Virus record (IMG/VR): IMGVR_UViG_3300045988_100766
Source: a virus
Reading direction: 5' to 3' (one strand)
DNA length: 41,833 bases
Part shown: positions 1 through 41,833 of the stretch, in pieces
Position numbering within the stretch: position 1 is the stretch's first letter
How the letters are laid out: every line of letters begins with the position of its first letter
Made by a program: the position numbers and the translations under genes
Notes under the pieces: model-generated
Told to the model about the DNA's origin: nothing
The model's database searches: none
Seen by the model: only the letters and a program-made list of their open reading frames with translations

Positions 1-55
1 GACAGGTGGACGCTCAATGTGGATCAGGACGTAACGCCCGAGTGGTGGGATGAAA
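1..55. repeat. Terminal direct repeat copy 1 (identical to 41779-41833); circular-assembly overlap
   Basis: 55/55 nt identity between window start and end, read directly. Confidence 0.95.
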
Positions 56-285
56 GGGCCGACCGGCAGCGCGTGGAGGAAGCTGTTGAGGCATGGCGCA
101 GGGAGCACGTTTTCGCGGAGGGCGAGCACAGTATCAGCACCGGAATTGTCTATGCTTTGAGCAGCGCCACGGTGACAGCCCACGACAGCGCCACGGTGAC
201 AGCCTACGGCAGCGCCATGGTGGTTTATCCCCGAAAAAACAAGATCGTCTATCCCGCCGGATGGACGGCGGAAACGCACGATTAA
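1..285 (+). CDS. Same hypothetical protein, C-terminal part (154 aa total when circularised); contains SATVTA(H/Y) octad repeats
   Basis: Frame 1 is open from nt 1 and is in phase with 41599 after removing the 55-nt overlap. Stop TAA at 283-285. Confidence 0.7.
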   Translation, partial: DRWTLNVDQDVTPEWWDERADRQRVEEAVEAWRREHVFAEGEHSISTGIVYALSSATVTAHDSATVTAYGSAMVVYPRKNKIVYPAGWTAETHD

Positions 286-390
286 CAATAATCACAACCG
301 GCTGCGGCTCGAAACGCCGCTGGCACACGGAAAGACGGGCGCGAGATGGGAGCGAGACACCCACGGACAGCCGGGAGAGCCCGGCAGCAC

Positions 391-457
391 GGGGCGGCTA
401 AGTAGGGTGTGTGTTCAAGCGCTCGCACCGCAGGTGCAAATCCTGCCCGCCCCACCA
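391..457 (+). ncRNA. Truncated tRNA-like element (perfect acceptor stem, T arm, discriminator A, CCA; only 64 nt before CCA)
   Basis: GGGGCGG (391-397) pairs with CCGCCCC (447-453). T arm is GCAGG-TGCAAAT-CCTGC. The central 32 nt are too short for D and anticodon arms. Confidence 0.4.
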
Positions 458-579
458 CCCGGCATGTTGGGTACTTGCATGCTGGGCAACTCCGCTATAA
501 GCGGGTGCCGCATGGGTTTGTCGCATCCCCCATGGGCGGCGGGCAGCGCTGGTCAGCGGCGTCAATGCCCGCCTAAAAT

Positions 580-654
580 GCCGGGGTAGTTTAACGGCAA
601 AAACATCGGTGTATCAAGCCGATAGCGCGGGTTCGATTCCAGCCCCCGGCTCCA
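580..654 (+). tRNA. Phage-encoded tRNA with encoded CCA; anticodon loop GUAUCAA (formal anticodon AUC, atypical)
   Basis: Hand-folded cloverleaf: 7-bp acceptor GCCGGGG/CCCCGGC, D stem GTTT/AAAC, anticodon stem TCGGT/GCCGA, and T arm GCGGG-TTCGATT-CCAGC with one G-A mismatch. Confidence 0.7.
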
Positions 655-680
655 TCATTTCGTGCGAAAGGATGATTGCA

Positions 681-917
681 ATGACGTATCCCCCCATGAC
701 GCTGGACGAGCTGCGGGCATGGCCCAAGGCAACCGTATCCCCCACGCAGGCAAGCGGGCTGCTGAACTGCGACCCGTACAGCCTCAACGTTTCCGCCAAG
801 GCTGGGCGGCTGGCCATCCGGCACATCTTCAGCGGCCGGAATTTGCGCATCAGCAAGACGGACCTGCTGGCCTTTTGCACCGGCAGCACGGAAGGAGCGT
901 GGCGGGTATGCAAATGA
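681..917 (+). CDS. Excisionase-family/MerR-like helix-turn-helix DNA-binding protein (HTH_17-like)
   Basis: SD AAAGGA 8 nt upstream of the ATG. MTLDELRAWPKATVSPTQASGLL...GRNLRISKTDLLAF resembles the excisionase-type HTH. Confidence 0.55.
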   Translation: MTYPPMTLDELRAWPKATVSPTQASGLLNCDPYSLNVSAKAGRLAIRHIFSGRNLRISKTDLLAFCTGSTEGAWRVCK

Positions 918-1117
918 GCCAGGTGCCCTGCAAGCGCGACTGCCCCAACCGGGCGATTGGCTGCCACGGCAGGTGCGAGGCTTACGGCAGCTTCCGGGCA
1001 GCGCAGGAAGAACGCTACCGCCAGAACGAGATCAACGCCAGCGCGAGCTATGTGTATGTCAACGTGCTGCAGGCCCAGCGCAAGAGGCTGATGGACAAAA
1101 AAAGCAAGGGCCGCTGA
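908..1117 (+). CDS. Cys/His-rich hypothetical protein (CKRDCPNRAIGCHGRC motif)
   Basis: ORF overlaps the upstream stop, consistent with a translationally coupled early gene. Confidence 0.5.
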   Translation: MQMSQVPCKRDCPNRAIGCHGRCEAYGSFRAAQEERYRQNEINASASYVYVNVLQAQRKRLMDKKSKGR

Positions 1118-1160
1118 CGGTTGCCCCCGCCAACAGCCCCCATGAAAGGAAGATTTGCAA

Positions 1161-1667
1161 ATGCAGTATACCACATTTAAGCCAGAAGTGCAAGCCGTAA
1201 ACGGCAAGGAAATGCGCGCGCTGGAATTTCTGGCGGCATTTGACGTGCAGATGAAACTGGACGAAAAGGTGCTGGAGGAGAGGCTGCGCAGCATCCCCAA
1301 CGGCTGGCGGAACTTTCGGATGATTCGCACGCAGCACCATTTGCTCATGGACGCGCTGTACGACACCATGCCCGACACCAAGCGCTGGATGCTGTATCGG
1401 ACGATCACCACCGGCCAGCTCATCATGCGCCCCGTGCCAGCCAGCAAGGCGCACAGCGAGATGATCGTACAGGCCAGGGACGTGCAGACGGTATGCGCCA
1501 AGGCCATTGACGCGGAATGCGCCATGTGCGTAAAGACCGGCGCGGAGATCAGGCACTGCAAGCTGCGCGAGGCCATGCAGCGGATGGCAACCCCCTATGA
1601 GATACCAAAGAGCGGCTGCGAGTATGCGCACTACAGCCATACCTGGGAGGAGATGACGGACGATTGA
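1161..1667 (+). CDS. Hypothetical early protein
   Basis: ATG 1161 with SD GAAAGGAAG upstream; 168-aa ORF with protein-like composition. Confidence 0.6.
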   Translation: MQYTTFKPEVQAVNGKEMRALEFLAAFDVQMKLDEKVLEERLRSIPNGWRNFRMIRTQHHLLMDALYDTMPDTKRWMLYRTITTGQLIMRPVPASKAHSEMIVQARDVQTVCAKAIDAECAMCVKTGAEIRHCKLREAMQRMATPYEIPKSGCEYAHYSHTWEEMTDD

Positions 1668-1900
1668 GCGAGCGTCCAAAGCGCTGCTACTACTGCGGCG
1701 CGGTGCTGGAGGGCGGACACACGCTGTTTTGCCCGGCGTGCTGGGATCACTTTAGGCCGCTGGATAACCTGCCGCGCTGCCGCGTGTGCAGGCGCATCCT
1801 GATCGGCTTTGACGACGACATTTGCCCGCCCTGTGCGGCGGCTGGAAAGGAGGCACAATGTACTGCGTGTACCGCATCAGCGGAGACAAAAAGCTGCTGA
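1664..1900 (+). CDS. Zinc-ribbon protein (four CxxC pairs)
   Basis: TTG start overlapping the upstream TGA (TTGA). CxxC motifs: CYYC, CPAC, CRVC, CPPC. Confidence 0.45.
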   Translation: MSERPKRCYYCGAVLEGGHTLFCPACWDHFRPLDNLPRCRVCRRILIGFDDDICPPCAAAGKEAQCTACTASAETKSC

Positions 1901-2022
1901 TCGCCCGGACAAGGACCATGGAGCGCGCGGCGCTGCTGGCGCAGCGGGTGATGACAGCCCTGCGGCTGTGGCGCAATGACACGGACAGCGTGGTGATCGA
2001 AAGTGAGGATGTAAATGACTGA
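1858..2022 (+). CDS. Hypothetical small protein (54 aa)
   Basis: ATG 1858 with SD GGAAAGGAGG upstream. Confidence 0.5.
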   Translation: MYCVYRISGDKKLLIARTRTMERAALLAQRVMTALRLWRNDTDSVVIESEDVND

Positions 2023-2812
2023 GCAGGAGTACAACAAAGCGCCCGGCATACGCAGATCGCTGCTGTGGGAGATCCGCAGGAGCCCGGCGCACTTGAAATG
2101 GCGCATGGAAAACCCGCCCGAGGCCAGCCCGGCGCTGATCTTCGGCCAGGCGCTGCATGCTGCCGTGCTGACCCCGGAGGACTACGGCAGGCAGTTTGCC
2201 GTGATGCCAGGCGTAGATCGGCGTACCAAGGCCGGGCGCGAGGCGTGGGACGCTGCCGCAGCTGTTGCGCAGGGCAGGACGCAGATCGCCTTTGACTGGG
2301 CGGAGCAGATCGCGGGCATGGTGCAGGCTGTGCGCGGCAACCCGATGTCCGCAAGGCTGCTGGACGGCCCCCACGAGACCAGCTACTTCTGGGCGGATAC
2401 TCTGACGGGCGAAGCCTGCAAGTGCCGCACGGACGCGGAGACCGACATCGGCGATATGCACCTGATTGTGGACGTTAAGACCTGTCAGGACGCGAGCACG
2501 GACGCATTTATGCGGGACGCGCTGCACTATGGCTATGACGTGCAGGCAGCCATGTACACCGATGGATACAAGGCAGTAACCGGACAGGAAGCATCCTTTG
2601 TGTTTATAGCCGTCGAGAAGAACCCGCCCTACGCGGTGAACATCCTGCAAGCGGATACCCTGTTTATGCAGCACGGCCAGGACCGCTACCGCCACCTGCT
2701 GGGGCTGTACCACGAGTGCAGACAGCGCAACCAGTGGCCGGGCTATACCGGCTTTGACGGCGACATTGCATCCCTCGGCCTGCCCGCGTGGCTTGCCAAG
2801 GACTATCAATAA
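2015..2812 (+). CDS. PD-(D/E)XK family exonuclease (RecE/Cas4-like recombination nuclease)
   Basis: IVDVKT (D-x-K) motif, an upstream acidic residue and a YGYDVQAAMY motif. Lies directly upstream of the annealing protein and SSB. Confidence 0.7.
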   Translation: MTEQEYNKAPGIRRSLLWEIRRSPAHLKWRMENPPEASPALIFGQALHAAVLTPEDYGRQFAVMPGVDRRTKAGREAWDAAAAVAQGRTQIAFDWAEQIAGMVQAVRGNPMSARLLDGPHETSYFWADTLTGEACKCRTDAETDIGDMHLIVDVKTCQDASTDAFMRDALHYGYDVQAAMYTDGYKAVTGQEASFVFIAVEKNPPYAVNILQADTLFMQHGQDRYRHLLGLYHECRQRNQWPGYTGFDGDIASLGLPAWLAKDYQ

Positions 2813-2824
2813 CAGGAGGACATT

Positions 2825-3697
2825 ATGAGCGAGATTACCAACTATCAGCAGGCCCCCAACATGCCCGTGCCGCAGAACGTGCCCATGGGCAACATCAATC
2901 AGGGCACAATCGCCATCGAATCCCAGCGCGCCATTGCCGAGGCGCAGGCCAAGCTGCTTGTGGCGCAGCGCTTCCCGCGCGACGAGATCGCGGCCTACAA
3001 CCGCATGTACCGTGCCTGTCAGCGCAAGAGCTTTGCGGAAAAGGCGTTTTTCAACTTCCCCCGCGCCGGCGGATCTGTCAGCGGCCCGACCATTCGCCTG
3101 GCCGAGGAGCTTGCCCGCTGCTGGGGCAATGTGGACTACGGTATCAAAGAGCTGTCGCAGGACAATGGCAAATCCGAGATGCAGGCTTACGCATGGGACT
3201 TGGAGACCAACACCATTTCCAGCCAGAACTTTACAAACCCCCATATGCGCGAGGTGACGGAGAAAGACCCCGTGACCGGGCGCAAGGTCAGCGTAAACAA
3301 AGAGCTGACCAGCATCCGCGATATCTACGAGATCAACGCCAACATGGGCGCGCGCCGCATGCGCTCCCGCATCCTGGCTGTGCTGCCTGCAGACTTTGTG
3401 GAGGCTGCCGTCAGTGAGTGTAAAAAGACGCTGGCCGGACAGAACGACGAGCCGCTGATCGACCGCGTGAAGCGCATGGTGGTGCAGTTTGGCAAGCTGG
3501 GCGTGACCAAAGAGATGCTGGAAAAGCGCCTGGGCTTTGAGGTCAGCCAGATGAACGCGGACGACTTCGCGGAGTACGTCGGCATTTATACCTCCATCAA
3601 GGACAAGGAGACCCGAATTGCCGAATGGTTTGAGCGCAAGGACGAGCCTACAGCACTCAACGAAGCGCTCAAGGCGGAAGGAGCGGAAAAGAAATGA
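2825..3697 (+). CDS. Putative single-strand annealing protein (recombinase; family not resolved by eye)
   Basis: Sits between the exonuclease and SSB; 290 aa; SD AGGAGGA upstream. Confidence 0.55.
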   Translation: MSEITNYQQAPNMPVPQNVPMGNINQGTIAIESQRAIAEAQAKLLVAQRFPRDEIAAYNRMYRACQRKSFAEKAFFNFPRAGGSVSGPTIRLAEELARCWGNVDYGIKELSQDNGKSEMQAYAWDLETNTISSQNFTNPHMREVTEKDPVTGRKVSVNKELTSIRDIYEINANMGARRMRSRILAVLPADFVEAAVSECKKTLAGQNDEPLIDRVKRMVVQFGKLGVTKEMLEKRLGFEVSQMNADDFAEYVGIYTSIKDKETRIAEWFERKDEPTALNEALKAEGAEKK

Positions 3698-4077
3698 TCA
3701 ACAGCGTAGTCATCCAGGGCAGGCTTGCCCGCGACCCGGAGATCAAGACCACCCAGAGCGGCATTGCGGTTGCCAATTTTACGGTGTGCTGGTCGGACAA
3801 ATACAAGGAGACCGAGACCCGGCTGTTTTTGCCCTGCAAGGCGTGGCGCGGCACGGCGGAGTTTGTGGGCAAGTATTTCAAAAAGGGCCAGGAAGTAGCG
3901 GTAGATGGCCGTCTGATCGCCGAAGAATGGGAAAAGGACGGCGAGAAGAAGAGCCGCGTGGTGCTGGATGTGCGCAATGTGCATTTCTGCGGCAAGCGCG
4001 AGGACAGCCAGGGAGCCGCTGCGGAGCCTGCGGAGAGCCAGCCGGTGCAGGTGGAGGATGAAGGTCTCCCCTTCTAA
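3694..4077 (+). CDS. ssb: Single-stranded DNA-binding protein
   Basis: OB-fold N-terminus MINSVVIQGRLARDPE and acidic C-terminal tail EDEGLPF. Confidence 0.9.
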   Translation: MINSVVIQGRLARDPEIKTTQSGIAVANFTVCWSDKYKETETRLFLPCKAWRGTAEFVGKYFKKGQEVAVDGRLIAEEWEKDGEKKSRVVLDVRNVHFCGKREDSQGAAAEPAESQPVQVEDEGLPF

Positions 4078-4099
4078 CCATTAACCGAACAGAAAGAAG

Positions 4100-4588
4100 G
4101 TGAAGCCCATGCTGCCGGGCACGACGATCATCTACGACACCCGCGAGCACCCCAGCGCCATCGCCGGTACGCTGCGCACAATCGAGCGTGCAGGCGTTAT
4201 GACAACGCGCCGCAAGCTGGACGTTGGCGACTGGATGCTGGACGGGCACCCCGAGATCGTGATCGATCGCAAGCGCAATCTCAACGAGCTGTGCACCAAC
4301 CTGTGCAGCCCGGACAAGGGGCGGTTCTATCGCGAGGTGCGCCGCGCCCATGCAGCGGGCATTCACCTGTTCATCCTGTGCGAGCACGGGGCCAAGATCA
4401 CCTGCCTGGACGACGTAAAGACCTGGGTCAACACGCGCGGAAAGGTGACGGGCAGACAGCTCTACGACGCGATGCTGCGCTGCCATATGGCCTACGGGGT
4501 GGAGTTTCTGTTCTGTCCCAAATCCCGGACAGGGCACAAGATCATGGAGATATTGGAGGACAACTGCCATGGCAATGGACATCAATGA
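4100..4588 (+). CDS. ERCC4/Mus81-type nuclease (putative Holliday-junction/branch resolvase)
   Basis: Motifs YDTREH, VGDW and VIDRKRNLNEL (ERK-like). Alternative ATG start at 4109. Confidence 0.6.
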   Translation: MKPMLPGTTIIYDTREHPSAIAGTLRTIERAGVMTTRRKLDVGDWMLDGHPEIVIDRKRNLNELCTNLCSPDKGRFYREVRRAHAAGIHLFILCEHGAKITCLDDVKTWVNTRGKVTGRQLYDAMLRCHMAYGVEFLFCPKSRTGHKIMEILEDNCHGNGHQ

Positions 4589-4799
4589 GCGCAAGGCGCA
4601 GGTCAAGGCCATTTTCCGCGACGCCTACAACTGGTGGCTGGCCAACTGCGACCTGGACATGACGGAGCAGTTTTTTATCAATGCCGCCCGCGAGATGGTG
4701 AAACTGTCGGACGCGGGCGACCCGCTGAAGAACAGCCTCCTGCTGGCCGTATACGGCGAGTATGAGCGCATTGCCAGGGAGCAGCACCCCCATGATTGA
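4569..4799 (+). CDS. Hypothetical protein
   Basis: 76-aa ORF that overlaps both neighbouring genes. Confidence 0.5.
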   Translation: MAMDINERKAQVKAIFRDAYNWWLANCDLDMTEQFFINAAREMVKLSDAGDPLKNSLLLAVYGEYERIAREQHPHD

Positions 4800-5298
4800 T
4801 TACAGGCGCATCCGGGACGAGGTGCCCATGGCGCGGCTGTGCAGCCTGATTGGCATCCCCGTCCGGCACGGCTTTGCGGTGTGCCCGCTGCATCCAGACA
4901 GCAACGCCTCCATGCGCGTGTACCCTGGAGACAAGGGCTTTTACTGCTTCGGCTGCCATCAGGGCGGGGACGTGATCGACTTCCTGGCGCTGGTCACCAA
5001 ACAGAGCCGGGCGGACGCGGCGCGGCAGTTGGCGCAGACGTTTTGTATCCCTGCGAGTAAGGCGGCAGCGAGCCACAGGGAATCGATTTTAAGCAGGCAA
5101 AAGGCGCGCGAAAATCGCTTGCGCATGCGGGACATAGCAAATGCCTTGGCGGAGATGTACCGCGCTCAGAACGCAAATATGAGCCGATACGCGCCAACCA
5201 GAGAGGACGCAGACAAGCCATGGCCGGAGGCGTTCGAGACCGCGTGCAGCCTGCTGCCGGTGATCGACTGCGCGCTGACCATTGCGGACGAGAGGTGA
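4792..5298 (+). CDS. CHC2 zinc-finger protein (DnaG-primase-type zinc finger)
   Basis: CPLHPDSNASMRVYPGDKGFYCFGCHQGGDVIDF matches the CHC2 pattern. ATG 4792 overlaps the upstream stop. Confidence 0.85.
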   Translation: MIDYRRIRDEVPMARLCSLIGIPVRHGFAVCPLHPDSNASMRVYPGDKGFYCFGCHQGGDVIDFLALVTKQSRADAARQLAQTFCIPASKAAASHRESILSRQKARENRLRMRDIANALAEMYRAQNANMSRYAPTREDADKPWPEAFETACSLLPVIDCALTIADER

Positions 5299-7180
5299 GA
5301 GAGATTTGGACTTGAGCAAGCTGGGCACGCCGCAGGACGTACCGCGGTTTCAGCGGGCGGACTTTGACGGCACAGCGCCCTACGATTACATATACAAATT
5401 CGCCGCCAACGCCTTCCAGATGATGCAGGTGTACAACGTGGTGGCCGCACAGGCAAAGGAATTAGGCGTAAAAAACTTTGCGAAGATGTGGGAGAGCTAT
5501 AAGCGCGTACAGCGCGGATCAGGCTACAACCTGGACGTCGAGCAGGCGGCGACCAATTTCCCCGATCAGCCCATGGAGCTGCGCTGCGGGCGCTACACCT
5601 GCGACGCGGGCGGCGTAGCCTGCGAGGACAAGGGCGGCTATCACACGCTGGTGTGCAGCCATCCGCTGATGCCCGTTAAAAGGATGGAAAACATCGACAC
5701 GGGCGAACAGAAGGTGGAGATCGCGTTTTCACGCGGCGGCGTGTGGCGCTACAACGTGGTGGATCGCACGGTGCTGTCCAGCGCCAACAAGATCGTAGAC
5801 CTGAGCCGGTACGGCATGGACATTACCACCGAGAGCGCGCGGGATGTGGTCAAGTATTTGGCCACCATTGACGCATTGAACTACGACAAGATCGGCGAGG
5901 TGCGCTCTGTTGGCCGCTTAGGCTGGGTGGGGCACGAGCTGTTTTCGCCCTACGTGCCCGATCTGCGCTACGACGGCGATGCAGGCTACGCGGCGACCTA
6001 CAAGGCGGTACACCCGCAGGGCACGCTGGAGGGATGGCTGGAGGCCGCGCGCCATGGCCGGGAGAGCAGCATCTACACAAGGGTCATGCTGGCAGCAAGC
6101 TTCGCAAGCGTACTGGTAGAGCCGTGCGACGCGCTGCCCTTTGTGGTGCATGCGTGGGGCGGGAGCGGAAACGCAAAAACAGTCAGCCTGATGATGGCTG
6201 CATCCGTATGGGCTGACCCGACAGCAGGCGCTTACTATAAGACCTTCAACAGCACTGGCGTAGGCCAGGAGATGACGGCGGGATTCCTTAATTCGCTGCC
6301 ACTCTGCCTGGACGAACTGCAGGTGATTAAGGACAAAAAGGACTTTGACCAGACCATCTACACCCTGTGCGAGGGCGTAGGCCGGTCACGCGGCGCCAAG
6401 GCGGGCGGATTGCAGCGCATGCAGACGTGGCGCAATGCCATCATCACCACAGGCGAGATGCCCATCACAAACGCGGACAGCGGCGGCGGCGCGGTCAACC
6501 GCGTGATCAACATGGACTGCCAGGACGAGAAGCTGTTTGCCGATCCCCGCTGGGCGGTATCTGTGATGCGCAGGAACTACGGCCACGCCGGCCGGGCGTT
6601 TGTGGAGCACCTGACGGGCGGCGCGATGGAGCGGGCGAAGGAACTGCAAAAGGAGTACTACGCAAAGCTCACCGAGCAGGACAGCACGGAGAAGCAGGCC
6701 CTGAGCGCGTCCCTGCTATTGGCGGCGGACACCCTTGCGACGGAGCTGCTGTTTCAGGACGATCTTGCGCTGACGGTGGAAGACCTTTCGCCCATGCTCG
6801 TGACCCGCGCGGAGGCCGACGTCAACGCCCGCTGCTACGAGTGGCTGACGGGCTTTATCGCGGTCAACAGCAACCGCTTTGACGAGAGCGCCGACAACAA
6901 GGGCGAGGTGTGGGGCAAGCTGGAAAACGATACGTGCTACTTTGTGGCAACCAAATTTGAGCAGATCATGAGGGAGTACGGCTATTCCAGCAGCAGCTTC
7001 CTGTCCTGGTGCAGCCGGGTTGGCAAGATCAAGAGGCAGGATGGGAGGCACTACAAGAGCGTGATCCGCATCCGCAAGAACAACACGCGCTGTCTGGTGA
7101 TCTGCATGCCGCCTGATGGGTTCGTCGAAGTGGATGATGACGACGATTTCCCCTTTGAGCAAACAAAGGCGACAATATAG
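5282..7180 (+). CDS. SF3-type replicative primase/helicase (DUF927/VirE-like P-loop)
   Basis: Walker A WGGSGNAKT and Walker B LCLDELQ. Start is uncertain (TTG near 5306 is possible). Follows the CHC2 gene. Confidence 0.6.
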   Translation: MRTRGERDLDLSKLGTPQDVPRFQRADFDGTAPYDYIYKFAANAFQMMQVYNVVAAQAKELGVKNFAKMWESYKRVQRGSGYNLDVEQAATNFPDQPMELRCGRYTCDAGGVACEDKGGYHTLVCSHPLMPVKRMENIDTGEQKVEIAFSRGGVWRYNVVDRTVLSSANKIVDLSRYGMDITTESARDVVKYLATIDALNYDKIGEVRSVGRLGWVGHELFSPYVPDLRYDGDAGYAATYKAVHPQGTLEGWLEAARHGRESSIYTRVMLAASFASVLVEPCDALPFVVHAWGGSGNAKTVSLMMAASVWADPTAGAYYKTFNSTGVGQEMTAGFLNSLPLCLDELQVIKDKKDFDQTIYTLCEGVGRSRGAKAGGLQRMQTWRNAIITTGEMPITNADSGGGAVNRVINMDCQDEKLFADPRWAVSVMRRNYGHAGRAFVEHLTGGAMERAKELQKEYYAKLTEQDSTEKQALSASLLLAADTLATELLFQDDLALTVEDLSPMLVTRAEADVNARCYEWLTGFIAVNSNRFDESADNKGEVWGKLENDTCYFVATKFEQIMREYGYSSSSFLSWCSRVGKIKRQDGRHYKSVIRIRKNNTRCLVICMPPDGFVEVDDDDDFPFEQTKATI

Positions 7181-7197
7181 CTCAAAAAGGAAACATC

Positions 7198-7380
7198 GCT
7201 ACCACTGCTACCACCGCTACCAATAAAAACATAAATTTATATAATAATTCTCTCTCTGTTTTTTGTCAAGCAGAAAATGCGCTCTCGCGCACGGAAACAA
7301 AAAACATGCGGTAGCGGCGGTAGCTGCGGTAGCACAAGGCAAAAAGTCAAGTAAAATCAACGGGTTTTAGCGCTACCACT
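7198..7380. repeat. Iteron cluster / candidate replication origin
   Basis: GCTACCA x3 at 9-bp period (7198-7222) and CGGTAGC x3 inverted at 9-bp period (7309-7333), flanking an AT-rich spacer. A fourth direct copy lies at 7372-7380. Confidence 0.55.
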
Positions 7381-7435
7381 TGAAAACAACATGCGGTTAC
7401 AGGTCGTAGCGCCCACGATGAAAGGAAGATACGCA

Positions 7436-7846
7436 ATGAACGACTATCTGAGCGTCCGGGGAACGAGGAATTTTGCCCGCGTCAGCCCGGAGGAGTGTAA
7501 ACAGGCCAGAATATCCAATAAAGGATATCACCAGCGGCCACGCGGGACAGCGTCGCAGATCGGCACGATGATCAGCCGGTATCTGTGCGACGGCCTGAAA
7601 AGCAGGTGCTGGGACTGCGAGTGCCTGGTGCAGTGTGAGTACGGCAAGCGGTACATGGCGCTGCTGCGCCAGCGGGAGGCGGACGCGGGACGGCCCTGGA
7701 TGGGCTACAAGGCGGCCTTAAAGCCGGAGCTGGACGCGTACAGGATCAAGGTTGCAGCGTGGCACAGGCGGCAATCGGCCAAGAGCAAGGGCAACCAGAA
7801 CGCAAAGGGGAAACGGAGGAATGCGTATGCAGAAGATCACGGATAA
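7436..7846 (+). CDS. Hypothetical basic protein
   Basis: ATG 7436 with SD GAAAGGAAG upstream. Confidence 0.5.
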   Translation: MNDYLSVRGTRNFARVSPEECKQARISNKGYHQRPRGTASQIGTMISRYLCDGLKSRCWDCECLVQCEYGKRYMALLRQREADAGRPWMGYKAALKPELDAYRIKVAAWHRRQSAKSKGNQNAKGKRRNAYAEDHG

Positions 7847-8018
7847 GTACGATACGGGCTGGATGGCATGGAAGATGGGCACCTGGTACGGAAAATGGGT
7901 AGAGCGCCCGCGGTGCATCCTCTGCGATGAGGCGATCACGCGCAGGCAGATCCTGTGCCCGGCGTGCAAAAGGGACTACAAGGAGGCCAGGGGCCTGAAT
8001 ATGAGGATTGGAGAGTGA
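7827..8018 (+). CDS. Hypothetical zinc-ribbon protein
   Basis: CILC...CPAC motif; SD ACGGAGGA upstream. Confidence 0.45.
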   Translation: MQKITDKYDTGWMAWKMGTWYGKWVERPRCILCDEAITRRQILCPACKRDYKEARGLNMRIGE

Positions 8019-8022
8019 CAGC

Positions 8023-8346
8023 ATGACGATTAACGAGTATCAAAAGCTGGCGCAGCGGACGAGCCCGGACGACCATAACAAGCTGCTGAACGGCTGCATG
8101 GGGCTGGCCGGGGAAACTGGCGAGGTGTGCGACGTGATGAAAAAGGCGCTGTTTCAGGGGCACGCGCTGGACAGGGAGCACATGATCGAGGAATTGGGCG
8201 ATTGCGCCTGGTATCTGGCTGAGGCCGCGTCCGGTCTGGGCGTATCGCTGGAAGATATCCTGCTGCAAAACATCGCCAAGCTAAAGCGGCGGTATCCGGC
8301 TGGCTTTGATCCGGAGCGGAGCGTGCATAGGGAGGCGGGGGCATGA
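8023..8346 (+). CDS. mazG: MazG-like nucleotide pyrophosphohydrolase
   Basis: INEYQKLAQRT...GLAGETGEV...EELGDCAWYL is the typical all-alpha NTP-PPase signature. Confidence 0.85.
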   Translation: MTINEYQKLAQRTSPDDHNKLLNGCMGLAGETGEVCDVMKKALFQGHALDREHMIEELGDCAWYLAEAASGLGVSLEDILLQNIAKLKRRYPAGFDPERSVHREAGA

Positions 8347-8699
8347 GAGCGATTGACGCGGATTTTGTACAAGATGCGTTGACAAAGACGATAACTGAGA
8401 TCCTCTCAAAAAGCCAAAACGAATCAACGCAGTATGTCGCAATGGGGCTGGCGAGCATTAAGACGATAATAGATATAGCCCCCACACTCGACGTTGCGCC
8501 GGTGAGGCATGGGCGATGGGTGCGTTGCAAAGGCAAATCGACGTTGTGGCATTGCTCGGAGTGCGGCGAAAGAATCGTCTACAATTCAACCCGCAAAACG
8601 TACAACGTCCGCAAGAAGAACGTTGCCGAGGTTAACCAATTTTGCAGAGCGTGCGGCGCGAAAATGGACGCTGGACAGGAGGATGACGATGATGCTTGA
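8343..8699 (+). CDS. Hypothetical protein with C-terminal zinc ribbon
   Basis: CSEC...CRAC motif; ATGA overlap with mazG. Confidence 0.5.
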   Translation: MRAIDADFVQDALTKTITEILSKSQNESTQYVAMGLASIKTIIDIAPTLDVAPVRHGRWVRCKGKSTLWHCSECGERIVYNSTRKTYNVRKKNVAEVNQFCRACGAKMDAGQEDDDDA

Positions 8700-8961
8700 G
8701 CGCAAGACGGTGTCGATGTGCGTTAACAGCGACTACTGCCGGGGCTGGAACGACGCGGTGGCGGAAATGCCGAAATGGATCAGCGTCAAGGAGAAGATGC
8801 CGGAAACGGAAGGTAAATACATCGTTTGCACGGCAAAAAGCAGCGTTTACTGCACAAAATTCAAGGGTTGCGGAGACATAGGGGTGTTTAAAACAGACAT
8901 GAATACGCATATAACCCACTGGATGCCGCTGCCCGATGCGCCGGAGGTGGACGATGAGTAA
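8683..8961 (+). CDS. DUF551-like protein
   Basis: WISVKEKMPE...THWMPLPDAP pattern, typical of DUF551. Confidence 0.6.
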   Translation: MTMMLERKTVSMCVNSDYCRGWNDAVAEMPKWISVKEKMPETEGKYIVCTAKSSVYCTKFKGCGDIGVFKTDMNTHITHWMPLPDAPEVDDE

Positions 8962-8983
8962 CCTACTCTGCCTGATTATCGGC
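8952..8983 (+). repeat. 32-bp direct repeat copy A (30/32 identical to 10109-10140)
   Basis: CGATGAGTAACCTACTCTGCCTGATTATCGGC, read directly. Confidence 0.9.
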
Positions 8984-9020
8984 CGAGCTGAGGCACAAGA
9001 GACTAAAGGAGGCCTTGACG

Positions 9021-9875
9021 ATGGGTGCTAAGACCAAGATTGACTGGTGCGACAGCACATGGAACCCCGTAACCGGCTGCCTGCACGGCTGCGAATACTG
9101 CTATGCGCGGAGGATCGCGGAGCGGTTTAGGGCAAGAGAAATATATGATCCAGAATGCCAATGCCAACGAAAACTGATCGAACGTGGGATGCTGAAGGGA
9201 ACTGGAAAACCGTTAGAGCTTACTTATCCGTGGGAACAGAAGAACAAGGATGGAAGTATAACTAACGCTGCGTATCCGTTTGGATTTGACCCCACCTTCC
9301 ACCGCTACAAACTGGACGAACCGCAACGCTGGAAAAAGCCGCGCACAATTTTTGTGTGTTCCATGGCAGACCTGTTCGGCGATTGGGTGCCGGATGAATG
9401 GATTCAGGAAATCTTTGAAGCCTGTGACAAGGCCTCGCAGCACCGATACATGTTCTTGACAAAGAACCCCAGCAGGTATGCGGAACTGCTCAATCTTTTA
9501 CCGAAGCACAGGCGACCGCCGAATGTGGCCGAAATGTGGTTTGGTCAGAGCTTTACGGGCGCAGAACGCAATTACACGCCCCTTGCGCTGCCTCCGTGGC
9601 AATACCGCTTTGCGAGCATAGAGCCTTTGCTGCGCAATTTATCACGTGCGGAAGCGATGAAAATTGCAGCAACAAATGAATGGATTATCGTTGGTGCGGA
9701 AACGGGCGTTCGTAAGGGTAAAATTATTCCGAAGCGGGAATGGGTGGAAGAAATTGTGAAGGTCTGCAAGGAATACGGAACACCCGTGTTCATGAAAGAC
9801 AGCTTGCGCGACCTGATGCGAGACGGCTTCCGTCAGGAATTTCCGTGGATTGTAGGAGGGAGCGAGCTGTTTTGA
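9021..9875 (+). CDS. Phage Gp37/Gp68 family protein (DUF5131)
   Basis: N-terminus KIDWCDSTWNPVTGCLHGCEYCYA is characteristic of the family; SD AAAGGAGG upstream. Confidence 0.8.
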   Translation: MGAKTKIDWCDSTWNPVTGCLHGCEYCYARRIAERFRAREIYDPECQCQRKLIERGMLKGTGKPLELTYPWEQKNKDGSITNAAYPFGFDPTFHRYKLDEPQRWKKPRTIFVCSMADLFGDWVPDEWIQEIFEACDKASQHRYMFLTKNPSRYAELLNLLPKHRRPPNVAEMWFGQSFTGAERNYTPLALPPWQYRFASIEPLLRNLSRAEAMKIAATNEWIIVGAETGVRKGKIIPKREWVEEIVKVCKEYGTPVFMKDSLRDLMRDGFRQEFPWIVGGSELF

Positions 9876-10114
9876 GTGAAGAAGAAAACATTGCCCCGTG
9901 CCTTTGCGGCACACTCCCTATCAAGGAAACGCGAAGCGTTATGCTCGGAAAACTGGCTGACGGTGGTTATCCTGTTGTGCAAGGACGGTTTCGCTGCCCG
10001 AATTGCGGTCTTTCCCCAAGCTGGGGAATGAGCTATTCGGTTTTCGGCGGTCGCTGGGATGATAACATCGCCGTCTGGAACAAATTCATTCAGAAGCAGG
10101 AGGTAAAACGATGA
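9872..10114 (+). CDS. Lar-like (restriction alleviation family) small zinc-ribbon protein
   Basis: PCLCG...CPNCG...IAVWNKF resembles the Lar pattern CPFCG...C..CG...A..AWN. TTG start overlaps the upstream TGA. Confidence 0.4.
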   Translation: MSEEENIAPCLCGTLPIKETRSVMLGKLADGGYPVVQGRFRCPNCGLSPSWGMSYSVFGGRWDDNIAVWNKFIQKQEVKR

Positions 10115-10140
10115 GTAACCTGATCTGCCTGATTATCGGC
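10109..10140 (+). repeat. 32-bp direct repeat copy B
   Basis: CGATGAGTAACCTGATCTGCCTGATTATCGGC. Confidence 0.9.
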
Positions 10141-10194
10141 TGCGTTGTTGGCCTGACGGTTGCCGCGCTTGTTGCGGCGGGGGAGGATCAATGA
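10111..10194 (+). CDS. 27-aa hydrophobic peptide (MSNLICLIIGCVVGLTVAALVAAGEDQ)
   Basis: ATGA overlaps at both ends and a single predicted TM helix. Not in the ORF track because it is under 60 aa. Confidence 0.4.
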   Translation: MSNLICLIIGCVVGLTVAALVAAGEDQ

Positions 10195-10913
10195 GAGTAC
10201 TGATTGCGTGCGAGGAATCCCAGGAGGTGTGCAAGGCATTCCGCGCGCTGGGACATGAGGCGTACAGCTGCGATATTCAGCCGCCATCCGGCGTGCATCC
10301 TGAGTGGCACATCCAGGGCGATGCGCTAAAGATTCTGTCGCCGTGCTGGCTGCCTGATCTGGCGCATGATGATCAGCGCCGTGGCATTGAGTTTTGCACG
10401 ATGGACAAGGCGTATCACATCGTTGATCAGTGGGATTTGCTGATAGCGCATCCGCCGTGTACTTATTTGTCGAACGCAGGGGCGCGCTGGCTATGCCCGC
10501 AAAAAGGCAAGATTGATCGCGAGCGATATGCAAAAGGATTACTGGCAAAACAGTTTTTCATGCGCTTTTATGATGCAGATTGTCCGCGAATTGCCGTGGA
10601 AAATCCCCTGCCCAGCCGCGTGTTTGGTCTTCCGCCCGCGTCGCAGTGGATACAGCCTTATCAGTATCAATACGATGATGATAGCAAGTACTGCCACCCG
10701 TACACAAAACTAACGGGGTTGTGGCTTAAAGGCTTGCAGCCGCTTACGCCAACGTCTCCGGATGCTGTGCCGACAGGCCCGTATGTGCCTTCCGGTACTG
10801 GCCGAAAAAGACAAGACAAATACGGAGCCGCCAAACGCGGAAACGATGCAAAAAACAGGGCAAAAACTTTTCCGGGAATCGCACGTGCCATGGCCGAACA
10901 GTGGGGAGGATAA
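10191..10913 (+). CDS. DNA (cytosine-5)-methyltransferase-like protein, orphan, no canonical motif I
   Basis: HPPCTYLS (motif IV PC) and AVENP (motif VI ENV-like). The N-terminus is ACEESQ instead of FxGxG. Confidence 0.55.
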   Translation: MRVLIACEESQEVCKAFRALGHEAYSCDIQPPSGVHPEWHIQGDALKILSPCWLPDLAHDDQRRGIEFCTMDKAYHIVDQWDLLIAHPPCTYLSNAGARWLCPQKGKIDRERYAKGLLAKQFFMRFYDADCPRIAVENPLPSRVFGLPPASQWIQPYQYQYDDDSKYCHPYTKLTGLWLKGLQPLTPTSPDAVPTGPYVPSGTGRKRQDKYGAAKRGNDAKNRAKTFPGIARAMAEQWGG

Positions 10914-10916
10914 AAA

Positions 10917-11360
10917 ATGGACAAAAAGGTGCTGTGCCCGTACTGCGGGAGCGAGATGATAGGGCAAAATGTTACGCAAGTGTTCGGTGTATATTGGGCT
11001 CAAGCAAAATGCGAACATTGCAAAAGTACTGGCCCGTTGATTTGCGGCGAACGCGGATTGGTTACGGATGCGGAAGAGATGGCCAGGAAATCCGCCCTTT
11101 CCGCCGCCCAGGCGCGATACCTGCCGCCCAACAGGCCGCTGACGCTGGATGAGGTCAAGGCGCTGGAAACAGATAACTGGATGTGCACGCCAGCATGGGT
11201 TGAATTTGCTGATTGCAAAAAGACGATTGAATCCGGACAGATCCGCTTGGCGCCTAACGTACTTGAGGGTTATGGCCGTGATTTCCGCGTTTGGCTCCGC
11301 AAGCCCACGCAGGCGGAAATGGACGCGGCGGAATGGGGAGGACGAGCAAACGATGATTGA
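10917..11360 (+). CDS. Protein with Lar-like N-terminal zinc ribbon and unknown C-terminal domain
   Basis: CPYCGSEM...CEHCKSTGP, followed by GYGRDFRVWLRKPTQAEMDAAEW. Confidence 0.4.
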   Translation: MDKKVLCPYCGSEMIGQNVTQVFGVYWAQAKCEHCKSTGPLICGERGLVTDAEEMARKSALSAAQARYLPPNRPLTLDEVKALETDNWMCTPAWVEFADCKKTIESGQIRLAPNVLEGYGRDFRVWLRKPTQAEMDAAEWGGRANDD

Positions 11361-11922
11361 TAAATCTATGCGTAAGGCGACGGCGAAGCGCTGCGGCAAT
11401 GTGATCGTAATCCACATGGATGGCGGCGGTGACTGCCTGTGGCTGAATATGTACCTGGATAATGAAGCCGGGCAGATGGTATGTGATAGCGATATCGGGA
11501 GCTATGCCTATCAGTGGGGGAATAACGATAAGGAGGATTGGCCGAAATTTTGGTGCAGCTGGCTATCCAATGCCGAGTGGCTGCTGCGTAAGTGCTGCGG
11601 TGAGCGGCGTGCGGAAAAGGCATTCGATGCAAAGGCCAGCACGGAAAACCTGAAAATCATGTATGCGGAAATGCATGGCGGCGACTATGAAGCCATGTAC
11701 GAGTATGAGAAAATCCTGCAGCAGGCAGAGGGCTTTTATACAAAGACAGAATTTGCAGCAGCGTTGACTACAGCGGCAGATAACTATAGCGTTGAGCTGC
11801 CGGAAGAATGGTGGGATTGCCTTGTGGAGCACTATACGCCACAACAACTGAGGTTTGCCGAGATTTGCCGGGAAGTAATTGTTCCAGCGCTGCGAATGCT
11901 GGGCGATAAGGAGGCCGCCTGA
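11353..11922 (+). CDS. Hypothetical protein
   Basis: ATG 11353 overlaps the upstream gene end; 189 aa. Confidence 0.55.
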   Translation: MIDKSMRKATAKRCGNVIVIHMDGGGDCLWLNMYLDNEAGQMVCDSDIGSYAYQWGNNDKEDWPKFWCSWLSNAEWLLRKCCGERRAEKAFDAKASTENLKIMYAEMHGGDYEAMYEYEKILQQAEGFYTKTEFAAALTTAADNYSVELPEEWWDCLVEHYTPQQLRFAEICREVIVPALRMLGDKEAA

Positions 11923-11985
11923 GCATAGCCCGGCAGAAAACCACGCATGGCGGTAGGATAACCGTATTGCATTTGGGAGGTATGT

Positions 11986-12195
11986 ATGATGTTGATCAGA
12001 TCCGTTTTCCGGCGCCTGCCCAGCGTGACATACAGTCGCGGCAAATACCATGTGCATGGGAGCGATTTGGAGCTGTGGCGAATGGCCATGGCGGTAATGC
12101 TGGCGCTTGAACAGCGCGGGTATGATGTTCCTTCGACGTGGTACAAGCTTCGCATGTGCGCGGAAAACTCCACAATGGAAAGAAAGAACAAATAG
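11986..12195 (+). CDS. Hypothetical protein
   Basis: SD GGGAGG upstream; 69 aa. Confidence 0.45.
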   Translation: MMLIRSVFRRLPSVTYSRGKYHVHGSDLELWRMAMAVMLALEQRGYDVPSTWYKLRMCAENSTMERKNK

Positions 12196-12208
12196 GAGGA
12201 TGTGAAAA

Positions 12209-12472
12209 ATGAAGAATGAAGTCAAGGCGGCAATTGATTTGTTGGAAACCGAAGAAATACCGTATGTGCTATTTATAAAGGGCGAGGGCGCGCACGTTTT
12301 CGGCAACCTTTCAGATGCTATAGCGCTGCAAATGATGGTTCTTGCGAGGATGAAAGCAGCGGGCATAGATGTTTCCGAAATTGTCGAAGCGTACAGGGAT
12401 GCGGATTTGATTCCGCCGATCACAGTTGAACTGATGGCCCGGATCGACAAAAATGAAGATTACGTTCAGTGA
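12209..12472 (+). CDS. Hypothetical small acidic protein
   Basis: SD AGGAGGA upstream; lies in an AT-richer segment. Confidence 0.55.
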   Translation: MKNEVKAAIDLLETEEIPYVLFIKGEGAHVFGNLSDAIALQMMVLARMKAAGIDVSEIVEAYRDADLIPPITVELMARIDKNEDYVQ

Positions 12473-12497
12473 TGATTATTGAATGGAGGACGAAAGA

Positions 12498-12773
12498 ATG
12501 AGCACGAAGTTAACGGTTGAACAATTCCCAAACGAAATGGCTTTAATCATGGCGCACCTCACAGAACAATTATCGCATTCGTCGGCCAAGATGAAGCTTT
12601 ATACCTGCGGGAAATTATATAATTTCTTCATTGGGACGCTGAACGACGTCGGAATTGTCGATTTGGAAGAACAAGATGTAAAGAGCATACATAATATGGT
12701 CGATGATGGCGAATCGGTGTTTATCTTGGTAAAATACGTCGAATTGGAGGACAAAACAGATGATCATCCTTGA
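12498..12773 (+). CDS. Hypothetical small acidic protein
   Basis: ATG 12498 lies 7 nt after GGAGGA. An alternative ATG is at 12483. Confidence 0.55.
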   Translation: MSTKLTVEQFPNEMALIMAHLTEQLSHSSAKMKLYTCGKLYNFFIGTLNDVGIVDLEEQDVKSIHNMVDDGESVFILVKYVELEDKTDDHP

Positions 12774-12912
12774 CATTAAGACCTACGCAGACGCTTTGGA
12801 GATTGCTTCTCTGCTTCTTCGCAGCGATTATACCGTCAGCGTCGCTAAAAAGCGCACAGGGTCAAGCGCCAAATACACCTACATTGTGACCGCAGACAAA
12901 CCCACGGCCTGA
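12760..12912 (+). CDS. Hypothetical 50-aa protein (MIILDIKTYADALEIASLLLRSDYTVSV...)
   Basis: SD GGAGGA at 12746-12751. Not in the ORF track because it is under 60 aa. Confidence 0.45.
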   Translation: MIILDIKTYADALEIASLLLRSDYTVSVAKKRTGSSAKYTYIVTADKPTA

Positions 12913-12924
12913 CAGGAGGGCAAA

Positions 12925-13056
12925 ATGCTTTACGATTACAAACCGATATTCTTCCACACACCGTGTCGCGGCGCAAAAGATGTACATGCTGCGCTTGCTG
13001 GATCAGGGGCGAGGCATGGAGACCAAGGGTTTCTATTTGTGAGACAGGAGGGATGA
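12925..13056 (+). CDS. Possible 43-aa ORF
   Basis: SD AGGAGGG upstream and an ATGA overlap with the next gene. No family recognised. Confidence 0.3.
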   Translation: MLYDYKPIFFHTPCRGAKDVHAALAGSGARHGDQGFLFVRQEG

Positions 13057-13385
13057 TTACGAGCAAACGCAACCCGCATCGCGGCAAGCCCGCGTACACC
13101 GATTATGTTAACTGGATCATGCGCTATTATGCGGCCAGTCCGGATACTGCGACCGCGAAAAACGATATCGAGCAGCGCAACTGGCAGGCGTGCAACCGTG
13201 TTCTGTCAGCGCTCCCCCTCGACGAGCGCCAAATCATGCTTGCCGTGTTTGCGTCCCCTGGCGACAACATGCAGCAGATTGTGGACAACGTTGCCGCCGA
13301 TCTGGATGTGCCGATCAACCGCGCCTGGCAGGTTGTGACCCAAACGACCAAACGAATTGCGAGAGAAAGGGGGTTGATTCCGTAA
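13053..13385 (+). CDS. Sigma-70 region-4-like HTH protein, putative late-gene transcriptional activator
   Basis: LPLDERQIMLAVF...DLDVPINRAWQVVTQTTKRIARE resembles sigma region 4. Lies directly upstream of terS. Confidence 0.55.
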   Translation: MITSKRNPHRGKPAYTDYVNWIMRYYAASPDTATAKNDIEQRNWQACNRVLSALPLDERQIMLAVFASPGDNMQQIVDNVAADLDVPINRAWQVVTQTTKRIARERGLIP

Positions 13386-14122
13386 TGGCTAAGGCAAATC
13401 CGCTTAAACGGCGCTTTCTTCGTACAGGGATGCCGCTATCTGAGATCAAACAACAAGTAGTCGCTCGTGGTACGCTGGTCACAATCGGCGATCTGCGCGC
13501 CTGCTGGTCGGCGAGCGAAACCGTGCCCAAGAACAAATACGATGCAATCATGGATACCCTGAACGAGATCGAGCACGGCAATATCATCGATGTAACGCCG
13601 GACATTAAAAAGGCCGCAACCCCGCAGGGCGGTATGGCCTCGATCACCGAGCACATGAGCGCAACCAATATCGAGATTGCCAACGCGGCTCATGCAGCCC
13701 TCTACTGGATGGATCGTCCCCGTGTGAAGACGGACGAAGAATGCGCAGCCCGTCTCGCGGAATTCTGGCAGTACACGGCGCAAACCGGCTCCTATCCAAC
13801 CGTCGAAAAGATGGCGCTTGCCCTGGGCGTAGATCGGAACACCCTCAACACCTGGAAGAATGGCGAGCTTGGAACATCCAAACGAAGGGTTGAGATGGTA
13901 CGAAAATCGTTCGGAATTATGGCAAGCATGTGTCAGGAATTGGCATCTACTGGCAAGATAAATGTCGTTGCTTGGATATTTACTGCGAAGAACTTCTTTG
14001 ATATGTCGGACAAACAGGAATTGGTGGTATCTCCCAACACCCCGCTAACCAACGTCCAAAGCGAGGAAGAATTGCGCAAGAAATATGCTGGGGCTATTGC
14101 AAACCTGTCGGACGAAAAATAA
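13385..14122 (+). CDS. terS: Terminase small subunit
   Basis: PTVEKMALALGVDRNTLNTWKNG...WIFTAKNFFDMSD matches the TerS HTH and C-terminal pattern. Sits at the head of the late region. Confidence 0.75.
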   Translation: MAKANPLKRRFLRTGMPLSEIKQQVVARGTLVTIGDLRACWSASETVPKNKYDAIMDTLNEIEHGNIIDVTPDIKKAATPQGGMASITEHMSATNIEIANAAHAALYWMDRPRVKTDEECAARLAEFWQYTAQTGSYPTVEKMALALGVDRNTLNTWKNGELGTSKRRVEMVRKSFGIMASMCQELASTGKINVVAWIFTAKNFFDMSDKQELVVSPNTPLTNVQSEEELRKKYAGAIANLSDEK

Positions 14123-14137
14123 AAACCAAATTCCATA

Positions 14138-14161
14138 GGCCGCCAAACAGGCGGTCTTTTT
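14138..14161 (+). terminator. Rho-independent terminator after terS
   Basis: GGCCGCC-AAACA-GGCGGTC stem-loop followed by TTTTT. Confidence 0.75.
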
Positions 14162-14172
14162 GATTTATGGGG

Positions 14173-14201
14173 TTGACAACGCATATGTTGTGTGATATGA
14201 T
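14173..14201 (+). promoter_or_regulatory. Sigma-70-type promoter, TTGACA-17-TATGAT with TG extended -10
   Basis: Read directly. Fires rightward into an AT-rich gap and then antisense to the FtsK-like gene. Confidence 0.55.
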
Positions 14202-14364
14202 AATATAGAATTATTATAATTAAAATTAAATATTAAATTGGGATAACTATATGTGTTCCTGCAAATGCCTTTATTTTGCCCTGTGACGGGCTTTTGCTTT
14301 GGGTATATATTTATATGGCTAACAGCGCAAAAACGACTGTGTGCAAACGTCGCGCGTCTGGTGG

Positions 14365-14408
14365 CAAAATAAACCCCCGTCAGGCGCTTTGCTTGCGTCT
14401 TGACGGGG
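14365..14408 (-). terminator. Terminator of the leftward island operon
   Basis: 8-bp stem CCCCGTCA/TGACGGGG followed on the minus strand by GTTTATTTTG, 18 nt past the stop. Confidence 0.65.
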
Positions 14409-14425
14409 TATCGTGGTGTTTGGGG

Positions 14426-15250
14426 TTATGGCACCATGACCAGCGCGGCAATGATAGCAACCAGGCCAAACGCCCATGCCGCGGCGGTTCTGGCTGCTGC
14501 ACGCTTCCGCGCCTTTTTGACGGCTTGGATCTGCGCTGACCAGCGGTCTGCCAGGTCGCGCGTCTCGGATTGGCTGTAATAATGCGGTTTGATTGGCTCC
14601 GGCTCGTTGCTCTGGGGCGTTACCATCAGGCCATAACCCCATTGCGGCAGCAGCTCGGCGCCGCTCTGATTGATGATGTTGCGGCTGTCCTGCGGAGTGG
14701 GCACGCGCAGGGCAATGCGGCAGTCTAAGTTAACCTTAATCGCGCCGGTGATGATGTCCCTGGTCGGACGCTGGGTGGCAAGGATCAAATGCACACGGGA
14801 CGAGCGGCCAAGCTGTGCAATGCGTTGGATGAGCGGCACAGCCTGTTTTTTGCTGGTGGTCATCAGGTCTGCGTACTCGTCGATAATCACATATACGTCC
14901 GGCTCGTCGCTGTCGTTGGCGTTGCGTGCCCTGGTGCGCCTGGTGCGCTCGTCGATCAGTTTGAGGGCGGCCGTTAGCTGCTCTATGATCTCGTCGGGCT
15001 CGGATGCGTAGCCGATGCAGTGCGGCACGCCGCGATATGGCCACAGCTCCGTGCGTTTGGGGTCGATCAGGATCAACTTGTGCTCGTCCGGATAGTCCAG
15101 CAGCGCTGTGTGGATGATGCTGCGCAGTAGTACGCTCTTGCCGCTGCCGGTGGTGCCTGCAATCAGGGTGTGGGTCTGCGCCAAAATGCGGCGCGCAAGG
15201 GTTGAGGCATCGCCTGACGGGCGCGTCCAAGTGGTTTTAATCGTTTTCAT
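14426..15250 (-). CDS. FtsK/SpoIIIE-family P-loop ATPase (motor core only) with C-terminal hydrophobic tail anchor
   Basis: Walker A GTTGSGKS, Walker B VYVIIDEYADL and LILATQRP. C-terminus is KKARKRAAARTAAAWAFGLVAIIAALVMVP. ATG 15250 follows SD AGGAGG. Confidence 0.8.
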   Translation of the reverse strand: MKTIKTTWTRPSGDASTLARRILAQTHTLIAGTTGSGKSVLLRSIIHTALLDYPDEHKLILIDPKRTELWPYRGVPHCIGYASEPDEIIEQLTAALKLIDERTRRTRARNANDSDEPDVYVIIDEYADLMTTSKKQAVPLIQRIAQLGRSSRVHLILATQRPTRDIITGAIKVNLDCRIALRVPTPQDSRNIINQSGAELLPQWGYGLMVTPQSNEPEPIKPHYYSQSETRDLADRWSAQIQAVKKARKRAAARTAAAWAFGLVAIIAALVMVP

Positions 15251-15281
15251 CTTTGCTGCCTCCTGGGCGGGCTGTGATCTG

Positions 15282-15719
15282 TTAGGCATGCGGGATATCG
15301 GCCTTGTGCCGGATGGCGTCGTACTGCGCCAGGATGGCGGCGTCATCATATCTGGCCGTGAGCCTTTGGATGGCGGGAAAGTTGCGGCGCTTAACGTCGG
15401 GGCCTACGGCGATCCACTGCCACGGGCCGCGAGACGTGGCAATGCTGCTGCCCTCCTGTATGTGCCAGACTGCCAGATGCAGCGCGATGTGGTACATGCC
15501 GTTTTGCATGTTAATGATATCGTGATAGCTCGTTGTCTTCTGCTCATAGCTGCGCTGCCAGGTGAGCGTGGCGGTTAGCGTGGTGCGCTCGTCAAGCTGG
15601 ATATCCTTCATGGCCCGCTTTTGCCCGCGAAAGATATAGTAGAGCTCGTCGAGGCGGAAACCGTTGTGCATCTTGGCGTTGATGGCGTTGATCTGTTCGC
15701 GGGTGATGGACTTAGACAT
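15282..15719 (-). CDS. Hypothetical 145-aa protein (island operon gene 3)
   Basis: ATG 15719 follows SD AGGAGGA. No family recognised. Confidence 0.6.
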   Translation of the reverse strand: MSKSITREQINAINAKMHNGFRLDELYYIFRGQKRAMKDIQLDERTTLTATLTWQRSYEQKTTSYHDIINMQNGMYHIALHLAVWHIQEGSSIATSRGPWQWIAVGPDVKRRNFPAIQRLTARYDDAAILAQYDAIRHKADIPHA

Positions 15720-15755
15720 TTTTACAATCCTCCTGGCCTTTGGCCTGTTTTTTAC

Positions 15756-15784
15756 TTGCCAGGCGGATTGCGCTATGCTATAAT
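15756..15784 (+). promoter_or_regulatory. Promoter TTGCCA-17-TATAAT driving an antisense small RNA
   Basis: Read directly in the intergenic gap of the leftward operon. Confidence 0.6.
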
Positions 15785-15790
15785 GTAGCT

Positions 15791-15862
15791 GCATCCTCTG
15801 GCTTTGGTTGGTTGGTGTGGCGCGTTGCCGTCTGCGATCTGGTCCATCGCAGGCGGCTTTTT
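15791..15862 (+). ncRNA. Candidate ~70-nt antisense sRNA
   Basis: Bounded by the promoter above and a 12-bp-stem terminator (15827-15857) with TTTTT only on the + strand. Confidence 0.5.
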
Positions 15863-15865
15863 CAA

Positions 15866-16066
15866 TCAGTAGCAGGGATTGGCCTTGCTTAGCTCCCATT
15901 CCTCGCCGTACTTGTCGGCGTGGGCCTGCTCGTAGGCCGAGAAAAACTCCTGATCGGTGCAGGGCGCGAGCTTGTCGTTGAGCTCCGCACAGATGTCATC
16001 ATCCATCAGGGCGACGGCGGCGTTGTAATCGATCTCGGTCCCGTTGGCGTTAATAACCTTTTTCAT
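15866..16066 (-). CDS. Small acidic protein (66 aa; MKKVINANGTEIDYNAAVALMDDD...)
   Basis: Internal ATG 16066 lies 7 nt after SD AAGGAGGA. The sequence type recurs on Firmicutes mobile elements (from memory; family name not recalled). Confidence 0.6.
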   Translation of the reverse strand: MKKVINANGTEIDYNAAVALMDDDICAELNDKLAPCTDQEFFSAYEQAHADKYGEEWELSKANPCY

Positions 16067-16264
16067 TTTTTTGTCCTCCTTATTGTTTGTCTGTTGTGGT
16101 AGTTTCCCTTTGCCCTGGCTGCGCTCTGCGTCCTGCGCAATCAGCATCCGGATGTAGGCAGATCGGCTCAGCCCGTAGGCTGCCGCGCGCTTGTCCAAGT
16201 AGTCTGACAGGTCGCGAGTTAGTACGACACAGGTTGTTGTCTTGTCTCCGTCTTTCTTCAGCAT
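15866..16264 (-). CDS. Ribbon-helix-helix (CopG/Arc-like) protein; reading frame continues without a stop into the 66-aa acidic protein (132-aa long form)
   Basis: ATG 16264 follows SD AAGGAGGG. TTCVVLTRDLSDYLDKRAAAYGLSRSAYIRMLI is an RHH pattern. The ORF track shows no stop before 15866. Confidence 0.6.
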   Translation of the reverse strand: MLKKDGDKTTTCVVLTRDLSDYLDKRAAAYGLSRSAYIRMLIAQDAERSQGKGKLPQQTNNKEDKKMKKVINANGTEIDYNAAVALMDDDICAELNDKLAPCTDQEFFSAYEQAHADKYGEEWELSKANPCY

Positions 16265-16311
16265 ATCAGCCCTCCTTGTTTTTGCTGTCGGTCCCCCCGC
16301 ACCGCACCTGT

Positions 16312-16341
16312 ATTGTACAACAGTTATATATCTTTTGTCAA
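16312..16341 (-). promoter_or_regulatory. Leftward promoter P2, TTGACA-18-TACAAT
   Basis: Read on the minus strand. Confidence 0.5.
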
Positions 16342-16381
16342 CACCTTTTTTGAAAGTTTTTTGATTATTTTTGTCCCTCAT

Positions 16382-16410
16382 ATATTACAGCTTGCCCAGA
16401 TGTGTGTCAA
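16382..16410 (-). promoter_or_regulatory. Leftward promoter P1, TTGACA-17-TAATAT; -35 lies inside the left inverted repeat
   Basis: Read on the minus strand. Confidence 0.6.
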
Positions 16411-16519
16411 TAGGGTTATGTGCCCTATTTGCGATATATCAAAATAGATTGCATAACCCGTGTGATACATAATAATGATAGATTCTGTCCTGTCATATGG
16501 GTATACCCTATTGACACAC
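16402..16519. repeat. 15-bp perfect inverted repeat GTGTGTCAATAGGGT (16402-16416 / 16505-19) with extra CCCTATT half-sites
   Basis: Read directly. The two copies are separated by an 88-bp AT-rich spacer. There is an internal dyad AATAGGG-N7-CCCTATT (16409-16429) and a palindrome GGGTATACCC (16499-16508). Confidence 0.85.
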
Positions 16520-16698
16520 TTTTGCATGCGTAGGCGCTGCGCGTTGGGCTTGTGCTGCTGGTAGTGCTATGTGGCGGCGCTTGCCATCCCCCCCGGTATC
16601 CTGCCAGGCAACCCACCCCAGGGGGAAAGCGGGGCCGGATGCTCCCCTTCGTAAGTCCCCCGAATTTCCGAAAAGCAAAAAAGACTATCACAATCATA

Positions 16699-16727
16699 TT
16701 GACATATCAAAAACATTGTGATATACT
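16699..16727 (+). promoter_or_regulatory. Promoter of the recombinase gene, TTGACA-17-TATACT with TG extended -10, bracketed by the 9-bp inverted repeat TATCACAAT/ATTGTGATA
   Basis: Read directly. Inverted repeat copies at 16686-16694 and 16715-16723. Confidence 0.65.
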
Positions 16728-16763
16728 CAAATAGAACTGAGACGGCAGGAGGTGCAGTACGGG

Positions 16764-17330
16764 ATGAAAGTCGGGTATATCCGAGTATCGACGGAAGAGC
16801 AGAACACGGCGCGTCAGGACATTGCGATGCGGAACCTGGGCGTAGAAAAGGTGTTTGTGGATAAATGCAGCGGGAAGAACACAGCCAGACCGGCGTTGAA
16901 GGAGATGCTGAACTTCGTCCGGGAGGGAGACACGGTGATCGTCAGCGAGATCAGCAGGTTTGCGAGGAACACGAAGGATCTGCTTGGGCTGATTGACCAG
17001 TTGAAGGAAAAGGGCGTCCAGTTTGAATCTCAGAAAGAGAAGATCGACACGAACACGCCGACGGGGCAATTTATGCTGACGGTGTTTGCGGCGGTCAGTC
17101 AGCTTGAGAGGGATTATATCCTGGCCAGACAACGGGAAGGCATAGAAGCCAGGCGCGCCAGTGTCGGGTATCACGGCAGGCAGCCGATACAGATTGATGC
17201 GGACGCTTTTAAGCGCGAATACGATTTGTGGAAGGCTGGGCAGATCACTGCGGTTACGGCCATCCATCACTTGGGCGTTAGCGCCAGCACATTCTATCGC
17301 CGGGTAAAGGATTACGAGGGGCAGTCCTGA
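16764..17330 (+). CDS. Small serine recombinase (resolvase/invertase type, N-terminal catalytic domain + C-terminal HTH)
   Basis: MKVGYIRVSTEEQNTARQ (catalytic Ser motif) and C-terminal HTH ITAVTAIHHLGVSASTFYRRV. Confidence 0.9.
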   Translation: MKVGYIRVSTEEQNTARQDIAMRNLGVEKVFVDKCSGKNTARPALKEMLNFVREGDTVIVSEISRFARNTKDLLGLIDQLKEKGVQFESQKEKIDTNTPTGQFMLTVFAAVSQLERDYILARQREGIEARRASVGYHGRQPIQIDADAFKREYDLWKAGQITAVTAIHHLGVSASTFYRRVKDYEGQS

Positions 17331-17345
17331 TTGGAACCCCGATTG

Positions 17346-17392
17346 AAAGAGCGCATGTTTGCGATTGTATGATTGCATTCGTGCGCTTTTTT
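17346..17392 (+). terminator. Hairpin/terminator upstream of terL (AGCGCA...TGCGCTTTTTT)
   Basis: 6-9 bp stem plus a T-run. A paralogous copy lies at 19108-19156. Confidence 0.5.
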
Positions 17393-17405
17393 ATTTGGGG
17401 GCACT

Positions 17406-19052
17406 ATGGATAAGCTGATTGAAGTAACGGATAAAAAGGTTTGCAAGCGTCCGGGAGATACGGGGGCGTGGGATGATCTGTTGGATGCGTTTGCAGCACT
17501 TGACCAGGGAAAGGCAACGCCGGAAATCCACGCGCTGAACAGGGAACGCCGTGGCATGATACAAGCGCAGATTATCAAGAATCAAAAGAATTTGGAGAAG
17601 ATGGGGGCTTTTCACACCCTGCTCAAGAAGTCGCTGCTGATTGATGCGCGTGTCGATTTTGATGCTTATATGCAATACGTCGAGTTTGAGCGTGATCCTG
17701 ATAAGCGGTTTTACCTGCCGAGACGGCAAGCGCTGCGTCCTGTTGTGGAAGCGCTGCAGAAGCTCGAAAACGGAGATTTGGATCTGTTGGCAATCAGCCT
17801 TCCTCCTGGCGTGGGCAAGACGACGGTTGCTATCTTTTTCCTGACCTGGCTTGCCGGGAACTATCCGGATATGCCTATCCTGGGCGGCAGTCACTCCGAT
17901 TCGATTATGCGCGGGGTATACGATGAGTGTCTGCGTATTATGCGCGGAAGCGGGGAATACATCTGGCACGAGGTCTTCCCGGAACTGCACATTAACAGCA
18001 CCAATGCCAATAACATGATGATCGACCTGGGCACGCCGAAACGCTTTGCCACGCTGGAATTTACGTCTGTCGGCGCAAAAAATGCCGGTCAGTTTCGAGC
18101 CGAAAAGCTGCTGTATTGCGATGACTTGTGCAGCGGCATTGAGGAAGCCATGAGCGCTGACCGGTTGGATAAGCTGTGGCAGTTGTATTCCACCGACTTG
18201 AAACAGCGCAAGATCGGAAACTGCGCGGAGTTGCACATTGCAACACGGTGGTCTGTCCGGGACGTGATCGGGCGCTTGGAGGATTTGTATGCGGGTGACC
18301 AGAAGAAGCAGTTTATCGCGCTGCCCGCCCTGAACGAGAACGACGAAAGCAATTTTGATTACGGCGCTACGGCTGCTGGATTTAGCACTGAAAAGTACCA
18401 TGATATCAAATATACCATGGATGAAGTAAGTTGGCGGGCGTTGTATATGAATCAGCCGATTGAGCGCGAAGGGTTGCTGTATCCAGAGGACGATCTTTTG
18501 CGTTACTGTGATCTACCTGCTGGGGAGCCTGATGCGATTATCGGAATTTGCGATACCAAGGACAAGGGCAAGGATTACGGCTTTATGCCTGCCGTGTATG
18601 CCTATGGCGACCAGTATTACCTTGTGGATTGTATCTGCGACAACTCGAACCCGGAGGTGGTAGAATCTCGAATGACGGACTTTTTGTACCGAAACAAGGT
18701 GCAACTGTGCCGTTTTGAATCCAATAGCGCTGGCCGGTCTATCGCGGAGAAGATCCAGAAAGAAGTGAAGGCGCTGGGAGGAATCACCAGCATTACCCAG
18801 CGATTTACAACCGAAAACAAGGAAACCAAGATCATTGTGAACTCGCCGTTTGTAAAGCAGCATGTTTTGTTTAAGAGCAAGGGGCTGTATGCGCCCAACA
18901 GCGACTATGGCCGAATGATGCGCATGCTTTGCTCCTACACCATGGCGGGAAAAAACAAAAACGACGACGTTCCGGACGGTATGGCGATGCTGGCTATGTA
19001 CTTGCAGTCCTTCACGAAGCAAAAAGTTGAAGTTTTTCGTCGCCCCTGTTGA
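17406..19052 (+). CDS. terL: Terminase large subunit
   Basis: Walker A PPGVGKTT and Walker B LLYCDDL, with a C-terminal nuclease-like half. Lies upstream of the portal gene. Confidence 0.85.
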   Translation: MDKLIEVTDKKVCKRPGDTGAWDDLLDAFAALDQGKATPEIHALNRERRGMIQAQIIKNQKNLEKMGAFHTLLKKSLLIDARVDFDAYMQYVEFERDPDKRFYLPRRQALRPVVEALQKLENGDLDLLAISLPPGVGKTTVAIFFLTWLAGNYPDMPILGGSHSDSIMRGVYDECLRIMRGSGEYIWHEVFPELHINSTNANNMMIDLGTPKRFATLEFTSVGAKNAGQFRAEKLLYCDDLCSGIEEAMSADRLDKLWQLYSTDLKQRKIGNCAELHIATRWSVRDVIGRLEDLYAGDQKKQFIALPALNENDESNFDYGATAAGFSTEKYHDIKYTMDEVSWRALYMNQPIEREGLLYPEDDLLRYCDLPAGEPDAIIGICDTKDKGKDYGFMPAVYAYGDQYYLVDCICDNSNPEVVESRMTDFLYRNKVQLCRFESNSAGRSIAEKIQKEVKALGGITSITQRFTTENKETKIIVNSPFVKQHVLFKSKGLYAPNSDYGRMMRMLCSYTMAGKNKNDDVPDGMAMLAMYLQSFTKQKVEVFRRPC

Positions 19053-19107
19053 CAAATGGGAACATTTGTGCTATGTTATGAATGATAAATAGGCGTTATC
19101 GCCTTTT

Positions 19108-19156
19108 AGCGCATTTTTGCGAGATGTTAAGTCATCCGTAAAAGTGCGCTTTTTTG
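19108..19156 (+). terminator. Hairpin/terminator downstream of terL, paralogue of 17346-17392
   Basis: AGCGCATTTTTGCGA...GTGCGCTTTTTT. Confidence 0.45.
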
Positions 19157-19180
19157 TATCGCTGGGAGGGTGGGAAGGAA

Positions 19181-20668
19181 ATGCGGCGCAGTTATCGCAT
19201 GCTGGATTCGTGCTTTGGCCGGATCAAAATCTTGACAAATGTCCGGCAGATCACGGCTATGAATATCTGCGACGTGCTCAGCGAGTGCCTGCCGGAACAT
19301 GCGCGGAACGTTGACCGGGAATTTCTGCTGGACGCTTACAAGCGCGGCGATCAGCCGATCTTGCAGAAGGAAAAGACGGTCAGGCCGGAGATCAACAACA
19401 AGGTGGTAGAAAACCGGGCGCTTGAAATCGTAGAGTTTAAGACAGGGTATTTTCTCGGCGAACCTGTCCAGTACGTGGCGCGAACCACGGAAAAGGACGA
19501 GGCCAAGGATACCGCGATTGTGGAGAATATCTCCAAACTCAACGAGTACATGATGCTTGAGGACAAGCACACCAAGGATATTAACGTATCCGAGTGGGCG
19601 CACACTGTCGGCGTTGGCTGCCGCCTTGTTCTGCCTAACGGCGCGTTTTCTGCCGATGATGCGGACAGCGCGCCATTCCGGATCTATGACGTTCCCCCGC
19701 AGTCTGCGTTTGTGGTTTACTCCGCGTCCTATGGCAACGATCCTCTGATGGGCGTGCTTTGCACCCAGGACGAAACCGGCCAGGACGTGTATAGCTGCTA
19801 CACAAAGGACAGCTTTTACACGGTATACGGGCAGGGGCCGACGAACCTTGTGTATATCGCCCAGGAAGCGAATCCTTTGGGTGAAATTCCGCTGATTGAG
19901 TATCCGCTGAACAATTCCCGCCTTGGCGCTTTCGAGCCCGTAATGCCCCTTCTGGACGCGATAAACGCGGTCAGCAGCGACCGTCTGGACGGCGTAGACC
20001 AGTTTGTGCAGTCATTCATGAAGTTTATCAACTGCGATATCTCGGAAGATGACTTTGCGGCGCTCAAGCAGCTTGGGGCAATCAAGATCAAATCTGTGGA
20101 TGGCACGCAGGCGGATGTGGATATCATCACCAGCGAACTGAACCAGACGCAGACGCAGACCCTCAAGGACGATTACTACGACGCGGTTTTGACCATCTGC
20201 GGCATGCCGAACCGAAACGGCGGCAGCAGCACCAGCGATACGGGCTCGGCTGTCACGATGCGCGACGGCTGGTCAGCGGCGGAGGAACGCGCCAAGGCGA
20301 CGGAACGCCCGTTTGTGCAGGCTGAACGGCAGTTCCTGCGCGTGGTGCTTAAGATCGTCCGCGACCTGACCGGCATGGATATCAAGCTTGGCCAGATCGA
20401 TATCAAGTTTACCCGCCGCAATTATGCCGATATCCAGACCAAGGCGCAGGTGCTTACCACCATGCTGGGCAACGATAAGATTCACCCGGAACTGGCGTTT
20501 ACCTACTGCGGCATGTTCCCGGATCCCAGCGAAGCCTACCTGAAAAGCGAGCAGTACGCCAAGGATCAGCAGGAAAAGATGCTGGACGAAATGGACAGGC
20601 TGCAAACCCAGCAGCCGCAGGATGCGCGCGTAGAAGCCGACGCGGCGCAGGAGGTAACGGATGTATGA
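19181..20668 (+). CDS. Portal protein (SPP1 Gp6-like)
   Basis: About 495 aa, directly after terL. Sequence character is typical of SPP1-type portals. Start is uncertain. Confidence 0.8.
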   Translation: MRRSYRMLDSCFGRIKILTNVRQITAMNICDVLSECLPEHARNVDREFLLDAYKRGDQPILQKEKTVRPEINNKVVENRALEIVEFKTGYFLGEPVQYVARTTEKDEAKDTAIVENISKLNEYMMLEDKHTKDINVSEWAHTVGVGCRLVLPNGAFSADDADSAPFRIYDVPPQSAFVVYSASYGNDPLMGVLCTQDETGQDVYSCYTKDSFYTVYGQGPTNLVYIAQEANPLGEIPLIEYPLNNSRLGAFEPVMPLLDAINAVSSDRLDGVDQFVQSFMKFINCDISEDDFAALKQLGAIKIKSVDGTQADVDIITSELNQTQTQTLKDDYYDAVLTICGMPNRNGGSSTSDTGSAVTMRDGWSAAEERAKATERPFVQAERQFLRVVLKIVRDLTGMDIKLGQIDIKFTRRNYADIQTKAQVLTTMLGNDKIHPELAFTYCGMFPDPSEAYLKSEQYAKDQQEKMLDEMDRLQTQQPQDARVEADAAQEVTDV

Positions 20669-21311
20669 GTACGCTGACAGGGTACTTCGGCAGGCCAACC
20701 GCCTGATTCGGGCAGCCTTTGCCAAGCGGCGCGCAGCCAACTTTGACCGGCTGAACGTGATGGCCGAAACCGCCGCCCTGTATGACGAGCTTGCGCAGAT
20801 AAACTTGCAGCAGCTACGCAAAATCGCCATGTATTATGCCTCCGACGAGTCCGAAAAGGAGCTAATGGAGGTCGATGCGCGCGGAACGCCGTCGAAAAAG
20901 CCAGGCTTTGCGCGATTGAGCGCGAAACGGCGCGAACCGGATATCTCCTGGCTGCTCTGGTTTTTGGAAGAGGTTTACGACGTTACGGCCTACTCCTACA
21001 ATGCCGAGATTGCCCGCAAGCGTGACCGGCTGGCGGAAGCGCTGATTGGCACCAACGGCGCAAAGCACGAGTATGATAAGGCGCTGCTGTATTGGGCGCA
21101 AATGCTCGGCTGGTTTGCAATTGGCGTTGCGGATGAGGCCATTGTGCGCAGGTACGCCGAAAACGGCGTGCATCACGTCCGATGGAACACCATCCACGAC
21201 GAGCGCCGGTGCAGCAAGTGCAAGGCGCTGTCCGGCAAGGTGTTTGCCATCGACAAGATTCCGAAAAAGCCCCATCCTGGTTGCCGGTGCTATCTTACCC
21301 CCGTAAATTAA
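20661..21311 (+). CDS. Head morphogenesis protein (SPP1 gp7 / Mu F-like)
   Basis: C-terminal DERRCSKCKALSGKVF...PHPGCRCYL motif. Confidence 0.8.
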   Translation: MYEYADRVLRQANRLIRAAFAKRRAANFDRLNVMAETAALYDELAQINLQQLRKIAMYYASDESEKELMEVDARGTPSKKPGFARLSAKRREPDISWLLWFLEEVYDVTAYSYNAEIARKRDRLAEALIGTNGAKHEYDKALLYWAQMLGWFAIGVADEAIVRRYAENGVHHVRWNTIHDERRCSKCKALSGKVFAIDKIPKKPHPGCRCYLTPVN

Positions 21312-21332
21312 CAGGGCAAAAGCCCATTATGA

Positions 21333-21390
21333 GCGCAGTATTGCGATTTGGAGAAAGATGTTTTTCCATTTTGCGATGCTGCGCCTTTTT
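21333..21390 (+). terminator. Long hairpin plus T-run inside the late region
   Basis: 14-bp stem (with G-U pairs) 21333-21346 / 21371-21384, followed by CTTTTT. Confidence 0.55.
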
Positions 21391-21513
21391 GTATTTCCCC
21401 GCCTTGTGCGGTTGAAATAAAACGTGAGTGAACACGTAAAAACGCGACCGGGGAGAAAACCCCTTAAACAGCTTACAGCGGAGTGAACCGCTTACCAAAC
21501 GCAGGAGGAAACC

Positions 21514-22074
21514 ATGCTGAAAGAAATGCTTGGGGATGCATACCGCCCCGAAATGACCCATGAGGAACTGGATGCGGCGCTGTCTGCCGCCGGTATCACG
21601 TTTGATGGAAACGAGCTTGAACGGCTCAAAAAGGCGCTCAGCAAGAGCAACTCTGAGGCCGCCGAGTACAAGCGCCAGCTACGCGCCAAGCTGTCCGATG
21701 ACGAAGCCAAGGCCCAGCAGGAGGCCGAGGAACGCAAGAAGATGCATGACGACTACGAAGCGCTCAAGCGCGAAAACACCATCTTTAAAAATCGTGCAAG
21801 CCTGCTTGAACTGGGTTACGACGCAGCCCTTGCCCAGGACACCGCCGCCGCCATGTACGAGGGCGATACCGCCAAGGTGTTTGCATGCCAGAAAGCATTT
21901 TTGGAAGCGCAGGAAAAGCGGATTCGCGCCGATGTGCTCAAGGCCACCCCGGCACCTGCTGGCAGCGTGACCGAACCGCGAATCGATTATCAGGCGAAAA
22001 TCAACGAGGCAATGGCCAGAAACGATATGGCCACCGCTGCGGCGCTGATGCGTGAGCAGCAGGAAAAGCGTTAA
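21514..22074 (+). CDS. Scaffolding protein
   Basis: Charged coiled-coil composition; lies immediately upstream of the capsid gene. Confidence 0.7.
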   Translation: MLKEMLGDAYRPEMTHEELDAALSAAGITFDGNELERLKKALSKSNSEAAEYKRQLRAKLSDDEAKAQQEAEERKKMHDDYEALKRENTIFKNRASLLELGYDAALAQDTAAAMYEGDTAKVFACQKAFLEAQEKRIRADVLKATPAPAGSVTEPRIDYQAKINEAMARNDMATAAALMREQQEKR

Positions 22075-22092
22075 TCAAAGGAGTGATTTTTA

Positions 22093-23121
22093 ATGGCTAC
22101 GAACGAAACTGCCGTAATGACTTCCCACAACCTACTCAACTACTCTGGCCTGCTCTTTAACAAGGGCAATACCCGCACCCCCTTCTCCACCCTGATTGGC
22201 GGCAAGAGCCGTACCGTTCAGGCGTGGAAATTCCCCACCTCTCTTTCCTACACCACCGGCGGCGGCACCTCGCAGCCCGCGATTACCGAAACCGCGTCCC
22301 TGACCGCGCCCGACCCCCGCTTTGTCACCCGAACGCAGGATGTGAACGTCTGCCAGATCTTCCAGCGTGCCGTCTCCATCTCCTACGGCAAGATGTCCAG
22401 CATGGATCAGCTTTCCGGCCTGAATATCGCCGGTCAGCAGGCCAACCCCGCGAACGAGCTGGATTTCCAGGTTGCCAACCAGATGCAGGAGATGGCCAAC
22501 GACGTTGAATACACCTTCCTGAACGGCGCGTATCAGGATGGCACCTACGACGATACCGCCTACAAGACCAAGGGCATCACCGCCGCGATCACCACCAACG
22601 CCAAGGCGCTGACCGGCACTCCCGGCCTGAGCTTCTGGGCTGTGGCTGAACTGATCCAGATGATTGGCGATGCGCACGCTCCTACTGACGGCCTGGTGCT
22701 GATGGCTCGTCCCGTCAATATTATGCAGCTCAATGCTGACGCTTCCTCCAACGGCCTGACCGTCGTCCCCGCTGCCCGCGAGGTCAACGGGCTTAAGATC
22801 GACACCCTGATCACCCCGTTTGGTTCTGTTGGTGTCGTGGCCAACCCCTACGTCGCCTCTGGCACCGCGATTGTGTTCAATCCCTCGATCTGCGCGCCCG
22901 TCGAAATGCCCGTACCCGGCAAGGGCAACTTCTTCCTGGAGCCCCTGTCCAAGACTGGCGCGGCTGACAAGTATCAGATCTACGGCCAGCTCGGCCTGGA
23001 TTATGGCGCTGAATGGTATCACGGCAAGCTGACTGGCCTGGGCACCACCTTTACCTCGCCTACCTATAGCAAGAAGGTCTATGTCGCTGGCGGTGAAGTG
23101 ACCACCAAGACTGCGACCTAA
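22093..23121 (+). CDS. Major capsid protein
   Basis: 342 aa after the scaffold gene, consistent in position and size. Confidence 0.8.
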   Translation: MATNETAVMTSHNLLNYSGLLFNKGNTRTPFSTLIGGKSRTVQAWKFPTSLSYTTGGGTSQPAITETASLTAPDPRFVTRTQDVNVCQIFQRAVSISYGKMSSMDQLSGLNIAGQQANPANELDFQVANQMQEMANDVEYTFLNGAYQDGTYDDTAYKTKGITAAITTNAKALTGTPGLSFWAVAELIQMIGDAHAPTDGLVLMARPVNIMQLNADASSNGLTVVPAAREVNGLKIDTLITPFGSVGVVANPYVASGTAIVFNPSICAPVEMPVPGKGNFFLEPLSKTGAADKYQIYGQLGLDYGAEWYHGKLTGLGTTFTSPTYSKKVYVAGGEVTTKTAT

Positions 23122-23139
23122 TGAAAGGAGGGGGCAAGC

Positions 23140-23475
23140 ATGACGTCTGACGAACAGATTTCCATCCTGCGCGCCATGGTAGGAACGGATGAAGCCGAAT
23201 CGGTGCTTGCCTCCTTCCTCTCCCTGGCCGGGAGCAAGATCATCAACCGAGCCTATCCCTTTAATCAGAACATTTCAACCGTCCCTGAGCGTTATCGTTC
23301 GCTTCAAGTCGAGATCGCTGCCTACATGATGAACAAGCGCGGCGCTGAGGGGCAGACCGGGCACAGCGAAAACGGCGTATCCCGAACATACGGGAGCGCC
23401 GATGTGCCCGAGGCCATGCTGTCCGCCGTAACGCCATACGCGGGGGTGATATCCCATGCAGAATCTCAGGCGTAA
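23140..23475 (+). CDS. Head-tail connector (gp6/gp15-like adaptor)
   Basis: Position and size; N-terminus is typical of DNA-packaging/adaptor proteins. Confidence 0.55.
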   Translation: MTSDEQISILRAMVGTDEAESVLASFLSLAGSKIINRAYPFNQNISTVPERYRSLQVEIAAYMMNKRGAEGQTGHSENGVSRTYGSADVPEAMLSAVTPYAGVISHAESQA

Positions 23476-23839
23476 CGAGCGCGCCTTTTGGTACGCGGTA
23501 TACCAGGGGCGTGAAATCGTGGCGGACGCTGACGGCAATCCTGGCGGCGTAAAGGTGCTCCATGGCAACCCGGTCAAGGCCATGGGCAATATCTCTCCTG
23601 CCAACGGACAGATCACGCAGTATCAGTTTGGCGAGAATGCCGATTACGACCGCACGATCATCCTGACCGGCACAGACTGGCCGATAGACACATCCTCCGT
23701 GTTGTGGGTCGAAACTCCGCCCGACATCAAGGACGGCGGCAGCACGGATACCCCGCACGATTACCGCGTGGCATGTGTGGCCAAGTCCCTGAACAGCACG
23801 GCGATAGCCATAAAGCGGGTGAACGTTAGTGGCGCATAG
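23456..23839 (+). CDS. Head closure / head-tail joining protein
   Basis: Position in the connector cluster. Confidence 0.45.
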   Translation: MQNLRRNERAFWYAVYQGREIVADADGNPGGVKVLHGNPVKAMGNISPANGQITQYQFGENADYDRTIILTGTDWPIDTSSVLWVETPPDIKDGGSTDTPHDYRVACVAKSLNSTAIAIKRVNVSGA

Positions 23840-23855
23840 AGTGATCGTCGCATCC

Positions 23856-24311
23856 ATGAGCGATATGGATCGCGCGGCGCGTGAGGTGCTGGCCTATAAG
23901 GAAGAGCTGCAGCTAAAGCTAAACCGGCTGCTGGCAGTCCTGTCGGAGGACGGCGCGGAGTACGCCCGCATGCAGGTGGCTACGCTTGGAGCCGTGTACA
24001 CAGGCGGCCTGCTGGACAGCATAGAGGGCTACTACAGCGCGTCCGAGCACTGCGGCATTATCAAGGCTGGCGCGTGGTACGCAGCGTTTGTGGAATACGG
24101 CACGGGCGTTGTGGGCGCAAACTCCCCGCATCCAAATGGCAACGGGTGGGCTTACGACGTAAACGGACACGGTGAGGCTGGATGGCACTACATGCTCGAT
24201 GAACAATGGCACTGGACGCGCGGCATGCCCAGTCGCCCGTTTATGTACAACACGGTGCAGGAGCTTGAGCGCATCTGCCAGACCGTTGCAATGGAGGTGT
24301 TCGGCGCGTGA
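23856..24311 (+). CDS. HK97 gp10-like tail-head joining protein
   Basis: WYAAFVEYGTG motif, typical of the gp10 family. Confidence 0.6.
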   Translation: MSDMDRAAREVLAYKEELQLKLNRLLAVLSEDGAEYARMQVATLGAVYTGGLLDSIEGYYSASEHCGIIKAGAWYAAFVEYGTGVVGANSPHPNGNGWAYDVNGHGEAGWHYMLDEQWHWTRGMPSRPFMYNTVQELERICQTVAMEVFGA

Positions 24312-24703
24312 TCGATATCGAAAATGAAGTAGTATCCCGAATCTCCGCCGCCCTCCCCAAGGGCACATACGTAACCGGCGAATACGTATCGGCCCCGGCC
24401 GTGTTCCCGCATGTCTCCGTCGTTGAGATGGACAACTACACGCTCAAGGCCACGCAGACGCAGGAGCTGACCGAAAACCACGCCGTGCTGACCTACGAAA
24501 TCAACATCTATTCCAACCTGAAAAACGGCAAAAAGGCGCAGTGCAAGGCGCTGGCCGCCGCAGCCGATACGGCCATGCAGAAAATGGGCTTTACGCGCAT
24601 CTCCCTGCAGCCGGTACAGAACATTTTGGACGGCACAATCTACCGCATGACGGGTCGTTACACAGCAGCCGTAGCTACGGATAAGACCATTTATAGGAGG
24701 TAA
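24308..24703 (+). CDS. Tail completion/terminator-like protein
   Basis: GTG start overlapping the upstream stop; lies before the major tail protein. Confidence 0.45.
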   Translation: MIDIENEVVSRISAALPKGTYVTGEYVSAPAVFPHVSVVEMDNYTLKATQTQELTENHAVLTYEINIYSNLKNGKKAQCKALAAAADTAMQKMGFTRISLQPVQNILDGTIYRMTGRYTAAVATDKTIYRR

Positions 24704-24709
24704 CAAGCA

Positions 24710-25144
24710 ATGGCTTCGTCTACTTATCAGACGTATCTGATGTATAAGGCCACCACGGGTGGTTCTGCTACGTTTTCCAAGCTGACTGACATCATCTCCC
24801 TTCCAGACCTGGGCGCGCCCCCGGAGCAGATCGACGTAACCACGCTGTCTGACCGCCAGCGGAAGTATATTCCCGGCGTTGAGGATACCGGCTCCCTCGA
24901 ATTTGAGGTGCTCTACGATCAGGACAGCTTTGACACCATCAACAAGCTGGGCCGTGAAACCGAATACGACTTTGCGGTATACGCCGGTGCTGACAGCGAC
25001 GGCGCGCCTGATGGCCACAACGGCAAGTGGACGTTTAAGGGCAGGATCGCCATCGTCAAGACCGGCGGCGGCGTGAACGAGTATCAGGGCGCTACCGTGA
25101 CCATCTATCCCTCTACGGACATTTCCTTTGCCAAGGGCACTTAA
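24710..25144 (+). CDS. Major tail protein
   Basis: 144 aa, immediately upstream of the chaperone pair and tape measure. Confidence 0.75.
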   Translation: MASSTYQTYLMYKATTGGSATFSKLTDIISLPDLGAPPEQIDVTTLSDRQRKYIPGVEDTGSLEFEVLYDQDSFDTINKLGRETEYDFAVYAGADSDGAPDGHNGKWTFKGRIAIVKTGGGVNEYQGATVTIYPSTDISFAKGT

Positions 25145-25162
25145 TAAGGGAGGCTGATCGCC

Positions 25163-25501
25163 ATGTCCAAGCAGATCAAAATCACCTATATGGATAAAAC
25201 CTACACCCTGGAATTTTCCAAGGGCTCTGTGCGCCGCATGGAGCAGGCAGGCTTTGACCGCACGGAGCTGGCGGCAAAGACCATGACCATGCTGCCGCAG
25301 CTTTTTGCGGGCGCGTTTATCAAAAACCACGCGCTGATCGATAAGAAGATCCCCGAAAAGATCTACGACCTGCTGCCCAACAAGCTTGACATGCTGGACA
25401 AGCTGACCGAGATGTTCGAGGAGCCCTACAACGCCATGTTGGAAGACCCCGATCCGCAGGAGGTCGAAGCAAAAAACGTGTCCTGGACGGCTTCCTGGTA
25501 A
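25163..25501 (+). CDS. Tail assembly chaperone (gpG-like)
   Basis: Lies between the major tail protein and tape measure, and carries a slippery site near its 3' end. Confidence 0.75.
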   Translation: MSKQIKITYMDKTYTLEFSKGSVRRMEQAGFDRTELAAKTMTMLPQLFAGAFIKNHALIDKKIPEKIYDLLPNKLDMLDKLTEMFEEPYNAMLEDPDPQEVEAKNVSWTASW

Positions 25502-25935
25502 AGCAGGACGGGCCGTCTGAATCGGATACGCACTGGACGTTTACAGAGCTCTTTGAAAAAGCGCTCCCGTATTATATGGCAATCGGCATGACGGTAGGCG
25601 AGTACTGGGAGGGGGACAATTCCCTTCCCGCCGCCTATCGCAAGGCCGACCAGCTCAGGCAGGAGCGCATCAACGAACAAGCCTGGCTGCAGGGCATGTA
25701 CATCTATGACGCTTTGGCGCGCGTAGCCCCGATCTATCACGCCTTTGCCAAGGCCGGAACCAGGCCCGTGCCGTACCCTGATAAGCCATACGATTTTAAG
25801 CGCAGAGAGCAGCCCAAAACGCTGCGCGAAAGGGAATCCGCAGCAGAAGAAAGCGCGCGCAAAATGGCCGACCTGTTTGAACGGTTTAACGCCAGGCGCG
25901 GAAAGAAGGAGGCGATAACAGATGGCGGTAGTTGA
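25163..25935 (+). CDS. Tail assembly chaperone frameshift product (gpGT-like), -1 shift at 25471-25477
   Basis: The -1 frame is open from the slippery site into ORF 25576-25935. Confidence 0.65.
25471..25477 (+). promoter_or_regulatory. Programmed -1 ribosomal frameshift heptamer A_AAA_AAC
   Basis: Codon phase checked: GCA AAA AAC in the G frame. Confidence 0.65.
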
Positions 25936-28195
25936 CACCCTCGAAATCCAAATTGTTGATAACGCCAAGGAAGCTGCCTCCCATATGGATCAGCTTGCGC
26001 AGTCGATGAACCGCGTGGGCAAGGCCAAGAGCGCGCCCCAGGCGCTAAGGGAAGTGGCCGATGAAACCGTGCATGTTGCGGAGGGAACGCGGCAGTCTTC
26101 TGAACGGCTTGGCACGCTGACCGCGCGGCTAAAGGAATTCGGCGCAAGGGCAAAGGCTTCTTTTGGAGGACTTGGCGATTCTTCGGAAAAAGCCGAAAAG
26201 CATACAAGCGGCTTGGCTTCGTCTCTTGGCCGTTTTATCAAATATCGCCTGTTCTTCATTGCATTCTCGCAGCTTTCCAGCGCGCTCAGCGAGGGAACAA
26301 GCAACCTGTACCAGTGGAGCAAGGCAATGGGCGGTAGCTTTGCAAAGTCTATGGACGCTGGCGCCGCTTCGTCTGCGACGCTTAAAAACGGGCTGGCTGC
26401 TGCGCTGTCCCCTGTGATTATCTCTGTTATTTCTCTCTTTAACACCCTTGCCGGGGCGATCAATTTTGCCCTCAGCGCTTTAAGCGCCCTTCTTTCTCTG
26501 TTTGGCGGTTTTGGGACGTTTACAACGGCAACCGACGCTGCAAACGATTATTCCAAGGCCGCGGGCGGCGCGGCAAAGGCAAACAAGAATTTGCTGGCCA
26601 GCTTTGATGAATTGAACGTACTGCAGCAGCCCAGCGGCGGCGGTGGTGGCGGCGGCGGTGCTATCGGGAAGTTTGACTTTGATGACTCTCTCATTACGGA
26701 CAAGATGAAGCGCATCGGCGCAGCAGCGCTTGTGTTGGGTGCGGCGCTGTCGGCCATGTTTCCAAATTCCAAAGCGCTAAAGTACGTTGGTATCTTGCTT
26801 ACGATCTATGGCGCAATCAACAACATCAAGGCGATTGCTGACCAGTGGAAAAACGGCATTACGGACAAAAACTCCTACAAATGGCTATGGAGCCTTGCAA
26901 GCGCAGCTACGGGCGCTTACATGGCGTTTGGAAAGCTTGGCGCAGGATTTACGCTTTTGATTGGCGGTATCGCAGGTGTTGTTACGGCGATCAAGGATAT
27001 CATCGACAAAGGCAAAGCGACGCAGGAATCCCTTGTGCAGATCTCTCTTGGCATTGCTGCGATATCCGGAGCAATTGCAATCCTGACAGGCAACCCAATT
27101 TCGCTGATTATCACTGCCGTTGCTACGGTTGCGGCGCTGATTATCAAGTATTGGGAGCCGATTAAAACCTTCTTTGCCAACCTGTGGGAAGGCATCAGCA
27201 AGGCGGCAACCAACGTCTGGAATTGGATTTCTGAGCGCGCTCAGAGCGTTGCGGATTTTGTGCAAAAAATATGGGCGGCTGTAAAGAAATTCTTTTCTGA
27301 CCTTTGGTCTGGCATCCAGGTTGCGGCAACCAACGCATGGCGCATCATCCTGATTGCAATTAACGCAGTTGTTGAGCCGGTGGAAAAGGCTTGGAACGCT
27401 GCTGTTGAGTTTTTTGCTGGCGTGTGGGAAGGAATCAAAAAGGCCGCATCGGATGCATGGGCGGCTATCCAGACTGCGATAAACAATGTAATTGCGCCTG
27501 TAGAAGAAGCTTGGGAAGCGGCGAAGAAATTCTTTTCTGATGCATGGTCTGCTATTCAGGTGGCCGCAACCAATGCATGGTTTGTCATCCTTACGGCCAT
27601 TAATGCGGTCATTGATCCGGTGGAGAAAGCGTGGACTGCAGCTAAGACCGTTTTTGACACGGTCTGGTCTGGCATCCAAACGGCGGCAGAAACCGCGTGG
27701 AACGCCATCAAATCTGCTATCAATGCGGTACTAAAGCCCATACAGAACGTAATTGACAAACTTAAGGAGTTTTTCGGCCTGCCATCTAACAAAACCGTTA
27801 CGCTTACTCAAAACGTAGTAAGAACCTACTCGTATGAGGAGCTCAAAAAAAACCCCAGCGCGCAAATGGAAGTCTTAAGCGGTGAGGCGGGTGTTTCAAA
27901 AAGGGCTTCCGGCGGCATCGTCCCATCCGGCCAGATGTTCATCGCCCGCGAGGCTGGGCCCGAACTGGTTGGCACCATGGGCGGGCATACGGCAGTCGCC
28001 AATAACCAGCAGATTATCACCGGCATCTACGAGGGTGTAAAGGCGGCCATGCAGGACGCTGGCAGCAGCAATAGCGGCGGTACAATGAGCGTCAATGTGT
28101 ACCTGGACGGCAAGCAGATCACGGCGGCAGTCGAAAAGCGCCAGCGCGAACGCGGCGCGACCATCTATCCGGGAGGTGTGCTCAGTGGCGTTTAA
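25922..28195 (+). CDS. Tape measure protein
   Basis: 757 aa with hydrophobic segments, a poly-Gly run and five tandem 40-aa repeats. Confidence 0.9.
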   Translation: MAVVDTLEIQIVDNAKEAASHMDQLAQSMNRVGKAKSAPQALREVADETVHVAEGTRQSSERLGTLTARLKEFGARAKASFGGLGDSSEKAEKHTSGLASSLGRFIKYRLFFIAFSQLSSALSEGTSNLYQWSKAMGGSFAKSMDAGAASSATLKNGLAAALSPVIISVISLFNTLAGAINFALSALSALLSLFGGFGTFTTATDAANDYSKAAGGAAKANKNLLASFDELNVLQQPSGGGGGGGGAIGKFDFDDSLITDKMKRIGAAALVLGAALSAMFPNSKALKYVGILLTIYGAINNIKAIADQWKNGITDKNSYKWLWSLASAATGAYMAFGKLGAGFTLLIGGIAGVVTAIKDIIDKGKATQESLVQISLGIAAISGAIAILTGNPISLIITAVATVAALIIKYWEPIKTFFANLWEGISKAATNVWNWISERAQSVADFVQKIWAAVKKFFSDLWSGIQVAATNAWRIILIAINAVVEPVEKAWNAAVEFFAGVWEGIKKAASDAWAAIQTAINNVIAPVEEAWEAAKKFFSDAWSAIQVAATNAWFVILTAINAVIDPVEKAWTAAKTVFDTVWSGIQTAAETAWNAIKSAINAVLKPIQNVIDKLKEFFGLPSNKTVTLTQNVVRTYSYEELKKNPSAQMEVLSGEAGVSKRASGGIVPSGQMFIAREAGPELVGTMGGHTAVANNQQIITGIYEGVKAAMQDAGSSNSGGTMSVNVYLDGKQITAAVEKRQRERGATIYPGGVLSGV

Positions 28196-28571
28196 GGCTC
28201 TTGTAAGCGTCGGCTCGTATGACTTCCCGGAGCCATCCACCTACTCCGGCAACACCGCCACCCTGGTAGACGCTGGCCGTAACGTGGAGGGTAAGGTAAT
28301 CGGCGCGGTCATCCGGGACGACGTGGCCAAGGTGGAGCTGACCTGGAAATACCTGACCGTAGCCCAATGGGCAAACATCAACAAGTGCTTCAAGGAATCC
28401 GCTGGCGGCAAGTTTTACAATTCTGTTACGTTTTTCGATCAAAGCGCGGGCGGCTGGGTAACAAAGACCATGTACGTCAGCGACCGTAACGCCAACATGT
28501 TCCGGCGCGACCCGGAGAACGGAAGTATTTTGGGCTGGCTGGAATGCAAGCTGTCGCTGGTGGAGGTGTAA
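28185..28571 (+). CDS. Small distal-tail-like protein
   Basis: GTG start overlapping the tape-measure end. Assigned from position only. Confidence 0.45.
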   Translation: MAFKALVSVGSYDFPEPSTYSGNTATLVDAGRNVEGKVIGAVIRDDVAKVELTWKYLTVAQWANINKCFKESAGGKFYNSVTFFDQSAGGWVTKTMYVSDRNANMFRRDPENGSILGWLECKLSLVEV

Positions 28572-28574
28572 GGC

Positions 28575-30362
28575 ATGGAAACGGTAACAAGCGCCTGGAA
28601 GGAAGTGCAGAGCCAGCAGCTTCTAAACGAAGGGTATATCGAAATTTCCTTTGCCATCACCGACCCTGACGCGATCACTGACGCTACTGCATCGGATAAC
28701 GGCGCGCTTTCCATCGCCGATACCGCGTCCATCGTGAGCCAGGACGAAAAGAGCATAGTCCCCTACGCGACGCTGGAGGAAAATCTCTGGTTGCTGGACG
28801 GCAGCCGGAGGTTTATCCCCGCGTCCAATCAGGGGGATAATGGGTATATCGGCAACCTGTTATCCGACGAAAACTGCGCATTTACGACAAATCCTGTCAT
28901 TGATGTGCAGTTTTCTACAAATCACGACGTTTTGATTCCAGGCGTTACCATTGTGTGGGGCACGGCCTATGACGAGTACGCCAGGGCGTTTACCGTCAGC
29001 GCCTACAAGGGCACTGCGCTGGTTGCGCAAAAGCAGATCACCGACAATACGTCCGTCACGTCCATTGTGCAGATGGATATCACGGACTACGACCACATCC
29101 GCGTGGAGATCGTCAAGTGGTGCCTGCCGCATCACAGGGCACGCATCGCCCGGCTGTTTATCGGCATCGAAAAGGTGTACACCAAATCGGATGTTTTGGA
29201 GTATCAGCACGAGCAGGATGTAGACCCCATCGGGGCAACCGCGCCCATCAATAAGATGACCTTTGCCATCGACAACAGCGACGACGCATACGACCCCAAC
29301 AACACCAGCGGCCTGTCCAAGTACCTGATCGAGCGGCAGCGCATCCAGGTGAAGTATGGCTTGAAGATGAACGACGGCTCCATCCGTTACATTCGCGGCG
29401 GCGTGTTTTACCTCTCTGAATGGGAAGCGCCGCAGAACGGCATCAAGGCCAGCTTTACCGGGCGCGACCTGCTGGAATTTATGCAAAAGCCCTATGTAAA
29501 GGGGCTCTACAACGCAAGCGGAACCAGTCTGTACGACCTGGCGGACAGCGTATTTAATGAAGCAAACCTGCCGCTCAACGACGACGGCACCAAAAAGTGG
29601 GTGATCGACAACAGCCTGAAAACCATCACCACCGTTGCCCCGCTGCCCATGAGCCCGCTGAGCGAGTGCCTGCAGTATATCGCCCAGGCCGGGCGCTGCG
29701 TGCTCTACTCTGACCGCGCGGGCATGCTGCACATGGAGCCGATCTCCGCGGCCAAACAGGACTATGCGATCACCGCATTTAACTCCTTTCAGCGGCCTGA
29801 GATTTCGCTGCAAAAGCCGCTGGGAAGCGTGGATACCAAGGTGTACAACTACTTCACCGGCGAGACCGGGCAGGAGCTATTTTCCGGCCAGGCCACCGTG
29901 AACGGCACGCAGGAGATGACCGTCACCTACTCTCAAAGCGCAATCAATGTAAGCGCTACCGTGACGGGCGGCACGCTGGTATCGGCCAATTACTACACCA
30001 ACGCCTGTGTGCTCAAGATCACGGCCGCGGGCGCCGTCACCATCCAGATCACCGGCGATATCCTCAAGACGTCCACGTCCGATTATGTTTTGCAGGTGGA
30101 TGATAAGGGCGAGGCGCAGGGCGTAAACAACCCCCTGATTGCATCCTCCGAGATGGCCGCAGCCGTCAGCCAGTGGGTAAAGGCGTGGCTGTCCAACCGC
30201 CGCATAATCACCATTGGCGAGTGGCGCGCGGATCCCCGTCTGGACGCTGCCGACCTGATCGATTCGCAGAACAAATTCGAGACCGACGACGTGCGCATTA
30301 CGTCTGTAAAATACACCTTTGCGGGCGCGTTCCGCGGCAGCGGGGAAGGGAGGATTGTCTGA
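28575..30362 (+). CDS. Tail tip / baseplate hub-like protein (Tal-like)
   Basis: 595 aa, following the tape measure and distal tail protein. Confidence 0.55.
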   Translation: METVTSAWKEVQSQQLLNEGYIEISFAITDPDAITDATASDNGALSIADTASIVSQDEKSIVPYATLEENLWLLDGSRRFIPASNQGDNGYIGNLLSDENCAFTTNPVIDVQFSTNHDVLIPGVTIVWGTAYDEYARAFTVSAYKGTALVAQKQITDNTSVTSIVQMDITDYDHIRVEIVKWCLPHHRARIARLFIGIEKVYTKSDVLEYQHEQDVDPIGATAPINKMTFAIDNSDDAYDPNNTSGLSKYLIERQRIQVKYGLKMNDGSIRYIRGGVFYLSEWEAPQNGIKASFTGRDLLEFMQKPYVKGLYNASGTSLYDLADSVFNEANLPLNDDGTKKWVIDNSLKTITTVAPLPMSPLSECLQYIAQAGRCVLYSDRAGMLHMEPISAAKQDYAITAFNSFQRPEISLQKPLGSVDTKVYNYFTGETGQELFSGQATVNGTQEMTVTYSQSAINVSATVTGGTLVSANYYTNACVLKITAAGAVTIQITGDILKTSTSDYVLQVDDKGEAQGVNNPLIASSEMAAAVSQWVKAWLSNRRIITIGEWRADPRLDAADLIDSQNKFETDDVRITSVKYTFAGAFRGSGEGRIV

Positions 30363-30847
30363 TGGCTGAATGGATTGCGCCTGTCTACGACCGCACCAGC
30401 GAGGACGTAGCGCAGGCAAAAACGCAGATAAGCGCCTGGATGGCAACTCCCCTGTCCGATACGCCGCTGCCGACCGCTGCGCTCAAGGGCTGCATGAACG
30501 TGGCCGACATGAACCGCATCGAGGGCGACGTGCAGTACCTCTGCGATCTGCTTACAGCTATGGGCTATACCCCATCTGTCAGCACAAAAAGCTGGGCAAT
30601 GGGGAGCCTGCCAACAGCGCAGGACGTGCAGCGCATCATTGCAAACGTGCAAAGCTTTGTGGATGCCTTTGCAAAGCCTGCCGCCGCGCCTGATCTGCCA
30701 TCCAGCATGAGCGGGTACGCGCATGTGAACGCCATCGAGGAAAATCTCTACTGGATGAACTACCTTTTGGCCGTTGTTCCAAGCAGCTACCAAAAGAGCA
30801 ACATGTTTAAGGCCGGGGCAAGACGAACGCTCCCGCTCAGGAGGTGA
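30362..30847 (+). CDS. Tail fibre-associated protein
   Basis: KGCMNVADMNRIEGDVQYL resembles a motif seen in Clostridia phage fibre proteins (from memory). Confidence 0.45.
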   Translation: MAEWIAPVYDRTSEDVAQAKTQISAWMATPLSDTPLPTAALKGCMNVADMNRIEGDVQYLCDLLTAMGYTPSVSTKSWAMGSLPTAQDVQRIIANVQSFVDAFAKPAAAPDLPSSMSGYAHVNAIEENLYWMNYLLAVVPSSYQKSNMFKAGARRTLPLRR

Positions 30848-30851
30848 GAAT

Positions 30852-31316
30852 ATGGCCTATGTAGCAAGGACGATCAAAGACCGCGTGGCGGTTGGGGATG
30901 ACTGCTTTCTGATGGAAACGCTGTCCGATGGCCGCGTGAAGCTGACCCCTTCGCCCGATTCGGTTTCTGAGCCGGGCACGGATATCAATAAAGCGCTTTT
31001 GCAACTCATCGAAGACCGCGTTGTCGGCCTGATGAACGGCATCTTTACCGCAACGGCCACCCTCCCCTCCACCGGCTGGACAGGGGACGCAGCGCCGTAC
31101 ACGCAGGAGGTAACGGTAACGGGCATCACGGCTGCGGATACGCCACTGGTGGACATTGTGCAGACCGGGACGGAAGCGACGGACGAACCCATGCGCGAGG
31201 CGTGGGGCGTGATCACGCGCATGGTGACGGGCGCGGGAAAAATCACGGCTTACGCCAGTGAAAAACCGACCGTCGATGTGCCAATTCAATTGAAGGTGGT
31301 GAAAAACAATGGGTGA
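30852..31316 (+). CDS. Tail fibre protein
   Basis: SD AGGAGG upstream; GTDINKALLQLIEDRV motif; position in the tail cluster. Confidence 0.45.
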   Translation: MAYVARTIKDRVAVGDDCFLMETLSDGRVKLTPSPDSVSEPGTDINKALLQLIEDRVVGLMNGIFTATATLPSTGWTGDAAPYTQEVTVTGITAADTPLVDIVQTGTEATDEPMREAWGVITRMVTGAGKITAYASEKPTVDVPIQLKVVKNNG

Positions 31317-32298
31317 GTGTTTGCTTGTTCGGCGCGGCGGTAAGGCCACGCTCAAGGGTATCAGCGTAAAGACCCCGCCTGCAAAATTGGAATACCTGGC
31401 TGGCGATACCTTTGACCCGACCGGCCTTGTGCTGACGGCGAACGTTGGCGGCGTACCGGTGGACGTGACCACGGGCTACACCGTAACGCCCGATCCCCTG
31501 ACAGCGGATACAACGGCGGTTACGATCAGCTATACCCTGGACGGCAAGACCGCGACAACGGCGCAGGCGGTGACGGTGAAAGCTTATGATCCGGTGTTTG
31601 CCAGCAACACGTGGGAAAAGATCATTGAAGCCGCAGCGTCCGGCAGAGCCAGCGAATTGTGGCAGGTAGGCAGCACAAAACCCTATACCATCGGAGATGA
31701 GACCTACACCGCGCGGATTATCGGCTTTGACCACGATGCGCTGGATGCGACTGACGCAAGGTACGGCGACGCATCATACAACGGCGGAAAAAACAAGGCC
31801 GCAATCACACTGGAAATGGTGGAATGCACGTCAACGACCTATCAAATCCATACCAGCAACAACCAGAACGTTGGCTGGAGTGCCTGCGCTCTGCGCAATA
31901 ATACGCTGCCTGCAATCAAGGCGACAATCCAGAGCGAGATCCAGAACGCCATCCGTACCGTAGTAAAAAAGCGCGCTGAATCTCCAAGCGCTGATTATGG
32001 CAAGTATTCGGAAACGCCGGACACGTTATTTATCCTCTCCTTGGTTGAGTACAATCGTAAGAGCAGCGCGCATGCGTCGTGGGCAGACGAAGGAACAACA
32101 TATGCCTATTACGAGGCTGGAAACGCGATAACAAAGAAGAAAAGAGGAGAGAGCTCCAACTCTGCATATTGGACTGCAAGTTCGAAGCACTATACAGCAT
32201 CGAGCTATTACTACCTGTTCATTGACACTGACGGCGAATCATCAAAACAAGACTACATGAACAGCAAGAAACCAATTGCCATCGCCTTCTGCCTCTAA
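31309..32298 (+). CDS. Putative receptor-binding protein with N-terminal bacterial Ig-like domain
   Basis: PAKLEYLAGDTFDPTGLVLTA...TISYTLDGKTAT is an Ig-like (Big) pattern. The C-terminal half is AT-richer. Confidence 0.5.
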   Translation: MGECLLVRRGGKATLKGISVKTPPAKLEYLAGDTFDPTGLVLTANVGGVPVDVTTGYTVTPDPLTADTTAVTISYTLDGKTATTAQAVTVKAYDPVFASNTWEKIIEAAASGRASELWQVGSTKPYTIGDETYTARIIGFDHDALDATDARYGDASYNGGKNKAAITLEMVECTSTTYQIHTSNNQNVGWSACALRNNTLPAIKATIQSEIQNAIRTVVKKRAESPSADYGKYSETPDTLFILSLVEYNRKSSAHASWADEGTTYAYYEAGNAITKKKRGESSNSAYWTASSKHYTASSYYYLFIDTDGESSKQDYMNSKKPIAIAFCL

Positions 32299-32313
32299 GA
32301 AAGGAGCAAACCC

Positions 32314-32970
32314 ATGTATACCATCACCAAATCCGGCGTAGAAATCGCCGTCACCGAGCGGCCTACCTACATCCGTTTGCAGTCCAACGGCGCGTTTGGC
32401 CTGTGCACGCGCGAGCAGGCGCAGGGCGTGGCGTGGGAGGGTGTGCCGTACCATGTGGAGGGTATGCCCGCCATCGACCGCGAGGGCATCGAGACCGTCA
32501 CACTGACTGAGATCGACGGCGGAAAACGCATCACGCAAAACGAGCAGCAGGCCGCGTCGTCCCGCAAAATTGCCGAGGTGGCTTTTATCACCATGGCCGA
32601 GGCCGACACCATTCCGCAGGCCGTGGCTGCGCAGTATCCGGAGGCATTCCCCGCGTGGCAGGCGGGCGTGGCCTACAAGCTCAACCAGTACAGCACGGAC
32701 ACCGTGGACGGAGAAACAAAGCTGTATCGCTGTGTTCAGGCGCATACCTCGCAGGCGGGCTGGGAGCCGCACAGCGCCGCCTCTCTCTGGACGCTGGCCG
32801 CTGACCCCAGTGAGGCATGGCCTGCCTGGATTTACCCGACCGGCGCGCATAATGCATATGCCCTGGGCGCGCAGGTGACGCACAACGGCAAGCGCTGGCG
32901 CAGCACGGTGGCCAATAATGTGTGGGAGCCGGGAGCCTACGGATGGGAGGAAGTGACGAGCAATGAATAA
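32314..32970 (+). CDS. Protein with two C-terminal CBM5/12-type carbohydrate-binding repeats
   Basis: YRCVQAHTSQAGWEPHSAASLW and THNGKRWRSTVANNVWEPG. Confidence 0.6.
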   Translation: MYTITKSGVEIAVTERPTYIRLQSNGAFGLCTREQAQGVAWEGVPYHVEGMPAIDREGIETVTLTEIDGGKRITQNEQQAASSRKIAEVAFITMAEADTIPQAVAAQYPEAFPAWQAGVAYKLNQYSTDTVDGETKLYRCVQAHTSQAGWEPHSAASLWTLAADPSEAWPAWIYPTGAHNAYALGAQVTHNGKRWRSTVANNVWEPGAYGWEEVTSNE

Positions 32971-33835
32971 CAACGCGCAAAAGATCATCGAGACCGCCAA
33001 ATCCCAGCTCGGCAACCCCTATGTATTCGGCATGTGGGGGCGGGAATGCACGCCCTCCGTTCGCCGCCAGTACGCGGGATATAACCCCAGCCACAAGCGC
33101 GCCATCTTTAAGGCGTGCCCCGTGCTGAGCGGCAAACAGTCCTCCTGCGACGGCTGTAAATGGCAGGGGAAGCTGGCCTTTGACTGCCGGGGCTTTACCT
33201 ACTGGTGCCTGTCGCAGGTGGGTATCACGATCAAGGGCGGCGGCGCAACATCGCAGTACAACACGGCGGCCAACTGGTTACAGCGCGGCGATATCGGCGA
33301 CATGCCCGATGTGGTCTGCTGTGTGTTCCAGCGCCGCAACGGCAGGATGCAGCACACCGGCTTGCACATCGGCGGCGGCAAGGTGATTCATTGCTCCGCT
33401 GGCGTACAGTGGGGCGATACGTCCGACAAGGCGTGGACGCACTATGCTATTCCTGCAGGGCTGTACACGGCGGAGGAAATCGCGACGGCGGGCAAACCTG
33501 ACACCAGTAAGCCAACGGAGGGCGTTGTATTTAATCTCAGGCGCGGCAGTAAGGGTGCGGATGTAACCAAGCTCCAAACCGCCCTCAGCGCCCTGGGTTA
33601 CGATTGCGGCGCGGCGGATGGTATCTTCGGCGCAAAGACCGAGGCCGCCGTGCGCAATTTCCAGCGCGACAACAGCCTGACCGTGGACGGCATCGCGGGC
33701 AGGGACACGCAGGCGGCGCTGTACGCTACCGATAGCGAGAACCAGCCCACCTATACCGTCACCATGCGCAATGTGCCGCAGGCGGACGCAATCGCGCTTA
33801 CGGCCAAGTACGCTGGCGAGATGCTCAAAGAGTGA
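32963..33835 (+). CDS. Endolysin: NlpC/P60 peptidase + PG_binding_1 domain
   Basis: FDCRGFTYWC...HTGLHIGGGKVIHC (Cys/His pair) and C-terminal GSKGADVTKLQTALSALGYDCGAADGIFG. Confidence 0.85.
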   Translation: MNNNAQKIIETAKSQLGNPYVFGMWGRECTPSVRRQYAGYNPSHKRAIFKACPVLSGKQSSCDGCKWQGKLAFDCRGFTYWCLSQVGITIKGGGATSQYNTAANWLQRGDIGDMPDVVCCVFQRRNGRMQHTGLHIGGGKVIHCSAGVQWGDTSDKAWTHYAIPAGLYTAEEIATAGKPDTSKPTEGVVFNLRRGSKGADVTKLQTALSALGYDCGAADGIFGAKTEAAVRNFQRDNSLTVDGIAGRDTQAALYATDSENQPTYTVTMRNVPQADAIALTAKYAGEMLKE

Positions 33836-33872
33836 TCTATAAGATCAAAATAAATGAAAGGTACACACCACT

Positions 33873-34106
33873 ATGACAGAAGCCATCATCGTAGCCCTGA
33901 TTACCGGCGGCATCTCGCTGATCGGCACCCTCGCGTCCACCCGCAGCAGCGCCAAATCCACGCAGGCGCTCGTGGACTACAAGCTCAAAGAGCTGAAAGA
34001 AAGTGTGGATAGGCACAACAGCATCATCGAGCGCACGTACAGGCTCGAGGGGCGAATGGAGAATTGCGAACACGATATCCGCGACATCAAGCAGCGGATT
34101 AACTGA
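33873..34106 (+). CDS. XhlA-like membrane protein (lysis accessory)
   Basis: N-terminal TM helix plus a coiled coil; lies next to the holin. Confidence 0.55.
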   Translation: MTEAIIVALITGGISLIGTLASTRSSAKSTQALVDYKLKELKESVDRHNSIIERTYRLEGRMENCEHDIRDIKQRIN

Positions 34107-34123
34107 GAAAGGAGCATTATATT

Positions 34124-34417
34124 ATGGATATTACTACGCTTGGCACCGTAACCGCCATCGTCGCCATCTGCTACCTGATCGGTCTGGCCGTTAAGGCCAT
34201 CCCAAACATCAAGGACAACATGATCCCCGTGATCGTCGGCCTGTGCGGCGGTGCGCTGGGCGTTGCCGGGCTGTACCTGATGCCTGAATTTCCCGCTGAG
34301 GACGTGATGAACGCCGTGGCCATCGGCATTGTGTCCGGCCTTGCGTCCACCGGCGTGAACCAGGTATATAAGCAGATCACCAAGGATAAGGACGAAAAAC
34401 CGCCCGAACAGATGTAA
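34124..34417 (+). CDS. Holin
   Basis: 97 aa with 2-3 TM segments and a charged C-terminal tail; lies in the lysis cluster. Confidence 0.7.
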   Translation: MDITTLGTVTAIVAICYLIGLAVKAIPNIKDNMIPVIVGLCGGALGVAGLYLMPEFPAEDVMNAVAIGIVSGLASTGVNQVYKQITKDKDEKPPEQM

Positions 34418-34432
34418 CAGGGGGTGATCCCC

Positions 34433-34627
34433 ATGCGCTTTGACCGCATCCATCAATCGCGCATCGACGCGGCGGAGGCCGCCTACGGGCTGACGGACGA
34501 CGAGCGCGAGGTGCTGTCCCTGTCCCGGCGCGGGAAGTCCGTGGTCGCCATCGGCATGGAGCTGGGCATGAGCACCCGAACCGTCAGCCGCCGCAGAGCG
34601 GACATCATGCGCAAGATCAACATCTGA
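34433..34627 (+). CDS. Small LuxR/GerE-type HTH protein
   Basis: LTDDEREVLSLSRRGKSVVAIGMELGMSTRTVSRRRADIMRKI. Confidence 0.65.
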   Translation: MRFDRIHQSRIDAAEAAYGLTDDEREVLSLSRRGKSVVAIGMELGMSTRTVSRRRADIMRKINI

Positions 34628-34631
34628 CAAC

Positions 34632-34654
34632 GCCCCCTTCGGGGGGCTTTTTTT
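34632..34654 (+). terminator. Terminator ending the late operon
   Basis: GCCCCC-TTCG-GGGGGC followed by T7. Confidence 0.85.
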
Positions 34655-34670
34655 ATTTTGTAAAAAGTGG

Positions 34671-34699
34671 TTGACAAATAGACGAAAAGATGGTATTGT
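34671..34699 (+). promoter_or_regulatory. Promoter TTGACA-17-TATTGT with TG extended -10
   Basis: Read directly. Confidence 0.6.
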
Positions 34700-34705
34700 A
34701 ACAGC

Positions 34706-34817
34706 GTCGGGAGATAATCCCGCTGTCAGGAAGCAATTCCTGTGGGTTGAAATGATTTTAGGTTGTATAATGGTCTGGGACCAGAAAAGAGCTCCGCAGA
34801 AATGCGGGGCTTTTTTT
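34706..34817 (+). ncRNA. Structured ~110-nt leader or sRNA ending in a strong terminator
   Basis: Hairpins ACAGCG/CGCTGT, CAGGAA-GCAA-TTCCTG and TGGTC/GACCA, then an 8-bp stem (34791-34810) followed by T7. Confidence 0.5.
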
Positions 34818-34924
34818 GTTGCCCAAATGGCGCGAAGCTGGCGTGAATGTGGCGCGTTTTAACCCGTGTTTTGTGCGACAATCAGCACACCGGGAACCCC
34901 GGAATAACACAAGGGAGGATTATC

Positions 34925-35500
34925 ATGGACGTTGAATACACTCGCAGAGGCCAAGGCAATCTGAATACTGTGCTTGGCGCAATCGGCACGGCTGGCGCCG
35001 TTGGCATTCTGAACGGCGGACTGGGCGGCCTGTTTGGCGGCGCGCGCAATGTGAACGTCAACGGCGAATGCAGCGAAAATCACCTGGTTGATCGCTATGA
35101 TGCTTCTCAGCAGGCAAAAATCGCCCAGCTTGAGGCCGAAATTAAGCTGCGCGACAGCACCATCTATACCGATCAGAAGAGCCTTGCGCTGTACCAGTAC
35201 ATTGACGGGCAGATCAAGGAGATTCGCGGCGAACTGTCCGATCAGCGCGTACACAACCAGCGCACCGAGGATAGCTTTGTCTTGGCGCGTCAGGATCTGG
35301 CTACCGTTAAGGCCGAGCTGGACGGCAAGATCAAGATGGAAGCCGAAAAGCGCTGCTGCGGCGATAACTCCATCGTGACCTACGCAAACGCCACCTTCTA
35401 TCCCAAGCAGGTTGCTGACGTGACCGTAGGCACTGCCACCACCGCGCAGAGCACCTATAATCCGCTGCCCAAGTGCGGCGATTGCTGCTGCAACAACTGA
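34925..35500 (+). CDS. Cargo protein: Gly-rich hydrophobic N-terminus, coiled coil, Cys-rich C-terminus (KCGDCCCNN)
   Basis: SD AAGGGAGGA upstream; 191 aa. Confidence 0.6.
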   Translation: MDVEYTRRGQGNLNTVLGAIGTAGAVGILNGGLGGLFGGARNVNVNGECSENHLVDRYDASQQAKIAQLEAEIKLRDSTIYTDQKSLALYQYIDGQIKEIRGELSDQRVHNQRTEDSFVLARQDLATVKAELDGKIKMEAEKRCCGDNSIVTYANATFYPKQVADVTVGTATTAQSTYNPLPKCGDCCCNN

Positions 35501-35561
35501 CAAAAGCGGGAGGGCTGGCGCTGACCGGCTCTCCCCGTTTTTCTGATTGGAGGATTACGTA

Positions 35562-35909
35562 ATGGTTAGTATTGAGACCATAGAGCGCGGCCTTGCGCAG
35601 TATATCGACGCTGAATTGCTGCCTAAATTGCCGCAGGACGGCCTTAAAGGCTTTGGCGTGCGGTCGATGGCTACGGCTATTGTAATGCGCGGGGGACGGC
35701 TCCTGAGCGCCTACGCGACCTGGAAGCCTGCGCAGATCATGGGCGCTATTACGCCTGACGGCGCAGTTGATATAGATTTTTTGCGCGATGTTTTCAAGGG
35801 CGGCATCCAGCAGGGCGGCCAGAAAATTGATTTGCCGCTGGGTGTGTCGCTGAGAATTACGCCTGAGGATGTAGATCACATATACAGCTACATCATGCAG
35901 GCGCAGTAA
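35562..35909 (+). CDS. Hypothetical cargo protein
   Basis: ATG lies 7 nt after GGAGGA. Confidence 0.55.
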   Translation: MVSIETIERGLAQYIDAELLPKLPQDGLKGFGVRSMATAIVMRGGRLLSAYATWKPAQIMGAITPDGAVDIDFLRDVFKGGIQQGGQKIDLPLGVSLRITPEDVDHIYSYIMQAQ

Positions 35910-35919
35910 GGAGGAAATC

Positions 35920-36228
35920 ATGAAAGAACTGAAAGAAGTCATCCGCGACATCGGGGAAATCCTGGACAGCGCGGAGATGTACGCCAAGGAAGCCGTCAAG
36001 CACAAGACGCAGTATCCTTCCCTGGCCGGTGTCTATTGTCGCATCGCGCAGGACGATCTGTCTCACGTCGATATGCTGCACAAGCAGGCCGTTGAGATGA
36101 TTGGCGAGCAGAAGCGCTCCGGTGTGACCGTTCCCGAATCCATGCAGGCTGTGTGGGATTTTGAGCACGAGCGCCAGATCGAGGACGTGGCGGACGTGAA
36201 GCGGCTGATCGATATGTACAAAGAGTGA
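35920..36228 (+). CDS. Hypothetical helical cargo protein
   Basis: SD AAGGAGGA upstream. Confidence 0.55.
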   Translation: MKELKEVIRDIGEILDSAEMYAKEAVKHKTQYPSLAGVYCRIAQDDLSHVDMLHKQAVEMIGEQKRSGVTVPESMQAVWDFEHERQIEDVADVKRLIDMYKE

Positions 36229-36242
36229 TGTCGGCCAAAGAG

Positions 36243-36264
36243 TATTACACGCAAGTTACACGCA
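36243..36264 (+). repeat. Arm-type repeats TATTACACGCA + GTTACACGCA (attP left arm)
   Basis: Read directly. Confidence 0.7.
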
Positions 36265-36298
36265 AATAACAAAAAACGCCGATTTTACTTGATGATTG

Positions 36299-36363
36299 TA
36301 CCCCTGCTAAGGGAGTAGACTGGGATAACCGGTGCGAGAGTTCAAATCTCTCCTTCTCCGCCA
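36299..36363 (+). other. attP core: 3' portion of a tRNA-Ser(GCU) (anticodon stem-loop to CCA), no 5' half present
   Basis: CCCCTGCTAAGGGAG (anticodon loop CUGCUAA), a long variable arm, T arm GAGAG-TTCAAAT-CTCTC, then CTTCTCC-G-CCA. No GGAGAAG lies upstream. Confidence 0.75.
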
Positions 36364-36366
36364 AAT

Positions 36367-36407
36367 GTGCGAAATCTGCTTGAAAATAGCCGGTTTCGCA
36401 CTTTTTT
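36367..36407 (+). terminator. Terminator following the tRNA fragment
   Basis: GTGCGAAA...TTTCGCAC followed by T6. Confidence 0.6.
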
Positions 36408-36512
36408 GTGCGGTTTTGAGGGCGAAATGGGGGAAATGCGCTGACATACGTGCACAGATGCGGAATGGAAGTATTGGTTGATTATCGTCCCCTGCTTTTG
36501 ATTCTGTGCGCC

Positions 36513-36560
36513 TATTACACGCAGTATTACACGCATGCGTGTAGTTGCCTATTACACGCA
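36513..36560 (+). repeat. Arm-type repeats: TATTACACGCA x3 direct plus one inverted copy (attP right arm)
   Basis: Direct copies at 36513-23, 36525-35 and 36550-60. Inverted copy TGCGTGTA at 36536-43. Confidence 0.75.
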
Positions 36561-37673
36561 ATTCTCCGGGTCTCGATCAGGGCGTTTCATGGTGTTCGCA
36601 GCCTCGTGCGCGTCGCTGTCGTCGGGGTGCACATACCTGTCCATCATCTTGGTGCTCGACCAGCGCATGATCTTTTGCAGCACCTGCGGCGGCGTGTGCT
36701 CGTCTACGGCGTGGATGGTGGCGGTTGTGTGTCGGCAGGAGTAAGGCGTGAGCTTGCGCGTGATGCCGGCGGCCTTTAGCGCTCTGTAGTATCGCTTGTA
36801 AAAGGCCATATCGGTCATGGGGTACAGGCGGCCATCCTCTCCGGCCAGCGCCATTGCGTCCTCAAGCACGGGGCAAATGTCGTCTGGCAGGAACACGGCG
36901 GACTTTTTGCGCGTGTCCGTTTTGATGCCCACGCCGACGATCTCTCTGTTGGGCAGGTCGATCATGGATACGGTCAGCTTGAGCATTTCGCCGGTCATCA
37001 TGCCGGTGTAGATCATGATCAGCGGGATATGTACGTTGGTATCGCCGCGGTCGTACAGCGCCCACAGAAGCCGCTGCTCTTCGTCCGTAAAGGGCATGCG
37101 CTCATTTTCGTTGTTTTTCGGCAGCTTGATCATCGCGGGCAGATCCTTGTTGCACCATCCGTCAGCAGCGGCCAGTTTGAACAGGTTTGAAAGCAGCTGC
37201 TTCGCGTCTCTGGCGGGGTAAAAGGTTTTGCATGTGGAGCTGACAGCCTCTTGTAGGTCGGCTACCGTGATCTTGTTTACCGGCATACGGCTGATGGCTT
37301 GCAGCTTGTTCCACGCGATTTTGTAGGAGGTGCGCTTGCTTTCTGACAGGTCCTCCATCTGGCGGCCATAATACAGATCCCAATAGTTGCATAGGAGCGG
37401 CGTGCGCTTCGGGCGCGGGGTTTCAAGCAGGACAGCACAATAATTGATGGCTTCCGCTTTTGTCCTGAAACCATCCTTTGTGCGTTTGATCCGCTTGCCG
37501 TCTTCCTTGTATCCAAGCGTGACTTCTGCCGTCCAGCCTTTGCCGCGCCTGAAAGCGGTGCCGGTTCCGTTCGTTCTCGTTTTTACGCCCTTGGGCTTTT
37601 CCTGCCGCATCCCGCACCAGGGGCAGAACGGCGCGCCGTCCGGGATTGCGCCCTTGCACTTTTTGCATTCCAT
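36552..37673 (-). CDS. int: Tyrosine integrase with N-terminal zinc ribbon
   Basis: CKKCKG...CPWCG. Catalytic region SCRHTTAT...MDRYVH (H-x-x-R...Y). Adjacent to attP. The start could lie as far upstream as 37721. Confidence 0.9.
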   Translation of the reverse strand: MECKKCKGAIPDGAPFCPWCGMRQEKPKGVKTRTNGTGTAFRRGKGWTAEVTLGYKEDGKRIKRTKDGFRTKAEAINYCAVLLETPRPKRTPLLCNYWDLYYGRQMEDLSESKRTSYKIAWNKLQAISRMPVNKITVADLQEAVSSTCKTFYPARDAKQLLSNLFKLAAADGWCNKDLPAMIKLPKNNENERMPFTDEEQRLLWALYDRGDTNVHIPLIMIYTGMMTGEMLKLTVSMIDLPNREIVGVGIKTDTRKKSAVFLPDDICPVLEDAMALAGEDGRLYPMTDMAFYKRYYRALKAAGITRKLTPYSCRHTTATIHAVDEHTPPQVLQKIMRWSSTKMMDRYVHPDDSDAHEAANTMKRPDRDPENCV

Positions 37674-37742
37674 GGCTTTTTTCTCCATTTTTAACGCATC
37701 ATATGTGATTTGCGTGATCACTTTTTTATCAGATGTGACGGA

Positions 37743-38288
37743 TTATCCATTCATGGATATTGGGCGAATTAACCCGCCTTCCCGACGCCAGCCTGTAACG
37801 CGGTGGATAAAGCCGTAGTTGGGATCGAGCAGATCAAACATCAGCAGCAGGCCGAAGACAAAGGACATGATGATAATTGCAACGATCATCACGTTGATCT
37901 TGTGCCGCAGCTTTTTAATTGTGCCTTCCAGCGCTTCTATCCTGTCCTGATCGTCCCCGTGTGATTTTTCCTTTTCATCCTTTAAGTACTGCACATTATG
38001 CCTTAAATAGGCTATCAGGTCGCTGGTGTGCTGCTGCGGCGTGTAATCGTGTATCACGGTTGGCTCGTGCCGGATGCCCGCCAGCTCGTCCAGGGAGCCG
38101 TCGGCAGATCGCACCAGAGCGGCCACAGTCTGAAACTGCGGCGTGGTCTGTCCGTCCAGGATGCGCGTGATCGTCTGCCCGCTTATGCCGGATACGGCTT
38201 CCCACTGCTTGATTGTCCAATTTTTGCTGCTGCGCAATCCGGTCAGATAGCCCGCAATGTCCATGCGGTTGCCGTTTGTCTCATCCAT
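37743..38288 (-). CDS. XRE-family HTH regulator with coiled coil and C-terminal transmembrane helix
   Basis: WTIKQWEAVSGISGQTITRILDG (HTH_3) and TM helix VMIVAIIIMSFVFGLLLMF. Lies directly upstream of int. Confidence 0.65.
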   Translation of the reverse strand: MDETNGNRMDIAGYLTGLRSSKNWTIKQWEAVSGISGQTITRILDGQTTPQFQTVAALVRSADGSLDELAGIRHEPTVIHDYTPQQHTSDLIAYLRHNVQYLKDEKEKSHGDDQDRIEALEGTIKKLRHKINVMIVAIIIMSFVFGLLLMFDLLDPNYGFIHRVTGWRREGGLIRPISMNG

Positions 38289-38430
38289 GATGCTGATCCC
38301 CTCACCTGTGATGTATTTTGTCCCATGGCTGATAGCGCAAAGGCCCGTATCTGATAAAAAGATGATCTTGCAAATCATGCATGCTTGCGTATGGTGTAAT
38401 TATCGAATAAAACAGAAGGAGGCTTACACC

Positions 38431-38544
38431 ATGCCAAGGAGAAACTACCCGCCCAGGAGCCGAAAGCGCAAGACCACATTTGATCTGCCTCCGCAGGTAA
38501 TCGACCAGATTATCATGCGCAGGGACGAAGAACGTATACATTAG
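38431..38544 (+). CDS. 37-aa basic ORF
   Basis: SD GAAGGAGG at 38415-38422. Under 60 aa, so not in the ORF track. Confidence 0.35.
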   Translation: MPRRNYPPRSRKRKTTFDLPPQVIDQIIMRRDEERIH

Positions 38545-38640
38545 TATATGACAATACGCGCTGGAGTATGACAAAAAGTGAGGAGAATTTTCACCATTCC
38601 GTGCGGTTTATCCCCATCCAGCACCAGTTTGTCCAATCGC

Positions 38641-38670
38641 TTGACAAATTGGAACGGATGTTCGTATAAT
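38641..38670 (+). promoter_or_regulatory. Promoter TTGACA-18-TATAAT
   Basis: Read directly. Confidence 0.55.
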
Positions 38671-38771
38671 ACCAGCGGATGGTTGCTACAGCACTGCTCA
38701 ACATCTCCAATCGTCATGTTATAATTGTATCACTATTTACCAGATAATAAAATGTAAGGAGACATACCAAA

Positions 38772-38909
38772 ATGGACAAATACGAAATCAAGTACGGATG
38801 CACTTTCCTGACGAACGACATCAAACGTATGATGAAGAAAATGAACTACGCATCCTTGCGAATCGTGTGGCAGATGATGCGCGCCCTGACTGGCGATCCG
38901 AGAGGTTGA
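38772..38909 (+). CDS. 45-aa ORF (MDKYEIKYGCTFLTNDIKRMMKKM...)
   Basis: SD TAAGGAGA upstream; lies downstream of the promoter at 38641. Confidence 0.4.
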   Translation: MDKYEIKYGCTFLTNDIKRMMKKMNYASLRIVWQMMRALTGDPRG

Positions 38910-38948
38910 CATACGCTTAAAAAGGCTGGCAGATGCATGCTGGTCTTT

Positions 38949-39467
38949 TTATTTGCGGATTTCAACCGTCACGCGCCTTGACCCATTCTCTACGACAAAA
39001 GAAAGCGGTTTGTTGGATCGCTCAATCTCCGCAGGAACCTTGAATGTATATATGCCCGTGGTGGAGCCTAACGGGATAAGTTCTTTCATAGTAGCCAAAA
39101 AATTTCTGTAGTTTTTAAAAGTACTATTGTATGAGTATTCGTTGTCATACACGACGCTTGTGCTCCATGCTCTTTCAACGCTTGTAGTAAGCTTATGGCT
39201 TGTTGGATTGTGAACCGTAGCATTTACAACAACCCATCTATAACCATCTTCGGCGCGGCCTAAATCTTCAAGCATGTAGTCGGAAAAGTATACTTTGTTC
39301 ACTTTCATTTCTACTTCTCCCAAAGAGAAAGTTTGTCCTAAAGAAACCGACACCTTCTCGATATTGCTATCTCCGACAAAAATCTCTAATACAATACCCA
39401 AAGCAAACACGAAGCCTATAAGAATGATACAAAATACTGATAACTTGTTATGCTTCTTTTTCTTCAC
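38949..39467 (-). CDS. Membrane-anchored DUF4352-like protein
   Basis: N-terminal TM helix LSVFCIILIGFVFALGIVL followed by a beta-rich domain (GYRWVVVNATVHN). GTG start overlaps the upstream TGA. The segment is AT-rich. Confidence 0.6.
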   Translation of the reverse strand: MKKKKHNKLSVFCIILIGFVFALGIVLEIFVGDSNIEKVSVSLGQTFSLGEVEMKVNKVYFSDYMLEDLGRAEDGYRWVVVNATVHNPTSHKLTTSVERAWSTSVVYDNEYSYNSTFKNYRNFLATMKELIPLGSTTGIYTFKVPAEIERSNKPLSFVVENGSRRVTVEIRK

Positions 39468-39862
39468 TTTTGGCTTCCTCCATTCTTCATTGCCTGCGCG
39501 ACAGACATGATAGCGTGCTGTTGTTCTGCGTTAAGCGACAATATGCAAAGCAGCAAATCCCGCCTAAATCCATCAGGATCAGCCATTATTTTCCCCAAAG
39601 CGTAGGACATCTCCTCGTCTACGGCAGATTCTTCGCGCAACGCCGAAATCGGAACATCGAATATTTCAGCCATTTGCACAATATAGCCGGGACGAGGATA
39701 CTTCTTCCCGTGTGCCCAGTCGCAAACCGACGCCCCAGAAACGCCGAGGCTTTTGGCAATAGAGCTTTGCTTGATGCCACTTTCTTCCAAAAAATGCCTA
39801 AGATTGCGAGAAAACGTAATTAGCTGCGCTTTCGTGGCTTGCTCGTTTTTCCTCTGAGACAT
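39464..39862 (-). CDS. XRE-family HTH regulator
   Basis: LRHFLEESGIKQSSIAKSLGVSGASVCDWAHGKKYP; SD GAGGTG upstream. Confidence 0.75.
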   Translation of the reverse strand: MSQRKNEQATKAQLITFSRNLRHFLEESGIKQSSIAKSLGVSGASVCDWAHGKKYPRPGYIVQMAEIFDVPISALREESAVDEEMSYALGKIMADPDGFRRDLLLCILSLNAEQQHAIMSVAQAMKNGGSQK

Positions 39863-39939
39863 ATCATCACCTCATGACTTATTATACATGTGCGATGAAA
39901 GAAAATCAACAAAAAGCTAATAACTTTATCAAAAAGGCA

Positions 39940-39966
39940 TTGACATTTGCTTTGAGCTAATATAAT
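39940..39966 (+). promoter_or_regulatory. Promoter TTGACA-15-TATAAT (short spacer)
   Basis: Read directly. Confidence 0.4.
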
Positions 39967-39989
39967 AGGCGCTGTTAGGAGGTGAAGCA

Positions 39990-40163
39990 ATGGATCAACG
40001 CTTCAAAATAACAATCAAAGCAGCGCGTGTTAATCTCAATATTTCGCAGAAAAAGGCAGCGGAAATGCTTGGAATCAACCGTTCTACGCTCAGATGGGAA
40101 ATCCTTGATAAAATGACCAACTTGTACCAGGTTTCAATCGACAATCTTTTTTTGCAGAAATAA
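39990..40163 (+). CDS. 57-aa Cro-like HTH protein
   Basis: SD AGGAGGTG upstream. ISQKKAAEMLGINRSTLRWE is the HTH. Divergent from the XRE gene. Under 60 aa, so not in the ORF track. Confidence 0.55.
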   Translation: MDQRFKITIKAARVNLNISQKKAAEMLGINRSTLRWEILDKMTNLYQVSIDNLFLQK

Positions 40164-40241
40164 TCAGCTTAAAGCTAATTGATCGTGATAACAAAAAAAG
40201 GGGGGCGGCCAATGAAAGCAATCATCATTGCGCTGGTAGTT

Positions 40242-40601
40242 TTATTTTTTGGCTGCATCCGTGAAGATTCTTTCAAGCGTAGCCCATTCTTCCGGCGACA
40301 GCTTGGCCAGGGCGGAGATCAGGCGCGCCTTGAAGGCGTCGCTGCCGGTCAGCAGATCGCCCATAAACAAGGCAATTTCTTCGTTCTGTGTTTTCTGCAC
40401 ATAAGGCTCGCCCTGTCCAGTGCGGAGCCATTTTTCATTTACGCAAAATTCTTTACAGATAGAAAGAATAATCGCATCAGAGGGGACGCGGATTCCCTTT
40501 TCATAGGACGATATTGTGCTGTCCTTGATGCCGATTCTTTCTCCAAACTCCGCCTGCGTTAGACGCTGATCTTTTCTGATGCTTTTGATTCTTTCTTTCA
40601 T
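40242..40601 (-). CDS. CI-like XRE-family repressor
   Basis: MKERIKSIRKDQRLTQAEFGERIGIKDSTISSYEKG. Divergent from the rightward early promoter. Confidence 0.8.
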   Translation of the reverse strand: MKERIKSIRKDQRLTQAEFGERIGIKDSTISSYEKGIRVPSDAIILSICKEFCVNEKWLRTGQGEPYVQKTQNEEIALFMGDLLTGSDAFKARLISALAKLSPEEWATLERIFTDAAKK

Positions 40602-40623
40602 AGTAGCACTTCCTTTCGCCAAG

Positions 40624-40652
40624 AGAATACCACGAAAATTCCACTGTGTCAA
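40624..40652 (-). promoter_or_regulatory. Leftward repressor promoter TTGACA-17-TATTCT
   Basis: Read on the minus strand. Confidence 0.55.
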
Positions 40653-40671
40653 GTTTTTTGCAAAAAAGGTA

Positions 40672-40700
40672 TTGACAAATTCCACAAGATGGAATACAAT
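40672..40700 (+). promoter_or_regulatory. Rightward early promoter TTGACA-17-TACAAT with palindromic operator ATTCCAcaagaTGGAAT in the spacer
   Basis: Read directly (operator 40679-40695). A further AATTCCAC half-site lies at 40637-40644. Confidence 0.7.
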
Positions 40701-40730
40701 TACCACGCAGTAAAGTTTAGGAGGGACAAG

Positions 40731-40886
40731 ATGGAAAAGACAAAGGAGAAAATCCTATCTAATATCGCCAAGGCCGTAAACAGCGCGCCGGACAAGCAGC
40801 AGTACTTCCTGGGGCTGGCCGAGGGCATGGCGCTGATGGCGGAGGAAAAGAAGGCGGAGAAGCCAGACGGGAAGAATGGGGCGTGA
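40731..40886 (+). CDS. First rightward early protein (51 aa)
   Basis: SD AGGAGGG upstream. Confidence 0.55.
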   Translation: MEKTKEKILSNIAKAVNSAPDKQQYFLGLAEGMALMAEEKKAEKPDGKNGA

Positions 40887-40897
40887 GGGCAAACAAG

Positions 40898-41071
40898 ATG
40901 GATGACAATCAGGAAAGGCAATACGGCAAGCCGAACCTGCCGGTGATCATTCTGGCATCTCTGATTGGGTCGGCGCTTGGTATGTATCTGTCACGGCTTG
41001 ACCATGTTCCGATCCTGTCTCATCTGGCGAACGCCGTAATTTGGCTGCTTCAAACACTCGGGTGGTTATGA
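40898..41071 (+). CDS. Possible 57-aa two-TM peptide
   Basis: Hydrophobic segments. Overlaps the convergent minus-strand gene by 125 nt. Confidence 0.35.
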   Translation: MDDNQERQYGKPNLPVIILASLIGSALGMYLSRLDHVPILSHLANAVIWLLQTLGWL

Positions 41072-41246
41072 AGTACACAGCAATGGCAATCATAAGCGGA
41101 ACAACCACGTTTTGCATTGCCCAGCGGACAACGTGCATTACGCGCTGGCGGCGGCTATAGGCTGCCTTGATCGCATCAGATTCCCGATCAAAGCGCCTGC
41201 GGGCACGCTTGGAAGCATCGGAAGACACCCAAGTAACTTTCTTCAT
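40947..41246 (-). CDS. 99-aa single-TM protein, antisense to the early operon
   Basis: ATG 41246 follows SD AAGGGGGA. An extended -10 promoter TGgTATAAT lies upstream on the minus strand. Confidence 0.5.
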   Translation of the reverse strand: MKKVTWVSSDASKRARRRFDRESDAIKAAYSRRQRVMHVVRWAMQNVVVPLMIAIAVYFITTRVFEAAKLRRSPDETGSEHGQAVTDTYQAPTQSEMPE

Positions 41247-41308
41247 AAGGAAAAATCCCCCTTTTGAGCTATTATACCACGCCGGACGGGGAGAGAAAAG
41301 AGGACACC

Positions 41309-41446
41309 ATGAACGAGGACGCTTACTACGACCGCCTGCTGCGGGAGTATGACCGGGATGTATGGGCTGACCTGGAGCGCGAGGCCGAGGAGCGGCTGGC
41401 CGCCGGGGACATCGCCTGCGACCGATGGAGGGACGACGGATGCTGA
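41309..41446 (+). CDS. Hypothetical acidic 45-aa protein
   Basis: ORF with purine-rich upstream sequence. Confidence 0.4.
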   Translation: MNEDAYYDRLLREYDRDVWADLEREAEERLAAGDIACDRWRDDGC

Positions 41447-41574
41447 TCGTAATCATCATTGCTGCCATTGCGCTGACGGCGCTGACCGCCTCGCTTACAA
41501 GCGGCACGGGAAGCTGCACCGACCATTACAGCGCGTACTACAGCAGCATGGCGCGGTTGACGGATAAAAAGTAA
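41440..41574 (+). CDS. 44-aa TM peptide (MLIVIIIAAIALTALTASL...)
   Basis: ATG overlaps the upstream stop. Under 60 aa, so not in the ORF track. Confidence 0.35.
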   Translation: MLIVIIIAAIALTALTASLTSGTGSCTDHYSAYYSSMARLTDKK

Positions 41575-41598
41575 TCAAAAACAAGGAGGGAAATAACA

Positions 41599-41833
41599 AT
41601 GTGCCAACTCAAATCCTGCCTGGTGCTCAAGGATCGCGTGTATTGCCCGGATTACGACAGCCACCAGGATATGCTGGAAAAGCTGGGTATCAGGGACGAC
41701 TACCTGGGCGCCAGCAAAACCTTTGTGCGGGTGGAGCTTACGCCGCCGGACGACGTGAAATCGCTGATGGAACCGCTGGACAGGTGGACGCTCAATGTGG
41801 ATCAGGACGTAACGCCCGAGTGGTGGGATGAAA
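41599..41833 (+). CDS. Hypothetical protein, N-terminal part; ORF runs off window end and continues at nt 56 across the circular junction
   Basis: ATG 41599 preceded by SD AAGGAGGG (41583-41590). The frame is open to the window end (MCQLKSCLVLKDRVYCPDYDSH...). It is missing from the ORF track because no stop lies in the window. Confidence 0.7.
   Translation, partial: MCQLKSCLVLKDRVYCPDYDSHQDMLEKLGIRDDYLGASKTFVRVELTPPDDVKSLMEPLDRWTLNVDQDVTPEWWDE
41779..41833. repeat. Terminal direct repeat copy 2 (identical to 1-55)
   Basis: 55/55 nt identity with window start. Confidence 0.95.

Follow-up and report, generated by a model that had tools for sequence, protein, structure and literature searches.

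A probable accessory region with a short FtsK-like ATPase and a predicted AcrIC5-family domain between the terminase genes of gut clostridial phages

Genes and signals between terS and terL

The window, i.e. the whole 41,833-nucleotide stretch of viral DNA in IMG/VR record IMGVR_UViG_3300045988_100766, carries a 3.25-kb block between terS and terL, and every feature that a first-pass annotation had listed for this block was found in the sequence. L128 and L132 below are two related loci.

13385-14122 (+): terS, left boundary gene (phrog_606, 3e-7; PF16677, 1e-3; both weak direct matches)
14137-14165 (+): terS intrinsic terminator, 8-bp stem with 6 GC pairs, then a T-run
14173-14210 (+): promoter-like site, TTGACA-17-TATGAT with TG, 11/12
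14365-14410 (-): leftward operon terminator, hairpin at about 14377-14410 plus UUUAUUUU
14426-15250 (-): short FtsK-like ATPase, 274 aa (PF01580, E 3.8e-30)
15282-15719 (-): cargo protein p145, 145 aa (31 homologue clusters)
15756-15866 (+): predicted cis-antisense small RNA unit (promoter, ~70-nt transcript, terminator)
15866-16264 (-): RHH-AcrIC5 fusion ORF, 132 aa (PF22147, 85.3 bits, cut-off 27, full profile)
15866-16066 (-): acidic 66-aa protein, pI 4.14
16067-16264 (-): RHH segment, same frame as the acidic protein, no intervening stop
16312-16496 (-): three tandem sigma-70-type promoters, kept in L128 and L132
16341-16312 (-): leftward promoter, 11/12
16410-16382 (-): leftward promoter, 10/12
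16496-16469 (-): third leftward promoter, beyond the two annotated earlier
16397-16524: inverted-repeat cluster, arms of 20 nt (16397-16416, 16505-16524; 90%)
16491-16516: 26-bp palindrome of TGTCAWWWGGGT half-sites
16520-16690: GC-rich spacer ahead of the recombinase promoter, kept in L128 and L132
16699-16727 (+): recombinase promoter, 11/12
16764-17330 (+): small serine recombinase (PF00239, E 3.5e-43; phrog_125, 1e-60)
17337-17401 (+): very stable hairpin/terminator adjoining the terL ribosome-binding site (-40.5 kcal/mol, z -8.4)
17406-19052 (+): terL, right boundary gene (phrog_38, 2e-59)

The terS gene was joined to the GP3_package-type terS genes of relatives by an iterated profile, and terL has 33 relatives with 53-64% identity. 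The block is colinear in three independent assemblies (ENA ERZ824620, ENA ERZ27256385 and Logan ERR911984), showing that the join is genuine and not chimeric. The terminator annotated behind terS was recovered as a hairpin at 14137-14157 followed by a T-run, with a fold of -16.6 kcal/mol (z -4.0). The imperfect motif said to be shared by the two block edges (14157-14172 and 17387-17401) is present in both copies as quoted, but each copy is the T-tail of a terminator followed by a G-run, and the pair gives no attachment-site evidence. The second G-run is paired inside the -40.5 kcal/mol hairpin and also serves as the terL Shine-Dalgarno sequence.

Promoter-like sites are abundant in the block, with 12 observed versus 3.3 ± 1.8 expected from shuffles. 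The rightward site at 14173-14210 and the recombinase promoter have a 21-nt motif, TTGTGATATNNTNAAATAGAA, in common, which occurs in three copies, all inside the block, versus none expected, and is kept in L128 and L132. The leftward operon ends in a terminator of -21.3 kcal/mol (z -3.2) that is conserved in relatives. With host-type promoters and terminators of its own and transcription opposing the late genes, the block is probably expressed independently of the late operon, as had been proposed from these sequence signals.

The interval in related phages

In all 15 terL relatives the distance from terS to terL is 3.0-5.4 kb, and among about 100 related loci there was neither an empty site nor an abutting terS-terL pair. 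The short FtsK was surveyed in 82 viral loci, where it is always convergent with terS (median gap 315 bp) and has terS directly downstream in 75 of the 78 with room. On the other side from terS, terL lies upstream of the short FtsK and divergent from it in 54/54 loci where it is visible, and the serine recombinase immediately precedes terL in 38 of these 54. The lineage order is terS, FtsK on the opposite strand, cargo, recombinase and terL, and a matching gene order was found in genomes of Oscillospirales and other Clostridia and likewise in annotated contigs. We found no description of the terS-convergent arrangement of the short FtsK in the literature searched.

This synteny does not support the block as an autonomous island splitting two genes that otherwise abut, nor as a hitch-hiking element at a packaging-gene junction, as the first-pass annotation had suggested. 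A recently inserted element that the serine recombinase mobilises and the two T-rich motifs delimit would account for the recombinase at one edge, for the similar motifs at both edges and for the block's own transcription signals. However, besides the lineage-wide architecture without any empty site and the identity of the edge motifs as terminator tails, FtsK and recombinase can each be present without the other, and the recombinase half-sites lie inside the block with none at its edges. We consider this explanation largely refuted.

Upstream of FtsK the cargo genes are hypervariable, with 187 clusters in about 60 loci. They comprise 75 families, nearly all without annotation; the conflict-system domains LPD25 and EAD9 were seen once each. 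Close relatives differ in their cassettes: in L128 an RHH without the Acr part is followed by p145 and a 109-aa gene, and in L132 p145 comes after an 83-aa gene and a fusion of Acr to another RHH; the modules of the block are separable. From the observed anatomy, family memberships, synteny statistics and cargo turnover, the block is probably this phage's version of an accessory region, variable in content, that occupies the terS-terL interval across a large phage lineage, and that lineage would be temperate siphoviruses of gut Clostridia (Oscillospirales).

The leftward operon

Both leftward promoters and the operon terminator that had been annotated were confirmed, together with the third promoter. 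From these three host-type promoters the first product of the operon would be an RHH domain fused to an AcrIC5-family domain, the two proteins annotated earlier being one 132-aa ORF for the gene caller. An internal AAGGAGG with an ATG at 16066 means that a free 66-aa AcrIC5-like protein is also possible. The gene set had been said to match no named system, which does not hold for the acidic protein: as judged from its sequence and its structural model it is a member of the AcrIC5 anti-CRISPR family. Besides the Pfam match it hits 7YHR (phmmer 3.9e-9, 48% identity), and Foldseek gave 7YHR at TM 0.84 and rmsd 1.2, followed by CopG and Arc for the N-domain.

The fusion is kept in at least 14 clusters, and with the RHH domain joined in frame to the AcrIC5 domain we predict a self-regulated acr unit. 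Self-regulating Acr-Aca fusions exist, e.g. AcrIIA1. By analogy with AcrIC5 the acidic domain would block DNA binding by type I-C Cascade, and the RHH part may autoregulate the operon as Aca proteins do. Because the AcrIC5 domain is elsewhere joined to many unrelated N-termini, a role broader than anti-CRISPR is possible.

The second module is p145, a swappable cassette that would carry the cis-antisense small RNA with it. The p145 protein had no match in Pfam, PHROG, PADLOC or NCBIfam, the fold of its AF2 model (pLDDT 82.5) was unmatched in PDB and BFVD, and its homologues occur outside FtsK contexts too. The annotated antisense unit is credible. Its promoter (15756-15784) scores 11/12 with TG and is invariant in two relatives, its terminator (15827-15857) has a 12-bp stem (fold z -2.5), and substitutions in the stem of L128 keep the pairing on the + strand only, via G-U pairs.

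The serine recombinase and its half-sites

The divergent small serine recombinase was found with its own promoter, as annotated. A tyrosine integrase is encoded separately in the phage genome, so integration is not the task of the serine recombinase. The TGTCAWWWGGGT half-site has three copies in the 41.8-kb genome, all in one cluster inside the block. In L128 and L132 both halves of the palindrome are changed symmetrically, and this change, like the cluster itself, tracks the recombinase and not the RHH protein. Since they overlap -35 boxes of the leftward operon, the half-sites may serve as operators instead of crossover sites. In relatives, palindromes showed no enrichment upstream of the recombinase, and the GC-rich spacer had no Rfam match and no folding signal.

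With a single half-site cluster in the genome, the recombinase would act on copies in different genome units, and would neither invert nor excise the block. By analogy with P1 Cre-lox near pac, its role could be cyclisation of terminally redundant DNA or resolution of multimers.

The short FtsK-like ATPase

The operon would close with the short FtsK, which is conserved along the lineage, has the RecA-like motor domain alone and matches the P. aeruginosa FtsK structure 2IUT at 1e-35. Its homologues fall into more than 6470 clusters, and Walker A and B are invariant across 30 homologues. The annotated C-terminal membrane anchor is predicted in the phage's own protein (19 hydrophobic residues, Kyte-Doolittle hydropathy 2.34) but does not typify the family: 28 of 30 members lack it, and it is specific to this phage's sublineage. 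In FtsK-bearing loci identity is 50% for FtsK versus 36.8% for terL, 30.5% for terS and 47.3% for the portal. FtsK identity does not co-vary with terL identity (rho -0.33), which fits horizontal exchange as well as constraint. Of the 15 terL relatives in which terS and terL are both in view, 13 have no FtsK, so the gene is not essential to the lineage.

For the biochemical activities and the timing of expression we infer that the protein is a ring-forming, dsDNA-dependent ATPase located at the membrane and acting on DNA, expressed from the host-type promoters soon after the DNA enters the cell and weakly in lysogens. No known signature of a defence, conjugation or mobile-element system was found in the block. 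A conjugative DNA-transfer module of kil/kor or TraB type controlled by a repressor, one of the earlier readings, would fit the small repressor beside an FtsK-family ATPase and the weak matches to TraB, TraD and TrwB models. The scores are far under the cut-offs, however (TraB 28.7 vs 800, TrwB_AAD_bind 16.3 vs 20.5), the top matches are chromosomal FtsK, there is no relaxase, clt-like repeat or T4SS gene, and close homologues of the gene are all in phage packaging regions, which leaves that module largely refuted as well.

The nearest cellular relatives of the short FtsK are chromosomal FtsK/SpoIIIE motors, the probable hosts are Oscillospirales and other Clostridia, and spoIIIE homologues (K03466) are among the listed sporulation-gene homologues of human-gut phages (PMC10294663), as if a SpoIIIE-like pump brought phage DNA or the host chromosome into the forespore of spore-forming Clostridia. 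We regard such sporulation-linked segregation as improbable: the short FtsK is without the N-terminal septum-targeting membrane domain, the alpha domain and the gamma domain, the phage integrates by its tyrosine integrase and so enters spores with the chromosome regardless, and the strict terS adjacency is left unexplained.

More weight, though still that of a minor candidate, goes to superinfection exclusion or defence, where a motor tethered to the membrane and made by the prophage would push out or halt phage or plasmid DNA arriving at the envelope. The opposite orientation of the operon with its own sigma-70-type promoters and terminators points this way, as do the listing of the family as 'moron' in PHROG, the similarity of the ATPase domain to the defence proteins SspH and mad8, the tail anchor and the patchy presence of FtsK among terL relatives. 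On the other hand the PADLOC matches are limited to the ATPase core with partner genes missing, and 28/30 homologues have no anchor. The fixed position beside terS and a conservation exceeding that of terL are unlike typical fast-turnover defence cargo, and the gene shares a transcript with an anti-CRISPR that is predicted to be needed at entry.

Our favoured guess, a tentative one, is that the motor works on DNA of the phage itself, either incoming or terminally redundant, because the gene always lies beside terS, the probable location of pac, and is oriented away from it; here we assume both the pac site and the direction of packaging by analogy with P22-type terS. Exclusion of competitor DNA by the motor is nearly as likely as this handling of own DNA.

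Comparison with known systems

With FtsK/SpoIIIE translocases such as 2IUT the short FtsK shares the RecA-like motor, invariant Walker A and B and the ATQRPT motif, and it is 38-41% identical to chromosomal FtsK motors. It differs in having only about 245-274 aa, without the N-terminal membrane, alpha and gamma (KOPS/XerD) domains, in being phage-encoded and adjoining terS, and in its short basic/aromatic tail, which in the own phage is a tail anchor. It belongs to the same broad family (1e-58) as the phage-carried PHROG 1358 'FtsK/SpoIIIE-like protein', whose members in cultured phages (Bacillus, Mycobacterium cluster J-like phages) show no more than 41% identity and lie in other contexts.

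The 66-aa domain matches the Pfam model over its full length as well as the solved structure (PDB 7YHR) of AcrIC5 from Pseudomonas delhiensis and is likewise acidic, and as in acr-aca operons there are strong promoters ahead and a small DNA-binding regulator. AcrIC5 has published orthologues in Firmicutes and blocks Cascade DNA binding (PMC7913775; bioRxiv 10.1101/2025.06.06.658234). Its published partner is a separate helix-turn-helix protein, Aca1 (PMC7913775), whereas the regulator here is an N-terminal RHH domain in the same ORF, and the internal start may yield fused and free forms.

The recombinase resembles Gin/Hin invertases and gamma-delta/Sin resolvases (2e-30 to Gin and 8e-23 to gamma-delta resolvase) in its 188-aa catalytic domain with a short C-terminal DNA-binding tail and in the inverted 12-nt half-sites upstream of its own gene. 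It differs from this group of enzymes in that no invertible segment was seen, with one orientation in the three assemblies and two relatives, that the central dinucleotide is palindromic (AT) and that there is no clear three-subsite res. Cre-lox of P1, near pac, cyclises terminally redundant DNA and resolves multimers; it likewise combines a site-specific recombinase with a single site a few kb from the packaging start, this site being inferred here. Cre is a tyrosine enzyme whereas ours is a small serine enzyme, and pac and terminal redundancy are assumed here.

Accessory or anti-defence hotspots occur at fixed positions in phage genomes, e.g. the P2/P4 hotspots. The block is similar to these in its constant flanking genes and its small cargo genes that are swapped fast, some of them conflict-system-linked, but differs in that the site is between terS and terL and has a conserved FtsK-like gene as its resident anchor.

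Genes and signals between terS and terL

The block of ~3.25 kb between terS (13385-14122, plus strand) and terL (17406-19052, plus strand) is best accounted for as a lineage-wide accessory region, in which an AcrIC5-type anti-CRISPR under a ribbon-helix-helix (RHH) regulator is combined with exchangeable cargo, a conserved FtsK reduced to its motor and a small serine recombinase. Every gene and signal that the first-pass annotation had listed for the block was present in the sequence, and the main features are as follows.

Features of the block between terS and terL
14426-15250, minus strand: FtsK/SpoIIIE-domain ATPase, 274 aa (PF01580, E 3.8e-30)
15282-15719, minus strand: p145, a 145-aa protein with no family match
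15866-16066, minus strand: acidic protein, 66 aa, AcrIC5 domain
16067-16264, minus strand: RHH-like segment, directly upstream of the acidic protein, in frame and with no stop between
16764-17330, plus strand: serine recombinase, 188 aa (PF00239, E 3.5e-43)
16496-16469, minus strand: leftward promoter, third beside the two named in the first-pass annotation (consensus scan)
16699-16727, plus strand: recombinase promoter (consensus scan)
15756-15784, plus strand: promoter of the antisense unit (consensus scan)

In the gene calls of the public assemblies the RHH segment and the acidic domain form one 132-aa protein. The consensus scan returned 12 promoter-like sites versus 3.3 +/- 1.8 in shuffles, the terS terminator and the antisense terminator were both recovered by the signal scan, and for both the terminator of the leftward operon and the very stable hairpin that separates the recombinase from terL, folding is far better than in shuffled sequence. 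A 39-aa hydrophobic ORF at 14253-14372 was dropped because its start codon is not conserved.

The window corresponds to ENA contig ERZ824620 NODE_800 in rotated form, and the arrangement of the block is base-for-base identical in a second ENA assembly (ERZ27256385) and a Logan assembly (ERR911984), both from other samples. With the three assemblies colinear, the chimeric join that had been raised as a concern is excluded. Two full-length contigs are broken at different points, as expected of a circular or circularly permuted genome.

The terS-terL gap throughout the lineage

For comparison of the gap among relatives, 33 viral contigs were fetched whose terL shares 53-64% identity with that of the window, and homologues of terS, terL, portal, FtsK and the recombinase were located by tblastn and iterated profiles. 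The terS-terL spacing was 3.0-5.4 kb in all 15 contigs with both genes in view, and the two genes abutted in none. A second survey, with the FtsK-like protein as starting point, gave 82 viral loci. Here terS is the next gene downstream of FtsK in 75 of the 78 loci with room for it, always convergent and separated by a median of 315 bp; on the far side of FtsK come terL and portal, divergent from it (54/54 loci), and a serine recombinase co-oriented with terL stands in front of it in 38 of these 54. The gene order is unchanged in annotated contigs of distant relatives, one of which has FtsK and a resolvase as direct divergent neighbours. When GTDB was searched with one genome per species, close homologues of the FtsK-like protein were confined to Clostridia, among them Oscillospirales, where the order was kept too, and matches at 42% identity or less were full-length chromosomal FtsK. 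It follows that the premise of a terS and a terL that normally abut fails for this lineage.

The same loci bear on the proposal that the block is an autonomous island or a hitch-hiking element. No empty site was seen in ~100 related loci, the architecture is found throughout the lineage, and the motifs shared by the two edges are the T-tails of terminators, the second being also part of a hairpin and of the terL ribosome-binding site. We therefore rejected an inserted island with att repeats, and of the features used to recognize mobile islands and phage satellites, neither an empty site nor flanking att repeats nor integration functions of its own were found for the block.

Two further observations concern the packaging genes and their borders. 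In several relatives (L027, L028, L034/L097, L075 and L024) terL gives two matches ~1 kb apart or exceeds the usual length by 230-330 residues, which looks like inteins or homing-endonuclease insertions in packaging genes; the terL-portal spacer ranges from 0.1 to 2.2 kb. Many relatives (L048-L088) also carry a conserved non-coding element between the FtsK and terS stop codons (e.g. 6622-6946 in L053, ~315 bp), made up of two to three copies of CAGAGAGCC, a hairpin in which changes are compensatory and behind which comes a T-run, and copies of CCTTTGTGCG beside the terS stop. The element has no Rfam match and may represent a small RNA or a pac region. The corresponding gap in the window is AT-rich and carries neither the CAGAGAGCC nor the CCTTTGTGCG repeats.

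A short FtsK-like motor with a fixed address

The FtsK-like protein begins ~25 residues before Walker A and ends ~35 residues past the motor domain; it is a RecA-like motor domain only, with invariant Walker A and B motifs, and is matched best by chromosomal FtsK motors (2IUT, 1e-35; NCBIfam FtsK, 1e-35). Its homologues fall into more than 6470 clusters, mostly of 240-255 aa. The C-terminal membrane anchor assigned to it earlier is borne out for the window protein and does not extend to the family: a transmembrane-grade tail is present only here and in one 89%-identical relative, and the tails of the other 28 aligned members are short, basic or aromatic.

Within the loci bearing FtsK, mean identity to the window proteins is 50% for FtsK, 47.3% for portal, 36.8% for terL and 30.5% for terS, and of the 15 terL relatives in which both terminase genes can be seen, 13 have no FtsK. 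Taken together, these figures describe a gene that is strongly constrained yet dispensable, with a fixed address beside terS. Vertical co-inheritance of FtsK and terL was rejected, as their identities show no positive correlation, and so was a functional link between FtsK and the recombinase, since each occurs independently of the other. Phage isolates in the collection had no FtsK-like homologue above ~41% identity, and the distant ones lie in other contexts. We found no description of FtsK beside terS in the literature searched; spoIIIE homologues of gut phages have been noted as 'sporulation genes' (PMC10294663). A cultured isolate, Colidextribacter sp. OB.20 (NZ_QWKG01000034, locus L153), carries a prophage with the order portal-terL ... 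FtsK-terS and might serve for experiments on the FtsK-like gene. Knowing what the motor-only FtsK does would account for something commonly seen in human-gut phage genomes.

What such a motor might act on was considered in three ways. A conjugative coupling protein or TraB, and thereby the kil/kor-like DNA-transfer module suggested in the first-pass annotation, was rejected because the scores stay far below the cut-offs (TraB 28.7 bits vs 800, TraD 28.9 vs 366, TrwB_AAD_bind 16.3 vs 20.5) and reflect the ATPase core only, and because no Pfam match to a relaxase, T4SS or clt partner was found in the block or its neighbours. A translocase acting in superinfection exclusion or defence is a possible, though less probable, reading. 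PADLOC relates the FtsK-like protein to SspH, mad8 and HerA, with matches confined to the ATPase core and far below cut-off, which led us to reject a known defence system; it found no complete defence system, and the other four proteins of the block were without match.

The third possibility, which we rate as distinctly improbable, has the leftward genes as a 'leading-end' early operon close to pac, with the FtsK motor acting on DNA of the phage itself. The leftward operon would lie just past a P22-type pac site and face back to pac, and this position would put it, in most headfuls of the series, within the earliest DNA to reach the cell interior, with its promoter leading. The entering operon would bring in rapidly evolving genes for counter-defence, in this phage an anti-CRISPR, the truncated motor would reel in the remaining phage genome or strip proteins from it, and the serine recombinase next door would then circularise the terminally redundant DNA. 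If true, the scheme would represent a new, widespread genome-entry strategy of gut Clostridia phages.

The serine recombinase and the inverted repeats upstream

The recombinase has a Resolvase catalytic domain at residues 3-132 (PF00239, 3.5e-43) with an N-terminal serine and the motif YIRVSTEEQ, and is closest to Gin (2e-30) and gamma-delta resolvase (8e-23); a separate tyrosine integrase and repressors are encoded elsewhere in the phage genome. Upstream of the gene we found a pair of 20-nt inverted repeats enclosing 88 nt, together with a 26-bp palindrome made up of TGTCAWWWGGGT half-sites, of which the genome holds only three copies. Considered as a possible multi-subsite res, the sites comprise one 12-2-12 palindrome and one 12-5-12, ~85 bp apart. 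Since the half-sites coincide with the -35 boxes of the leftward promoters, which the inverted repeats overlap, they may be either operator or crossover site. In two relatives TGTCA is changed to TATCA in both palindrome halves, along with four substitutions in the recombinase, and one of them (L132) has an unrelated RHH beside the same repeats. A reading of the repeats as RHH operators is thereby weakened, as they stay the same beside a different RHH and change together with the recombinase.

No inverted copy of a promoter between the 20-nt arms was present in three assemblies or two relatives, as judged at the assembly level. With a single cluster of half-sites, intragenomic inversion or excision is less likely, and recombination between genome copies would fit. 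A lineage-wide palindrome upstream of the recombinase was not enriched over shuffles.

Several other signals were noted in the same region. A 21-nt motif, TTGTGATATNNTNAAATAGAA, occurs in three copies (14173-14210, 16429-16449 and 16716-16736), each on the plus strand and none outside the block. Two of them overlap rightward -10 regions, at a site just past the terS terminator and at the recombinase promoter, which suggests a common regulator acting through the motif. The heptad TATCACA is likewise concentrated in the block (4 of 7 genome copies). The segment 17337-17401, which stops a few bases short of the terL start codon, forms a hairpin of unusual stability (-40.5 kcal/mol, z -8.4) and has a T-run; late transcription can reach terL only by passing this hairpin, or the terS terminator 3.2 kb upstream, which hints at antitermination. 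A GC-rich 170-bp spacer (16520-16690) separates the inverted repeats from the recombinase promoter and is conserved in the close relatives L128 and L132. It gave no Rfam match and no sign of folding (z-scores of +0.7 and +2.3) when structured RNA was sought. In distant relatives no more than 40-50 nt separate the matching -35 motif, CCTATTGACA, from the start of the recombinase, so that the spacer may have arisen by insertion.

Swappable cargo, p145 and a predicted antisense RNA

Close relatives of the window phage differ by entire cassettes, and over ~60 loci the interval from FtsK to the recombinase yielded 187 protein clusters. Among 75 representative cargo families scanned, nearly all were without Pfam or PHROG function; LPD25 and EAD9, both of them conflict-system domains, are among the exceptions. 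Thousands of gut phages keep rapidly exchanged small genes in a fixed terS-terL slot, and the ~75 unannotated families seen there make it a good place for mining counter-defence functions. Outside the block, the stretch at 38500-40500 is low in GC (0.42 vs 0.55-0.60 in other parts). It adjoins the integrase and repressor genes, encodes a DUF4352 protein (38949-39467) and an HTH protein and is a candidate for a separate lysogeny-expressed cargo region.

The p145 protein has only 31 homologue clusters, and its confident model (pLDDT 82.5) matched no fold in PDB or BFVD. Homologues at L130 6001-6438 (73% identical) and L046 7001-7438 (53%) are without the antisense RNA unit. One phage has its homologue between holin and integrase, another homologue stands in an early region of an 81-kb contig near an LPD26-domain protein, and on these grounds we rejected a p145 tied to FtsK.

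The antisense sRNA unit predicted within the operon, upstream of p145, is credible. Its promoter is invariant in two relatives, and the two substitutions in L128 leave the terminator stem paired on the plus strand only, by way of G-U pairs.

An RHH-AcrIC5 fusion and comparison with known systems

The 66-aa acidic domain (pI 4.14; D+E 14 vs K+R 5) matches Pfam PF22147 (AcrIC5) with 85.3 bits at a cut-off of 27, over profile positions 1-53 of 53, and phmmer finds the solved AcrIC5 structure 7YHR at E 3.9e-9. The AlphaFold (AF2) model of the 132-aa protein superimposes on 7YHR with a TM of 0.84 and an rmsd of 1.2 A at 48% identity. By Pfam, phmmer and fold the acidic protein belongs to the AcrIC5 family, and the gene set can no longer be said to match no named system. 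The next-best folds, for the N-terminal part of the model, are the RHH proteins CopG, Arc, ParD and VapB, the sequence of this domain has a VapB-type RHH match at 6e-6, and a disordered linker joins the two domains in the model. The fusion is kept in at least 14 protein clusters; elsewhere the AcrIC5 domain stands alone or behind unrelated N-termini. The linker residues K-E-D are encoded by AAGGAGGAC, which precedes the Met codon of the acidic domain by eight bases. Since this stretch is retained even where the RHH differs, we infer that a free 66-aa Acr is likely produced from an internal start.

AcrIC5 has orthologues in Firmicutes and Actinobacteria and blocks DNA binding by Cascade (PMC7913775; bioRxiv 10.1101/2025.06.06.658234). 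The RHH-AcrIC5 fusion is a candidate self-regulating anti-CRISPR, which would target type I-C systems in poorly studied gut Clostridia.

Compared with FtsK/SpoIIIE translocases, the phage motor differs in being without the N-terminal membrane domain, the alpha domain and the gamma (KOPS/XerD) domain. With acr-aca operons the leftward operon shares its three promoters and a small DNA-binding regulator, here the RHH, encoded together with the acr gene, and from this likeness we infer that the RHH would act as the autoregulator of the operon in the manner of Aca proteins.

Follow-up and report, generated by a model that had tools for sequence, protein, structure and literature searches.

The question raised by this locus is what a small FtsK-like motor, which appears to be held to the membrane by its C-terminus, does for a tailed phage that carries it between its two terminase genes. 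Thousands of phage genomes have genes annotated as FtsK-like, and literature searches found no role assigned to them. The window analyzed here is the whole stretch of 41,833 nucleotides of IMG/VR virus record IMGVR_UViG_3300045988_100766, a circular, integrase-bearing genome of siphovirus type. The phage is a temperate gut phage, its lysogeny being indicated by a tyrosine integrase gene and the existence of an integrated copy; the flanks of the integrase yielded circular phage forms only, and the window ORFs scanned serve replication, packaging, lysis or lysogeny of a phage. The features of the locus are collected in Table 1. Taken as a whole, they are best explained, with a probability that we put at roughly 0.35, by a tail-anchored, beta-only FtsK motor that is encoded in an accessory operon and would act in DNA entry. 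The preliminary description of this DNA had considered the protein only; its context, an accessory operon lying between terS and terL, was judged to be more informative.

Table 1. Features of the terS–terL island and of the mini-FtsK gene, in window coordinates; promoters, operators, terminators and the membrane helix are predictions
Feature	Position	Strand	Description
Small terminase (terS, gp3-like)	13385..14122	+	convergent with the FtsK gene
Terminator-like hairpin after terS	14137-14157
Intrinsic-terminator-like hairpin	14362..14409	-	CCCCGUCA...UGACGGGG then GUUUAUUUUG; MFE -23 kcal/mol, z = -2.2
Mini-FtsK gene	14426..15250	-	274 aa; beta/RecA domain only, basic linker, C-terminal hydrophobic helix
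Predicted tail-anchor TM helix	14429..14488	-	TAAAWAFGLVAIIAALVMVP; residues 255-274; from hydropathy
Basic juxtamembrane stretch	14489..14518	-	KKARKRAAAR; residues 245-254; positive-inside signal
Pore loop I region	14672..14701	-	PTPQDSRNII; R190 = PaFtsK R661
Pore loop II	14735..14779	-	ATQRPTRDIITGAIK; PDB alignment mapped on named PaFtsK residues
Arginine finger	14798..14815	-	QLGRSS with R149 (= PaFtsK R620); R149 invariant
Walker B	14864..14890	-	VIIDEYADL; residues 121-129; D124 and E125 invariant
Walker A	15134..15157	-	GTTGSGKS; residues 32-39; G32, S36, G37, K38 and S39 invariant
ORFan	15282..15719	-	145 aa; directly upstream of FtsK in the same operon, 31-nt gap
RHH-AcrIC5 fusion	15866..16264	-	132 aa; first operon gene; N-terminal RHH (VapB/Arc-like), C-terminal AcrIC5
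Best sigma-70-like promoter	16312..16341	-	TTGACA-18-TACAAT; consensus match only
Two further leftward promoter candidates	16382-16410; 16469-16496	-	consensus match
Operator-like inverted repeats	16397..16524	.	TGTCAATAGGGT half-sites; divergent control region
Small serine recombinase/invertase	16764..17330	+	188 aa; Pfam Resolvase 3.7e-43, PHROG DNA invertase 4.9e-61
Large terminase (TerL)	17406..19052	+	PHROG 38, 2.2e-59

The mini-FtsK gene starts at an ATG at 15250, 8 nt downstream of a good ribosome-binding site (AGGAGG), and stops at 14426-14428, and public gene calls agree on a product of 274 aa. Assignment of this product to the FtsK/SpoIIIE ATPase family, made earlier by eye, is well supported by profile searches and structural modeling. 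All five motifs on which it rested are present (GTTGSGKS; DPKRTEL, residues 63-69; VIIDEYADL; ATQRP, residues 158-162; DSRNII, residues 188-193), and the protein matches PF01580 (FtsK/SpoIIIE) in a Pfam scan with E=3.8e-30 (105.4 bits; gathering cut-off 24), PHROG 1358 with E=1e-58 and FtsK motor domains in the PDB with E ~1e-35. The AF2 monomer model (pLDDT 92) aligns in Foldseek to FtsK structures 2IUT, 2IUS and 6T8B with a TMq of 0.75; only some half of each alpha-beta target is covered (TMt ~0.52). The same comparisons correct the description of the protein as an alpha/beta motor: residues 24-238 pair with residues 213-464 of the PaFtsK construct, where the alignment begins, and the beta (RecA-like) domain alone is present, with some 200 residues of alpha domain missing. 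The absence of a gamma (KOPS-reading) domain and of an N-terminal TM block, both claimed previously, is borne out by the Pfam scan, in which FtsK_4TM, FtsK_alpha and FtsK_gamma found no match, and by hydropathy, which reveals no hydrophobic segment among the just 25 residues preceding the P-loop. The 4-TM, alpha and gamma domains that mark a bona fide FtsK/SpoIIIE chromosome translocase are thus all missing, and the score against the FtsK equivalog model (NCBIfam PRK10263) is 122.8 bits, below its cut-off of 1566. FtsK/SpoIIIE is still the best match in both sequence and fold, with 33-35% identity over the beta domain and with the Walker motifs, arginine finger and pore loop II in common; mini-FtsK differs in having no 4-TM block, long linker, alpha domain or gamma domain (KOPS/XerD), in its length of 274 aa as against ~800-1,300 aa, and in its predicted anchor, which is C-terminal where that of FtsK/SpoIIIE is N-terminal.

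The residues expected of a working motor were followed through an alignment of 47 diverse family members, with the arginine finger and DNA contacts taken as named for PaFtsK (PMC7321959). In pore loop II, R161, T163, G169 and K172 correspond to PaFtsK R632, S634, G640 and K643, and all four are invariant. In pore loop I, one of the two contacts is kept: R190 is found in at least 90% of the sequences, and the position of K657 is occupied by P186 and is not conserved. The core of the protein is under strong purifying selection (dN/dS 0.12 against an 89%-identical relative). Invariance of Walker A and B, the arginine finger and pore loop II indicates that mini-FtsK is most likely a ring-forming dsDNA translocase, and translocation is predicted to be blind to sequence because the gamma domain is missing. 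Hexamer formation and dsDNA translocation are nonetheless extrapolated from the conserved arginine finger, since K657 is lost and the missing alpha domain contributes to ring and pore in FtsK.

The same conservation bears on the proposal that the protein is a beta-only decoy that co-assembles or competes with host FtsK/SpoIIIE and so interferes with division, segregation or sporulation. Such a decoy would need the subunit-interface arginine finger, which is kept, and could dispense with the alpha, gamma and septum-targeting parts, which are gone; a membrane location would bring it to the site of action of host FtsK, and the PHROGs category of family PHROG 1358, “moron/host takeover”, includes the term. 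A scan of genome contigs for the host, however, returned cellular FtsK only, at 33-45% identity, which is low for mixed hexamers, and full conservation of the catalytic and DNA-contact residues with a dN/dS of 0.12 is more than a decoy requires. We regard this proposal as very improbable.

Other FtsK-like ATPases resemble mini-FtsK less closely. TcpA of pCW3 (6O1W), Streptomyces TraB and Tn916 Orf21 are also FtsK-HerA ATPases of mobile elements that handle DNA at the membrane; unlike mini-FtsK they are anchored N-terminally, and TraB has a C-terminal wHTH. Membership in a conjugative coupling-protein family, an outcome that the preliminary description had asked about, did not emerge: TcpA matches with E=9e-9 as against ~1e-35 for FtsK, the NCBIfam scores are 28.7 bits for TraB (cut-off 800) and 28.9 for TraD (cut-off 366), and TrwB_AAD_bind is under its cut-off. 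With no relaxase, T4SS or transfer genes among the window ORFs scanned, scores so far under the cut-offs and a phage-specific synteny, a conjugative coupling protein or ICE fragment was rejected. The T7SS ATPases EccC and EssC contain two or three tandem ATPase domains and N-terminal TM/FHA regions, compared with the single domain here, and both models fall under their family cut-offs (91 vs 509 and 75 vs 778). Two defence ATPase modules also match, the C-terminus of SspH (3e-28) and Mad8 of MADS (1e-24), the latter being small too, but the Ssp and MADS partner genes are missing near mini-FtsK, which is surrounded instead by the accessory genes of a phage operon, an anti-CRISPR among them.

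The C-terminal tail sets this protein apart. The basic stretch followed by a single hydrophobic helix that had been noted before holds up: KKARKRAAAR precedes TAAAWAFGLVAIIAALVMVP, with a Kyte-Doolittle 19-mer mean of 2.34 and a Hessa sum of -1.32 kcal/mol, the two hydropathy scales from which the TM assignment was made. The single predicted TM segment (residues 255-273 of 274) ends the protein, six K/R lie right before it and one or two residues after it, and in the AF2 model residues 227-272 form one continuous helix, the final helix of the beta domain extending through the basic stretch into the hydrophobic segment. The protein thus displays the sequence features of a tail-anchored protein, namely a single C-terminal TM, no N-terminal signal or TM, a short outer end and positive charges on the cytoplasmic side, and its motor is predicted to face the cytoplasm from the membrane. 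The basic stretch is retained in the 89% relative; in relative L002 the tail has diverged in sequence and is still hydrophobic (KD 2.49).

An alternative is that the tail serves as an oligomerization helix, or is a recent and nearly neutral extension, on a protein that behaves as soluble and perhaps processes concatemers beside terS. The dN/dS of the tail, 0.5-0.6 against 0.12 for the core, would fit this, as would the use of hydropathy scales alone, the tight linkage to terS and the absence of the tail from 117 of the 120 listed homologue clusters. Reading frame, basic stretch and hydrophobicity are kept despite that rate, however: twenty uncharged residues with KD 2.3-2.5 persist in both diverged relatives, preceded by the six K/R and followed by the end of the protein, and TMs appear to have been gained independently elsewhere in the family. 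Concatemer processing is further disfavored by the position of FtsK on the strand opposite the packaging genes and by its absence in phages with related TerL. A tail that is not an anchor is therefore considered quite improbable.

More than 6,800 homologues were found at E<=0.001 in one search, and those looked at are nearly all phage proteins of ~245 aa, the majority ending in a short basic/aromatic tail. This is the typical form of PHROG 1358, without a TM, to which the present clade adds a tail anchor of ~25-30 residues. The TM tail is limited to three of the 120 listed homologue clusters, all of its own clade (89-99% identity), and a C-terminal TM occurs in none of 80 IMG/VR loci. Among small representatives at 50% identity (n=120), 5 have a C-terminal TM (~4%), 5 an N-terminal TM (~4%) and 106 none; the gene neighborhood is unchanged, and one orthologue with an N-terminal TM sits in the same terS/FtsK/recombinase/TerL locus. 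As judged from these sequences, membrane association recurs across the mini-FtsK family, with C- and N-terminal TMs gained independently, and the tail anchor is a sporadic variant that does not define the family. The “reversed topology” proposed earlier stands insofar as a C-terminal anchor with positive-inside charge is predicted in a tailed temperate phage, but it applies to only the few members counted above. Many other tails are basic/aromatic or resemble the amphipathic targeting helices of MinD type (for instance KGFFSGLFRRSA, GLFSRLFKRSA and KSIFERIAARL); RRRWWQR, like KSIFERIAARL, is typical of orthologues. The median net charge of non-TM tails is +3, and their amphipathicity, at a mean z of 0.8 with imperfectly delimited tails, is clear for some tail types only.

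Motors of FtsK/HerA type that lack a TM and act at the membrane or septum provide a precedent in SftA of B. subtilis and TdtA of Thermus, neither of which has a C-terminal TM. SftA retains the alpha, beta and gamma domains. TdtA is HerA-like and has NurA as its partner. It forms a hexamer that binds membranes and whose pore matches dsDNA in size (PMC5365140). Public records label close relatives of the present protein “DNA translocase FtsK”, and literature searches found no characterized phage mini-FtsK, family member or tail-anchored FtsK. Several hundred records of Bacillus, Listeria, Staphylococcus and Mycobacterium phages contain more distant FtsK-like homologues, and we take some of these phages to be strictly lytic.

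The gene is embedded in a leftward operon. The first product of this operon carries a complete AcrIC5 domain (PF22147, E=2.6e-23, all 53 profile positions covered) behind a VapB-like RHH domain (5.6e-6); AcrIC5 is a type I-C anti-CRISPR validated by experiment. The 145-aa ORFan, which is tandemly duplicated in relative L001, has no match in Pfam, PHROG or PADLOC, and the three neighbor genes of FtsK have no relevant PADLOC match. No minus-strand terminator is predicted inside the operon, and the hairpin that closes it lies ~17 nt past the FtsK stop codon. A self-contained, opposite-strand operon with its own predicted promoters, operator repeats and terminator, of which FtsK is the last gene, is well supported by these elements. 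The inverted repeats of the control region (20-nt arms, 90% complementary, spaced 88 nt) are more likely operators than the repeats of an invertible promoter; flipping of such a promoter by the serine recombinase was rejected on finding the window, L001 and L002 collinear across them. A search of Rfam revealed no credible known RNA in the terS-FtsK gap or in the control region. FtsK is the sole conserved gene of the operon, the others being variable ORFans. The idea that FtsK has a conserved upstream partner or specificity subunit was rejected: the largest ORF cluster on that side is present in only 17 of 86 loci, and no function was assigned to any by Pfam or PHROG.

Company of this kind, AcrIC5 with variable ORFans, resembles an anti-defence cluster and could suit a cytoplasmic motor that remodels DNA and strips Cascade, restriction complexes or nucleoid silencers from it, the tether being incidental or serving localization. 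FtsK is reported to strip proteins off DNA (PMC2800217). Most orthologues are TM-free, and the distant homologues extend to the Bacillus, Listeria, Staphylococcus and Mycobacterium phages that include presumed lytic ones, both as expected of such a motor. Left unexplained are the recurrent gain of a TM at either end and the basic/aromatic tails, and we find a purely cytoplasmic stripping role rather unlikely.

The position of the operon is constant. The window and close relatives have mini-FtsK at the end of an operon that runs on the opposite strand between terS and TerL. Among the 80 IMG/VR loci, nearly all with enough flank share this arrangement and have terS convergent and immediately downstream, and terS downstream together with TerL upstream is found in essentially all FtsK-bearing loci, which span two TerL lineages. 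Mini-FtsK identity (52%) is above that of the surrounding terminase and portal genes (36% and 49%). The serine recombinase gene diverges from the operon just upstream of TerL, and tblastn matches to it occur in about 50 of 85 FtsK-bearing loci, with none in ~40%. Two roles considered for the recombinase were rejected: that of phage integrase, because the genome has a separate tyrosine integrase, and that of partner in a pair resembling FtsK-XerCD, because it is unmatched in those ~40% of loci and the gamma domain for Xer activation is missing. Contig ends upstream of FtsK, sought as a sign of physical termini, were symmetrically distributed.

FtsK was also tried as a core gene of the lineage. 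None of the 48 phages whose TerL is the most similar (44-62% identical) and that have at least 5 kb of upstream flank carries it, and mini-FtsK is thus dispensable accessory cargo. Relatives place DUF4352 and DUF5067, domains of surface-lipoprotein type, in the same terS-terL island; the moron/defence slot of this phage group is elsewhere, beside the repressor and integrase, and holds DUF4352 here and an Mrr-like nuclease in relative L177.

These observations raise the main rival to a role in entry, which is superinfection exclusion or defence: a membrane-bound dsDNA motor, set at the inner face by the prophage or by the phage early in infection, would capture the incoming DNA of rival phages, jam or expel it and protect the lysogen. 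An autonomous opposite-strand unit with its own predicted promoter and terminator is moron-like, and its distribution is patchy and accessory (0/48 TerL relatives); “moron” is part of the PHROG category, SspH and Mad8 are similar ATPase modules, the phage is temperate with an integrase and an integrated copy, and DUF4352 and DUF5067 share the island in relatives. Membrane anchors are typical of Sie proteins, and one is predicted here. To our knowledge, however, no Sie system employs an FtsK-like motor. Moreover, ~88% of family representatives lack a TM, no conserved nuclease or effector adjoins FtsK, the neighboring genes have no PADLOC match, and the operon partner is an anti-CRISPR, a counter-defence gene. 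If the polarity of FtsK applies, a C-terminal anchor would also pump inward and so aid the intruder. Exclusion is possible but, in our estimate, unlikely.

We tentatively favor, while still doubting, an inward-facing pump that works on phage DNA at the membrane; its DNA substrate, membrane insertion, orientation, expression timing and biological role are all matters that we infer. In FtsK, DNA travels from the beta face to the alpha face, and the C-terminus of the beta domain, where gamma attaches, is taken to be on the DNA-entry face. Anchoring at the C-terminus through a linker of ~14 residues would turn this entry face toward the membrane, opposite to the arrangement in FtsK/SpoIIIE, and the ring would draw dsDNA inward, away from the membrane. 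Import of the genome of the phage itself is proposed because an injected phage genome is the natural dsDNA to emerge at the membrane. An accessory motor expressed early might speed or secure this step and possibly clear bound host proteins, within an anti-defence or takeover operon. Several points weigh against import. Most family members are TM-free, and in some the same locus encodes a protein with its TM at the N-terminus, which weakens the argument from the anchored end. The gene must be transcribed before entry is complete, and with headful packaging and permuted ends this would hold for only some virions. The PHROG category and the likeness to SspH and Mad8 suit exclusion or defence equally well.

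A broader form of the import reading, which we consider speculative and improbable, extends it to the whole island. In this large group of headful-type gut phages, the terS-terL interval would follow closely downstream of the presumed pac site and be transcribed against the direction of packaging, such that, in virions filled with the first headfuls of a series, the island would be among the first DNA to enter, promoter leading. Its cargo would consist of fast-evolving counter-defence genes, here an anti-CRISPR, and a beta-only FtsK ring whose C-terminus is fixed by a TM in the present case and by a basic/amphipathic tail in most relatives. C-terminal attachment would invert the FtsK/SpoIIIE geometry and turn an exporter into an importer of the remaining phage genome, and a membrane-held ring of this kind, delivered with counter-defence cargo on a leading end, would represent a new class of genome-internalization motor.

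For the family, these results describe a very abundant lineage of FtsK-like genes in gut phages, encoding a beta-only motor that keeps the ATPase motifs, the arginine finger and most DNA-contact residues, fixed at a single genomic address in an operon that may include an anti-CRISPR. The most tractable point of entry is the tail-anchored clade, as it predicts a dsDNA pump held by the end opposite to that of FtsK/SpoIIIE. If the protein proves soluble or a simple moron, what is left is a small change of architecture within a known family. If the position of the anchor sets the direction of pumping, motor polarity would be tied to function, import versus export; it could also show by what means some phages with Gram-positive-type hosts finish or safeguard the entry of their genomes, or keep rivals out.

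The mini-FtsK gene encodes 274 residues, and its start at ATG 15250, preceded by AGGAGG at −8, is preferred to the longest ORF, which would reach 15349. The five motifs quoted for it in the preliminary description are all present, and the assignment to the FtsK family was upheld by the agreement of Pfam, PHROG, PDB and AlphaFold2/Foldseek: FtsK_SpoIIIE was matched at E=3.8e-30 (105 bits, cut-off 24), the phage family PHROG 1358 ‘FtsK/SpoIIIE-like protein’ at 1e-58 and solved FtsK motor domains at ~1e-35, and the AlphaFold2 model (mean pLDDT 92; input alignment of 47 sequences) has the FtsK motors 2IUT, 2IUS and 6T8B as its top PDB fold matches (TMq 0.75, 33–35% identity). Mini-FtsK belongs to both Pfam PF01580 and PHROG 1358; relatives are already named ‘DNA translocase FtsK’ in databases.

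The motor is smaller than the alpha/beta unit first described, as the alignment to P. aeruginosa FtsK (PaFtsK) spans construct residues 213–464, beta only. About 200 residues of the FtsK alpha domain have no counterpart because just 25 residues precede the P-loop strand, and the Foldseek matches accordingly extend over roughly half of alpha-beta targets (TMt ~0.52). The proposed lack of a gamma domain and of an N-terminal TM block was confirmed: the Pfam scan detected no FtsK_4TM, FtsK_alpha or Ftsk_gamma, and the sole strongly hydrophobic segment is C-terminal. Lacking all three of their 4TM, alpha and gamma domains, mini-FtsK is not an orthologue of FtsK/SpoIIIE. Interference with host FtsK/SpoIIIE, whose motor fold it shares, is highly improbable.

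Functional residues of PaFtsK were taken from a cryo-EM study of translocating FtsK (PMC7321959) and mapped onto mini-FtsK. The arginine finger R620 corresponds to R149, the loop II contacts R632, S634, G640 and K643 to R161, T163, G169 and K172, and, in loop I, R661 to R190 and K657 to P186. R149, R161, T163, G169 and K172, along with K38, D124 and E125, are invariant in the 47-sequence family alignment, R190 is at least 90% conserved, and only the K657 position is lost. An arginine finger that acts in trans and pore loops of the FtsK type favour a ring-shaped dsDNA translocase over a protein-secretion ATPase. EccC/EssC, TcpA, TraB and HerA gave much weaker matches, far under family cut-offs, which rules out a coupling protein or T7SS ATPase. 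Membership in a known defence system was also ruled out.

The basic stretch and single hydrophobic helix reported at the C-terminus were found as described: KKARKRAAAR leads directly into residues 255–273 (Kyte-Doolittle mean 2.34, Hessa sum −1.32 kcal/mol), which one residue follows, and AlphaFold2 draws residues 227–272 as a single continuous helix. Within the TM-tailed clade, comprising mini-FtsK and clusters 89–99% identical to it, selection on the core is strongly purifying (dN/dS 0.12) and the tail evolves faster (dN/dS 0.5–0.6), retaining its frame, basic stretch and Kyte-Doolittle values of 2.3–2.5. A TM segment would be expected to behave in this way, changing fast and keeping frame, charge and hydrophobicity; that the tail is not a membrane anchor at all is quite unlikely. 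The gene matches that of L001, a 99% relative, exactly over its first 720 nt, and the last 102 nt, encoding the tail (window 14429–14530, L001 10720–10825), carry 5 substitutions, which suggests a recombination boundary or quicker evolution exactly at the anchor.

The ‘reversed topology’ claimed for mini-FtsK holds as far as its own C-terminal helix is concerned; as a family design it fails, the helix being a sporadic variant. A word-indexed search scoring 8,000 candidates returned at least 6,823 homologues at E<=0.001. Nearly all of the 120 listed clusters are 235–260 aa long; only three, all of the TM-tailed clade, have a hydrophobic tail, and the other 117 have a basic/aromatic end 0–20 residues past the conserved ‘RVxWWxxQ’ helix. 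None of 80 IMG/VR mini-FtsK loci has a C-terminal TM. A 50%-identity representative library yielded 42,566 proteins at E<=0.001, cellular FtsK among them; among the 120 small proteins within the top 150 matches, five have a C-terminal TM, of unrelated sequence and linker, five an N-terminal TM and 106 no TM. One orthologue with an N-terminal TM occupies exactly the same locus. Taken alone, the tail anchor, present in ~4% of the family, is a small departure in architecture. Among tails without a TM the median net charge is +3, and several, such as KGFFSGLFRRSA, GLFSRLFKRSA, KSIFERIAARL, NKIFNKLYKKAYI and RRRWWQR, look like amphipathic helices of the membrane-targeting kind or like Arg/Trp-rich interfacial motifs; the amphipathicity statistic (mean z 0.8) is only suggestive. 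In two IMG/VR orthologues (L020 and L039; ORFs of 432–435 aa), a C-terminal extension of ~190 residues replaces the short basic tail. Giant proteins of 2,200–3,075 aa also rank among the best profile matches (P0121, P0122, P0126, P0128, P0129, P0132, P0133 and others), in each of which FtsK-like ATPase stretches stand in tandem, numbering five to eight and mostly seven. To our knowledge, no FtsK-family protein with a C-terminal tail anchor has been described, and literature searches found none. SftA is a TM-less FtsK relative that acts at the membrane. TdtA is another (PMC5365140).

A leftward operon ends with FtsK, which follows an RHH-AcrIC5 fusion and a 145-aa ORFan; each gene has an AGGAGG-type ribosome-binding site, and a hairpin with U-tract follows the FtsK stop. 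The AcrIC5 domain is a validated anti-CRISPR, and the fusion looks like a self-regulating Acr with the logic of AcrIIA1. AcrIC5 was called in the relatives L001 and L166–L171 and not in L002 and L003. The ORFan, single in the window, has become a tandem pair of paralogues in L001, L169, L171 and L172 (145 and 144 aa; L001 9028–9969), so the gene content of the cassette differs even between phages that are nearly identical. The divergent control region contains sigma-70-like promoters and operator-like inverted repeats. Two strong predicted promoters of this type, similar in −35 context (GGGGTTGACAA / GGTGTTGACAA), face each other across the cassette, and the rightward one would run antisense to FtsK or give rise to a small RNA in the 300-nt gap between terS and FtsK. 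The 20-nt repeat TGTGATAT..AATAGAA, which is related, occurs at 14191, 16430 and 16717; no Rfam match was found. Next to the TGTCAATAGGGT-type repeats lies a recombinase resembling serine invertases; three relatives compared showed no inversion, so these repeats are probably operators.

Features of the mini-FtsK cassette and associated genes in the window
Feature	Coordinates	Strand	Remarks
sigma-70-like promoter	14169-14201	+	strong by consensus; just past terS terminator
mini-FtsK gene	14426-15250	-	274 aa; public gene calls agree on product
145-aa ORFan	15282-15719	-	operon middle gene, between RHH-AcrIC5 and FtsK
RHH-AcrIC5 fusion	15866-16264	-	132 aa; first operon gene; AcrIC5 PF22147 E=2.6e-23, full-length; RHH VapB/Arc-like
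sigma-70-like promoter	16312-16345	-	strong by consensus; faces 14169-14201 promoter across cassette
inverted repeats, TGTCAATAGGGT-type half-sites	16381-16752		several; divergent control region
20-nt repeat arms	16397-16416 and 16505-16524		control region
palindromes	16491-16516 and 16686-16723		control region
serine recombinase, small	16764-17330	+	188 aa; directly upstream of TerL
tyrosine integrase	36552-37673		separate from serine recombinase

The window is a complete metagenome contig (ERZ824620 NODE_800) with an exact 55-bp terminal direct repeat (1–55 and 41779–41833), so the genome is circular or circularly permuted, consistent with a complete ~41.8 kb genome and headful/permuted packaging. 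Gene content is that of a temperate, siphovirus-type phage: tyrosine integrase, HTH repressors, DUF927 primase-helicase and SSB; gp3-like TerS, TerL, SPP1-type portal and SU10-type capsid protein; NlpC/P60 lysin and holin. The operon is flanked by convergent terS, with its own terminator-like hairpin, and by the small serine recombinase and then TerL. This layout (terS -> / <- FtsK <- variable genes / -> (recombinase) -> TerL -> portal) is shared by close relatives, by ~53%-identity homologues and, where the flank is long enough, by nearly all of the 80 IMG/VR loci. Upstream of FtsK, gene content varies greatly: the largest family occurs in 17 of 86 loci, and none of these families has a recognisable function. 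Between the window and other FtsK-bearing phages, FtsK is the best-conserved neighbourhood protein (52% identity; portal 49%, TerL 36%, TerS 30%, recombinase 28%). A recombinase occupies the position upstream of TerL in ~60% of loci that bear FtsK and in several TerL relatives that lack it. Of the 80 IMG/VR phages whose TerL is closest to that of the window (44–62% identity), 48 have 5 kb or more of flank upstream, and FtsK is absent from all of them, ruling it out as a core gene; 21 of the 48 have a terS match, and most of these 21 keep a 3.5–5.5 kb terS-TerL gap, sometimes with the recombinase. Wide synteny and this absence identify the FtsK operon as widespread cargo of a terS-terL accessory island; two different terminase lineages have either exchanged it or each kept it. 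The classical moron/defence slot of this phage group lies beside repressor and integrase, not at terS-terL. At window 38949–39862 (−) it holds a DUF4352 protein and an HTH protein, and in the relative L177 (1829–2666) an Mrr_cat/NA-iREase1 nuclease-like gene; it is a putative second accessory hotspot, of defence/moron type.

Going beyond the domain content, residue conservation, selection, hydrophobic tail, operon anatomy, synteny and accessory status described here, we infer that mini-FtsK would be an ATP-driven ring on dsDNA that does not read sequence, tethered in the TM-tailed clade at the cytoplasmic membrane face by a basic linker of ~14 residues and the tail anchor. FtsK gamma, borne on the beta C-terminus, has to encounter KOPS and XerD before the motor does; therefore the beta C-terminus should sit on the DNA-entry face, a placement we assume from established FtsK knowledge. 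A C-terminal anchor would aim this face at the membrane, opposite to FtsK/SpoIIIE, so that the motor would draw DNA inward; the shortness of the tether would force the DNA axis to run into the membrane. Such a geometry would be sensible only at a trans-membrane DNA conduit, for which the phage ejection channel is the obvious candidate. Because the first operon gene fuses an autoregulator-type RHH to an anti-CRISPR and the moron/defence slot is sited elsewhere, our leading proposal, with a probability of roughly 0.3, is an early-expressed accessory motor that may speed or secure entry of the phage’s own genome. Against it stand the lack of a TM in most orthologues, N-terminal anchors in the same locus, the inability of a headful phage to ensure that the operon enters first, and a ring polarity assumed from FtsK in general. 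An integrated copy of the phage exists in a 225-kb contig, and the main rival, proposed tentatively, is a membrane motor expressed in lysogens that would serve superinfection exclusion. Ranked after it, and rather unlikely, is a cytoplasmic anti-defence motor that strips proteins. The mini-FtsK family is abundant, strongly constrained and positionally fixed, and hence a worthwhile target, for which the anchored clade provides the cleanest experimental handle.
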